From Botryllus schlosseri (lineage: Eukaryota), in NCBI GenBank assembly GCA_051294905.1, contig CM119378.1:7192001-7256000 (forward strand): a DNA stretch of 64,000 nt, in the 5' to 3' direction. Each line of letters opens with the position of its first letter. Position 1 is the first letter of the stretch. Shown in pieces: positions 1 to 64,000 of the stretch. Both the position numbers and the translations under genes were made by a program. The notes beneath the pieces are model-generated. The model saw only the letters and a list, made by a program, of their open reading frames with translations, had not been told where the DNA came from and did not search any database.

Positions 1-1968
1 ATAATAATTGTAAGTTCACGTAGTATTGAATAATTCTTTACATTTTACTTATCTCTGAAGATATTTGACTTGCTCTTGACATACAAGCACAGTATGACAG
101 TCAGTAAGCAAAACTGCAAAAGTATGGTACATTGTAGTCACTCTTCAGCACATAGTGATCGTAACTCTATCCTCTCCAAGTTCGCTGACAGTCTGTATTA
201 ATAGGCCCTCGGTACTCGATGCCTATGTTAACTAATGACAACAGACTAACGACATTCTCAGTACGGTACTCAGTACCACATTCTATGCGATACCGTAGTA
301 TTATAGAGTATAGAGTCATACTCTATAGTAGAATCCATTGCACAAAAGAACGAAAACGAACAGAGAGAAAACAGAGAAAGCGAAATCGATGATTGATACG
401 CGCTAACTACGAAGTACGACCGGAGCGAACCTGTGAAAGCAGAAGGATTTTTAATTTACTATTACCTCCGTACGCTATTCCTACCTGCCCTGTAGCTGCA
501 CTCAACTCGTCTTGAGTGTAGCTGCTGTATATAGCTGTGCCAACAATCAAGGTTCACACAGCTCTCAAAAGTTGACGTCGCTAGTGGGCGACGTTACTTT
601 GAAAGTCAAAATTCAGAGATGAACGGATGTATCACCTTCAACCCTTTCTTCAATAACATAGGTCGATATGATTTTTGTTTTCTGGCCAAAATGATGACTA
701 TTAAGTCAATCTTCGTACGCTGATTACGAATATGAAGTCGCTTTTTTTCTCACACGTCAAGATTTTTTATAATCTGCGATTTAAAATTTTGCATTTTAGT
801 GCTAAAAACAGCCTGTTCTGTGACGTATTCCTTGCTGTTTGGTTATAGCTATCACTATTGTGACGTCATCAGATGTGGTCAAAGTACATACCATAGGTAC
901 TCAGGTAGAAGTAGAAGCAACGGCATCAATTTCTACTCAAGTAGAAGTAAAAGTAACTTTATATAGGTATGTAAAAAAGTCATAATCTAGACCTATCTTT
1001 TGATATCAGTATCAATTTAATAATATTTTCTTCCTTTCAAAACATCACAAGGCTGCGATACAATGAATAGATAGGAAGGCGTCGAAACGACTTGGAGTAG
1101 TCTTTGAAATCAGACATCAGAAAACTGAAATCAGAACTGGGCTTCGGCGATGTAAAGAAGAGGCATGCACCGCACAGCACAATGAATGAATAATAAAACG
1201 ACATTGAGGCTGTGAAGCATTTGAAAACAAAAATATTTACCATTTGGTGTGCCAATGTGGTTTGGAGAGAGCCACATGGACATGGAAAAGATTGTTACTT
1301 TTGCTCATGTGCTTTTATTTATTTAATGTCAAAATCAGCATAAAATTCAATATCCAATTTGACTTGCGCAATACGACCGATTTCTCATGGGCCAGATATT
1401 TCGATTCAAAAGTTTTACCAGCAGTTGAAGAAGATTCTCTCGGTGAAGAGTCTTTGTCTGAAGAATGCTCTCAGCATGTGTGTGATGATGATCAGCAGCT
1501 TTATAAAGTTGAATCAGGCTGAACTAAATAACTGTATTATAAATTTGAATTTGCCAAATGAATCTGTACTTATTGTTGGTTCCAGGTTGAAAGCCAAACC
1601 TATAGTCTACTTGGCACTGATGCCACTTTTCCTTGGTATATGCATCGTGAATCGTGATAGTGAATACACACTCTTCTTTGCCGGTGAACCCTCTTTAGTC
1701 TATTGTGTCGATGATCAAGGTCTCATAGAAACATTGGGAACCGTGAATTGCGCCTCTATATTTATGCATCAAGCCTAAAAGCTGTTTTGTCGCACAATTC
1801 AAATCAATGTGCTTCTTTACTTGTAGCTGGTACAACTGGCATCAAGGGGTCTTGCGAGAATATGAAGCTTTTGATTTCAAATTTGGAATATAGTACTCAA
1901 ACTACTCAAATGTGTAGTTTCCGTTGATTTTGAACTCATAAATATGGTACTGGTTCAACGGTCTAGAA

Positions 1969-2841
1969 CAGGGGTGGGCAAACTTTTGAGCTCTCGGGCC
2001 GCATTCAACATCTGAATCCATTCGCGGGCCGCACTATATAAAATTGGGATCATAAACCAAAACGCAATATTGCTGGTATTTGATTATATAGTGAGGACAT
2101 GGAGATAATATATGTGCTCATTTGAAACAAACCAAACATTGATATGATGATATCGTACACGTGCCAGAAACAATGGCGAGATTTCATAGGCTGGCCGACC
2201 TCAATAACCAATTTGTCAAAACTATAGAGATGAAAGTCTTTTGTCCCGATTCTTAAAACAGGATTGAAATTTAAATCTGTGAGCAGTGATCAGTTCATAG
2301 ATTTACTAATTGCGCATTGGGTTCAGTTCCAGAACACACAATGCTGACAGCACCATAACCATGTTAGCTTCAAACACGCTTCTACTATATGTGTAGATTT
2401 CACGCCCCCTTTTCGTCATATCACAAAACGCAATCAGGATGCTATGGCAAACCTAGCGGATTGTTTGGTGGCATGGGAGGTTACGACTATTGATGAGAGA
2501 TTTTTAAATATGAAATTCATACTAAATACAGAGCAATAATCAGGAATTGGAAGAAAATCGCGCGAAGCGCGAAAAAATTTTCAGTTGAGCTCAGCTTCGC
2601 GATCCCCTTCAGATCCTTTCATGACCCCAAGGGGCACGCGTCCCCCAGGTTGAGACCCACTTCCTTAGAATTATCATGGTGAAATATACTAAGAAAGAGT
2701 TTAATGAAGTCCCTGCATTAATTCGATTTTTAGTACGCATTTTATCAATATTTTTAATAAGTTTCTTCAGACTCTCGCGGGCCGCACAGAATGGCGTTGC
2801 GGGCCGCATGCGGCCCGCGGGCCGTAGTTTGCCCACCCCTG
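1969..2841 (+). mobile_element. Non-autonomous hAT (Charlie/Buster-like) element
   Basis: TIR CAGGGGTGGGCAAAC at both ends. Perfect 8-bp TSD GTCTAGAA at 1961-1968 and 2842-2849, the NTCTAGAN target typical of Charlie elements. Carries a nested MITE. Confidence 0.9.
2360..2661 (+). mobile_element. Nested degenerate MITE of the CAGTGGTTCTCAAC family
   Basis: Collinear with 13580-13896 (shared cgtcatatcacaaaa...ggatgct...ccccttcagat...ccaagggg...ggttgaga). Left boundary approximate. Confidence 0.65.
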
Positions 2842-3534
2842 GTCTAGAACTACAAGGTATCCTTGTTTTATGTATGAATGGGACAGTAGAAATCATTGAA
2901 TTTAGCGTAAGTGGCCGATGAGGGAGTGTCATACACTAGGCTTCAAAATGTTTCAGAGCCTGCTCTTATTATCGACAGCGCAATGTTGTATTTCCACCAT
3001 TATATAGCATACTGTATCTCATGAAAAAGTTTTTAAAGGCTCTGATCAAAGAGAGAGCACGTTCTAAACACATTCACGAGGGGTTTCCTCACTTGAGTTA
3101 ATACAATAGATGGTGTATTTGCTGGACCTCAAATCAAAACACTCATCACTAAAAAAACCTATTTCGTATTAGGAAGGCGGATTTGGAAAAAAAGACACGG
3201 CTCTATTTCATTGAAGCTGCATCTAAATTTCTTGGAAATACCAATGATCCTCATTATCTGGAGGGTTTTAGTTCAAGATAATCAAACCTCAAATCCAAAA
3301 AAGTAAGCTGAGAGCTTTGTAGAATGTGTTCCGTGTGATATACGGACCTAAACGGGCACAAACGCCCTTAATACTGCCGTATTTGAGTAAAATGTTCATT
3401 TGATTTTTGCGAAAAACTGTGACGTGATGAGTGAATTCTGACGGCAAATTTGGAATCAGCATCGTCAAATTAGGTACCCTCAATTACCCGTTCTAAAGAA
3501 AAACTAAAAAAATGTTGAAAAATGTCGACCAGTG

Positions 3535-3855
3535 TAATCAATCATCAATCAATCAGGTTTATTAATATTTTCATCGTTTCAAAACATCACACGTCTGCGA
3601 TACAATGAAAAGATAGGATGGTGTCGAAACAACTTGGAGTAGCCTTTAAGATCAGACACCCACCTTAGCCTATAGGCGAAGTAAATAAGAGGCACGCACA
3701 CTGAATGAAAAGTAATGCAGAGAATATAAGACGCAAGCGACAAAATGAGGTGGCATGTGGCGGAGGGCGAGGTCGATGTTAGGTCGTAGTCGGGTAATCC
3801 TGATGACTGGCTAGTATTGATTTAGAAGAGATTGCTTGTATTTCGACTTGAATGC
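3535..3855 (-). mobile_element. 5'-truncated LINE 3' end (CR1/L2-like) with (TTGA)n tail
   Basis: Begins with the ORF2-like terminus SAFKSKYKQSLLNQY*, followed by a 3' UTR and a short tandem tail. Near-identical copy at 42130-42367. Diverged copies near 1030-1230, 3880-4110, 34480-34740, 48780-49040, 49380-49520 and 63660-63770. Confidence 0.75.
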
Positions 3856-4165
3856 GGATGCATCAGTATATTGAAAAATATATAATTTCAAAACATCACA
3901 AGATAGTGAAAAGACAGGAAAGATTGGAAAGTGTCGAAACGGCTTGGGGTAGTCTTTGAAATCAAACAACCACCCGGGCCTAGGCGATGTAAATTGTAAA
4001 TAAGAGGCATGCACAATTGCTCAATGCACGTGCACACAGGATGGAAAGAAATCAGGGATAACACAAAACGACTAGTCAGATCGAGGTCCGTAGGGTCGAC
4101 TAGTATTATCTTCGAAATGTATAGTTTTCCGCAAGTTGGTAGTTTCGTTTCCATTGTCCTATTTC

Positions 4166-5294
4166 CAGGCCGCGTTATTTTTGGCATTTCGGGAACCAAA
4201 TGCCAAAACTGCCAAAAATAAATACTTCAAAATGCCAAAAATAAGGCTTTTTGGAACATAGATTTTTATGAAAGTTTTAGATAGAATTGTCAAGAAGTAT
4301 TGTAAGGAGTATGCATGAAATTTAGGTGCGTGAACCCTTCGGAAGGCCGCGGTCTACCGTCCGAGGGATCTATATTTAGTGCGAATGAAAATGTTAGGGT
4401 TGAGGCCAAAAAGTTGAGTAGCCTACTGAAATCTTGATTTACGATATACTGTGGATTGATCGACCCGGGTAGTAAATGATATCTAGCAATTAGGGCTGTT
4501 GCTCAATGACTATGCATTTTCCTGTTGTCACCGCTCCTTCATTTTGTTACCTCATGTAGCCGACACGCGCGACTCATGCTACATTTAGGCCAATGCGTAG
4601 GCTATGTATAATTCCATTTACTTTCAACTTGTAATGAGAATGTCAGCATACGGTGAAATCACTGATAGACTGCGTCCCGTTGGACGATAGGGATATAGTT
4701 TTATCAATGAACATTGAACAATTTAACATACACACTTACACAGTGAAAATGCCTCAGTCGCGAAGACATAACCCCCATCACTGCGTACCATACACACTGT
4801 GTATTACACAGTCTTGCAAACATTCACTCCATTACTGTTTTTCTGTTTGTCCGTTGGATATTTTTTCTTATTATATCAAATATTGAACCCACTCGTGATT
4901 TCTAACCCTTGGTTAGCGACTGAAGGACTGTGATTCAAACATGTCAGCAACGATTTTTAATTATCATCATAAATGGTATTGTGATCTGTGTGAATGCAGG
5001 TAATTATGCACCCATATCGAATCGACTATTCATATTAGATGTTCCAGAAGCAGTCGGTCGGTTTTGTATTTGGTGAATTGACTCTCTAAGACCGTTGTCA
5101 ATTCGGTTTTTACTCTCGCTGTTTGATGACACAAAGTGGATACTCCACGTTTTGTGACTTTAGTTTGATGTGCAAGATTAAACTATACAGTGTTTTACAT
5201 CGTCAATTCGAGTATACAAACACGAATTCTTTTCCTGGCAATGCCAAAACTGTCAAAAATAATATCTGAAAAATGCCAAAAATAACACGACCTG
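4166..5294. mobile_element. Non-autonomous hAT-type element, 1129 bp
   Basis: TIR CAGG(C/T)CG(C/T)GTTATTTTTGGCA with subterminal TGCCAAAA repeats. Perfect 8-bp TSD CCTATTTC at 4158-4165 and 5295-5302. Confidence 0.9.
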
Positions 5295-6912
5295 CCTATT
5301 TCTGTCCATAACGATGCCAATCAACATTCAACACTTCATACTCCGCAAAAATTCCGATTGACACCATTCTGAGGGACAGCAAAATCAAGCCCGAGCGATA
5401 ACACAAATATCTCGTTTTCTTAGTTGATAGTCAGATATTTTAGTAACTAATTAGGCCTATACTTTCCAGCCGATAGTCGAGCCCTTGCTAAAACTGCTCG
5501 CGATAAGTAATCTGACGCGTTCGTTTCTGGCCGTCAGCTTTCATCGCTTCAGTAGATCTTCGGAGTACATCGACACATACGAATTAGGTCGAAGTATGCA
5601 AAGAAGTGGCAACTTCCGTGTTGAATTTTGAACAACGGTGAGCTATGTACGTAGCCTACTAAGCTGTCTGATATAACACCACGAAAAATACGCGTACGCG
5701 TTCGTTGTCTGGGTTTATCCGAACCCTCGAATTGTCAATTATTTCTTTCACAAACTTTGAAAGAAAGTTGTTTGTTCAAGCAAGCCTTCGAAATGGCAAA
5801 ATTTGATCTGAAATTTCGAATTTCCCCGTGTGTTATGAGTTATGACCTACTTACTCAAGATTTCAAGCTTGTCCATGTGCCGTTTTTGGAAGCATATAGA
5901 CAGGCTTTTTGGAATTTGAGAATACCCCACGCGGAATATACAAAAAGTTTTACTTATATCCAAACAGAAAGGGCAACGACATTTGTGTAGCTGAATTCTG
6001 AAAGAAGACGTGGAATGGAAACATTTGACAATGAATTCGCTGCATATTAATACGAAAGGGCCACTAGCCTAAATCAGGGGGTCATAGGTAGCAAAATATA
6101 ATTGGCAAATGACCAGCGATCAATACTCATTGACGTTCAGCCCACTACTCTGACGGATATAGTTTGTTTTTGACCGTTGCTCCCTGTCACAGATGGGAAA
6201 GCTATAGATGACCCGACGCTTGCACCGTCTGAAAAAAAATGTTTCAAGCCTGATAACGCAAGGAGATGTCACAAAAGAAACTATTCAGAGACTTCTAGGA
6301 TAGCGTTACCATATTTCTATGAAGCAAATTCCGGACAATCTTTAGCGCCCACTAGCGGATTTTAAAATGAGGTGTAACACATTGACCGTCAATATGGCGT
6401 CACACTATAGCAAAGCATTGCCCATCGACTGTATGCACTATGCAGGAATGGAGTGGAACATAGGTCATGAATTGGGCCATCTGTAATGTGAGCTCTGCTG
6501 ATTGCTACTTGCTAGGATCTGCAAATGATTGTGTTTGACAGCCCTGTCGGTGTGGCAGTCTATTTATGTGTTTTAATCAGGTCCGAAACATCATTTTTGC
6601 TGCCCCCTTCCGCCCAAAAAAGCACTGATCTTGAGCCCACCATGGGGTAGTAAGTTGTTGGGCACTTACTATATGCATTTGGCTGTAAAAATTTTATGTA
6701 TGAATTCTGTCAATAATATTGATTCTTCCATATATTATAGGCTACTATAAAATACACCAGCAGTTTGCACATCCGGTGATTTCCAACCTTTTATGGTCGC
6801 GACCTCATTTCCGACTTGAAAATGTTCCGGGGCAAAGCTCGAAACTTGATAAGCTGATTACTAAAAAAATTCAGCTTGCCCAAACTTACTCACGGCCTAG
6901 CAAGCTGATTAC

Positions 6913-9900
6913 GTCCAACATCATCTCGATCCCCAGATAAAGGCGAACGACCCCAAGATTTGGAACCACCGTCTGTGACTGAAGCATCCAATCGGCCTTA
7001 ACCAACTCTATGAATATACCGTTGGCTTATAATTGCGATTGCAATCAGACTTCTTTCGGTAAATGATGGGTATTTATATTTATTTTGATAGCATCGTTTG
7101 GCGAGGGTGGTGCCTGGTGCCCATACTAATATCATTATACGTTGCATTAACTCGGGCGCGGCGCGAAGAACAATTTTGAATAGCATAAATCAGCTTTAAA
7201 ATAATATTGTTTATGTTGATTTACGAAAAACTTTTGAGCCTGCTTCAAGCCTTCAAAATTCCGGACATTTAGGCATATTTTAGAAATTCCTCCCGGACGC
7301 AGATTTTTCAGTGAAATTCCGGACATGTCCGGGAAATTTCGGACGTATGGCAACCCTATTCTAGGAGTCTAGGTAATGTATAAGCTACATATCCATCTCA
7401 TGACGTTTGCGATATTGAGAAAACATACCTATCCTTTACCAAATCGTTTAGTCTTTTCGGGCTTTTCAGAAATATCACGATATGGAATCGAACGCAAACC
7501 AGGCGCATTATACTCAACTCACATCCACTCGTTAGAAGGTTCTGTAGCTTTTCCAGCACTTGGTCAGCAACCTGGAAGGTTGTTGGCAGAAGTCCTATGA
7601 AGCCCGGAAATTGCTCCTGTAGGTCAGTCGGTATGACATCAGACATGGACGGCTCGGCGAGGATGTTTTTCGCTAACAACTGAACGGTGGTGTCGTGTTC
7701 GATGCTGAAGTTTTTGGAGACGAGGATGCGCCACCGCTCCGTCAATGTGTAGATGTCCTGTAAATACATATTTTAGCATGGTACAAAGTTAGTAGTACTT
7801 AAAGTAAAGATCAATGTACGGTATGCAGTTCAATATATATATAATATCCAAAGTGCTAGAATCGATTATTTATTTTAAATTGCTTACAATGCCGATCATG
7901 TGTAAATTGAGACATGTTAAATCAATCTTGAACATATGCTAGCATGTGATACTATATAGGCATATATTACATGGACATGCAATCATTGTTTGTTAGTTTA
8001 ATGTAAAAATATTAACATAGGTCAGGTAGCGAATTTCTAGTTTCATCAGCTACTCATGTTCAATGACATGGAAGCTTCCGAGTCTATTGATATGATATGC
8101 ACGACAAAATGCAGCGCTGCACATTATTAGGACCCTATTATTTGGCAACTTAATGCATATCAGATATTTTGTATAATTATATCCTAGATTCCATTCCGCA
8201 TCGTTCTGCTTACTAATTTTACACTGGGACATTAGGTGATATAAATAAACGCATTCAATATGAAATTATCTCCAAAAGTCGTTACAAAAACAATAACAGA
8301 CCTTTGTCATGAATAATTGGCGTGAATGAGCCACAGTCGGATTGGTGGTTAGCCTCGCGATAATTTTGTCCTGAACCAAATTGCGACAAGACGACAGCTC
8401 TGCCACAAGATCCGCAAAGTGAGCAAACGCCGACGCGAAATCTCGCTCTTCTTGTCTTCTTTTCTGAAAAAAAATCTAGTTAAAACACGAGTCGCAAATA
8501 ACGTTACACCTTTACGTGCCTTCACGACAATCTCTTCGTCGTCTTGCGTGGTGACTAGATCGACGTTAGCGAACGCGATGTCGCTTGGGTAAAAAGAAAG
8601 GTTATTGTTCATTGTTGACAGGCTTCCGGCTACGTTTAGCCCGCGAGGTGTTGCCACCGCGCTGGAGTAACCTCCTCTCGAAATCAACGCTTTGTGAAGA
8701 GCTCTCAAAAGGCTGAGAATCGTGAGATTTGCGGTGCAATGCTTAATTACGCGATGATACCGAGAGTGAATACCTACCTAAGGGAAGTGCATTTAGGAGT
8801 GAGCTGCTCTCTCGTAACGGCGCCCAATATGCGGCGTTGCATGACGTTTCGAGCGCAACGAAGCATAAGGGTTAAATCGTGAGCCGCGAATTCGCACCAT
8901 TCGTCTTCGCACATTCTGATTCGTTGACGGAGCGACAGTACTTCTTTGTGCAAAATCTAAAATTTGGTAACATCGTTTGGACTGCGGCGGTGTCATAGAG
9001 AGAAAACGCCTGTACCTTGTCGACCAAAGCTTTGTTGGCTTTCATCGGCCTTCCACCGAACACAACAGTTTTCGTAATCATTTCCGGTTCTACGTGTGCA
9101 GTTCCCGTTGGGAAGAAAGCGTCCAGATAAGAATGCGGCTGTTAATCGTTAATATTACGCCGTTAACATTCCTAATTCATCCGGGTGGTTAACAGCGCCA
9201 TTTGTGCGCAATATTTCACGAATAGATGTGATATTGTCTATATGACGCCATAATCGCTTTACCAAACCGAATCTCTATATAAAAACGTGTTACCAGATCT
9301 CTCGGAGATGGCACTGGCAGTCTCATGTACTTCGTAACGGCAGCGAGCGCCTGCTTTTGAGGTCGCGTGAGACCGCTCGTGCTCCCAGTTACTCCGCCGG
9401 AGCCGGATGTCACGAAAAATCGGCCTGCGGTTGTGTAACACGCGCGTTATTATCGTGAAAGTTCAGCAACATATCTTTGGCACGCCCTTGCCTGTTTTTG
9501 TGTTCGGCATCGGTTTTCTTCTCAACAGACCGAGCGCTCGCCTGTATTCCTCTTCTGCGATGTAGACGCGTAGTTGCAACAGATCGACTGAGCAGCTATG
9601 ACGCACGCGCTTGCTAACAAGTCCCGCTTGCATGCTTTCACGCAATTGTCCGCTCTGTAATAGATCCCAATGATAATAATCATTATATAGGCTTGACAAT
9701 CACAAAATCGATCACAAAGGCGTGTCGTCTGTAACAAACAAAATGTTTCATCAAGTGAATAACTTTTCATTAGCGTTTTTTCTTCAATTTTACCGTCCTC
9801 AATCGTCACATAGCGATGTCGACATATTATGGGTATACCTGAAATGCCGTACCAAAAGCTTACGTTGAGTTGCAATTTTTGGCATTACTTCTGTAGGCTA

Positions 9901-12900
9901 TACTTTACTTTAGTATGAGCAATGACTAGTTTGAGCACTTTTGCTGTAAATATAAATATCATACTATTCATACATACCTGGTACCATAGCCAAAGTTGCT
10001 CCACCGTTTCCGGATACAAACATTTGCACTGAACGACGAGCTCAGATCCGGTACTGTCCATGCTGTTCGTCAAAAGGTTTCCGTTGACAATTCTTTTAAA
10101 CGCATTCTCCACGACAAGGCCCCGAATTCTTTCGATTCTTAAAATGAAGCATAATGATGCGGTGCCGTTGCGATGTAAATTGAAGGAACATTGTTGAAAC
10201 CTGTCCACTGCTCGGCAGAGATCCCGTCCGTCTTGGGTGATGTAATTGAGAAAAACGCGCGCTGCCTTTTCCCTCATTTGATGAGGTGTAACGTGCAGAC
10301 TAGATCCCCAAACGTCCGCCAGATGCGACGGCAGGACGACCTGATCCACCAGTATGTGAGCGGTTAATGAAGCTGTAAAACAAATAGCCAGTCTAAATCG
10401 TGACGTGCCTAACAAAATTGCATGGGTTTCTGTGCGACCAGTGTGAAACATGACAAAGACGATTTATATTTGAGCATAGCTAGACCCTATTCGAGATTCA
10501 AGTCAAGCCAAGGTATTTTGAAAAATCCCTCTAAAATGGATTAACGAAAAGATCAATGCGTGGACGTAGCCCAGATAACAGCAAAGTGATTTGAGTTGAA
10601 TGAATGAGGAGATACCAGAAATACTTTTCCTACTATGTCCATACGAAAATCCAATTCCACATATCTAGTCTATAGGCGGCAGCATTGTGAGTGTTATAAA
10701 GGTTAATTCTTTGTACGCATATATATATGAACGTGAACACTCTAATAAAGTGCTCGTTAATAATAAACGACCATCCTTCATGTAACAAAAATCGATAGTA
10801 CGGAAAATGGTCTAATTACGACGGAAAGTTGTATTTACACCACGTCTAAATATATCTGCGGTTTCGCGGAATAGGAAGCAAGAATGTTTGTTTAAAATCA
10901 TTAAAATTGAAACGTCAGATATTTTTGTACATTTTAAGGTGTTTATCAAACAAATTTCTATTCTTAGCTCGGCTCAGCAACGGAAATGGTATACTGAGGC
11001 TTGTTTATCGCGGATACTCCTATAATCTCCGCAACGAGCCGTGATTTTAGCAACTAATAGTTTTCTCTGCTAAGAGTTCACACCACCAATATTTCGAACC
11101 TCCGCGTCTTCTTACAGTGTCCGTCCGCATCTTCCAAGCATCTCGCGTTGGAAATGATGTAGGGATGACGTTTTCCAATGAGGACTCCGCGTCTCGCGCA
11201 CCACGAGATTTCAACGCATGATGCTGTAAATTTCCACCGTACACTTATTACGTTCAGTCGTAGCAAAAATATAGCTGTTTTTCCTTTTACTTTGTAGGGT
11301 ACTATCCGATGCACCTAATAATGACGTATATTTTTGGGCATTTCCATCTCTACTAGAACTTACAGTTTTGGGGGTCAAAGTACATACTGGTCTTGGAAAT
11401 TGTGATGCCCATTTGTAGCGGGACATGAGAATATACATATGTCTATTGTCTATCCAAGGATGTAGTCAGTTTCCACTATGTCACAATGAGTCTGTAACGT
11501 CATGACATTATTGTTAACTATCACTAGGTTTTCAAATGCGCCTTCTATATTGTTATCCTGCTTGCTACGCCTGTATGTGCCTAATGCCTATATCCATCCC
11601 AATTTTAAAACTTTGTATTATACTCAATATCATGTTAATTGTTAGGCGCTAAAAACCAGACATAATCCTCCAGTCTAGTCTATCAATAAAAATTTATAAC
11701 CGATAGCACACGAGCACATGGAATTTAGGTAAAAGTCACAAATAATATTTTGCTGACCTTGTCTCTCGAGAAATTTTCTTCGTAACCTGGTGAAAGGTAA
11801 CATTTTTCTTTCCTAGATTCGATCGACATCGACGCCCCCATGACAGCCATGTGGCCTATCCGCTTGTACGGGGGGTATGTGAACGGAGTTTGTGGCGGTG
11901 CCGGAGTACCCCACGTCATTTTCGGAAACATGTCCGCTTTTCCTATTAGATAAACACATCGGGAATGTAGATTTTGCAATGAAAAATCTTTAAATATTTC
12001 AATAACTCACTCTTTTGCGTGTCCACTCGGATCATCCATCTTTGTTGGAGCTCGTCAACAACCCGCGACAATCCGCACGACTGTAGACATCGCCAAAGTT
12101 TTCTCAGCAAATCCTGTGGGCGAACGGACGAGATCGCACAATGAGATCGAAAATTGATTTCGGGAATATCTAGCCTTATTTTAGGTATGCTTGACGTCGT
12201 TGCACATTACATAAGGTTAACTGTGAACCTCGATCCGTGCAACGAAGTGTGTACCTGTTCGCGTGGGTTGGACTAGATGTGGATTCGATTCGTAATTGCA
12301 TCGCGTTGTTGTAAGCCAACAGAAATTTCAAAATTACATTTAGAACAAACGAACTGAGTTGGACGGATATTGGATAATCTACGTAGGCTTAAAGTAAAAC
12401 TTCTGTAATATTTATTCTTCGAAAGTTTGGGAGGATAATAAATAATCTCGAATATTCAACGAACGTTGGGTTATGTGACATCAAAACCAGACGCGGTCAA
12501 TAACGAAGTATATCTATTGCCTTCAATACTTACTCAAGTGAATATAATATTAGACTATACTTCCAAATTTAACAGTTTTCAGTTTTTGGCAGAACTCTTC
12601 CTGTAATACTTACCTTTATACTTATCTGCAAAACTCTACTTCTACCTGAGTACAAACGATGACTAGTTTGACCACTCTGTTGAAATCAAACAGTAATTTC
12701 AAACTTAATTTAGAAGGAAGGAACTTGAGTCACTTGTTGAATGCATGATTTACAAGAGCATGAAGTCAAAATTATGTTTGTTTTATCGGGAGGTGGGTAG
12801 AATAAGAAATAATAATCTCCAGCATTCAACGGACATAACATTTTGTGACATCACAACCAGAGGTGGTCATGGACGAAGTACTTCTACTTTTTCTAAGTAC

Positions 12901-15900
12901 TCAAGTAGGCGTTGCCTGTATACTTGCACTTGACTCAAGCGGTTACGATTTAGACTACTACTTCTACTTAACAGTTTTCAATTGTTTATACAAAATTAGG
13001 TCTAGAATACTGCTTTTACTTACTTGGAATTTGCTACCGGTACATGTGCTGGAGTAGAAATTTACGACGTCATTTCTACTTCTACTTCAGAACCAACCAT
13101 GACTGCTTTTATCACGTCTGATCACTGCCTGGATAGCGTCACACACTCAAAAGCTAACACCTCAGTGGTCGGGTGATTGTAATACCGATACATCTTCATT
13201 ATATTAATAATCGCTGTTAACATTTTATCAGATACGTACTACAGTAGAATATGTCAGATTCAAAATGAAAGGCTTGTGATCTCATAAACATAAGGAGTAT
13301 GAACCTCCAGTGTCACCCCCGTTTCATTCATTGCGACTTTGCTGTCTGTGATGACATCACCCGATTCCCAATTAACTCGCCGTCTAACTGCAGCTGAATT
13401 GGCGATGTTGTCCGCAAAGGTCTGAGCCGCAGAGTCATTCACCTATAGAAACCACAATAATTTGACGAAACCACTACTTACGGCGCAATAAACTGTTGAT
13501 ATAGGGTGATAGAATTGAAAAGTCAAGAACAGCAAGTCGGAATAGCTGCGTATAGACGAAAGGGATATACTGTATAGTGCAGTGGTTCTCAACCTTTTTT
13601 AGACACGCCGCCCTTTATGATAGTGAAAAATTTCGCGCCCCCTTCCCTTATCGTCATATCACAAAATCCAACCGGGATGCTAGCAACCCCAACATATTGT
13701 TTGATGGCATTAAAAGTTATGACTGTTGATAAGATAATTCAAAAATATGAAATTCGGTCTAGAGAAACACATGTGAATTGGAGGTAAATCGGGCAAAGCA
13801 CGAAAAAAATTTCCAATTGACCGCTTCTTCGCGCCCCCCTTCAGATGCTTTCACGTCCCCCCAAGGGGGGCGCCCCCCCCCGGTTGAGAACCACTGGTAG
13901 TGTATAGAAAAGTATTGATGGACTCGATTGTTACTGCACGCCCGCTCCATTACAAACCTGAAGTGAAAGTGGTACAATGCCGCAAGCTTCTGCGCTATAA
14001 CCGATAATACCTTTTTTTGGTATAATTATAGGATTATTTTATCCAACTCCTATATATTATGGGTGACTCCGCATTTTAGTGATATTGAGTCTCCCTGTGG
14101 ATACCGATTAATGTCAGTTTAACGATTAAAAACATCGTTATTGTAGTACTTGCATAATTATTACCAGTACCTTCTGTATTTCATGGTTAACGAAATATAC
14201 AACTATCACTGGATTTGTTGTTGTAATAAAAAAGAATAACTTTTCTGCGTACCCTACAGTCCAGATTATTGCAAAAACATAGGAACATATATCGCTTACC
14301 TCTACTGATGGTATTTGCACGATCGAACCGGCAGATACGCCGGGTAACTCTTCAAGAGCTCCTCCGCGGCTTTGCTGTTGAGGCCTCAAGGGCGGCGTCC
14401 CGGGGATATTGGACGCGACCGGTGGAAACAGTGAGTGTGAAGTCATTAGGGGAGGTGTTGCCTCGGGCATGATGGACTAAAATGTCGACACGGTGCTTAA
14501 CAAATTAAAGAACAGCGAAATACGATGGAATGTACACTAACGTTTTTGTTGGATTCGCGTTGATGCTCTGCCATACTGATACCGACATCGTGGCTTTGAA
14601 TCTCGCCTTCTGATGCCCTTACTGCGTGCTGATTGGACTTCGGTATCTGGGATACGATGATGCCATCTTTGCCTTCTTTTATACCAGGAAGGGAGGACGC
14701 GCGTGACTCAACAATCTGGTGAGACATTGAACAGTCAGTGCAGTGACGAATAAAGCAATTTGAACCGAAGAGAATGTAACGGCCAGGAATAGGACGATAT
14801 GTCTAGGACAGTTAATATATGAAATTTATGTGGCGTCGCAACGTCAACAGCGTAATGCAGTGGTCAAGGTGTTCAGACTCTCAATATTCCCTCCCCTTAA
14901 ATCAAGATATACTTGAGTGATCCCACTAGTTAATTCCTGGAAAGCATATGCGTAGAGGTGGTCACTGGTCAGTGAAGAAGTAGCCTACTTCTGCTTGTTC
15001 GGAGTAATTAAATACGTCTTGCCTATTTGCACTATGTACACTACTTAATCTTTTTAACCTCCTTAAATTTTTAATTTCACAAAGTCGTAAGTTTCTTTGG
15101 GGTATCTTTGCACAACTTTTATGCGCGGAATTGTCATATAACAACTCGGTTGAATAGCCCCATTCTCGCGGTAACTGAATTATTTTCGAAAATTGCACCA
15201 ACTTGTAGTGCCATGATGTGTCATTTTGCGGTATTCATAAGATGCATTTCGAAATTTCGCAAGTAGAAACCAAAAATTAACTTCCAAAAGTATGCGACGA
15301 CTCGACCAAATCTACTTCTGGAACTACCGCCTTGAATACTTTTCATACCTTCATTTTATACTTCCTCTTGAAGTTATTTTGACGTATCTTGTAAATCGCT
15401 CCTTCTATCTGTACTCGAGTAGGGATTTATGACGTTACTTCTAACGATTACCACAAACCACATCAGCGTGTACAACATTTTCGTACACTGCATGGCTTTT
15501 TATAGCATCATGTCCAATTGCTCATTTAATGTAGGCTACGCCTACAGAAAATACCATGCTGTAACTTTGTGTTGATTAGATGCAGGATGATATTTGGTGC
15601 CATGTGCATATAGGCCTACCTTATAAGCCTACTTCACATTCAGCGGTTTTTGAACCTGTCTGCTGCTAAATATTTGGACTACATACACCAACCTTGACAT
15701 TTTGCTGCGACGGGGTTGTCCGTAGATTTGTATTAGCTGCATAAAACCACCAGGCTCTAATTGCTCGCTTTCTCTGTTCCAGAAAATTTACGACAGAGCC
15801 GCTATTCATCACAACTCCATTGGATGCGATGACACCGTGCTGTTCTTTTCGATGACGGTTTCTGAAAAACAAAGGAATGATCTGCGATGTGTTTGTACTA

Positions 15901-16311
15901 AAGAGCGTGTAATTCCCACAAGTATATAGTGCATCGTCCATCCATCAATTTATACGTCAAAATGCATTATGCTTTGATTCTTCACGCATAGGCTACAACG
16001 GATTTAGTTCATAACAAAAAGCACATACAAATTTCATTCAGTATTCCTTGTAGCAATTGGGATTACAGCATTTACCTATCATTTTCTGATAAAAGCTCGT
16101 CTATTTCTTTCGGTGGCATTCCTAAATAAGATAGAAGCGTGCGAATATCCTTTCTCCGTAGATGTAGGGATACATCGTACAAAAACTCATCGACGTCCAG
16201 CGTTTCTAAATAGGGTTAGAACCTCGCGATATCTCGGTAAGAAACGATGTCGAATCTGTTTTTCATCTCACCATTATCGAACATCAGCGGACGAGTTTGT
16301 GTCGAAGTCAT
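6913..16311 (-). CDS. Uncharacterised multi-exon gene: N-terminal death domain + DEDD-C/TRADD-N-like domain + unrecognised C-terminal region (about 978 aa modelled; both ends unresolved)
   Basis: Phase-consistent GT-AG exons (minus): 16311-16272, 16205-16076, 15861-15693, 14715-14542, 14476-14300, 13442-13305, 12113-12011, 11942-11787, 11243-11100, 10372-10201, 10137-9978, 9654-9471, 9424-9294, 9138-9016, 8956-8778, 8712-8526, 8463-8302, 7757-7523, 7125-7051, 7007-6913. Death-domain-like FLYDVSLHLRRKDIRTLLSYLGMPPKEIDELLSEN...FLEQRKRAIRAWW...DLLRKLWRCLQSCGLSRVVDELQ. DEDD-C-like VEQLWLWYQSGQLRESMQAGLVSKRVRHSCSVDLLQLRVYIAEEEYRRALGLL. The donors at 11100 and 8526 are weak. Possible extra 5' exons are 17508-17460 and 16401-16371, and a possible extra 3' exon is 6351-6310. 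Confidence 0.6.
13580..13896. mobile_element. hAT-like MITE in an intron of the death-domain gene
   Basis: TIR CAGTGGTTCTCAACC / GGTTGAGAACCACTG. TSD not clean. Related copies near 2360-2661 and 52480. Confidence 0.8.
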
Positions 16312-17562
16312 TATTATCAGAACTCTGCTGTAATTAATAATTGTGGTACAGCACAGGTCGTTTGGTTTACATCGCTCGGCTTCGTGAATCTAACATGTAG
16401 CCTGGAACAAAAACCATATTGGCTTTATGTCTCAACTTCGTATTCATGATCCATATTCGATCATTCCAGCTATTTATTTTTTCCCGACACCTTATGTGAT
16501 TTAATATTTGCTAATATCTATCTAAAGAGGTTCCACTAGCTGTATAAGAGAATCCATCGATCTCAATACGTCCCGAAACGCCGCGGCAAATTCCCTCGCT
16601 TGTGTATCCTTGATATCAAATTCCGTGACACGGGTTATTGAAAGGCTTCGCTTAACGTGTAATCTTTTGGGTCATTGTGATTTTATGTTTACATGAAAAC
16701 TGGCAACATGGCTCGATCTCCGAATGAGTATTTAAAATTTAGGTGTCGATTCCATTTACAATCAAGCCTTCTGTATCATTGGTGCGCTGCTATCTGCACT
16801 GTGCTGTCCTTGAGATATGTTACCTTGCCAATCCTTCAATTAAGTGAAACCCACTGAGTTTCATGAAGTAACCGTAAATGTAATCGAAATAGTTTTAGGA
16901 TCAATATGATAGGACCCATGTGTTATGTGTGATTAACGAATACCGAACCAAATATCAGTAGATATCGCATAAGGTCATTTCAATACTCATTATCTTACAA
17001 CAACGCGCTGGATAATGTTGAGAATATTTTGAGAATCGTCGGAATATTAATTCCAAGACTATTACTCAAATTATTCTACGCAACATACACATTTCAGGTT
17101 TAGAAACTCAAGATGATCGATTTAAAAAGCAGGTGCTGATGTATGATGTTGGTATGAAATCGGATCGCTTAGTAGGGCGGGGCGTTGCTTATGTTCGGAG
17201 CCGGGGCGATTCAACAATACGCGAACCTATAACCTTCATACTTTGATCAGGAAGGCTACCGCAATTCGTGATGGCTTGGTCGTTCGCATGCTGTAAGCTT
17301 GTGGGTTTCCCACAGAACACCCTCTGGGCCTTTATTAACGCTTCCTGGTTTCAACCGATCGTGCACATACTTTGGATATTTACACTTCCGTACTATATAC
17401 CCCACATTCCTTCAAATAATCCGGTCACATTTTGTCGGTAAAATATCCGCTGCTCTTACCAGAAAATAGCCGTATGGCATTTACCAAATGTGAAGTCAAA
17501 TCGTGCATGCTGCTTGAACCAGCCGCCGTAATGGCGTATATTGCATAACCAATAACCATACT

Positions 17563-19999
17563 CATAGGCGCCGACTTTTATTTTTTTACGAGGTGGCGAA
17601 GTCTTGTGACGTCATAATTGTTCCCTATCGATGACGTCATCGTCGCACGAAAACGCACTTTACTGCATGCCGCTGGCCTACGTGCAGAGTTAAACCATTC
17701 GCGTGACGTTTTAATATCGGCCCTGCACTCATTAATATCAAACCATGCAGTCGAGTTATTAAATAGAATCTTAAAACGGTACGATCATTTGAAGTGTAAC
17801 TGCGGCCTGCGCTACCAGGCCGTCCGACGGAATCTGCAGTTGCATCAATGTTATTCACGCGCAATGCCCAATGTGACTAACGAAATGCACTACGCCTTGC
17901 AAGTAACACACGACAACTCTCGAATACTTCAAGCAGACAATAATGATGATTACAAATGCGAAATCGCGCAGCCAATCAGTAATTGTCCTTTGCGGTTTCT
18001 TGCTTGGCGTTGACGGACTCGCATCGCCGCAATTGTTTGATGATTAAAATATTGATGCAGTTCTCGATTTAAGTTCGCGAAGCATTTCGGTAGTATATCG
18101 GTCAATTCGTAAATTTAATCTGCATGTCGACGGCCGCCAACGCATACTAATTGAATCACGTGTTGACGGCCGCACAAATTTCGTTCCACGGCCGCGGGTT
18201 CGCCACCCTTGGGCTAGAATTAATTTCACTTTCGGACGCATGCCGCGATCATACCAATAGAAATCCACTGTCTATCTTATGCGTAATAGTTTAATATTCG
18301 ATAATGTTGTTCTCGATACGAGTACATCCAGCAATCAAGTTTATCGGAACGTAGAAGGTTCCCTGTTCAAACGAATTGAATAAAATCAGAATTTGTGCCA
18401 CCCATAATCTTGTGATGCATCACGTTAATAATGAAAGGAAGACTGAAAAATGTCTTTGTGCGACAATTTCGGAGTACGAATGTATCAAGTATATAACAAA
18501 AAATATGGATGATGGCAAATGAGAAAGCGTAAAATCTAATCAGTATCGCCACGAATCGGTTTTGAGTGTGACACCGTATTGAGTAGCTTTCGTCGCGACA
18601 ATTGCTTTCACATTATATCGGTGTTTAAGCTGTATTGCTGCATTTCCCGATTAATGTCACTGGCAAAGCCTTGTTAGAGAAACGATTCTGGGCAGAAATG
18701 AATTCCAATTTGCAGGCACACACCAACACACCCTCCAATTTCGCGCTCCGATTACCTATCACGAAGCTAGCTAGCCCATGAATGGTTTTGTAAACGAATA
18801 TGGGTGCACATAATTTAGATTTCAGAAAAGCAGAACATAGAGGAGATCTAGGATGGTGCTTCTCAGCACACGCTAGGCGCGTAGCCAGTCGAAAAATTAG
18901 GGCGATTTGGATTTTTTCAAATTTACCAATATAGCATCAATTTAATTAGGGTCAAGTACAATGTGTAAATGGCGATCATATAATCTCTTCGAATCAACGA
19001 TTTTAGGCGTATGATAAGCTTGCCAAAGAGTCCTGGAGTGCTGTCAATTAGCGAGTCACTGATCTCTGGTGAACAATTAAATACGCGCGCAAATCAAAAT
19101 GTCCGAACTTCATTGCACCGATTGCAAACCTTTGTCGTATTTCAGAACTCGAGACATGCTACACATCTTCTGGTCGTTACGTTCAAGTATTAGCGGGAAT
19201 CAATTTCGCACGTTAAAGTCTGTTTGCAGCGATTTGATGTCATTCAGTTTCGCGATGTCGCTTTTTAATCAATATGACATAAAAAAACGATCACTAGCGT
19301 AAACTCGACCGCATTGTCTCGAAACGAGCGAGAGATAGGAGCCAAAGCACGCTAGGGCCGAGACGCGATAGTTAGGCCATAGGCCAGCAATGATATCTTT
19401 CACTCCAGGCCTATTGCAGATGCTATTGTGTAGGCTAGCGATGATATCGTGCACACCAGGCCGAAGCCACCAATGCAGATTCGATTGCGCAGTTAAGCGA
19501 CGATATAGTGTGAACTGGGCCTATTGCAGATGCGATTGTTGACGCCTGGGGAACCAGGTTTGATCGAGACGCGATAAATCATGGTAGCGACGACTGCCAC
19601 GCGCACGGAAATGAATCACCTAATTTCGCGGCCATCTCAGCGGGAGATCGTCACTAATTGACAACACGGTTCTCGCAAATCCGCCGCGCGGAACATTCAT
19701 TACACAATTATTGAATTGCAACTGAATATTAGAGTTAGAATGATCATTTCAAAATGACGGGGTTTCGCGTTTCAAATAGAAGTTCGACCCCCAAAACCCC
19801 CGTGGCTACGCGCCTGGCACACGCGCGTATCGAAATCGAAGACGTCTCTAACGAGGTCGCATCGATTCGCCTTATTACTAATTACTGGTCACAAATGACT
19901 TGGGCGTTTGAGCATTTTATATACGAGGTGGCCGCCACCTCGTAAATATGGTCACGAGGTGGCTGCGCCACCTCGTAACCTCGTAAGTCGGCGCCTATG
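17563..19999. mobile_element. Composite non-autonomous hAT-type element, 2437 bp
   Basis: TIR CATAGGCGCCGACTT / AAGTCGGCGCCTATG with subterminal ACGAGGTGGC repeats at both ends. 8-bp TSD ACCATACT / ACCACACT (7/8). No transposase ORF recognised. Confidence 0.8.
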
Positions 20000-22197
20000 A
20001 CCACACTATACCAGTCTCCCCGAGTAGGCTCTGTGGTGGTGTGCAATGGGTCACTGTAATAGTTATTGTACATCGCAATTCGTACCATGAAATTATTTGT
20101 ACCGTACTAATACGGCATTTTAAAATATCGTAACGGTACCGTAAAATTATCGTAGCGTAATTTCATACTTTTACTATACCATCCAATACATAATTGGATT
20201 GAACGAGCACATTGGCCCGTGTAGTAGCAAGGCGGCATGAAATTTCGAATGGATATTTCTTATTATATATATTACTGCAATACAATGATGATCGATACTG
20301 CCAAATCCTGAACAAGAAGAAAGGTGCGATACGTACGGTACGGTGAATTGAAAACCAATTCTGCTTAGTTTAATGCAAGGTGTCACGTTTGATTGCGTTT
20401 CCATGGGATAAGGAAAATATTTGATTCATGAATGCGTAATTGCGTAACCTTGAAATTTGGATGGAATTCATGCTGTGCAATGGCCATATCCTATTTATAC
20501 AGCAACTGTCAGCACAAAACCAGCTCAAGATAATCTAAAGACATGTGTTGCCAACGGATGTACCGAATGAAACCGCAAGTGATCTAACATGATAAATTAT
20601 GCACCAAGCTTTTACTTACCATCCTATTACTTGAGGTTATATTTATGCGTTGTTCAATGAATTATGGCAGGTCGGTCTTAGTATCGTCCGTGGGGAGATG
20701 GTGATATTTACGGGGTAACGATATTCGTACGTTACGGGGTATACTATACGTTTTTTAAAGGGATATGTTTATCGTAATTTCCTGCACAGGTCGGAGGGAA
20801 TTCGGTATTTTGCTTGCAAACTTCCGATATATTGCATATTCCAGATATTGCAAACGGATCATAGTTAGGCCTACCTTTTATATGCAGTCTGGAATCCATA
20901 TCGCTCATAAACTATATTTAAAAATTACAAATTCACATACCGAAAACTATTTCCGTACACTCCTATATATTGCGCCTGTACTTCTTCGAAATTGGAAGGC
21001 GCGTGTTAGGAAATTATGTCATGAAATGGAAACACGATCACGTGAACGTGACAATTAGATTTGTGGGGTCGCGTTGACGAAACAGATCTCCGGAGTAATG
21101 CTCTTCACGTTTATTATCCCTTTGAGGCTGGAGAAAGAGTAAATTCTCAGTTACGTAAGATACGGAAGACGAAAATCGAGACAGAATATATTTGCAGATT
21201 ATATTAACTTGTTTATAAATGATACAAACCGGAGAGAACCGGGAGAACATTGCTGTCTACTTGAAAAAAATCCCAATAAAGATGTCGAAACTGTGGGATG
21301 CCAATGCTTCATAATATTTGATGTATATAAATCTATTCACTGCACAACTCGTACAGTGCACATACAATCCGGGGAGCACCCTGCTCCATGTGGAAAATGG
21401 CGAGAAGTAAAATCTTGAAATTACATGTACCGATGTAGAGATTATATTGTAGAATTGTGGTAAATGTTGAACAAGAGCTGCAACTAGGGTCCGGAAGTTA
21501 TGGCGCATTTAATGATGGCGCATAGCTCTCAGAGATATTGAAGTTGGTAATGTTATCATGAATGAAAATCAATTGCAATATTATGATTAGTCAAGAGAAA
21601 TATATATTCGTGGTGTTTGTTGTTCGCGATTCTACCGCCATCGTGTCCGGTGAACGGATACATAAAATATTATTTTTCCGTGAAAAGTGATTATTGATCT
21701 ATGATCATGACCCGTTTGAATCTATATGTACGAAATACAACGTTTAAACATCGATTGAAAAGCTATGTATTCTCAAGTCCCGCTATAGCGCCTAGTCATA
21801 AGATTATATGGCCTAGCCTACTTCCAATAGCTAAATCATTCGGAGATGATACCGCGACCACAACCACGGATTCGTGCATCGCAAGAAAAAATAGAGAGAA
21901 CGACGGTATTCGGCACCATGATTGACAGTCGTCAGCAATAAAATCAACTAGCTTTCGGGGATCTCACAAAACGTAGCATCGACCGTAGAAGCGCTTGAAG
22001 CGCCAAGTCGAAAAGATCGAATCGGATTAGATTTTGAATAGTAGATACATTACTTGCGAGGACTATACAGGATACGAACGTGTCGCAATGCAAACAAATT
22101 CGATGTTTTCATATTCGTCCTGTTGATGAAATTGATGGAATATATAAATCCTGTTACCAGCCTAGATTGTAGAACCACCACTGCATCTACTGCTGTC

Positions 22198-25100
22198 ATG
22201 TGGATTAAAATAGCCTTTGTTCTTTGCTACTTTTTCATGTCATTCAATGGTTGTTCGTCAGCATCTAGGTAAGTTTTTTATTTATATTTTGCAACGCCTG
22301 GTAATATAATAGTAGTTTGATGACGGCTGCAAAAATATTTGGACTCAGTCTATGTGTAGGTGCATAATATAACCTCTTTAGACGGACTCCCTGGCGAAGG
22401 TGCAATGTGGACGTTGTGCGTTGTACAAGGGCGTAATCACAGGCGTAATCCGACGTTTAGAACCGCACTCGCAACAATATTTGAATTTTGGACATTGTGA
22501 CGCCACTACGAAGTTTTTTTCGCGGCGGAAAAATCATTTGCACTCCAAGGTTTTCATAGCTAGACCTAATATGCTCTCAAGAGTCATTGGTACCCCGTTA
22601 TAGTGGTTATACGATGTATTCTTCAGCGGCGAGAGCAACTACGATCTTTTTTATTATTATTATTTATTAATAAAATCATGTTATGGTGAATACAACAGCG
22701 TTGGTCTTTTACACCACAAACCAATATATTTCATCAATAACACAAGCTATAATTTGAAAATTGAGTATAAAACATTCACAGCAGTAGGCCTAAGTTAATT
22801 GTCAATAATTACAATGGTGAACACAATTTTTGTTGACTTTGATCAGACAATTGATTTTGACTAACTTTCGGTCGCTATGAATTGAAATTAGACTTCCGTT
22901 TTTCTCTATCACGTCAAGTTTTTGGGTTAGGCATCCACCACATTGTCTCATAATCCACATAAAAGTAGTACTACTTCTAATATGTTGTGTTTATTAAACG
23001 TTTCAAAAACCCCAAGCAGCGGAAAATAGATCAATAGACTTCAAATAAACATTCGCACTGCTTTACTTAGTCGATTTAAACGGACATTGCTTCTGCGGTA
23101 CAAATAAAGTGCGAGATTCAGGGTCCAAATTTACACTAATAACTCATAAGTCCGTCGGTTGTCTCGTTTGATACCCGAGAAATAGTCAGCTAACATATGA
23201 TATGTAAACTCCAATCTACTCTGGTATCTTATCCCCATCATCTTCAGATATTGAGGACACTTTCTCCTTGCCCATCGCTGACTATGCCAAGGTTTTCCAG
23301 GAAATTATTTAGATATTTTAGCTTTTCTGAATGTCTGCTATCCGACATAAACATAGGGCAGTGGCACATGTGTATCAGGGTTACATGTGTATCCTTATTG
23401 TCTGACCACTAAGAAAACACAATATTCGAAAGCTGACACATATGATCCAATCGTGCTTGTGATATTGCAACATTTCAATGTTTCTGTATTATTCTCAATA
23501 TTTTATTTTTTATTCAAGTAGACTAACTGAGTGTGCAATTGTTACTGGACCTAAGACGTTGCCATTTTGACGAATGCCGCACTTTTTAGGATCTTTTCTG
23601 AGCTACCAATAGACATGTGTCCTTCCCTTGTGTTGTAAATCGGGATTCCTAACTCCTCCAGCAACCCATGGTAACAGTATCATGCCAATGCCAGTATCAG
23701 GGCAATAGACAAAGCAACCGAAAGTAGCCCTACGATAATAACGCCGTTTCTTATGATCGAAAGTGTGATATCTTCTCTCTCTTGACAAATAATATTTTCT
23801 CAATTCTCAAGGATGCTAAAAGTTTCGAATATTTTTCTTCCAAGTCCCAAAGCCTATGTCAGATCATTTAACTTAAGCTGATGGACTGCTCTACGTTCTG
23901 AATCATCTTCGATTACAAAATTTTCATCATTAGGCCTGCTATCCCTAAAATCTTCATCTTGATCCAAATTATACTGCGTATAGGAGTTTCAAGTTACACT
24001 TGATAAGCCGAATGGGATATTGGTACTACATAGCTGATAGCAAATCGTCGCAGTGGAATCAAAGTAGCTTATATCCAGTTTTCAAATTTTGAAGGTCCAT
24101 TTTTAAAACTTGAAAAAAATCAACTTTTCGAAAATCTTGAATTTTTTCGGTGACATATTGGCCATATTTGTGTATGTCTCGGTTTTTCAAAGTTAACCGG
24201 ACCTAATATATAGCTGAAAGAAGATGAAAACTTCACGTAAAGTTACTTTTCTCAAAATGTTTAAAATGGACATAAGCGATTCAACTGCGACGAAATGTAA
24301 TGATTATTTTTCTTGCCATATCCTGCAGTTTGCATCCAATATGTGTATGAAATATCCTGGGATGAATGCATCCTTTAACGTCTAACCAAAAGTGGGTGAA
24401 TGATCGATACCAGCACCTTTTTTCTTAAGAATTCAATTGACCCCTTGGCTACATAACATATTATATGATGAAAGTGAGGATATCTGCATGGTATGGAAAA
24501 AGTAATGTGGCTACATTCGTGAAAAATTGCATATTTTGGGCATATGTCGTATAGAGCAATAACTTGACGAGATAGAAGAAAACCAGCGGCATTTTTGAAA
24601 TAAGCACACCAAATTTAGCCAGAAACAAGTGCAAAATCAAAGTCAACAAATTTTTCGCTCAAAATTGTTTCCCAGTGTTATATGCGTCGTCCTGATGAAG
24701 TTACAAAATCGATAACGTGTATTAAGATATAGGGGTCAGTTAGTAAGTTTTCCAAGTTGAATGGGATTCTCTGTCGCTGTGCATTATGCATTGGTTTTCA
24801 GTATCCGTCGGCTACTGCGATCTGCGTTTGGATCCTGTCCAGATAAGCACTATGCCCCAGAAAGTTGTTCCGTGTTGCACAAACTACAGATTGCTATATT
24901 TTACCACCTAACGCTTGACTAGTGATTACTACTTTGATTTCTCAAGTATAAAAAGCACACTTCATGTGTAGTGAAATAGCGTGTGGCCCGGCTAAATGTG
25001 AGACATGACTTTCAGGGTTGGACTACCTACAAGAGCAATCAGCACATATAGGCTCTTCAATCGCCAACACCTACACCTGAGCAACAGTAGGGTATAATTC

Positions 25101-25590
25101 GAAACATGACTGCCTATGTGGTCTTTGGAATGTTGGTACGGGATCATCAAAGCAAACACAGCGCATTTGAACATAAAATTATTCGATTGTCAGCGCTTTC
25201 CAAAGTATTTAGCGGCTAATTTAGATAGTGTGTTGATATTTGAATGAGCTATCATTGCCTCTTCTGGACAGTTCATAAATAAGTAATTTTAATGTGACGA
25301 CGCACGAGGTAGCGGTTTTGTTTTGGAAACTACTCTTCAATTCAGCAAATGAATGAGAATTGCTTATAGATTGCGAAAATGCGTTCATCGAGCTCCTCCA
25401 AAATTTACCAACCACGTTGTTGTTGTTCCTTTTACACAGGCATCGAGAATTCGGTTCGTATGATTCAAACACACCGCCGCCTACGATAACTGACAAAGAG
25501 TATGCAGATTATATTGGGACTGGATACGGGAGTGTTGCGTCGCGTGAAAGGTTCGATCATTTTCAAGAATTGCTCACCGGAAGAAATTAA
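22198..25590 (+). CDS. Putative two-exon secreted peptide precursor, 73 aa
   Basis: Exon 22198-22268 encodes a signal-peptide-like MWIKIAFVLCYFFMSFNGCSSAS and ends at a consensus donor (AG|GTAAGT, phase 2). Exon 25440-25590 has a pyrimidine-rich acceptor (phase 2), a stop, and AATAAA at 25731. No homology recognised, and intermediate exons cannot be excluded. Confidence 0.4.
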
Positions 25591-26169
25591 TTATAATTAG
25601 GGTGATCCAAACCTTGGCCCGCGGGGCGCGATGACAGTTGCCGTTGCCATTTACCAGGCCACTCGTTGCGATTTACACGAAAATTTGCCAGCCCTCGTAT
25701 ACATCCTTACTGTAGCCTACTTGTGGGTGGAATAAATTAGGTCTCACCCGAGGAATATATTTTCACAAATAGATTTGTCACGGGACGCGGATTACATCAC
25801 TGAAGCGTTGATGACTACTCCGACGGGGTGTGGCGAGATATCGTAGTGGTATAATCCACAGCTGCGACACCAATGGCTTGCTGGTTCAAGCCCGACCAAT
25901 GTCGACTCCAGAATGTCTACCTAAGTGTTGGGGGCTTAGGCTACGCTCCTCCTCATAATCATATCCGTGTAAGCGGTGTCGTATAAAAGCCTAGAAGTGG
26001 GCCGTGCGACAAGTCGGCAGCTACGGAAAAAGAATGAAGAAAATTGCCCTGGTGTAGATGACCATAGTAGTCGACAAACACCATGAATACCGCAAACAAC
26101 AACAACTGCTCCGAATGGTTAACTTTTCTTTAGTGCGCTTGTGAATGATCATGATCATTCGTGTTGATT

Positions 26170-26574
26170 AACATAACATAACATAACATGGTTGGGTTGT
26201 ATTTTTTATCTGAACAAGTCACACACAATGTACAATGCGATAAGACGCAATGCGATGTCATGAACAGATAGGAGGATGTCGAACGACACGCATCAGTAGC
26301 GATCCTTTACTCTAACATCCACCTCGGCCTAGAGTGCCCGATGTCACAGCTCTTTTTCGATGTTGATCTCTTTTGAAGCCGCGACCCTTTCTACTAGTTC
26401 TTTCCATTCATTGTGACTTGTGAGTGCCTTCTTTCGTCGGGTCTTTGTCTGGGCTTTTTTGTCGCCGTAAGAACGGCAACGGCAGGGGAAGAGGAGCCCA
26501 GATAAACCTCCGACGGGAATCGAACCCGATCCGTCTGCGTGCTGGGCGCTTATCGTAACCACTACACTATCTGC
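26170..26574 (-). mobile_element. Full-length tRNA-derived SINE with LINE-like tail and (TTATG)n end
   Basis: A-box TAGTGTAGTGG (26569-26559), B-box GGTTCGATTCC (26526-26516), a unique body, a tail similar to the local LINE 3' UTR, and a tandem tail at 26170-26189. Confidence 0.75.
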
Positions 26575-28523
26575 TTCTTAACCCTTTTTCAGCCTGCGCC
26601 CCTTTCGAGAAATTTTCTTGGTCTGAATGGCGCCCCTATATTATAAGGGTTGTAGGCCTACTAAAGACTATATGCATGGTAAAACTGGAAGTTCTGTCAT
26701 ACGGGGTTTGGACTTGACCATAGGAAATGTTTCGCGCTTGAATCGTTACCGATTACCAACCAACTAATTAACGACCTAATTATTGTGCGTACTATTTTCA
26801 TGACCATGTGAAGGACACAGTATAGCTACGCTCAGGAAGCAAGTACCCCACAATTTACATGAATTATTATAATAAGTACTGCAACCGTGAAAACATGGCA
26901 TACGTCGCGCGAAGCGCGTTAAAAAATTCGGAGATTTGATAAATTTTGTCTAAATTAAATTTATAACGCTAACTCAGTAGTATGCAGAACAACAGTTCTA
27001 CTATGGAACTATGCATCCATAGAAGAACTATACTACACCATCTATAGGCTACAGCTATACGCTATGCCTTTACGGCGCCCCAGCGCCCTCATATCTCCCC
27101 CTCGTGTCATCGCCCCCTTCAAAATCCGAATCGCCCCCTGGTACAAGGATAAAAACCACTAAATTAAAACATCGCGCTCGTGAAGTACTTGATTGGATTT
27201 CGATCTTATTCTGAAGCAATATTATTTGCCTTCGATGCTGTCGTTTATCTTAGACTTGGCCGTTTTTCAGCCGCAAAGGCATGCTGTCAGATACCACAGG
27301 TGTAGACGAACCGCAACGTTTTACCAATCCTTTCGACGATTACGGACAGACCTTAAAACGGCCGCGACGACACACAGACAGCATATATACCCATCAGTAA
27401 GTAGCACAGTGCAGAGCTCAATCTGTTTGATTGTTTGTTGTATTCATGGTGTTTGTCGACTACTATGGTCAATTGGTCATATAGCCAACACCAGGCCAAT
27501 TTTCTTCATTTTTATTCCATATAGCTGCTGACTTGGTATGGCTCAATCTGAAGCCTTGATACAACTAGAGATGGTCAAAGTAGTCATCGTTGCTACTCAA
27601 TTAGAAGTAACGCCGTAGATTTCTACTGAGTTAGAAGTAGAAATAGCAATTTCAAAGTCATATTCAAACCACTTCAAGTAGAACTAGAATATGATAATCT
27701 TAAATGTACTCAAGTAGTTTCGAAAAGTAGTAAATAAGTTGATGGCTCGCACACATCTAGCCTCTGATCAGAGGTGGGCACTATCGAGATAGCAGGGCGC
27801 ATCTTCGCGAGTCGCGACTTAACAAAATGCCGATGACACTACAAACAGGTGCAACCTTCGAAAATATGTTCTTTGTTTAGTCACAGTGATACCAGGGCAC
27901 TTTCGACTAGTTGTGACAATTTCACTCATAAAAGTGTTGCAAGCACACCCCAAAACTACACTCGATAGTGTCAAATGTAAAGACTTTTGCGTACAGACTG
28001 TTCAGTAATAGCGGCATTATAGTTTAAGAACATAAGAAAGTGAGTGCAGGCAAAACCTACACTCGAAAAAGGTTGAAGCACTCCATTACTGACTACCTTG
28101 ACAAGATAGCATAATGGCGAATTGTCTGGCTTCGTGACCGGTAGGTCGTAGACGGTTCGATACCGACCGAGTCAGACCAAAGACCTGATTAGAAGGCCTA
28201 TATGCTAACACTGGTATAAACTATAAAATAAACTATATCCTTTCCTTTCGTTCCTTCTGACCGCAATATTGGTAGCATCGTCTCATCGCGTCCATAATCC
28301 GCTTACAGGGCTAACATCGCACTTCGATTAAAAGCTGCGTCTCTCAAGAGAAGATTTCTGCACAGAATCCTCTCGCAAAATCAAAGGTAAACGGAACAGA
28401 AGACCAGGCTTTGGATTAGAAATTTGTAATCGATGAAGCTATATTTTTCAGGACTCCACTCTACATTCGACGGATGCTCGCGAAATTCAGACTTTCACGC
28501 AACTAACAGAGCATCATTTCCTT

Positions 28524-28895
28524 TCGGGCTGGGCACAATGATCGAGTACTCGAATCTTAATCGAGTATTAATTCTAACAGTCCGAATAGTGAGAGATGAT
28601 TTTTTCTAGTACTGAATCATACGCGCCTTGCCAGTAAACGTTACAAGAACGTGATCCTGTGTAGCTCGTTTAGATTGTAAAATATCAGCAGTGACAAACG
28701 CTTTTGGACGCTATTCCACACACTAATGTCACATAAACCCAAACAATCGGTAACGGATACAGAACTGGTATAATATTCTTTCTGGTCGCATAGAAGGTGC
28801 ATATTTTAACTTCATTTGTACATTGATACTCGACCCGAAGCCTAATACTTGATTCAGAATCGAGCCACCCAGGTACTCGATTTCGCCCAGCCCTA
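28524..28895. mobile_element. Second copy of the TAGGGCTGGGC MITE family
   Basis: Same ends as 40595-41206 (gggctgggcacaatgatcgagtactcgaatc ... aggtactcgatttcgcccagcccta). TSD not preserved. Confidence 0.75.
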
Positions 28896-29020
28896 ATCAT
28901 TACACTCTTTTCTCATACTCGTTTCATGTTTACGTTTCTCTCGGATCTGCATATAAATATTTCTTACAAAAACCCCGTCCAAACGCAATGAAACATTCCG
29001 CCATCAGTCCAACGAAAGGA

Positions 29021-29026
29021 TTTATT
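29021..29026 (-). terminator. Poly(A) signal of CSTF3
   Basis: AATAAA on the minus strand about 240 nt after the stop codon. Confidence 0.65.
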
Positions 29027-29262
29027 ATTCAGATAAGCAAAACAATTCCGTTCGCGACACGCGAAGGAAAAACAATGTCGCGCTTCCAGACCCGCGCTGT
29101 CTCGCCGAAAACAGCAGCAGATAAGACAGCGCCATAAGAACTAGTCCAAATACACCACAGGCGTATTCGCATTTCGCAAGCGAGCAAGAACCACTCAGCG
29201 GCAAGCAGTAATCCATCCGGAGCCGGATTTCGCGCCATCCGGCACCAACAGCTCTTGCCAGA

Positions 29263-32200
29263 TCAGCGCACTCTTTTCTGCTGCCTAGACCTGTAGATAT
29301 CTTTCGACGGTGGGGCGCCCGGCGCGCCTGAAGGGGCTGGCTTGCCTTCGCCGTCCGAGTCGTCAGGGTTTGCGGGCCGCTTTACCCCCTTGGATAGGTT
29401 GAGCATGCGATGGGGGTCGTAATCGCCCGGGGCGGAATTGATTACCTGCAGCCATTCTTTATCTGAAAGGGGAGGTTATGAGGCGTCAGCAGAGGAGGTC
29501 AAGGTAGTCATCGTTCATACTCAAGCAGAAGTAACTTAAACGTTAATTTATACTCAAGTACAAATCAAAGTAGAGATTTACAAGTAAAAACGTCTTCGTC
29601 AAAATTGCTACTTTACCTAGTAATTGAGTGGAGATTTACACCATTAATTCTACTTCTAAACTGAGTAGTGAAGCTGACCACTTCGATCACGTCTGGACAG
29701 TGGACAATGGACATTCATGTTCGATCATGTCCAGTGTACATGTACATGTACACTGGTGGACAGTTGCGACATATTCCCTAAGGGGCAGGGGGAAGGAAAA
29801 TACAAGAAAAAGTGCCGGAAGAATCAAACGAAGTGCACGCACAAATCTAACAGCTTCTCAAGAGCAACTAATAGCGTCGCGCTAGTACTTGGCCAGACGG
29901 GGTTGAGGTAATTTCAACCTTGCGACATAGAGACAGATTGAAAGTAGCGAGAAATTGTTTGTTCGAAAAGTCGCTAGAATAAAACAAGACTGCCACCTAC
30001 CGTCGGGAACCTTCCACTCGCGAAACCGTTCCAGCAGCTCGTCCATAATCGGAAACGGCCCGTTGAAACAGTCGGGAGGCGGTAGTTGACGTAACAGCGC
30101 CCCGGCGGCTGGGGGCTCCGGGAATTCTCCGCCGGGAACCGGGTGCAACCCAGGTACTGAGGAAAGATTTTAGAAATTTTAAAATTTGAACTGCATTAAT
30201 TGGACACAACGCAATAAAATCAAAATATACAGGTAAAAGAGTCAGACATATGAAATAAACTTTAAGCTTAACTAAGTTGAAAATTCAGCCTAGATGCAAC
30301 TGATACAGTGTTAAAATAGCGGCAAAAGCAACATGTCATAAGTGACGTAATGCAATTACGTAATAACATCATGTGATAACATCTTGCAACTCCACACTAC
30401 GAATGATCAGCATTAATTTCGATTTTAGGCGGCATCTTGCTATTTTTGCGGGAAAATTTTATCGGCCTTGAAATAAAAACGGTCCGTAGACATATGATCA
30501 TTGATCAATGAGCAATGATCAATGAGCATACGACATGATAGCATGCGACATTGGAGCATGTGGGTTAAATTTCGAGTTAGGATATATAAGGGTAAATTTC
30601 AGGCATCGGGTTCGGGATGTGGGTTAGTTCAGGGGTTATAAAGTCACGTGCTCAAATGTCGCGCAACCAATAAAATACTAAAGGCGGAGATCATGAAGTT
30701 AGCTTATCCGGGAAAATGTTAATCGCGCGATTAAAAACTGTTTAGTGTTCATCTTGGCAACTTACTTCGTTGGATTAAAAATTTCACCAAACCACTCGGG
30801 ATGATCCTCGCGCGAAATCAACTTGATGCGTCACGATTAACAGTTTTAATCAGACGATTAGCATTCTCCCGGAAAATCTAACTTGTGATTTCCGGCCTAA
30901 GAGCTTCATTGACCTTTCCTGGACGGCTTAAAAGTATGGTACACCAGTTCAAAAACCGCTGCCCTAAAGCGTCAGCCAGAAACCAGTGACACTCATTACC
31001 TTGAAAAACATATTTAAGAAAAATGAAATAAATAATTACTCGGGTTGAATTTCGGTCGGTAAGGCAACATTTGAGCAAGATCCGGAACCGGCAGGCCCAC
31101 TCCTACTTGCGTATCGCGCTCTTCGTTAGGCTGATTTGACGAAGTCTCGTTCGAGGGTTGCATCGACGCTGACGCACCCGTCATCACGGTTCTGGCTCGG
31201 GAGTCCTATTAAAACACATAACAGATTCAATCAGACAGTATTTATGGTGTGGTCTCTTTAAAGAGTGTGCGACTGTGCGTACCTTGTATCCGATGCTTTT
31301 TAATTCCTCTGGCGTGCACGGGAACAAATCGAGAAACCGATATCTGAATGGTAAAAATTGAATACGCGTTTGGCATACATTAAAATCGTGACATAGAAAT
31401 CAGCGCACTTGCTCGCATAATATTCTACCTTGTGATATCATCATATGTTAAACATCGTTATCGTCAGACAACTCGAAGCTACAGACTATCCCGTGCGTGG
31501 CGTATCACTCTGTTAGCTCAACTCAGGGGTATGCAATTATATAGATCAGGATCATCTCGAACACGAGGGACGCGAGAAAAAATTTTGCGGCCCTGGCGAT
31601 TGTTTTCGTGCCAGGGGTGAATTGCTATACTAGTAAATCACATTTTCACGTTCGGTGCGGAATGTCAGTATGCGGGGTCCCGTCAAATAAGGCCTACTTG
31701 CGTACTTGGAAAGACATTGAATACCCCTAATATTGACGTGCTGTGGGCCGCGACGTCATCACAAACCAGAATATTGGTCCGCCATTACTTTTGAGTTTGA
31801 GACTGTCACTGATGTAGATACATATCTGCAAAAAGCAAGGTTAGTTATTCCCCATGAAGGCTAAATGATATTTGGGTGCCGCGGTGACAATAACGGTGGA
31901 TGTAAGGGGCCTTGAAACCGAGCGTGTTCGAATTCACTGAGAGCCTTTACTAAAGTTGGTCTGTATGTAATGAGAACGATTGATTACGTAGCTATCGAGC
32001 AGACAACAATCATTGCGAAACACATGGTTACTCGCAGGCTGCTATTGGAGAAAGCGCGCATCTAATCAGTAACTCTGACGTCGCACCGAGTTGCTCGCAA
32101 TGCGGCAATTGCTTGCTGATTGCAACGGTGTTTTGAGCAGCAGTGCTGCATTCCCAGATGATTAACGTTTGCGAAGACTTAGTAATTCTAATACCGACTA

Positions 32201-35200
32201 TGCGCCATGTGCGAAGGGATGAATTCCAATTACCAGGCATACACAATAAAACACTGTCGAACTTCGCACTCCTATATTAGGTATGATTGCCTGGGAATGC
32301 CGATGGGCGGAAATACAATTAATCTAGAGAAGGAAAACGTGTATTTCGCGTCGCGTTTTTATCCCCTCACGCTGCTTCGCCAACAGTACACATAATGATT
32401 ATTTTTTTCAAGTCGCGCAAATTGGTCATTGGCAAGCAGCATTGTGCTTACGATGGAATTGTGGGTAAACCTAGCATACTCAGGTTCATTGACTATAGAT
32501 AGCATCAGAAAAGAATCACGTAATGACGCGAAAGATTCCATCCTATCTCACCTGTCGACAAGGAGACACGTCGTCTTCTGATCGTACTCCTTCTTAAACG
32601 CTTCGAGCCGCCTCTTTTCGACCTTCAGCATCGACGACAGATCGCCCACGTTGCATTCAAACTCGAGATATTCGTCCCAGATTTTTCTGAAAGCGGTAAC
32701 TATACAGTTAGAGAACAAGTCCGAGGCTGAATCAATCACACCAATAACATACCCGGACTTGTCAGGCGGCAGACTACCGGACGTCAAGACCCGTTCGAAA
32801 AGCACGCGCGTGTTGTTGTCCTCTGTACGCGAAGTCGAAAAATGTAGACACACAGAAAACAAATGCGTCACGTCATCGCGAGAGACTCACCGTTTAAATG
32901 AGACATGTAGTCGATGTAGGCTAATAGATAGTCGGGCTCGTCTCCGAAGCGCTTCAGACCGAGCTCGAATATTTTGAACGCGATTTGCTTTTCCTGTAAT
33001 TGATCGGTTAAGGTGGTCACGGGCCAGTGGCGAAGTAATATAGGTAACTGTACTACTGACTCAGGAAGTGTTGTTATGTCACTTATACTTGAACATTGTT
33101 TACGTAAAACCAACTTTTTGAAATTTGTATTTTTAAAAGCAGTAGTTTCGAGTAGTTTGCATTAGAGGTCGACCGATATTGATTTTTGCAGGCCGATACC
33201 GATTATTATCGAGACCTTTACAAGGCCGATAACCGATAACATAGGCCGATATTACTATGGAAGGAACAGAGAGCCATTTCGCCAAAAAATATTATATATT
33301 AGGCAAGATGGCACTTATACATGCCTCAGTAAGGTGAACAACAAACGAGCTAACTGAAATTAAAAAGAGTTATTGCTGAATTGTGCAGTCATTGAAATTT
33401 GGGCTAACTGAAAAAGAAAACCGTGATGCAGAATTGCAGATCAGTCCAGTAGAGGTAGATTTTAGAGCAGGAACAGGAACCACGGTTTCTCTGCATAATC
33501 ACACAGTTAACCTTGTCCTGCAAGCGTAAATCTGTCACGTATCGCCCTTTGCGTCGTCGATTTCTTGAGATTGAGAACACGGAGCATCGAATTTCCAATA
33601 TTTTTGAATTTTTTTGATAAAAAATATCGGGCGCCCTATTGGCCTTCATAGGCCGATATCGATAACCGGGGGAGTTCCAAATATCGGCCTCGAATCGGTC
33701 GACCTCTAGTTGGCATCACTTTTCTGTTCGAAATTGTCCCATATCAGGGTAACTGATTACATTTACGAAGTCTCCACCGGGGCCTACGATATTAGGCTTC
33801 GGCTGCACCTATTAGTGCCAATGGTCACAAATGCACACTGCAATTTAAAAAGTAGTCACCTTTGATCAACTGCTAAAGGTATGCGACCAAATCTACTTTG
33901 AAACAACTTTGAGTAGTTTCCGATTTTTTATTACTTGAAGTACTTTTGGCATGTCTTTGAAATTGCTACTGCTAGTTGTAATTGAGTAAAAACGTATGGC
34001 TTCACTTCTACTTTAGTAGCGACGATGATTACTTTGTATACGACCCTTCGACCAAACCTACTTTTCAAACCATCATTTTTTACTTTCACTTAAAGCATGT
34101 TTGACTCGTCTTCAAAATCGTTAACTGTATTTGTAGTCAGTTTCACATTGGCACTAAGAGCGCACGCATGTTCCTACCTTCGTGCAGTAATACTCCATCA
34201 GCGCCGCCGCGACAAACACGTGATACCGCACTCTCTGGTCTTCCCGCGCTTTTTTGAACACCTGCCGGGCGACCTTGATTCCTTCGCCGCGCCGCGCGAA
34301 TTTCATGTACTGGATGTAAGTCTGTTGACGGAACAAGGGTGGTCAGCGACCGGGTCTTTCTTGCCCACATCGAGAAATGTACCCGCTACCATCGCCAGTC
34401 AGGGTTAACAGTATCTCGGGGCTGTCCGACAGTCGCCAAGTCCACATTCAAGTCGAAATACAAGCAATTTTCAATGAACAAATATTAGACTTTACGCAAG
34501 ATTACCGGACCTCGACCTGACATATCACCCTCGCCTATCGACACATGCGTCATTCATTTTCTTCCCTAGACGTTTTGTTATCCCTTATTTCTTTCCATCC
34601 AGTGTGCATGCCTTTTATTTACATCGCCTTGACCCATGTAATGTATGTGATTTCAAAGAATACTCCAACTCGTTTCGACACCTTCTTACATTTTCCTCGT
34701 ATCGCAATCTCGCGATACGATAAAACTATTAACAAAGTGATATTGAAGTAACCACGAACTCGTCAAAATTTATGGCTTTTGACGCGATCGTCAAAGGTGT
34801 TCTGCACGAAAGTTATAATTGGCGGGCTGCGCTATCTCCGAAGATCACAACTTTACATTCCTGCCCAGAGGTGGCTAGTTACGACGTACCTGCACTTCTG
34901 CTTCAAGTACATTTGTATACTTACACAAGTTCCTCAAGCAGTTTCTAGAATGGATCAGTATTAGGCATTACGGGATGGGGGTTAGGTTAGGACAGTGGTT
35001 CTTAAGCAGTCTCAAGGGTTCACCGGAGGTCTAAGGCACAAACCCGTCTCATACAGCAGAAGCAACACTGATTTGTCGTGAATATTCATTGCAGTCTTTT
35101 GCCTTGCGCGAAAATCAAGTTTTAATGGCTTTGTTCTATAAAAAATGTTGTTAATGCACATTTAATTTTATGCATCAGCATTGCGGAGTGTGTTAGATGT

Positions 35201-38200
35201 GTAATGCTACTTTTGTTTTTGTGGCTAGGCGGAAATTTGGGGTTGGCTAGGTTAGTAAACGTTAAGGACCGTTGGGTTAGGCGTTGGTTTGGGTTAGATA
35301 AGGTCAGGGCTATGAATGGTCCCACGATCACCTAACTCCAACACCAACACTAAACCAATCATGAACGCGTAGATCTCCGTAATGCATATATCGAGTTTCG
35401 CAGCAAAACACATCAGTTAACAATCAAACGATACACTATAAATCTGACATGTTCGCGTGGAACATTGATTGCTGACGGTCATAAGTACCGCCTCCCGACG
35501 GATGTAAGAAAGCACACTAGACCCGCGGCTGCCTACCAAAGTCTGGTCGATCTCCTTGCATTCAAGCAGTTTCTCATAGATGCTGTGGACTTTGTCAATT
35601 TTCATTCTGCCCTCTTCGAAATCCGCGTACGCAAAGTGAAGCAGCATGTTGTTACGCATCAAATTAGAAATGGCCCGCTCGTACATGGACGCGGCCTCGT
35701 CGGCAAGTACTTTGCTGCTGCTAGTGTCCTAAACAACGGGAAAGGTGCTTTACGAAGGCGTAGACTTGGCGGCAACCGCTGACGCTCATACCCCCTTGTC
35801 GCTCATTCGCTTGCTGCTTTCCACGAGATACTGGGCGGCTTCGTACCACACGTCGGGGTGCTGGCCGAGACAGAGCAGGCACTGTTCGTACGCGAACATC
35901 ACTGTAAAAGGATAGTTTCTAGTCACGCCTTTGGGTGGATGATGAAGATACAAGGATGCTATGCTGTGATGTCAGATTCGCGATCGTACCGAAAATATGG
36001 AAACGTTTACTCTATTTCCAGCAATCAGCTGCGTACAAGGATTGGCGATACTTGTTAGTTAGTATTCAACGGTGGTCCTGGTCAGTAACGATGTACTTCT
36101 ACTTGTTTCTGATAACTCAAATAGGATTTATCTACTTGCCATACTTACACAGAAATTTACAGCATTGCTTCAACTACTTGATTGGCAACATTGACTACTT
36201 TGACTAAATCAGATGTGTACTTTCAAGGATGTGAATCCCACTACTTTGACCACCTCTTAGCATTGTACTGACTATGCTGGATTCATATTATACATATATT
36301 GGCAGATTTAAGGCGGCACTTTATCTCTTACCACGCTTTGTTTGCAGATTCAAATCTTCCGTCCGCATCGGATTCTCTTTTTCCCATTCGATGTATTTTT
36401 TCCACAATGACACCTAAGCAGTTCGGCGTTACACTTCATTACAATCATATCAATCGCCGAAACCACCTACTTGTTTCATTTCTTCTTGGTTGGCGGGGTT
36501 AGGCGGCGTGGCCGGGTTGTTTTTCTGAAGGCCCCTGGTCATCGCCTCGAACTCTCTCGTCACCCTGCGGGCGCTGATGTAGCCGTGCGTGCGGTCGTCC
36601 ACCATTTTCTTTGCGATGATAGGATTGATGCTCTGCAAAAGTAATGGTATGACGTCCGGACTGATATCGACCTATGCAATCAGAGCAATGGCGACATTAC
36701 TCTGCCTTTATTTGTCATCTAGTTTGTGGGGGTGGTCAAAGTAGTTATGGTTCAAGCATAGAATAGAAATAATGCCGCAAATTGTAACGATTGCCAAGAC
36801 ATGTCAAAGGTACTTCAAGTGAGAGTAGAAAATGAAGATATGAAAACAAAAGTACTACAGTAAGTGGTCGTAAAAGTATTAAAGTAAGGGTCGCAGCCTT
36901 TTAGTAGTTAATCGGAGGTGACTGCTTTTGTGAATGTAGGGTGCATCTTCGCCACTCACGCAAAACGACGAATGACACTATCACACTAAGAACATATGCG
37001 ATTTTCGAAATAAATTCAGTTCTGCGGTAAAGGGGCTGCTTTGCCCAACTGGTGCGACGATTTCACCATAGTGTCCTATATGATGTGGACACAATACTAA
37101 ACTCCGTTACAATGCAACATTCGAGGCTGATTTTGGGGGGTTCCAGTGCCACGAGCATATTAAAATTTATATTTTCACAATCAGTACCGCGGTAGCTTTC
37201 GATTGATACACGTTTTATCAAATTTAATGCACGGCAAACCGGTCAAAAACTACCGTCAAATTGCTTTTAGCCAAATGTAAAGTGTATCGTAGACCAACTT
37301 CACTGAACAGTGAGATTTGCTTGTGTCCACAGCATAAAGGACACTATGATTTCACTTATAAAGGTGATCCAAACACACACCAAAACAACTACCTACTTTA
37401 CAAAATCCAAAATAATGAAGTAGTTTTGTCTAAAAAAAGTTAAGTAGATGTGGTAGTAGTCTAAAAACATAACCACTTGATTAAGTAGCGAAAGTAAGCC
37501 AATTATACCGAAAAATCAGAAAAATCAGAGCTATTTCTTTATTGACGACGTCTGGCAATATTCCTCCACTTAAAACTTCTGTAACATCTGAAGGTTATGA
37601 AGTGTATAACAAGATAACTACAAATCTTTGCATCCGCCCAAATTCTGCCAAACACCCGATGACCTCAACGCACCTGCTCATAGGCGTTGTACTCCCTCCA
37701 CAGTTGCTCTATATTCAGCATGGGATTGACGCAGCCTCGCTGGTACACACGTCGAACTGCGGTGATCCTTTGATTTTCCGCGTAAGAGCCCACGGCTTCA
37801 CTGCAATGCAAGACTTCGGCGTTACATCATGTTTACATAAGCAAAGCGAGCAAAGAACAACAGTGTGGAAAATACATTAAAACAGACGACGAAACACAAA
37901 TTGTAGAATCATAAACACGAAATATTCCGGAGACTTCCCCACATCGGATTCCTTACACGGATTTCAAGAAAGCAATGTAATCGGCCCAAAGCTGGTAAGA
38001 CATGATGTCCATTCCGATCTTTTCAATAGCAAAATCATAAGCCTGAGACATCTTCTCTCTGTAAAAAAAAACGGGTTAGTCAGTGAGTTTCTTCGACAGT
38101 GCGCTTAGCTAGCAAACCTGTACGAGGACAGCCCGCTCTTCGTTTCTTTGACGTAATTTAAGTAACATTTCCACAAGTCAATGTTGAGCACCTTCATTAG

Positions 38201-41200
38201 ACACCTCTGAAATAACTTCTCGACTTTTTCGTAATTTCGCGACTTCATCTGAAAGGGATTGTCGCCGAATTAGAACGAATCAGACGCGGTAACTTGATAC
38301 CAAATTATGACCCGCAATATTGTGATATTTACCTGGTGAGTTCGTGGAGACACACTTCACATCGGGAATAGGTGAAAATATACTCTACAGTGAGCGAGGA
38401 ACTATATTTGTGTCGATCTTGTAGTTATAACTATACACTGCACTTTGTCCACTAGCTAAAATGCATGGAGTAACACTCGCCTCGATTTGGAGCTGCTTTG
38501 TGTCATATGTACTGTCTACGTTACAAGATATCATGACATCACTGAATAGTCAAAATTGTTTCCACCCAAATTTCAATTTCAGTACCGCCAAGCTCATAGC
38601 GAACAAGATTTACGTATGAGTTTGTGCGTAGCAGTTGCCACGCGATTTATGACAAGACGACCACCATTCAGGGTACCGTAGTCAGGAAAGGAACTAGGTG
38701 GTGTCTTGCAAATTTTCGATTGTGTTTAAGGGCGTAGCTAGTCGGAAAAGGAGGCTTTTAATGCCGGTCATTCTTTTGAAATTAATTTGTGTAGCACCGC
38801 CGTAGCCGGATTATACCGATACTACAACGATCAGAGATAACTATCCTTGTGCTGACAGCTCAACACATATAGAGAAGCACGATCCGAAGTCGACAACGCG
38901 CGTGGATCATGTTACAACACAGCCGGAGATGTAAGATTTTGCGAGTGGTTGAAATATGCATCATATGACTCGCTGTCATACCAGATTTCAAATATCATGA
39001 TATTCAAGGCATAATATTTTATGCGGAGAAAGTCGAAACCACTTGTAGCAGTCTTGAGTAACGAACTATTTCATAACTGGTCTGCAGTACATCTACTGTT
39101 CGTGCTGTCTTATTTCATAAAGAATTATGTTCCTTTCGCATCGGTTGACAGCGGCGCTCTGCACATCTAGATTAATTTCGTTATGCCTTATGCGTTGTCA
39201 GTTTAGGATCAATATGCTGTCAGCAAACTCAAGATAGTACAGCTACCCAGAGTTAAGATGGTGAATACCATTATACAATGTAGTGTGTGCTATAGAATCG
39301 CCAATAAACATGAAGCTCGCAACAAATTTCCCCACCTCCAATGCGTTGCTTTTGTGTCGCTGGCGGAGTAAATTACTCTCATTCTCACAGACGAGAGAAA
39401 AAAGGCATCATCGTATTGTTGTCAAACGCGCGTGGCTAATTGTTGATCAGTGCGAACAATCGATCATGCCAATTTGATATTTTAACATGAGATGCATTCG
39501 AATTTGCCTATGAGGTTGCTCACACAAACGAAACACCCCTCTGCCTACATCTCTATTAGTTCATCAATGTGAACAAAATCTCCAAAATCAGCATTAAAAA
39601 TGCTTGCTGTGGCTTACTTTAGCCACATACATAGACATCGTGGTTCATACGCGACGGACGCGAGAGATTGACAGTCAACGTCAAGCAACGATGCTTACAG
39701 ATACCTGAGAGCCGGCTTTTATCAAACAAAACCCGCCAACCTAGTTTGTACCAATAAAAGGAGTTCGTGTTTTATCTAAAAATAGTACATTGAGCTTAAG
39801 CCTCGATTGCTGGAATAGTCATGCCGGTGACGTCATATTCGGTGCTACGATTGTTATTTGTTGATATACATTATACAATGTTATCTTCTTTTCAATTCTC
39901 TAGGATCTCTACTCTAGTTTCCGACGATTACCTCTGGCGAAAGTCAGCCCTAAATATTCGGGTTTACTACAATATTAATATAATATTCAATTGCCTGTAG
40001 CCTGCAGGCCTACCAAGACGCCATCGGCGAAATCCACAATAGATAAGCAACGTCGATCGGATACTTGTCCTCGGCTTCCGCTCAGGCATGGCCGCGCCTA
40101 CTTATTCAAAATTCGACGCAATGCTGATTCGTAGTTATATTTGAAAGTACAGCATTGTCAGCCGTAACGCGACATACTGGTGGCTATATCGTAACCAGAG
40201 GTGGTCACTGGTCAGTAACGAAGTACTACTTATTGAAGTAGCCTACTTAAAGTAGATTTTGCCTACTCGCACTACTTACCAAGTAGTTATGATTTTCGAC
40301 CACTTCTACTTGACAGTTTTCAGTTTTTTGGACAAAAATAGGCGTAGAATAGCTACTTACTTGTGAACCGGCACTCCTATTTCTACTTGAGTAGAAATTC
40401 CGGCGTTACTTCTACTTCTATCTAGGTAGCGACGGTGACTACTTTGACCATCTCTGATCGTAACTAACGCAATCCAGAAGGATAATAACAGAATGGTCAG
40501 TGCGATGCCACAAGGTTGTCGCGAATGGAAGCGATAGCGAAATCACCACAAAAGATCTTTGACCTTCCCGAATTTTGCAACTATGTATTGCAAGTAGGGC
40601 TGGGCACAATGATTCGAGTACTCGAATCTGAATCGACTATTAATTTTAATGATTCGAGTGGAGTAGTAAAAGACGATTTTTTCGAGCACCGAAATTATAC
40701 GCTCCTCGCCACTGAAACTTCATTTATCAAGGAGAATTATAGTTTCGATACTAATTTTCACTGTTGAAGCCTTGAAACCTTGATTGGCCGTAAGGTAGCA
40801 CACGAAACATATACGAACGTAACTGGATATAGCACATTTCCGAAGTCATGATCATCCCACAACATTGTCACTAAGTGAGTAAGTGCAGTATGGTCGAAAA
40901 AATACCTAAGTATCTTCAATGTGATGGATAACAGTATGGTTACCATACGTCCTCTTCTAAGAGGATTTGTCCGGTTTTGCAAGTTTGAAAATTTTGAAAA
41001 AGTGTCCTCTTTTCAGATTTCCAAAATATGATAATCCTAGATTACAGGCATAATACTCTTTGTGGCGACAAAAAGGTACATATGTCAACCATGGCATGTT
41101 ACATTTTCTTATGACGTCATAATGAGGGATACTTGATTACTCGACTCGAAGCATAATACGTGATTTAGAATCGAATCACTCAGGTACTCGATTTTGCCCA

Positions 41201-44200
41201 GCCCTAATTGCAAGGCTTACGGTGTATTGAAATACTATTGTATCGACGATAAAATTCGCATTACGTTCAAATCCTGCTCGAAAGAGACACGAAAGGAATA
41301 GAGAAGGTGTGATATTGGATTTTATCCGTATTAGAAGATGAATAAGCGAGCGTGAACGCTAGGATTGATAGCCTTTGCCAAGTCGATTGATTCGACCGCT
41401 CCTCATGGCTATTCAATATTCATTATATCGCACCGTGTCTTGAGCACAGCATTGTGCAATGTGCATTCGCGTCCTGACTTGTAATAGTAAACTGAGTTTT
41501 GAGTTTGCCTGGTTTTCTAAACTGACCATAACTCCCGAGCATTAGCAAAAACTATGGGTATACAATCTACACAGGTAGAAAGTGTTAATTTTGATGTGTT
41601 CTTCAATGACAATTATCAAGAAATTATATTGTCGCGAAATTAATACTTGGATAAAAATATGCAACGACTCGGTGTGCCAGTGTGTACAGAACGCGAATGC
41701 CCAGATAAGAGCGCGAGATGACCGGGAAATTCCCGACTTGGTCGAGTCGCAAAGCAGTAAGAGAATGAAAGAGCGAGACAGAATTACAGCATACAGAAGT
41801 TCGAAGTACTTAAGTAGTTTTCCTTTATTTCTGGTACTTACTCAAGTAGATTTTTTTCGCTACTTCTACTTCGCAATATTTTGTGAAATACAGTTTTTCA
41901 AGTAGAAGTAGTTTAATCTTTCAATAGGAAAGATAGCCTAAAGAATTTCGGGGCTGTTGTCACGTAGTACCGACATTCTATTTTCATAAAAGTCATGTAA
42001 TACCCAGAATTTTAGCTGCGCTTTGCGCACAGTAGATATGGACTCACAAATATGTTTTAACGAAAGTATCGCTGAATATAATTTAGATACAGGGTTGCGT
42101 GGTTCTGTTTACACCGCATTGTCACCTTTATCAAATATTTCATGCCACATGCCACCTCATTTTGTCGCTTGCGTCTTATATTCTCTGCATTACTTTTCAT
42201 TCAGTGTGCAATGTGCATGCCTCTTATTTACTTCGCCTAGGCTAAGGTGGGTGTCTGATCTTAAAGGCTACTCCAAGCTGTTTAGACACCTTCCTATCTT
42301 TTCATTGTATCGCAGTCTTGTGATGTTTTTGAAACGATGAAAATATTATTAAACCTGATTGATTGATTCATCACAGTAAGTATTGCCCCCATAACGTTTG
42401 CAACTACCGTTTTGCAATCTAGCAATTTCCTATTATACCTAGCACCCCATGACGTGTCCTAATCTGGAAAAGTAGACTTTGACTTTTTTAACGTTAGACC
42501 TGTTTTAGCAGACCGCCCTTGAAACTTTCTGGACAAGACATGAAAAATATTTTATGGTTTTAGAGGTAGTATTCGCATTTTTCTTCCAATTACGAGTATT
42601 ATACGTTGAGTTCTACTTATAGTTTTACTTCTTTTGTCAGGAGAACATACATGTTGAAGCATAAAAACAAGTTGAGTAATGCCTTATATTTCCGAAAATA
42701 AAGCTATCCACTATATGGCAGTTTTACGATCTGCCTTATTTCTAATTAACGCATACTAATCGCGCAAAGTGTTCAAAGCCGTATCCGACACAACTTCTCC
42801 GTATTGCTCTTCGACTGGACTAGGGGCCTTATAATATGGGGGAGGGCGCCATGGCATGATATTCTCTAAAACGGGGTTTTCGAGTCATCAAAGGATTAGT
42901 ATCGCATTTCCATATCAATACTATCATTTACATCCAATGATGTAGTCGACTGCTTATTCTGTCAAAGATTGACACCTCCTGGGATGCATCAATATGAATC
43001 AGGCTATTTACACCTACCGCATATCTTAGGCTTACCATATTTTGGAAATCTAAAAAGAGGACACTTTTTCAGAAATTTGAGACTTGCAAAACCGGAGAAT
43101 TCTCAAAAACCGGTGAATTTTTCCCACTTTGTGATCGGTTGACTAAAAAAAAAGGCATCTTTTCCGCTCAGAGCTCAAAATACTGTTTTTATTTCCGCAT
43201 TGCTAGGTGGATGACTAAAAAAAAGGTCATCTTTCCGCCCGTTTTTCACTCCGAAATACCCGCCGGAGCGTCACTTCTGTGCTTATTTACGGCATATCAC
43301 TCGCAATTTGCTCTAAACCTGACCTAAATTTTCAAAAAAGAGGACAAAAGGGCGTCCTCCGAGGACACTTTAAAAAAAGAGGACAAATCCTCTTAAAAGA
43401 GGACGTATGGTAACCCTAGCATATCTCCATTTGCAGCTTTTGACAGTCCGTGCGGACTAATTACGATCGTTCTCACATCTACTTACTACTTTAAAGTCAG
43501 TCAATTCTACTTCTACTTCAAGTAGTTTTAGGTTGCTTATGTAAGAAGTACTTCTACTAGTACTTGAGTAGATTTTTTTCGTCGTTACTTCTACTTGAGT
43601 AGCTTTCATGACTACTTTGACCACCTCCATTGCAGAGTCAAGGAACGTGGTTTTCGTCAATAACCTAGTCTCGGGAATGCAAGCGTCGACAGATATATCG
43701 CACCGCGACTGTTGCTCAAACACAACATTCCAGTCCTTCGCAAAATTCATAAATCAATGGCCAATCACACAGCAGAACAATGACATTTCAACAATTTCCA
43801 GCTAGACCCACGCCGCACAGCGTAATGTTTCGCACTGTACAGTACACCAATCAGCTATTCATACTCAATGGATTACAAGTATTGATCCTCTTTAGTGTGC
43901 AGATTTTGCTCTTCCTGGAACTTGGTGATTTAATTGGGCAGAGAAGAGTATGCCAGTTTGTATGCTGTGCGACTATCCAAGCCAAGTGTTATCGTCGGTA
44001 ATATATGCAGAGATGACCATGACCAATGACCAAGTGTACTTGCAGTAGTCGAGTGGCGATGCATTGTGACCACTTTTTAAAACCAACTTCTTAGTTTCTG
44101 ATCTAGTGAAGTTGAGAGTAGCTTGTAGATATATTGCCATGGCCGGTTGATGTAGCTTCTATATCATGGTGAAACAAAATCATTTTGAAAATCACAACTG

Positions 44201-46764
44201 TTTTTTTTTTCATTAATTAAAACATGTACCTGCAGCTGTCGCAAAATTGTATATTGCGCGCTGTAATCAGCGATTGGCTAACAAAGCCAGTGAACGTGAT
44301 CCCTCGTTACAATCTACTTTTTCTAGCATTAACTTAGGCTACTTGAGTAGAATTGAATTGCTACTTGTAAAAATTGAGTGGAAACTCAGTTATTATCTCT
44401 GCCCGTGTATCATCAATGAGCTTAACCACGTCTGTATATCTATTGTAGTATCTACTACTACTACCGTTCAGAGGTCAAATGCATGTCATAGGCTTAGTAG
44501 GAAAATGAAACATATCTGACTCTATTGCCAAATGCATTTCCATGCCCGTTAAGTCCCTTTCTAGTCTCACGTCACACTCATGATAATGCATAATTCAGTG
44601 ACTTAGCCCACTTAGGAGTTCACACATTATCCAATTATACATCTGCAGACGAAAATTTTTATGTCAACAAACTTCCACACCTTTGGACTCCCGACAAACC
44701 ATAGACAAACATGTCTCATGCAACACAAACTCATTCTTTTCCACTATTAAAGTTATACTCCCTAACCTAACTATCAATCTATCATGACAACCAGCCTTAC
44801 TCCAACATTCCCCTGACAATTACCTACTGAAATTCAAGATCCTCCCATTCTGCGTGTTATACAAACGAAGTCATCTATGTGCGCATTCACGAAAATTTAA
44901 TATCATACTCGAAAATATTCAAAATCAGTAGGATTTGTGACACCATAAAACGCACATTGATAACGTGTCATACTAGATTTCAATGGTTAAAATCATTGAC
45001 TAATTGTATTCCAAATATAGTCTCAACACAATCACATAGAACCACTATCCTATCTGTTCCTGACTTGCAGCCCTGTCTCAAGATCATGATGAAAAGTGCA
45101 GGAGTACTGTGGGTCAATTGAGAGGCATGGCTCTACTGGAAGATAGTTGAAGATATATCCTGCCTGCAACTTTAAAGAGATTTTTAAGAATTGGGATAGC
45201 AAGCAGAGTTATCCAAGCAGCACACACAAGGAAGGATGATGGTAATTCACCACTACGGATCTCAAAAAGAGCTTTATACTAGGATAACCATATTTTGGAA
45301 TCGGGAAAGGACACTTTGACCAAATGAGAAAAGTTGATCAAGACTGAAAACAGCAAATTTCGCTATTTTTGCTGTTCAATTTGTGAGTTGACTAAAAAAT
45401 GAAGGTCATCACTTTCGTTCGACTCGCACTTTTTACTCAAATTTGGTGGTGTTGACTAAAAAAAGGGTCGTCCCGCTCGTCTTTGCTATTTAGTGTCATT
45501 TAGCCCATTTTAGCTCGAATCTGTCCATTATCCTAGCTGTAAAGGAGGATGAATTGCTAAAATGGAGGACATTTAGGCGTCGTCCGAGGACATTTACAAA
45601 AACCTGAAAAAGGAGGACAAATACTACTAAAGGAGGGTCTATGGTAACCCAACATTATACAAATGACTGCAGTGTGCTTGTGGAGAACATTTCTTCCTCT
45701 GAAAGAATTCTTTTCCGACTATGTTTCAGGTGAAGATAATTTCACATCAAGCATTTTGTCTGGTAACATTGAATTCGCAAACCCTCGACTAAGCACTTAT
45801 CTCACTGCCATTGCATGCATTGAGCTCTCTAAAACGTTTTGCAGTCAAAGTTGACATTCAAACTACAGAAGGGATGTTTGGATGCTCAAAGGCTTTGAGA
45901 TTAGAATGACCGCTATCAATAGACTCACAAGTCGAGGAATTTCTTCTGAAAGATAATAGCAATAGTAACAAGGCTGTGATCATCCTGAACGAGAACGTGA
46001 CCGTACAAAACATTTCCTTCGTGTAGAACCATTTCGCAAAAAGCATGCTCGAAACAAGGAGACCATAAACAAATCACAACTATATCCCCACACAAATCTA
46101 TAAGGTTGGGAAGACAGACTACTTAACATCGCAAAAGATGCACCAAGTCAAGGAAGAGGTGACAATACTCCGGATCGGGAACTTTCAATTATTCGCTGTC
46201 TTTCACATGATAACGTAGAAAAATACAGCACAAGCAAAGGTTTCTGGAGATCACATGACGTTGAAGAAGCCTGGCAATGCAGGGAAGCAACTGACTACAA
46301 TCTCTATCCTTCGCTAATTCTGCTCAAAGTAGCACACATACAAAATGAGTTAAAAAAAGAATCAATATGTATACATATCACACCTCGTGCTCTATATAAA
46401 TCCGCCAGTATCTTCCAGCGCTTGGAAACTGCGAAACGAGTCTTTCGTATATTCTTCTGGCCTTGTTTATGGAACTTGTCTATCAAAAGTGAAATGCTAT
46501 TATTATACGGATGATGAACGTGTCGAAGTGTAGACAAGAAACAAGTTCATAAAACAGATTCTGATTCAATCAAGATCCCCACAAATACCTGAGCTTCTCG
46601 TATCAAAGCACTCCAAGATTCAACATCGTACGGAGAGGTCTCTAGCTTTTTCTCAATCTTCTTTATTCTTTCCGGAACATATTCCTGCAATAAATACACT
46701 CATCATTGATGAATATTGGTGACAAAGATATCACGGGTACCATTTCCTCAGTCTTTTTCTCCAT
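29263..46764 (-). CDS. CSTF3: Cleavage stimulation factor 77 kDa subunit (CstF-77 / suppressor of forked), 18 coding exons, 718 aa
   Basis: Exons (minus): 46764-46741, 46684-46589, 46479-46384, 38248-38118, 38058-37957, 37800-37674, 36632-36471, 36413-36332, 35901-35792, 35728-35537, 34321-34178, 32993-32891, 32822-32753, 32686-32552, 31343-31283, 31205-31040, 30156-30001, 29462-29263. All are GT-AG and phase-consistent, 2157 nt total. Peptides [102 protein letters not shown] and the C-terminus [12 protein letters not shown] match CstF-77. Confidence 0.97.
30697..30883. mobile_element. Short MITE with about 45-bp imperfect TIRs in CSTF3 intron 16
   Basis: agttagcttatccgggaaaatgttaatcgcgcgattaaaaactgtt is inverted at the right end as aacagttttaatcagacgattagcattctcccggaaaatctaact. 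Confidence 0.7.
33163..33708. mobile_element. hAT-type MITE in CSTF3 intron 11
   Basis: TIR TAGAGGTCGACCGAT with subterminal GCCGATA repeats. TSD GTTTGCAT / GTTGGCAT (7/8). Confidence 0.85.
40196..40456. mobile_element. High-copy hAT-type MITE (CAGAGGTGGTCA family)
   Basis: Imperfect TIR CAGAG(G/A)TGGTCA. Perfect TSD ATCGTAAC at 40188-40195 and 40457-40464. Related full or partial copies lie near 0.9, 12.5-13.1, 15.0-15.4, 27.6, 29.5, 33.8-34.0, 36.1, 36.7, 41.8, 43.5 and 44.0-44.4 kb. Confidence 0.85.
40595..41206. mobile_element. hAT-type MITE (TAGGGCTGGGC family) containing a nested fragment of the TAGGGTTACCAT family
   Basis: TIR TAGGGCTGGGCA. Perfect TSD ATTGCAAG at 40587-40594 and 41207-41214. 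Confidence 0.88.
42130..42367 (+). mobile_element. LINE 3' end copy in CSTF3 intron 3
   Basis: Close match to 3535-3760 in the opposite orientation, ending aaacctgattgattga. Confidence 0.75.
43027..43418. mobile_element. hAT-type MITE (TAGGGTTACCAT family)
   Basis: TIR TAGG(C/G)TTACCATA. Perfect TSD GCATATCT at 43019-43026 and 43419-43426. Partial copies near 7200-7357 and 50356-50470. Confidence 0.88.
45280..45652. mobile_element. hAT-type MITE (TAGGGTTACCAT family)
   Basis: Ends taggataaccatattttggaa ... atggtaacccaa. TSD CTTTATAC / CATTATAC (7/8). Confidence 0.8.
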
Positions 46765-46909
46765 TGCTTTCGTCACTACTGTAATCAACAGCAAGTTAAT
46801 TAATAGAGCTACATCATAAAGTAAAACAAAATCATGAGCACGAGCAGTTGGACAGTACTACAAAATCTGCGGATGAAGCAATAACTTCGAATGTTCACAG
46901 AAATTGTGC

Positions 46910-47812
46910 AGGTTAACTCTAAACGGCGGACCGCGGAACACGTATTATTAAACGGCGGACTGAGCGGACCATTACAAAATAGCTCAAATCTAAACGGCGG
47001 AACTGGCAGACCGCGGAACTCGCAATACTAAACGGCGGACCAGGAGGAAATGAGGACCGAGCGGACTATTACAAAGACCACAATGTAAACGGCGGACCGC
47101 GGATCAGGCGCAACAGATTACAATGTAATGACAATTAAAAGTTTATTACATAGTAATGAAAAACATATAGTACCAGGGATGTCTACTTCTAGACATCCGT
47201 GTAGGTTGTCCGACAAATGACCAGACCATGCGATACAGCTGAAAACGACAGTTGAGCATCTGACACTTTAGCATGCATCACTTCAGCATGTGACCCAACC
47301 CGAACCCAAAACAAAACCCTGAAATTAACCGCTATATACATCATAAACCCGAGCCTTACCCTAAGCTAACCGTAAGTCCAACCCTAACCCGCAATTTTAC
47401 CCACATGCTCACATGCCAATGAAAATCGTCCATGCTCCAATGCCCAGCGCATAAGTGTAGTATGCTATAATGTCGCATGCTCATGTGTATAGTACAAAAC
47501 GACATGGAATAAAGCGAAATTGTGTCGTAACTAGAAGTTAGAGAATTACATTACTTGACAAAATGACACCACTTGACAATTTTTTAACAAAATATAAGCT
47601 TCAACAAAGTCCAGGAAAAATAAACTTGGGAAAATTATGAGATGCGCCTGATCCGTGGTCCGCCGTTCACATTGCGAATTTTCTGATGTTTAGTATTGCA
47701 TGTTCTGCTGTTCAGATTTGATCTATTTTGTTATGGTTTGCTCGGTCCGCAGTTCCGTCGTTTAGTATTGCAAGTTCCGCAGTCCACTCATTCTGCCGTT
47801 TAGAGTTGCCCC
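46910..47812. mobile_element. DNA-transposon-like element with subterminal AAACGGCGGAC repeat arrays, just upstream of the CSTF3 ATG
   Basis: Ends AACTCTAAACGGC / GCCGTTTAGAGTT. Direct repeats at 46921-47100 are mirrored in inverted orientation at 47640-47810. The interior resembles the repeat at about 30530-30665. Superfamily not assigned. Confidence 0.7.
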
Positions 47813-49644
47813 AACTGCGCATGGTCATCAATGTTGACGGAATCAATCAAGATCAAATGGTAGTCATTCTCAAAATTTAGGAACTGAGTCGATAACCTTG
47901 TGGTTTCTTAGCAATTTTAAATTTAAATCAGGGTTCCTAAAGTTTTTCAGCTTGTGACACACTATAAAAATCATAAAAGCTAATATGAGAACTCTTAAAA
48001 GAGAAAAGTTGCTTCAAAAATGTTTGTTTTCGCATGGTAATTCGATGGATTTGCTTGTTTATATGAATATATGACTGAAACAGGACCTCGACCGGGAATC
48101 GAGACACAGTCTCCTTTGCTGTTAGCAAGGACATATAGGCCCACCACTACAATAACTACATCAATTAGGCGGTACGCAGAACTAGCAGGATGGAAAGTAC
48201 AAATTCAAGTAAATTACAACATAATAACACAATGACGTGGTAATTACCCTACTCTATGTGGCGAGATGGTGTGGTACGTTCCACAGTTGCAACACAAATG
48301 CGTTGTGAGTATAGTCCAACGGAGTTCAATCTAAAATTCATACTCAAGTTTTGGGGTCTGTCTAGGCTCTTTCTCACTATCTGATACATGTAACCCTTGC
48401 TATACAAGTTGGCAGATCAAGAATCATGTTAAAGAATATTGGGCTGCTGGTGTTAAATGACCAGAAGTATAGCCAAAACACAATGAATACCAAGGTTCAA
48501 GAATATGAAACAATTCCACAATTGGCTTCATAGTCACATGTCCTTATTTATCATCTATTGAATCATTCAGGGATTAGAGATTATCATCATCATCATCATC
48601 ATTGGTTTAGTAGCAATTTTATCAGTTCAAGTTTATCAGTCATTATTTTATTTAAATTTGGTGCAAGCGCAAGGTACCGTAACAATAATGCATATTTGCA
48701 TTCATTTGACGTTGGTGCTTCGTGCTTGCAATACAGCGACTCATTTTGACTGAGAGACACATAAATGAGATGACTACAGTAACCTGAGATTACCGGACCT
48801 CGATCTGACATATCAACCTCGCCTACCGACACATGCGTTGTTTTTCAATTTTCATCACTATAGTTGTTTAATATTATCCCTTTGTTCTTTCCAGTTTCCA
48901 TCCAGTGTGCATGCCTCTTTTTTACATCACCTAGGCCCAGGTGGGCGTCTGATGTCAAAGACTACTTCCAGTTCTAGTCATTTCGATAGCTTCTTATCTT
49001 TTCATTGTATCACAATATAGTGGTGTTTTTGAAAGGATAAATTATCAACAATTAACTCATACTCACATACCCTCTCCATTCAAATATTCTCACGTAGGAT
49101 TAAAATGGCATCCAAATACGCTTACATTTGCATCACGGTGTTAGAAAATAATAAATTCAAACGATTATACGCTGGCTCACTAATTACTTTCCACGCGGAA
49201 GAGCACGAGAGAATTAGAACGCCACATGACGACGAAGTCAAAATACGAAAAGCGCGCACCCGAAAGCTTTGCCATCCGGAATATCTCGACTGCTTTGGGA
49301 TTACCGCACGGGTGAGCTAATCAGCTTGCAAGTCGCAACTACTGAGCTGTATCAACGCTGTGAGCGATGGACTATCGATAACTAACCTACATACGCTGTC
49401 GAAACGACTTGAAGTGGTATTTTAAATGCCTACGATTGACAGAGTGCAGAATATTGAACACTTGATGAACATAATGAATGTGGCAGTGTCGGTAGGTGAA
49501 GTCGATGTCAGATTGTGACCAGGTAATCTCGAGAGCTGACTGGTATTTATATTCAGTAGAAACTGCATGTATTTTGACTTGATTGGGGACAAATACTCGA
49601 CGACTGTCGGACAGCAGTCAAAATGCTGTTGCGCAGTAGTATAC

Positions 49645-49710
49645 CGACAAGATAGCGTAATGGCGAAGGGTCCTGCTTCTTGATCGGTAGGTCGTGGGTT
49701 CGATCTCCTG
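49645..49710 (+). mobile_element. tRNA-like SINE head of a second family
   Basis: gacaagatagcgtaatggcga...gatcggtaggtcgtgggttcgatctcc. A related copy lies at about 28100-28170. Confidence 0.55.
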
Positions 49711-49905
49711 CTTCGCGCTCATGCATTACTGGGATAGCATGGAGGGGTGGTGCATGACTTAGAAAGCCGTAAAGGCTATATCTGCACTTCCTTGTCCAGC
49801 GGCATTTGCACATCATGCACTCATGGTATGCATATGCACAGATCGTGTGTATGTGTATCATGAGTCGGTGTATATGCCGCAAAAAACATCAAGGACAAAA
49901 ATAAA

Positions 49906-50217
49906 CTACGTCCTTCCCTTTCCTTGTAGGCCGGCATATTTGATAGGGCGATGTGTTTTCATGAAATTCTTGCCGTAGATGCGGAACGACAAAGACGCCC
50001 GCGTGTTGTACTTGGTCTCCCCTGATTCCGATATGAAGAAGTGTTGAATTTTGCGGGTCAGTAACCGATACATAAACTTGGCCATTTCCAGCTTCATCAT
50101 ATCTTCGATGTCTAGCTGGAGTATCGATTTGTAAGTTGCATATCCGAGGCTCATTTGGGGTCCTGGCGATGTGCGGTAACTTACTTTATTAAGGGACTTT
50201 GATATAGGCTGGAACAA
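49906..50217 (-). mobile_element. Decayed LINE ORF2 fragment (region C-terminal to the RT domain)
   Basis: YKSILQLDIEDMMKLEMAKFMYRL...KYNTR...RPIKYAG resembles the post-RT segment of CR1/L2-group elements. Confidence 0.65.
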
Positions 50218-51866
50218 AGTGTTGGGAGGTCAGCACTTATGTGTATTTTCTACTTTTGTATGCATGTTGAACGAAACAAAGGTATTTTATTAAAGTCTAT
50301 TCCCTATCTAAACGTATCTGTGTGTCTGATGGGAAAACCACTACCAAGTCGCTTAGGGTTACCATATTTTGGAATCGGGAAAGCAGGACACTTTTTCAAA
50401 TTTTCAAACTTAGAATGCCGGAGAAAAATCTTTTTTTCCCACTTCGTGGTCGGTTGACTGAAAAAAAGTCGCTACCTCTTACCTATCTTTTCATTTGATC
50501 GCCTCTTGAAATGAAGAAATATCAATACACTGATCTGAACCATAAGAGCGATGATATATCATTGATATTGATACCTCAATAATTCTCTTGACTATATATC
50601 GATCTCAACTGTGCAAGACTCTTCTCAATGCTTCTGATAATGCCACTACATAAATACTACAAATCATGCAGAAAACAGCTATTATTTCAGAGAATAATAC
50701 GCATAATACGTGTGTCAGCGTAATGTTGTCAAAGCCATAGCGTTCGGAGACAAATCCATGTTCACCACATCTATCATCAACAATTGACGCAAACATGCGC
50801 ATAATAGCAACACTGGACAGGACATTCAAAACTTTCCTGGGTGCCAAATGACTTTCAGTCGCCCAACGAAATAATATGGATTCAATGATCTACTAATCTA
50901 GCATTGAAAATTAATTTCACAACTTAAAGCATGTAGCATGTATGTGGTACATTTTCCAGTCATTTATTGCAGTGCTTCGCAAACCCTAGTTATAATAATC
51001 CATAAAATGATATACTAAGCAAAGAAATTGTAATATAAAGGAGCTATTATTTGAAGACATGGGCATGTAGTTGTCGAGCGGCATAACTGCTCAGGCTATA
51101 TTGAAGTCCAGATGCTACATAGCGTAACTCCATATTATCTAGGCAAGATGACAGATTCCAACACTGATGTTGACAACCACAAACACGCAAAACCATATGA
51201 AAAAAGTGTAAAAAAACAGAGTACCATACATAAAAGTATAAACATATGAATGAAAGCAAGTATAAAGTTATAATATGATTACCAGTAATACGAATCACTC
51301 AGTACCGCTAGTGACAATAATAAATGGGCAAAACGAATCATTTCAAGATTACAGAAAGAAGTAAAAAAGTACCCATACTAGACGTATCGTAAATATATCA
51401 ATTTTGACAGAAAAACGCTCAGCTCATTGAGAGGTGTGATTGTCAAGCTTCGGAGACATACCGAGCCCTGCAAAATAATGTTGATTTTTTGTTACTTGGT
51501 CAATTGCACGGTACCAACAACATGTCTGACTACAGTCAGTGATGCAAAAGAACACTTTTGAGGAAAATCAAGTTGGATGCTGAGTATTTGACTGCAATGC
51601 AATATGCATCAATTATGTGGAACACACTGAAGAACTTCAACACAACACAGCCGTAAATGAAAATACCATAGGTTAGTTTAAAAAATTGTTAAGTTATGGC
51701 CTACAGCACAACGAAGACAATTCATAATGTTGGGAGAAGCCATGGGCTACTGACCGATTTCCAATTTGGAGATTTATGAAGTGATACTGCCATCTTTGTA
51801 TAGCTGTCATTGTATTTGACTAGTGGTATGAATTTACTAGCCATAGTTCCACTCAAATATTGTAAG

Positions 51867-54800
51867 CTATATACTACAATATAAAAATGAGAAATAGCAC
51901 AGACATATTATGGGTTTGTTAATTCGAAGTGTAGGACTGTGAATTTTGAATTCAAACTAAAGTTGGACATCTTTTGGCCAAGAAGATGATTCAGGACCCA
52001 TCTCAGTTCAAGAATTGAAATTGACATACCTCACAAGTGGCAAGTTCTCAGCATCGTAACGCTTTCTAGTCTCTGCAGTTGTGTACGCAACTGAAATGTA
52101 AGCAAAGATACAATATTACTGTGAAGATGACAATGGAAGCAAAACATCTAGCGTAACTATTGGGCTTTGAATTGTTTCAGTGTCGGATCAATTTGAATTG
52201 CATCATATTTCGCCTTGGTAGCAAATCTTTTCAAATTGAATAGGTTGTTCAAATCTGGAGGGCCAGATACTATCTTGGCAGCAATGATGGCCTCAGACAC
52301 TCTCTGGATGACTGAGCTGAGTCAGGAAGATGTAACAAAGGGGTTTCCACACTAATTAACTGCTTATTTTACAAACCAACCGATCCAAGCACCTGAGATT
52401 TATGATTAATGTAAGCTAATTTATTCTGGAAAACAGTCAGTTAAGGGATCATACCACTATTGGCATTTAATATTTGGAGCAGTGGTTCTCAAACATTCTT
52501 CGACACTCCCCCTTGATGATAGTAGAACATTTTGCACGCCCTTACACCAAAAAAATATTTAAAACGCAACCAGAATGTTTGCAAGATTCGTAACGCATAG
52601 TTTCGTGGCATGGAAAGTTATGACTGTTGGGAGACTTCTCAGATATGAAATTCGGACTACACACAGAGAATAATTGTGCTGGAGGTTGATCACATGGAGC
52701 ACAAAAAAATTTTCAGTAAAAAACAATCATGTAGGCCTACAATGTGCTTACGGATATTTTATCGATTTTGGCATCTAATCCATTCTACTACCCCACTCAA
52801 ACGCCCCTGATTATAAGCTAAAAAACCAATGGTGTGGGTTGCAACCGTTCGACAAGAGAATTATTCAATTGATTACTTTCAGGCTGCCATATAAAATACC
52901 CTTTTTAAGAGTTGCATTCTACAAAATGTGTCCTAATTGAACTCTGAGTGGCTACTTCGATGTTCAAAGCCAGTGGTTCCTTCCCAACCTTTTTCAACCC
53001 ATCGCCCCCTATTTCAAGCTCAACACCGATCATCGCCCCCAAATTTTGTGTACTGAAAAATGGGCATACAAACTGTAATCACCGACGGGTTGACTAAAAA
53101 AAAAAAGTCAGCCATTTTGACGCGTCATCGCCCCCCCCCATCGCCTCCTTCACTGTTTTCGCCCCCTAGACTGCCAAATCGCCCACGTTGGGAACCACTG
53201 TTCTAAGCCATTTCGATATAACCCCTACTCAGATTCGAGAGGCATATTATGCATGCCATATGGCATGACTTTATAAGGAAATTTCTTATTTCTCTATAAT
53301 TTTGTGCCCTTCTACGCACTCTACACAGATGCTTGACAGACAGACCCTATAGGCATCAGGTAACAGCCACAATGCCACATGCATTCACCAGTTACACGTA
53401 ATTCAGAGTCATCTTCTGATTGGTGCAAGGTATGTTATCAGTCAAATTCTAGCATCAGTGCATGGATAGTACGACACATTTATGAGATTTAAAATATATA
53501 CATTTAGGATTATTGCCGTCGTTGAAACTTGGAAGTTTCATCACCAATCAAACTCGAGACACATAACTTTTCTCAGGCAGCTTCCCCCCCCCCCCCACCA
53601 GAAAAAAACTGCTTTCTTGCTCCCCAGTTGGAGTTAACCACTGGTTTAGAAATTATAACAATACAAATAATCCAGTATAGATATGGTCACATGAATAGGC
53701 TTACCTTCTGCTGTATCGTCTTCCAAGACACCAATCAGATAGCACGATATTACAAAACCGAAACACTGCAAAAATAATAGGAGTTTATTGATTTATGATC
53801 TTCACAATTTCCTTACAAACACTAAAATGAAATATGGTTCCCATCTACCAGGTGTCAAAACATGGAAACACGGGATAGCTGAGGGAGATTGGGATGTATG
53901 ACTGTGGATTACAGTGTACTATTGCACATAAGGGCTGTTGAAAAACAGTTTTTTCTTTCAAATTTCACTAGCTACATGATGAAATAATTATTTTAGCTAA
54001 AGCAACGCTGCACACCACATTTGGCTCAATTCCAGCCAGTAGAAGCGAGGTTCTTGCAGTAGAAAGTGGCGACCCCATAAAATTGTTAGGCTGTCAGTAG
54101 AGACAATGCACACCAAATTTGGCTCAATTCCAACCAGTAGAGGCTAGTGGTTGGAATTGAGCCGAATTTGGTGTGCTTAATCTCTACTGACACCAAAACG
54201 ATTTTATGGGGAAGACAGAAAATTTGTTATTAAAAAAAAAATTCATAATAAATATAAAAAATTAACTTGACTGAAAGAACCTCGCTTCGACTGGTTGGAA
54301 TTGAGCCAAATTTGGTATGCAGCGTTGACCTAACAATTTTATCACATAGCCAGTGAAATCTGAAGTGTGAATAGTGAGAACAAACAAGGGTTTAGAAACA
54401 AACATACCACGTGGGATGGGGGGAATTTTCTCATACTTACAGCAAGTATTATTTGCAGTCCTGATTGAAATACTTCGATATATCGATAATCTATAACACA
54501 GGTGCTGGTTGCATTTGTGGAATCAAGTAGAAAAGAGCCAGGACTGGAATCGCATGAAAATGAGGTGTTTCGAAACCATGAATAAGAATCCAACAGAGCC
54601 AGATTTACTGCAACTGAGTGCTCTTCCTAGATGTAAACAAAAAGTATAACGTAAAAGCAGTCGTGTGTACCTATAACAGAAATCAAACTTACCAAATTCA
54701 ATATCCCGATGTTCAAATACAAGCAAACCAAAAATATGTTCCAACCAACCCAAAACAGTGTCCATGCAGAATACTAAAATATAAAATATACAGCTTGAAA

Positions 54801-55369
54801 AATGCTGTATTAATCGTCGATCAAAGCAACAGCGAATCTACTAACTATAACGTCTATGAGTTAGATATGTAGTAGCGGTAGTAGATAGAGTGTTTACCAT
54901 ACCATAACTTAAACAGCATGCATTACCTTCTATATATGAATGACATATCAATATTCAATGCACCCATATAGAGAACAACAAAGTATCACAGAATATGCGT
55001 TGGAACATCAAATACTATATACGGGAATATTTTACTTACAACAGCAACATTTCTTCGTTTGTGAAGATAAGCGCCCATCAACGCTAAAATGAGCACTGAA
55101 ATATGAAACAATAGGTCAAAATGATTTAGTAGCAAAGGTTACATTCAATTCAATCAGTAAACATTACCAGTAATTTGGCAGAAATTTGCGATGATTGCGG
55201 TCCACTGAAAACCAAGAAAGTCAAAAACTTGTCGCGCACATACGGTAAACTGTAATAAAAGGTTGAACACAATAAATTTACACATTAGGAAATGAGAAAT
55301 GTCGATACCAACCAGTTGTAGTATGCAAACAGCCACAAAAATACATCTTGAGCTGAAGGAACACCCCAT
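51867..55369 (-). CDS. NKAIN: Na+/K+-transporting ATPase interacting protein (NKAIN family), 8 exons, about 196 aa
   Basis: Exons (minus): 55369-55313, 55249-55168, 55095-55040, 54773-54693, 54626-54441, 53765-53705, 52090-52030, 51873-51867. MGCSFSSRCIFVAVCILQL, RQVFDFLGFQWTAIIANF, YSAWTLFWVGWNIFLVCLYL, CVIDYRYIEVFQSGLQIILA and FGFVISCY match NKAIN family motifs. The last two exons are less certain. Confidence 0.9.
52971..53200. mobile_element. hAT-type MITE in an NKAIN intron
   Basis: TIR CAGTGGTTCC / GGAACCACTG. TSD TTCAAAGC / TTCTAAGC (7/8). Internal ATCGCCCC repeats. Confidence 0.8.
54003..54327. mobile_element. Foldback (long inverted repeat) element in NKAIN intron 5
   Basis: Outer arms caacgctgcacaccacatttggctcaattccagccag / ctggttggaattgagccaaatttggtatgcagcgttg. 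An inner inverted copy of the same unit surrounds position about 54145. Confidence 0.8.
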
Positions 55370-56274
55370 TCCTTCAGAGAAAGTATACCGGTATGAGACA
55401 GAAAATCTTCATCAGCACCCCAGGATAAGAAATAAATGGGTGCAATGCAAACTGTGCACAGCAACTGAGGATAGTCGACAGTCTCACAGCAGTGTCTTGA
55501 TAAATAAAGTCTACAGAAGCATGGATCGTAAGTTATAACGAGTATGAGAAACACAGCTAAGTACCGTATATCAGTTCTTAAAGCAACAAATAACGTCAAA
55601 GAAAGCACTATAGGTACCACGGTCAGGTCGGTATTCGTACCGTATGTTGGAGTCAGGAAAATTGGCACATTTCATAATTAATAAGATACGGTATGTGTAT
55701 TAAGTTAAGTGTAATCAATTAACAGTATGCAGATGTACCCACTGGCCACTTTTAATAACACTTTTAATAACTTTTATTAACTAGTTTATTGCGTTTCCAA
55801 GGTATACAGATCCCACACTTGAAAATTATAGCGAAAGAAAGCGCAAGTATGTACCTTTGGGGTCTCGCCAAAACATCACCGGCGTAAGTAAGTACGGTGC
55901 CCGCTAAACAACAATTTCAGAAACCCAGTGGCCCAGCCAGAGACAGCAGGTGGATATGAATTGGTCATAACAGCAATATCACCAACTCGCCATATATCAC
56001 GATGGCGATTTCAGGATGGAGTAAGGTTGATTTAATGTCTGAGTTTGGTCATAGGTTAAGTTGGTTTATTTCAGGTTGTGGTCAGGGCCTCACTCAGGGA
56101 TGAGGCCGGGTTTGAGGTAAAATTCTGGTCAAGGATCAACCCTACACTAATTCAAGACATGAGGATGATTTAGTCTCATTTTAATCAATGATTTCAGTCT
56201 TGTTGATGAAGTGGAGTCTCAAAATTGAGACTGATTCAGCTTTTTAAGACTATATAAAATTGTCACAATCATTC

Positions 56275-56605
56275 GGTCTTAAAAATCAGACCAATAAAAC
56301 GCATCTTATAAGACGTATTGTGCTTATTGACACAGTTTTTGATTTGTCCATTTTTTAGTCTTGTTTTCAAGACGAATTTTGCTAATCAAGAAACAACATG
56401 GTTTGTGGTCTTAAAAAGTGAGACCGGAAAGTTGAATTGACCATGAGCATAAGACATAGCTAGCTTATTGATACAGTTTTTGATGTGTCAGTATTCATGG
56501 TCTGGTGTTAAGAAGTATTTCGCTAATCGATAAACAACAGGGCTTGTGGTCTTCTAAATGAGACCGGAAAGTTGACATGGGCCAAGAGCATAAGACATAA
56601 CTATA
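56275..56605. repeat. Degenerate tandem repeat, period about 132-141 bp, about 2.5 copies
   Basis: ggtctt..aaa..gagacc anchors at 56275, 56407 and 56548, with shared ataagac, gcttattga.acagtttttgat and gctaatc blocks. Confidence 0.7.
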
Positions 56606-57210
56606 CCTATCAAACAACCTACTCCTGAACAAACCTGCAATGGCCCAGTCCAATCTGGACTACACTACCCTTGAAAAAACACATTTTTTAAAATCTAAAC
56701 CACCTAAAACTATAACTTAGCTATACTAAAAGACAGAGCCAACCCATGAATCCCCTTCTAACAGAACCCTAGCACATTAGAAAATCCCAACGCAGCCCGC
56801 CCGAGCCACACTCCAACTCAACACTCGTATATTATGATATCCCCGGTGTAAACAGATGACTTCGACGCAGTACAAACATACATACAGATAGACGGTGACA
56901 CCGGTTACAATTTACTACGACGGTCGACGACTGCTGACATTATAAATTTATAACTACCCCTCAAGCCTCAACAGCTGTTGTGTCAAAGGTTACAGCGACG
57001 TCATTAAAATGAGTTAGTTCTATGATTGTTCGAATATAGAGACTGTAGTCTCAGTCTCTATAGTTCGAATTCGTACAAAAATAGAGTGAGTAAAGCATAG
57101 CGATTAACACAAAACTACGTATTGCCGTACACAATAACTGTTATACTATGTCTCTGGTCTAGAAAAGCTAACCCAGCGTAGTGTGTAGTCAATCATGAAG
57201 AATTGGTCTC

Positions 57211-57224
57211 GTCACTATGGAAAC
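57211..57224 (+). promoter_or_regulatory. RFX X-box-like motif overlapping the THEG start codon
   Basis: GTCACTATGGAAAC fits the X-box consensus GTHNYYATRRNAAC associated with ciliary genes. Confidence 0.45.
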
Positions 57225-60200
57225 ATGGAAAGGCTGCAGTGAAGCGCCAAAGTAAAGGTTGTTTTCTAATCACTTTAGGTGAGATCTGTCTCGTCAATTG
57301 GTAAGACTTGGGGAGGTTGAATTCCTGAAAACATTACATCTTACATCCGTTTAATTGCACGGCATTAGTTCAGGGTTGTTCGCTTGGAGGACAGAAGTGT
57401 AATTCCGGGTAGGCGACATGACTGCTATATCGGACTGGCGATATCAAACTGGTAATTATGTAGCTCACTTTTATTCCTGCAGTTCAAATGACAAATTTTT
57501 AATCAAATCAGTACCCAGAGTAGAAGCAGTGATTGTTTTCAGCAGTAACTTGTGACAAACAGAGCGGTTCCTTTCATAAAATAATTGATTCAACGGAAAG
57601 TTGCTCGTGACGCTGCCACCAATTCCACTCTGGATCAGTACTGCCAACTGCACCATCAGTATCCAAGTGTTTGTAGGCTCTCGATTTACTGTTAGTTGAA
57701 TGTCGTTGCATCCTTCATTGATTTTGTGTTTAATGCGATGAATTTTGCTTGCCCGTATTTTCAATAACTGCAATGTTCCAAACTGTATCCCATAGATACC
57801 GGGACAATATTTGTTTTCATCTAAACTACTGTATACACACACTGCATGGTCATCTTGGATCAGGGGTGCTTCGAAGTGCGTCCCGCCGCTGGCGTCTTTG
57901 CATCACTATTCCATTAAAACACCAGTACAAATTTTAGGGATACAATGCTTTTCTACCTAAACCCATCATTTAGCTGACGATTGTTAACCTTATCGACAAC
58001 ATAATTGAATTGGTGCCTGGTTAATGCACTCCTTGTTGAAGATAAGATGAGCCATTTTGCTGGATTTTTAATTCGGCTGAGCAACAATTACGATATGCGC
58101 TCTAGGTGATATTGAGATATAACTTGACATACTTCATTTGCTCATTGTGTGTCTTAGTATAGTGCGTAATAGTATAGTAGTATAATATAATGCGATGCTG
58201 TATATTAACATTCAATGGAATTACGAGTGAATTGGTGTGTACCGGTACTCGGCATTGCGTCGATTCCAAATAGGATCAATGCAATTTTATGGTCATTTTT
58301 AATTCCATGTGCGACGAGTCACAGCTATGTACCCTGGATCATCAGCGTAACCAATAACCATGTGGTTGACAAATAGTGCTCTTGCTCCCACTTAAAAAAA
58401 TCACGTCGGTATTGTTGGTTATATAACCATGTAGCCGTAAAATGTGTAACCGGCATCCGTCCCACCATACTTATGCATTACGGCAGGGGTGGGCAAACTT
58501 TTAAACTCGCGGGCCGCATTCAAAATTTGAATGCATTTGCGGGCCGCACTATATAAAATTGGGTTACTAATCCCAAATTCTATATTATTATTTGGTTATA
58601 TACTGACAGAACATGGAAATAATATGTAAGTATTTGTATATTTAAAACAAACCAAACATTGATTTGATGATAGCATACACGAGAATTATAAGCTGGAAAA
58701 AAGTTGGGTGTCCCAATTCTTCGAGCTAGATGTAAATTTGAGTCTGTGAGCAGCGATCTGCTCATAGATTTGCTGATTGTACTTTTGGTTCAACTCCAGA
58801 ACACAGATACTTCTACACAGACAATGAACGAATCTATCTAACACACCTGCGAACCGGGCTTTCCAAGTACAGCACAAACAATAATAAACTTGCTCATGTA
58901 GCGAATCTAAAATCACACTAGTGGTCCGAATTAAGTCATTCAAGTTTCAGTTTCTGTGATGTTTAGCAATAGTAACCTTCCAAAATACATGGGCCCGAGG
59001 TCAGGCTATATTGCGCCATCAATAAAATAAAAAATACGACAGAAAGAATATGACTTATCATTATCATGTTTCAATATATTGAGAAAAAGTTGAACAAAGT
59101 ATACCCACAGTAATTTGATTTTAGTACGCATTTTTATCAATATTTGTACGTTTCGTGAGGCTTACGCGGGCCGCACAAAAAGGTGTTGCGGGCCGTAGTT
59201 TGCCCACCCCTGCTTTAGAGTGAAACCAAATGTTCTTCGGTCAATATTGGGTAATAAATTGTGATTCAAATATTGCTCGGTAAAAAGCTCAAAGCGTAAT
59301 GTACATTACTCAGAACATCTTGAGTAATGATGTGGCGCGTCAAAAGTGTACAACATGTATAATGCTCGAGTAAAAAATTGGACACTCTTAGACACTATGT
59401 TCAGCATAACCGTGTTGACAAACAATCATACCAGCTCTTTTCTTATAGCCAGCTATTCCGAGCATCGTCTTCGTGAACTGGCGAAGCCGAAAAGTCTACA
59501 TCCAGCGTTTCTGAGCGATAGGCGATCAGTGTATTGGGTGGACAGATTACCTCCGACTGGACCAACTAAATTTGGTATGATAGTTTTAAAGCCCAGGTAT
59601 AGGGTAGTATATGATGGTAAGGAACTTGTCTTCGTTTCATTTACTCCTCTTACTAGTTATCATATTTCTCAATAGAATAGGCTTTACTTGTGTCTCTACC
59701 ATTCTGACTTCAAGTACAGAGATAACCTACAGAGAGTTATCTTCAATTTTGTATTGGCTTCTAAATACTTGTAGCAATATCGTACCATACCGGTATGGGT
59801 ATCTTATAAAATATTATCAATTACAATTCTTTATTGTCTTTTTCAGCCTTAACAGCAAGACAGGAAGAACTCGTCAAATGCAAGCAATATCATCCGGCCT
59901 TTATACCAGATAAGCCCACACCGAAATGGGAAGTGTCTCCTAAGGCACTCCACGCTTATCCCACCAAGAGGTTACGTGAACTGGCCAAACCTAAACCATT
60001 TCATCATAGTTGGATTCCTATGAAATCAGCCTACACAGTAACTCCGAAGTCCGCACTAGAAGCCACAGCTTCTGCAAGGTAGCATCAACGCTGCTCATAA
60101 TTGTAGAGTTGAACGAATCACATGTTGTTAAACATTACTGATTGTCAACAGGTTAGACCAGCTCGCACAACCAAAAACGTACGCTCCCTTGCTAATAAAA

Positions 60201-60859
60201 TCAGACAGTGAATGGGATTGGGGTGAATGGATCTCTCTTATCCCAAAAGCTGCTAAGGATCATGTTGCATCAGCGAGGCTCGAGCAGTTAGCTGAGCCAA
60301 GATCCTGCTCTGAGGGTTACCTGGATAATCGATCAGTGGCTTGGAATGTACCCAAGACTGCAATGCAAACACAAGTAAGTCTTTTCATCGTATTTTGTGT
60401 TTGCAATGACAAATGCTAAAAATTGTGCGAGAAGCAACGGTTGGGTAGCCTATCCAACCAGAAAATATAGAATGTATAGAAACATGTTTCTACTTCATCT
60501 TGAAAATCTATTATATAATTTGTGTTCAACTACCTACAGTTAGGTTTATATTCATATGTACCAAAGATGTAAGAATGCCATATTAATATGCAAGCATTAG
60601 TGAAATCGTAGTAACCTAGCAACATCTGAATCACTGAGATACAGCTCCTGTTTACCTACCTAGCAACCACTCGTTCATATTTTGCTAGGCTACAACTAGA
60701 CTGCAACAACTTGCCCGTCCGAAAACAAGGCAAGCATTGGATCAAGATTACGACCCCTACAAAGTGTCATACGCCGCAAAAATGGCCACTCCGTCGCCAA
60801 GGGTGGAAGATCTCGCCGTACCTATTCCTAGAAAAGTCAGAGCCAAGAAAGCTGCCTAA
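57217..60859 (+). CDS. THEG: THEG (testicular haploid expressed gene) repeat protein, axonemal/sperm microtubule-associated family, 6 exons, 273 aa
   Basis: Exons 57217-57251, 57374-57408, 59449-59574, 59847-60078, 60152-60374, 60689-60859 are phase-consistent (822 nt). Repeated motifs RLRELAKPK, RLDQLAQPK, RLEQLAEPR, RLQQLARPK and RVEDLAVP are typical THEG repeats. The two 35-nt 5' exons rest on splice sites and phase only. Confidence 0.85.
58484..59212 (+). mobile_element. Internally deleted hAT (Charlie/Buster-like) element retaining a decayed transposase C-terminus, in THEG intron 2
   Basis: Same TIR as 1969-2841. The plus frame at about 58780-58921 reads FGSTPEHRYFYTDNERIYLTHLRTGLSKYSTNNNKLAHVANLKSH*, resembling the FGST...TD..L...LR...SH* end of Charlie/Buster transposases. 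Confidence 0.8.
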
Positions 60860-60905
60860 ATTTCGTGCTGCAAACCCATATGATATACAATAGTTTTCCA
60901 TATTA

Positions 60906-60911
60906 TTTATT
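60906..60911 (-). terminator. Likely poly(A) signal of POLR3D
   Basis: First minus-strand AATAAA I could find downstream of the POLR3D stop at 61351. Confidence 0.5.
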
Positions 60912-60940
60912 ACAAAAGCAAATAAGCCACCAACAACTTA

Positions 60941-61164
60941 TACCAGACACAGTGTCAAATATTGATTATCATTTGTCCAGCCATATTGAGATTACTTGCC
61001 GATTTGTTGACATTACTCGTAGCATTGTGTTCAAGTTCACTATAAATCCTGATACCAGACACAGTGTCAAATATTCATTATGATTTGTCCAGCCATATTG
61101 AGATTACTTTCCAATTTGTTGACAGTACTCGTAGCATTGTGTTCAAGTTCACTATAAATCCTGA
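60941..61164. repeat. Tandem duplication, 2 x 112 bp
   Basis: Units 60941-61052 and 61053-61164 both run taccagacacagtgtcaaatatt...actataaatcctga, with few substitutions. Confidence 0.95.
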
Positions 61165-61230
61165 GATTTTACCTATTTGCTTGAAGTGCCACAACGGTAC
61201 AGCCTTTGACGATGAACGCATGAATGCTGC

Positions 61231-61236
61231 AATAAA
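61231..61236 (+). terminator. Likely poly(A) signal of THEG
   Basis: First plus-strand AATAAA I could find downstream of the THEG stop at 60859. Confidence 0.5.
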
Positions 61237-61350
61237 TCTATTTCCTACAATTTGTGTGCTTACTTCAGGCGCTCATGCACAACGCCGCCAACTGTTTGTA
61301 ACACCCAATATTGGTTCATTTGAGATGCGCCGCAAGGGATTCAAATCTCT

Positions 61351-62361
61351 TCAAGTTACTTTACATTGCCTTATTAGGCTTTCCATGTCAGGAGAGCAGA
61401 TAATCTTGTGTGATAAATTTCCTAACACCGAAATTGTACCTTGATTAACGTCAGGGTCATTAGTTGAGATATCGATAGACGCGAGTTCTTCCAAAAATGA
61501 TGACGGAGTGCCTGCATGCAGATCAAGAACTATTCCGCCCATTACTAGTCTCGTACGCCCGGATTTCATGATTTGCAACTTTCCAACGTATCCCTCGGAC
61601 AGCTGCTCGAAGCTGCATCTTGCGTCGTCCTCACCGGCGCTCGGTTCTTGCTTAATATTCGTCTCGGACTTAACGTTGGCCTCTTTTTTGAGTTCGGCTT
61701 CTGTAGTTGGCGGGATTGCGGGGAGTGAATCAGGTAACTGAAAAACGATGATTTTTTGACATTCTTCCTGCTTCGATATGCATTCCTCGAGTATATCAGA
61801 GCAGTTCATGTTTGATTTTTTATCACTCAGAGTCGATTTCGAAGATGCCATGGCCGGCGGCCAGGTCGAAAGTCCCATAGGCAAGCAAGTCGGCACAAGG
61901 GATTCATCGCTTTCCAAGTCCTCTAAAAATCTCGAGGTTCCTTCCAGGTTTTTCAACGCCTCTGCGGTTTTCTCTTTCTCAAAATCTTCATTCACAATTT
62001 CATGCCGCAAGGTAGGCTTTTGAATAGCTTCTTTCGTGCCACCGCCTCCACCAGACGTAAAGCCTCTATCACCACTGCGTTTACCGATGGCTTCAGCGGA
62101 CGGACCGGCCTCAAAAATTGAATGCGACTGAATAACTTCAGGCCTTCCGCGACCCCTACCACGTACTCTGCCTCTCGATGAACGTCCTCTCTTGGCCACT
62201 TCCTTTCTAGCTGGTTGAGCTTCGCCGGTAGCTTGTTCTTTCTTGTTTCTCTCTTTACGTACAGGAATCTTTGGTGCGAAAGTCTTTTTCTTAACGCCGC
62301 CAAGAGTTAAATCACGTGGACCACGTAAGGAAGGCAAGCGACCTGGTTTGTTATCTGACAT
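61351..62361 (-). CDS. POLR3D: RNA polymerase III subunit RPC4, single exon, 336 aa
   Basis: Uninterrupted ORF. N-terminal RLPSLRGPRDLTLGGVKKKTFAPKIP and C-terminal EGYVGKLQIMKSGRTRLVMGGIVLDLHAGTPSSFLEEL...LGNLSHKIICSPDMESL match RPC4. ATG at 62361 (MSDNK) was chosen over the ORF-track start at 62439, which reads through a short tandem duplication. Confidence 0.95.
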   Translation of the reverse strand: MSDNKPGRLPSLRGPRDLTLGGVKKKTFAPKIPVRKERNKKEQATGEAQPARKEVAKRGRSSRGRVRGRGRGRPEVIQSHSIFEAGPSAEAIGKRSGDRGFTSGGGGGTKEAIQKPTLRHEIVNEDFEKEKTAEALKNLEGTSRFLEDLESDESLVPTCLPMGLSTWPPAMASSKSTLSDKKSNMNCSDILEECISKQEECQKIIVFQLPDSLPAIPPTTEAELKKEANVKSETNIKQEPSAGEDDARCSFEQLSEGYVGKLQIMKSGRTRLVMGGIVLDLHAGTPSSFLEELASIDISTNDPDVNQGTISVLGNLSHKIICSPDMESLIRQCKVT

Positions 62362-62453
62362 AATCCTGCTCACTACTAAGTTAATGCTATGAGATCTTTG
62401 TTTAATGCTATGAGATCTTTGATACACAAACGGAATCAATTGTCTGTAATGAA

Positions 62454-62459
62454 TTTATT
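62454..62459 (-). terminator. Poly(A) signal of the EGF-TM gene
   Basis: AATAAA on the minus strand between the EGF-TM stop (62775) and the POLR3D ATG (62361). Confidence 0.55.
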
Positions 62460-62774
62460 GATGAGAGGAATTAGACTTCGCCAGAGAAAGCACATAATTT
62501 CATATCAAGCACCAACAGACACAACAGTAAAAGTATGGTACCATATCAGCAAATCGGTTGACAATAATAGGCAAAAAGTCGTTTCATCAGTAAAACATTC
62601 GGCCACGTGCGCCGAATTGAGCAATAAAAGAATTTAAAAATGATCAGTGCAGAAATATCATGAAACTTCAGCAGAAGATAGCTAATTTTCCTATCGATGA
62701 TGAAACAATTATTAAAGAATTATGATTACAGTATGTGAGGAATTCAAGGAGTCCTTGATATTCCCAAGTCCCTT

Positions 62775-63221
62775 TTATAGGGGAACGGAGCTGGCCTTTC
62801 TGCGTTCGTACATAATCGTACCCAGTCCACAGGTCGCTAGGGATAGCGTCAGGACAATGATCGCAACCAAGGATCCTAGAAGCCCTCGCAGTTTGATATT
62901 AGTGCATCCAGGGGAAACTTTGGAAATGTCACCACAATTCGCACACATTCCAGGAGCGACACATTGGCCACCGTTGCAGTCTCCCTCGCAGATTGGAATA
63001 TCGCATCTTACGCCAGTCCACCCGCCTTGGCATCCACTGTCTATGCAAGACCCATCGGTGGGGTCGCATTTGCGGTCGTACAGTCCGGTAGTCGATTGAG
63101 ACGCGCAGTAGCCACAATAATTTTGACAGGAATCGCCCCAATAGCCTTCCGTGCAATTACTTTCTTGAGCTGAGACGGCCAAGACGCAGGCAAAGAAGCA
63201 AACGTATAATAGAGAATCCAT
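62775..63221 (-). CDS. Small type-I membrane protein with MEGF/laminin-type EGF-like Cys repeats, single exon, 148 aa
   Basis: Signal-peptide-like MDSLLYVCFFACVLAVSA, then Cys-rich CTEGYWGDSCQNYCGYC...CDPTDGSCIDSGCQGGWTGVRC and CEGDCNGGQCVAPGMC, a hydrophobic helix GLLGSLVAIIVLTLSLATCGLGTIMY, and a short tail ERRKASSVPL. Confidence 0.85.
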   Translation of the reverse strand: MDSLLYVCFFACVLAVSAQESNCTEGYWGDSCQNYCGYCASQSTTGLYDRKCDPTDGSCIDSGCQGGWTGVRCDIPICEGDCNGGQCVAPGMCANCGDISKVSPGCTNIKLRGLLGSLVAIIVLTLSLATCGLGTIMYERRKASSVPL

Positions 63222-64000
63222 TTCGATCGAACGCGAGAAAACTTAACGAACCTACACCTCGTCGCAAGCGGTCAACAACTGGAGGTCAAACGCCCTGAAG
63301 CCTAAGCAAAGCAAGCTGGCCAAGCCTTTTTCTCTTCCTCAATCACTAAAAGCTCTTGCCACATTTTCGGCGACATCAGACATCAGGTCTTTTACGGAAC
63401 TATTTTCATATCAATACGCTTGTATGGAAACTATAGACAAATTCCATGGAATTGGAGATCAAGTACGCCAGCAATGCTTCAAATATCATTATCGTAGCAC
63501 TATTTCGCATGAATAAGCATGGCCGTGTTGTATATTTCATTGTGTTGATTGTGAAAAGCGGTAATAACAATATCGGGATACCATAACATGCCCTTTTTTT
63601 CCAATAAAACCAAAATCATCTTCATCAATTTATGAAATTTTTTATCAGATCAATGCAACGCCAGATTGCGCTATAGTGACAATATGGGGGAGTGCCGAAA
63701 CGACTTGGAGGAGTCTTTTAATCAGGCACCCACCTCGGCAAACAGAATGTAAATAAAAAGGCACCCGAATTTCCACAATCCCTCCTATATTTTTGTTTCG
63801 GCTGTTAGTCGACTATGCTATACAGAGACTACTAAAAGTACACGTTAAAAATCGCCTTAGTGAAACTGCCGCGGAGGTTGACTAAAAAATAGGCCAACAG
63901 TCGGTGGGCAATGAGCATTATTTCCGTACAAATTTTCCATATGTATTTCTCTTATTGTAACTTGAAGAAGTGTTCTCTTTTTCGGATCTTAAATATGGTA

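Follow-up and report, generated by a model that had tools for sequence, protein, structure and literature searches.

A Botryllus schlosseri gene with a predicted death domain divided by a conserved, predicted disordered insertion

Locus and gene structure

The window, a stretch of 64,000 nucleotides from Botryllus schlosseri contig CM119378.1, harbors a gene on its minus strand, the features of which are collected in Table 1. Orthologues were recovered from Styela, Ciona, Clavelina, Phallusia and two further tunicates; each of the genome assemblies examined contained one locus. Neither phmmer on 1.84 billion representatives nor two profile searches returned relatives beyond tunicates.

The exon upstream of exon 3 is corrected here to exon 2 (16205-16076), the Styela counterpart of which also has 130 nt and an identical phase. 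The first base of exon 3 finishes the codon opened in exon 2, and the frame from 15860 to 15693 finishes ...RAIRAWWFYAANTNLRTTPSQQNVK, with phase 0 at the exon end (...SQQNVK); the counterparts of exon 3 in Styela and Ciona have 166 nt and likewise end in phase 0. Exon D has 103 nt in Styela and Ciona as well. Between exons 3 and D lie exons A, B and C, which encode what is referred to here as the insert. A search of Rfam over positions 6000-18000 gave no match. A nested gene on the plus strand was ruled out, as the plus strand holds just short open reading frames (ORFs) without matches.

Table 1. Features of the gene and of its introns (positions are those of the window).
Feature	Position	Strand	Remarks
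Whole gene	6140..16311	(-)	tblastn matches of P0007 and P0008 in the window; collinear with orthologues of 952-965 aa
Coding exon 1	16272..16311	(-)	40 nt, ATG at 16311, phase 1 at end; P0007 and P0008 align here at their N-termini
Exon 2	16076..16205	(-)	130 nt; predicted death-domain helices 1-3
Exon 3	15693..15861	(-)	169 nt; predicted to encode an extended H3-H4 loop, helix 4 and the beginning of the H4-H5 loop
Insert exon A	14542..14715	(-)	174 nt, phase 0/0; opens with the conserved motif [IV]VES.(T/S)..LP
Insert exon B	14300..14476	(-)	177 nt, phase 0/0; conserved motifs SLFPPV..GTPP and IVQ[IV]P.[IV]E
Insert exon C	13305..13442	(-)	138 nt, phase 0/0; closing codons ..GVTLE
Exon D	12011..12113	(-)	103 nt, phase 0 to 1; starts DLLRKLWRCLQSCGLSRVVDELQ; predicted death-domain helices 5-6
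Next exon	11755..11942 (3' boundary approximate)	(-)	nearly invariant ADMFPKMTWGTP..PPQTPFTYPPYK.IGHMAVMG block C-terminal to the death domain
Exon with most of the probable TRADD-N-like alpha+beta domain	9978..10372	(-)	
Interspersed/duplicated repeats, noncoding	12441..13125		intron between exons C and D
Interspersed repeat	13579..13895		in the B-C intron; further copies at 2407-2661 and 52479-52659

Coding status and conservation of the insert exons

The initial annotation described 14715-14542, 14476-14300 and 13442-13305 as exons, which proved correct: all three are open, with phase 0/0, AG acceptors and GT donors (GTTAGT, GTAAGC and GTTCAT for exons A, B and C, respectively; the donor of exon 3 is GTTGGT), and the translations of all five exons quoted there agree with ours. 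The G+C content of exons A-C is 0.49-0.58, as compared to 0.37-0.40 in the surrounding intron, and none of them overlaps the interspersed repeats of the same intron. Taken alone, the nucleotide sequence is weak evidence for these exons, because the intron is rich in segments of this kind (66 open phase-0 segments bounded by AG..GT, in 6 clusters, versus 15 +/- 9 in shuffles).

The reality of exons A-C follows from the orthologous proteins, which align to all three in the expected order. The initial annotation had also proposed to check whether orthologues keep these exons; they do, with six other tunicates aligning to exons A-C in order. Two intronless RNA contigs (L004 and L008) contain exons A-C. 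The genomic exon map of Styela comprises exons of 28, 130 and 166 nt, counterparts of exons A, B and C of 177, 156 and 141 nt (each phase 0/0), and an exon of 103 nt, with phases as in the window; the exon order is identical in another ascidian (JGI contigs). Judged by these alignments, exons A-C are genuine coding exons.

In all orthologues listed above the insert sits between ..QQxVK and [EDK]LLRKLW. It has a length of about 160 residues here, 174 residues in the closest orthologue (P0007), and 141-191 residues in the relatives. Residues V114, S116, T118 and P122 of P0007, encoded by exon A, are invariant in the orthologue alignment. Short conserved motifs are found at both ends of the insert and in its middle. 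The nonsynonymous difference is 0.38 in exons A-C versus 0.13-0.14 in the domain exons, and the synonymous difference in exons A-C is 0.84-0.87; these are raw proportions, given because synonymous sites are saturated and dN/dS is not computable. Together with the motifs, this comparison indicates purifying selection on the insert. Its description as Ser/Pro/Gly-rich holds in a mild sense only (S 13%, P 8%, G 7%).

Predicted death-domain fold

The fold assignment is based on one AlphaFold2 model of residues 1-345 of P0007, computed from an alignment of five sequences and with a pTM of 0.37. P0007 displays 73-86% identity with the window protein in the domain exons. The model contains six helices at a pLDDT of 65-85, and residues 102-280 at a pLDDT of about 30. 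Exon 2 corresponds to the helices at residues 18-28, 31-40 and 45-52, helix 4 of exon 3 to residues 82-98, and exon D to the helices at 285-298 and 302-311. Helix 5 is predicted to begin at residue 285 and exon D begins at residue 287, exon C closing with three codons for an invariant T-L-E (T284, L285 and E286 of P0007) at the start of this helix. Helices 3 and 4 are likewise joined by an extended loop (H3-H4), in which a hairpin is predicted.

In the model, helices 1-4 (exons 2 and 3) and helices 5-6 (exon D) pack as a single six-helix bundle. VIA-align across the insert matches this bundle to the death domain (DD) of Fas with Z 10.2 (87/87 residues, 2.2 Å), and to the death domains of AnkG, PIDD, TNFR1 and RAIDD with Z 9.3, 9.1, 8.7 and 8.2, respectively; once trimmed, the model fits entire experimental death domains, with 87-90 residues aligned at 2.2-2.5 Å. 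In an unbiased search of 48,161 PDB chains, death domains took the first seven places, and death-fold domains made up at least 45 of the best 50 matches. DED, CARD and PYD ranked below death domains in this search with lower Z, by modest margins. Language-model features of residues 1-113 placed 65 of 100 matches in Pfam Death clusters. Z scores of 8-10 are reachable by chance for helical bundles; the matches at Z 8-10 seen here are specifically death folds, aligned at full length.

Sequence-based searches gave weaker signals. Full-length orthologues did not reach the gathering score of Pfam Death (PF00531; 12 bits versus a cut-off of 22.6, E 0.24). The sole signal was that of residues 269-291 of Styela P0008 with positions 63-85 of the 86 of the Death profile (helices 5-6); there was no Pfam match for the other full-length orthologues, nor for seven single-exon translations. 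This failure is probably explained by the split caused by the insert together with sequence divergence. Searches of PDB sequences with the N-terminal profile and with both halves yielded no death-domain match. Foldseek on the whole model reached E-values of just 3-10, as local alignment is disrupted by the insert, whereas VIA-align trims low-confidence stretches.

The modeled structure points to a six-helix death-fold bundle that resembles DD more closely than it does DED, CARD or PYD. The proposal of the initial annotation that the flanking exons are two parts of one death domain is supported by AlphaFold2 and VIA-align, as is the placement, by exons A-C, of a long, predicted disordered loop between helices 4 and 5 (H4-H5).

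Alternative readings of the locus

Helices 1-4 and the helices of exon D might instead be separate entities, namely a four-helix module and an unrelated hairpin, with their packing being an AlphaFold2 artefact. The pTM of the model, the small alignment behind it, the Pfam and PDB sequence searches below significance and the whole-model Foldseek E-values are in line with such a reading. However, the full-length superposition on experimental death domains and their position at the top of all chains searched argue against it, and so does the lone Pfam signal, which maps exon D onto the final helices of the Death profile. Both halves are moreover the best-conserved parts of the N-terminus across all species, and we consider a fortuitous packing of two modules highly unlikely. 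A different division of the gene, by an internal start or an early stop in the insert region, would yield two products, the four N-terminal helices on their own and a long protein without helices 1-4. The newest NCBI annotation of Ciona lists an N-terminal gene of 208/215 aa and a gene of 781 aa beginning at an ATG in the equivalent of exon B, and an in-frame ATG is present within exon B of the window as well. However, the split in Ciona comes down to one retained GT-AG intron of 58 nt, the splicing of which restores the full ORF; the earlier Ciona models are continuous (985 aa), the internal Met is not conserved in P0007 or Styela, and full-length transcripts exist in two species, making this division very unlikely. 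Nor did a nested transcript starting at the ATG at 14727, considered in the initial annotation, find support, as orthologous transcripts run straight from ...QQxVK into [IV]VES....

Exons A-C could also be a cassette left out as one block (15693 to 12113) in certain tissues or conditions, giving rise to a compact DD that would assemble or choose partners differently, and hence to an on/off adaptor; a splicing switch of this kind, acting as on/off or partner-selectivity control, had been proposed in the initial annotation. Skipping of the insert en bloc keeps the frame in every species mapped, because the flanking introns are in phase 0 on both sides (window, Styela and Ciona). Exons A-C are individually symmetric in the window and in Styela only; the insert of Ciona consists of four exons, two of them asymmetric (phase 0 to 1 and phase 1 to 0), and in Clavelina there are four exon-sized matches across the insert. 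The window donors of exons 3, A and C are non-consensus, the H4-H5 linker of about 13 residues left by a skip would be sterically plausible, and MyD88S provides a known case of an in-frame skip adjoining a death domain (PMC8772076). However, the insert is contained in every full-length protein, transcript and N-terminal fragment found, in seven species, and no skipped isoform was detected among cluster members, JGI contigs and short N-terminal fragments. The X1 and X2 isoforms annotated in Ciona and in Clavelina differ outside the insert, the motifs of which are conserved as described above, and the weak donors are not kept in Styela. Conserved intronic sequence often flanks regulated cassettes; here, blastn between the window and Styela aligned nothing beyond the domain exons and the next exon, a comparison that is weak because synonymous sites are saturated and divergence is large. 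As for the claim that skipping restores a compact DD, the frame is indeed kept, but skipping would not simply restore a native domain, since the invariant T-L-E of helix 5 is encoded by exon C. We regard the cassette as decidedly unlikely; a splicing-controlled death-domain switch finds no support in these data and would need junction evidence to be taken further. From the relatives and the annotation models, we infer that exons A-C are constitutively included.

Adaptor architecture and comparison with known systems

In the candidate TRADD-N-like region, AlphaFold2 predicts a beta-alpha-beta-beta-alpha-beta unit with a pLDDT of 65-87. Foldseek matched it to TRADD-N (1f3v_A) with a probability of 0.98 but an E-value of 0.03, among other ferredoxin-like folds. 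The structural matches in Swiss-Prot include TRADD of three mammals, and atlas features point to TRADD-like_N at 0.82. Pfam gave no TRADD-N match on the full-length orthologues. These data make a TRADD-N-like domain after the death domain probable, and we treat it as a lead. Overall, the gene appears likely to encode a tunicate-restricted adaptor of about 950 residues, with a discontinuous N-terminal DD bearing a disordered H4-H5 insert, a probable TRADD-N-like domain and a helical C-terminal region.

The H4-H5 loop of canonical death domains is a short turn. With such domains (Fas, TNFR1, PIDD, RAIDD, RIPK1, ankyrin-G) the predicted bundle shares a full-length superposition (Z 8-10, rmsd 2.2-3.1 Å) and its location in an adaptor-type protein. 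It differs from them in that the H4-H5 loop of the tunicate proteins has 141-191 predicted disordered residues from three or four dedicated exons, in that the H3-H4 loop is extended, and in that the score stays under the Pfam Death threshold. A limited literature search revealed no account of an insert this large in a death domain.

Adaptors combining death-fold and TRADD-N domains include TRADD, DEDD2 and invertebrate expansions (Kaur et al. 2021, PMC8195603), an account in which tunicates go unmentioned. As in these adaptors, the constant core of the tunicate protein would consist of a death-fold and a TRADD-N-like domain with variable flanks; unlike in TRADD, the death domain comes first. 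The tunicate family further differs from the TRADD-N adaptors by its long helical C-terminal region and by having been found in tunicates only. In MyD88S, the in-frame skip of MyD88 exon 2 changes oligomer assembly (PMC8772076, PMC3812059). What MyD88S loses is the intermediate domain, outside the death domain, whereas the tunicate exons A-C lie inside the predicted domain; MyD88S is documented by transcripts and function, whereas no skipped transcript is known for the tunicate gene.

Possible role of the insert

Death-fold domains signal through helical polymerisation, with three fixed types of contact. In the proposed arrangement, helices 1-4 would be derived from exons 2 and 3, and helices 5-6 from the last codons of exon C and from exon D. 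Exons A-C would expand the H4-H5 loop with fast-evolving, predicted disordered sequence, and the bundle would close across the insert. The type IIa surface of death domains is formed by helix 4 and the H4-H5 loop (PMC11874512), and for this reason the insert may probably be a flexible tether or a docking or regulatory segment, which would modulate or cap homotypic assembly. Splicing probably does not remove the insert. More speculatively, the insert could gate the type IIa surface, such that the adaptor is monomeric or capping until the loop is modified (through phosphorylation, cleavage or a bound partner, for instance) or in some contexts spliced out en bloc; we deem this idea rather unlikely. 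A limited literature search brought up no description of such control of death-fold polymerisation from inside the domain.

Probably in part because of the H4-H5 insertion, profile methods miss the predicted tunicate death domain, which matters for the annotation of tunicate immune and cell-death gene sets. A disordered insertion that is family-wide, long conserved, and placed on a predicted contact surface would represent an unusual natural variant of the death domain, one that could reveal how assembly can be limited or regulated from within.

Gene structure in the window

The five translations quoted in the initial annotation were all recovered from the window sequence, on the minus strand and where it had placed them. 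Searches of the window by tblastn with P0007 (the closest orthologue) and P0008 (the Styela clava orthologue) delimit the whole gene to 16311-6140 (see table).

Exons of the gene, with the three insert exons A, B and C
Feature	Position	Strand	Remarks
Exon 1	16311-16272	minus	ATG start
Exon 2	16205-16076	minus	upstream of exon 15861-15693
Exon 3	15861-15693	minus	169 nt; first base completes exon-2 codon; ends ...TTPSQQNVK, phase 0
Exon A	14715-14542	minus	174 nt; open, phase 0/0, AG/GT bounded
Exon B	14476-14300	minus	177 nt; open, phase 0/0, AG/GT bounded
Exon C	13442-13305	minus	138 nt; open, phase 0/0, AG/GT bounded
Exon D	12113-12011	minus	103 nt; begins DLLRKLWRCLQSCGL, phase 0
Exon after D	start 11942	minus	window sequence read
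Last coding exon	~6226-6140	minus	mapped

Sequence criteria on their own make a weak case for exons A-C. Within the 3.6-kb intron, 66 stretches of 120-240 nt between AG and GT are open in phase 0; they fall into 6 clusters, and shuffles give 15 +/- 9 such stretches. G+C content is 0.49-0.58 in exons A-C versus 0.37-0.40 in the flanking intron, and interspersed repeats at 12441-13125, 13579-13895, 14954-14990 and 15303-15444 do not overlap these exons. The introns around the insert exons contain repeat families of 70-75% identity, with copies at 13579-13895, 2407-2661 and 52479-52659, and also at 12855-13123 and 40193-40459; one family, whose ends are G/C-rich and inverted-looking, is MITE-like.

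Orthologues and transcripts

Comparison with relatives establishes that exons A-C are real exons. The conserved downstream exon 9978-10370 matched only 5 proteins among 1.84 billion representatives (phmmer), and word-indexed searches seeded with one of these 5 yielded relatives from tunicates, namely full-length orthologues of Styela clava (952 aa), Ciona intestinalis (985 aa, X1 and X2) and Clavelina lepadiformis (994 and 966 aa), P0007 (965 aa) and the further tunicate orthologue P0009 (944 aa), together with an N-terminal Phallusia entry (327 aa). The conceptual window protein including A, B and C aligns collinearly with all of them, and in tblastn P0007 and P0008 match the three exons in order, between the domain exons. 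P0007 and P0009 derive from contigs of 3.3 kb (Logan SRR32906208_40631) and 3.1 kb (JGI Ga0193200_1003826), each with an uninterrupted ORF; both are assembled transcripts that include the insert. The Styela gene (exons of 28/130/166, 177, 156, 141 and 103 nt) has the structure and phases of the window gene, and the exon order recurs in a further ascidian, represented by JGI metagenome contigs.

The insert measures 163 aa in the window; its length in relatives is 141-191 aa. When the window is compared with P0007 or Styela, for which synonymous sites are saturated, exons A+B+C show non-synonymous differences of 0.38 versus synonymous differences of 0.84-0.87, and the domain exons show non-synonymous differences of 0.13-0.14; this marks the insert as coding sequence under constraint, with a rate of change about three times that of the domain. 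Anchor motifs are conserved at the start of exon A ([IV]VES.(T/S)..LP) and at the ends of exon B (IVQ[IV]P.[IV]E) and exon C (..V(A/T)[IV]....(V/I/E)TLE).

Predicted structure of the death domain

Sequence methods hardly detect the domain. Pfam Death gave 12 bits only (cut-off 22.6), with Styela exon-D residues on profile positions 63-85 of 86, and sequence searches of the PDB returned no relevant match. Language-model features of P0007 residues 1-113 provided a lead only, with Death clusters accounting for 65 of 100 matches (score 0.85). AlphaFold2, applied to P0007:1-345 with a five-species alignment, predicts helices at 18-28, 31-40, 45-52, 82-98, 285-298 and 302-311 (pLDDT 65-85), and residues 102-280 have a pLDDT of about 30. 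After removal of this low-confidence stretch, the rest of the model can be superposed, across the insert, on whole experimental death domains: Fas (Z 10.2, 87/87 residues, 2.2 A), TNFR1 (8.7), RAIDD (8.2), RIPK1 (7.9) and DR3 (7.8). In a search of 48,161 PDB representatives, independent of Foldseek, the top seven are all death domains (ankyrin-G 9.3, PIDD 9.1, TNFR1 8.8, Fas 8.2, RIPK1 8.1, p84 7.8, FADD 7.7), and death-fold domains make up at least 45 of the best 50. From the superpositions and this search we accept a predicted six-helix death domain with the insert in the H4-H5 loop, as modelled on one orthologue; P0007 and the window protein share 73-86% identity in the domain exons.

The H3-H4 loop (window 15693-15861, minus; residues ~55-81) is also unusually long, with a conserved motif G.VV.G.S.[VI]NF that AlphaFold2 renders, at low confidence (pLDDT ~50), as a small beta-hairpin. 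The death domain is followed directly (window 11755-11942, minus) by a block that hardly varies, ADM[FY]PKMTWGTP.PPQTPFTYPPYK.IGHMAVMG, kept in all tunicate orthologues (pLDDT 42-58).

Splicing and alternative transcripts

The initial annotation had proposed a death domain split by exons A-C, and a splicing switch in which their omission (15693 joined to 12113) gives a compact domain. The AlphaFold2 model and superpositions support the split; nothing recovered supports the switch, which we regard as improbable. En bloc skipping would keep the reading frame in each of the three genomes mapped (window, Styela, Ciona), since the introns on either side of the insert are phase 0, and the remaining linker of about 13 residues would be long enough. 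However, the invariant T284-L285-E286 of P0007, in which L285 starts helix 5, is encoded at the very end of exon C, with exon D taking over at residue 287; skipping would put ..NVK in place of the conserved helix-5 start. Every full-length and N-terminal sequence recovered carries the insert, no skipped form occurs among their cluster members, and annotated isoforms differ otherwise (Clavelina X1/X2 at the N-terminus, Ciona X1/X2 by one residue). Moreover, the weak donors of the window species are not kept in Styela, and no conserved intronic sequence was found between the two. Nor is one-by-one skippability general, since the Ciona insert exons measure 154 (phase 0 to 1), 110 (1 to 0), 135 and 171 nt, and Clavelina has four.

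Separate transcripts, giving an N-terminal product and one starting inside the insert region, would agree with the newest NCBI annotation of Ciona, which splits the locus into an N-terminal gene of 208/215 aa and a 781-aa gene starting in the exon-B equivalent. This split, however, reflects a retained 58-nt GT-AG intron within the insert region (AP043568.1, L003 9913-9970), whose removal restores a continuous frame of the 985-aa type, and the internal Met is not conserved. A nested transcript from the ATG at 14727 is not supported either: this ATG is intronic, just before the exon A acceptor, and orthologous transcripts run directly from ..VK into [IV]VES.

The opposite-strand downstream neighbour is a CRAL-TRIO/RhoGAP gene in both Clavelina (L002:10777-12151) and Ciona (L003:18194-26916), which suggests conserved synteny.

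Possible role in adaptor assembly

A beta-alpha-beta-beta-alpha-beta unit lies at ~430-580 of P0007 (window exon 10372-9978 and neighbours), followed by disordered and helical segments. It weakly matches TRADD-N (1f3v_A; Foldseek probability 0.98, E 0.03), its Swiss-Prot matches include TRADD of three mammals, and Atlas features give 0.82 for a TRADD-N-like unit. Adaptors built on a core of death fold plus TRADD-N are known from marine invertebrates (PMC8195603), and H4 with the H4-H5 loop forms the type IIa surface of death-domain oligomers (PMC11874512).

The predicted death domain is discontinuous, interrupted by a conserved disordered insert, and within the reach of our searches it occurs only in tunicates. 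We hypothesize that the insert is a permanent flexible segment on the type IIa surface, which may confine the adaptor to particular oligomer positions; alternatively, it may bear docking or modification sites.
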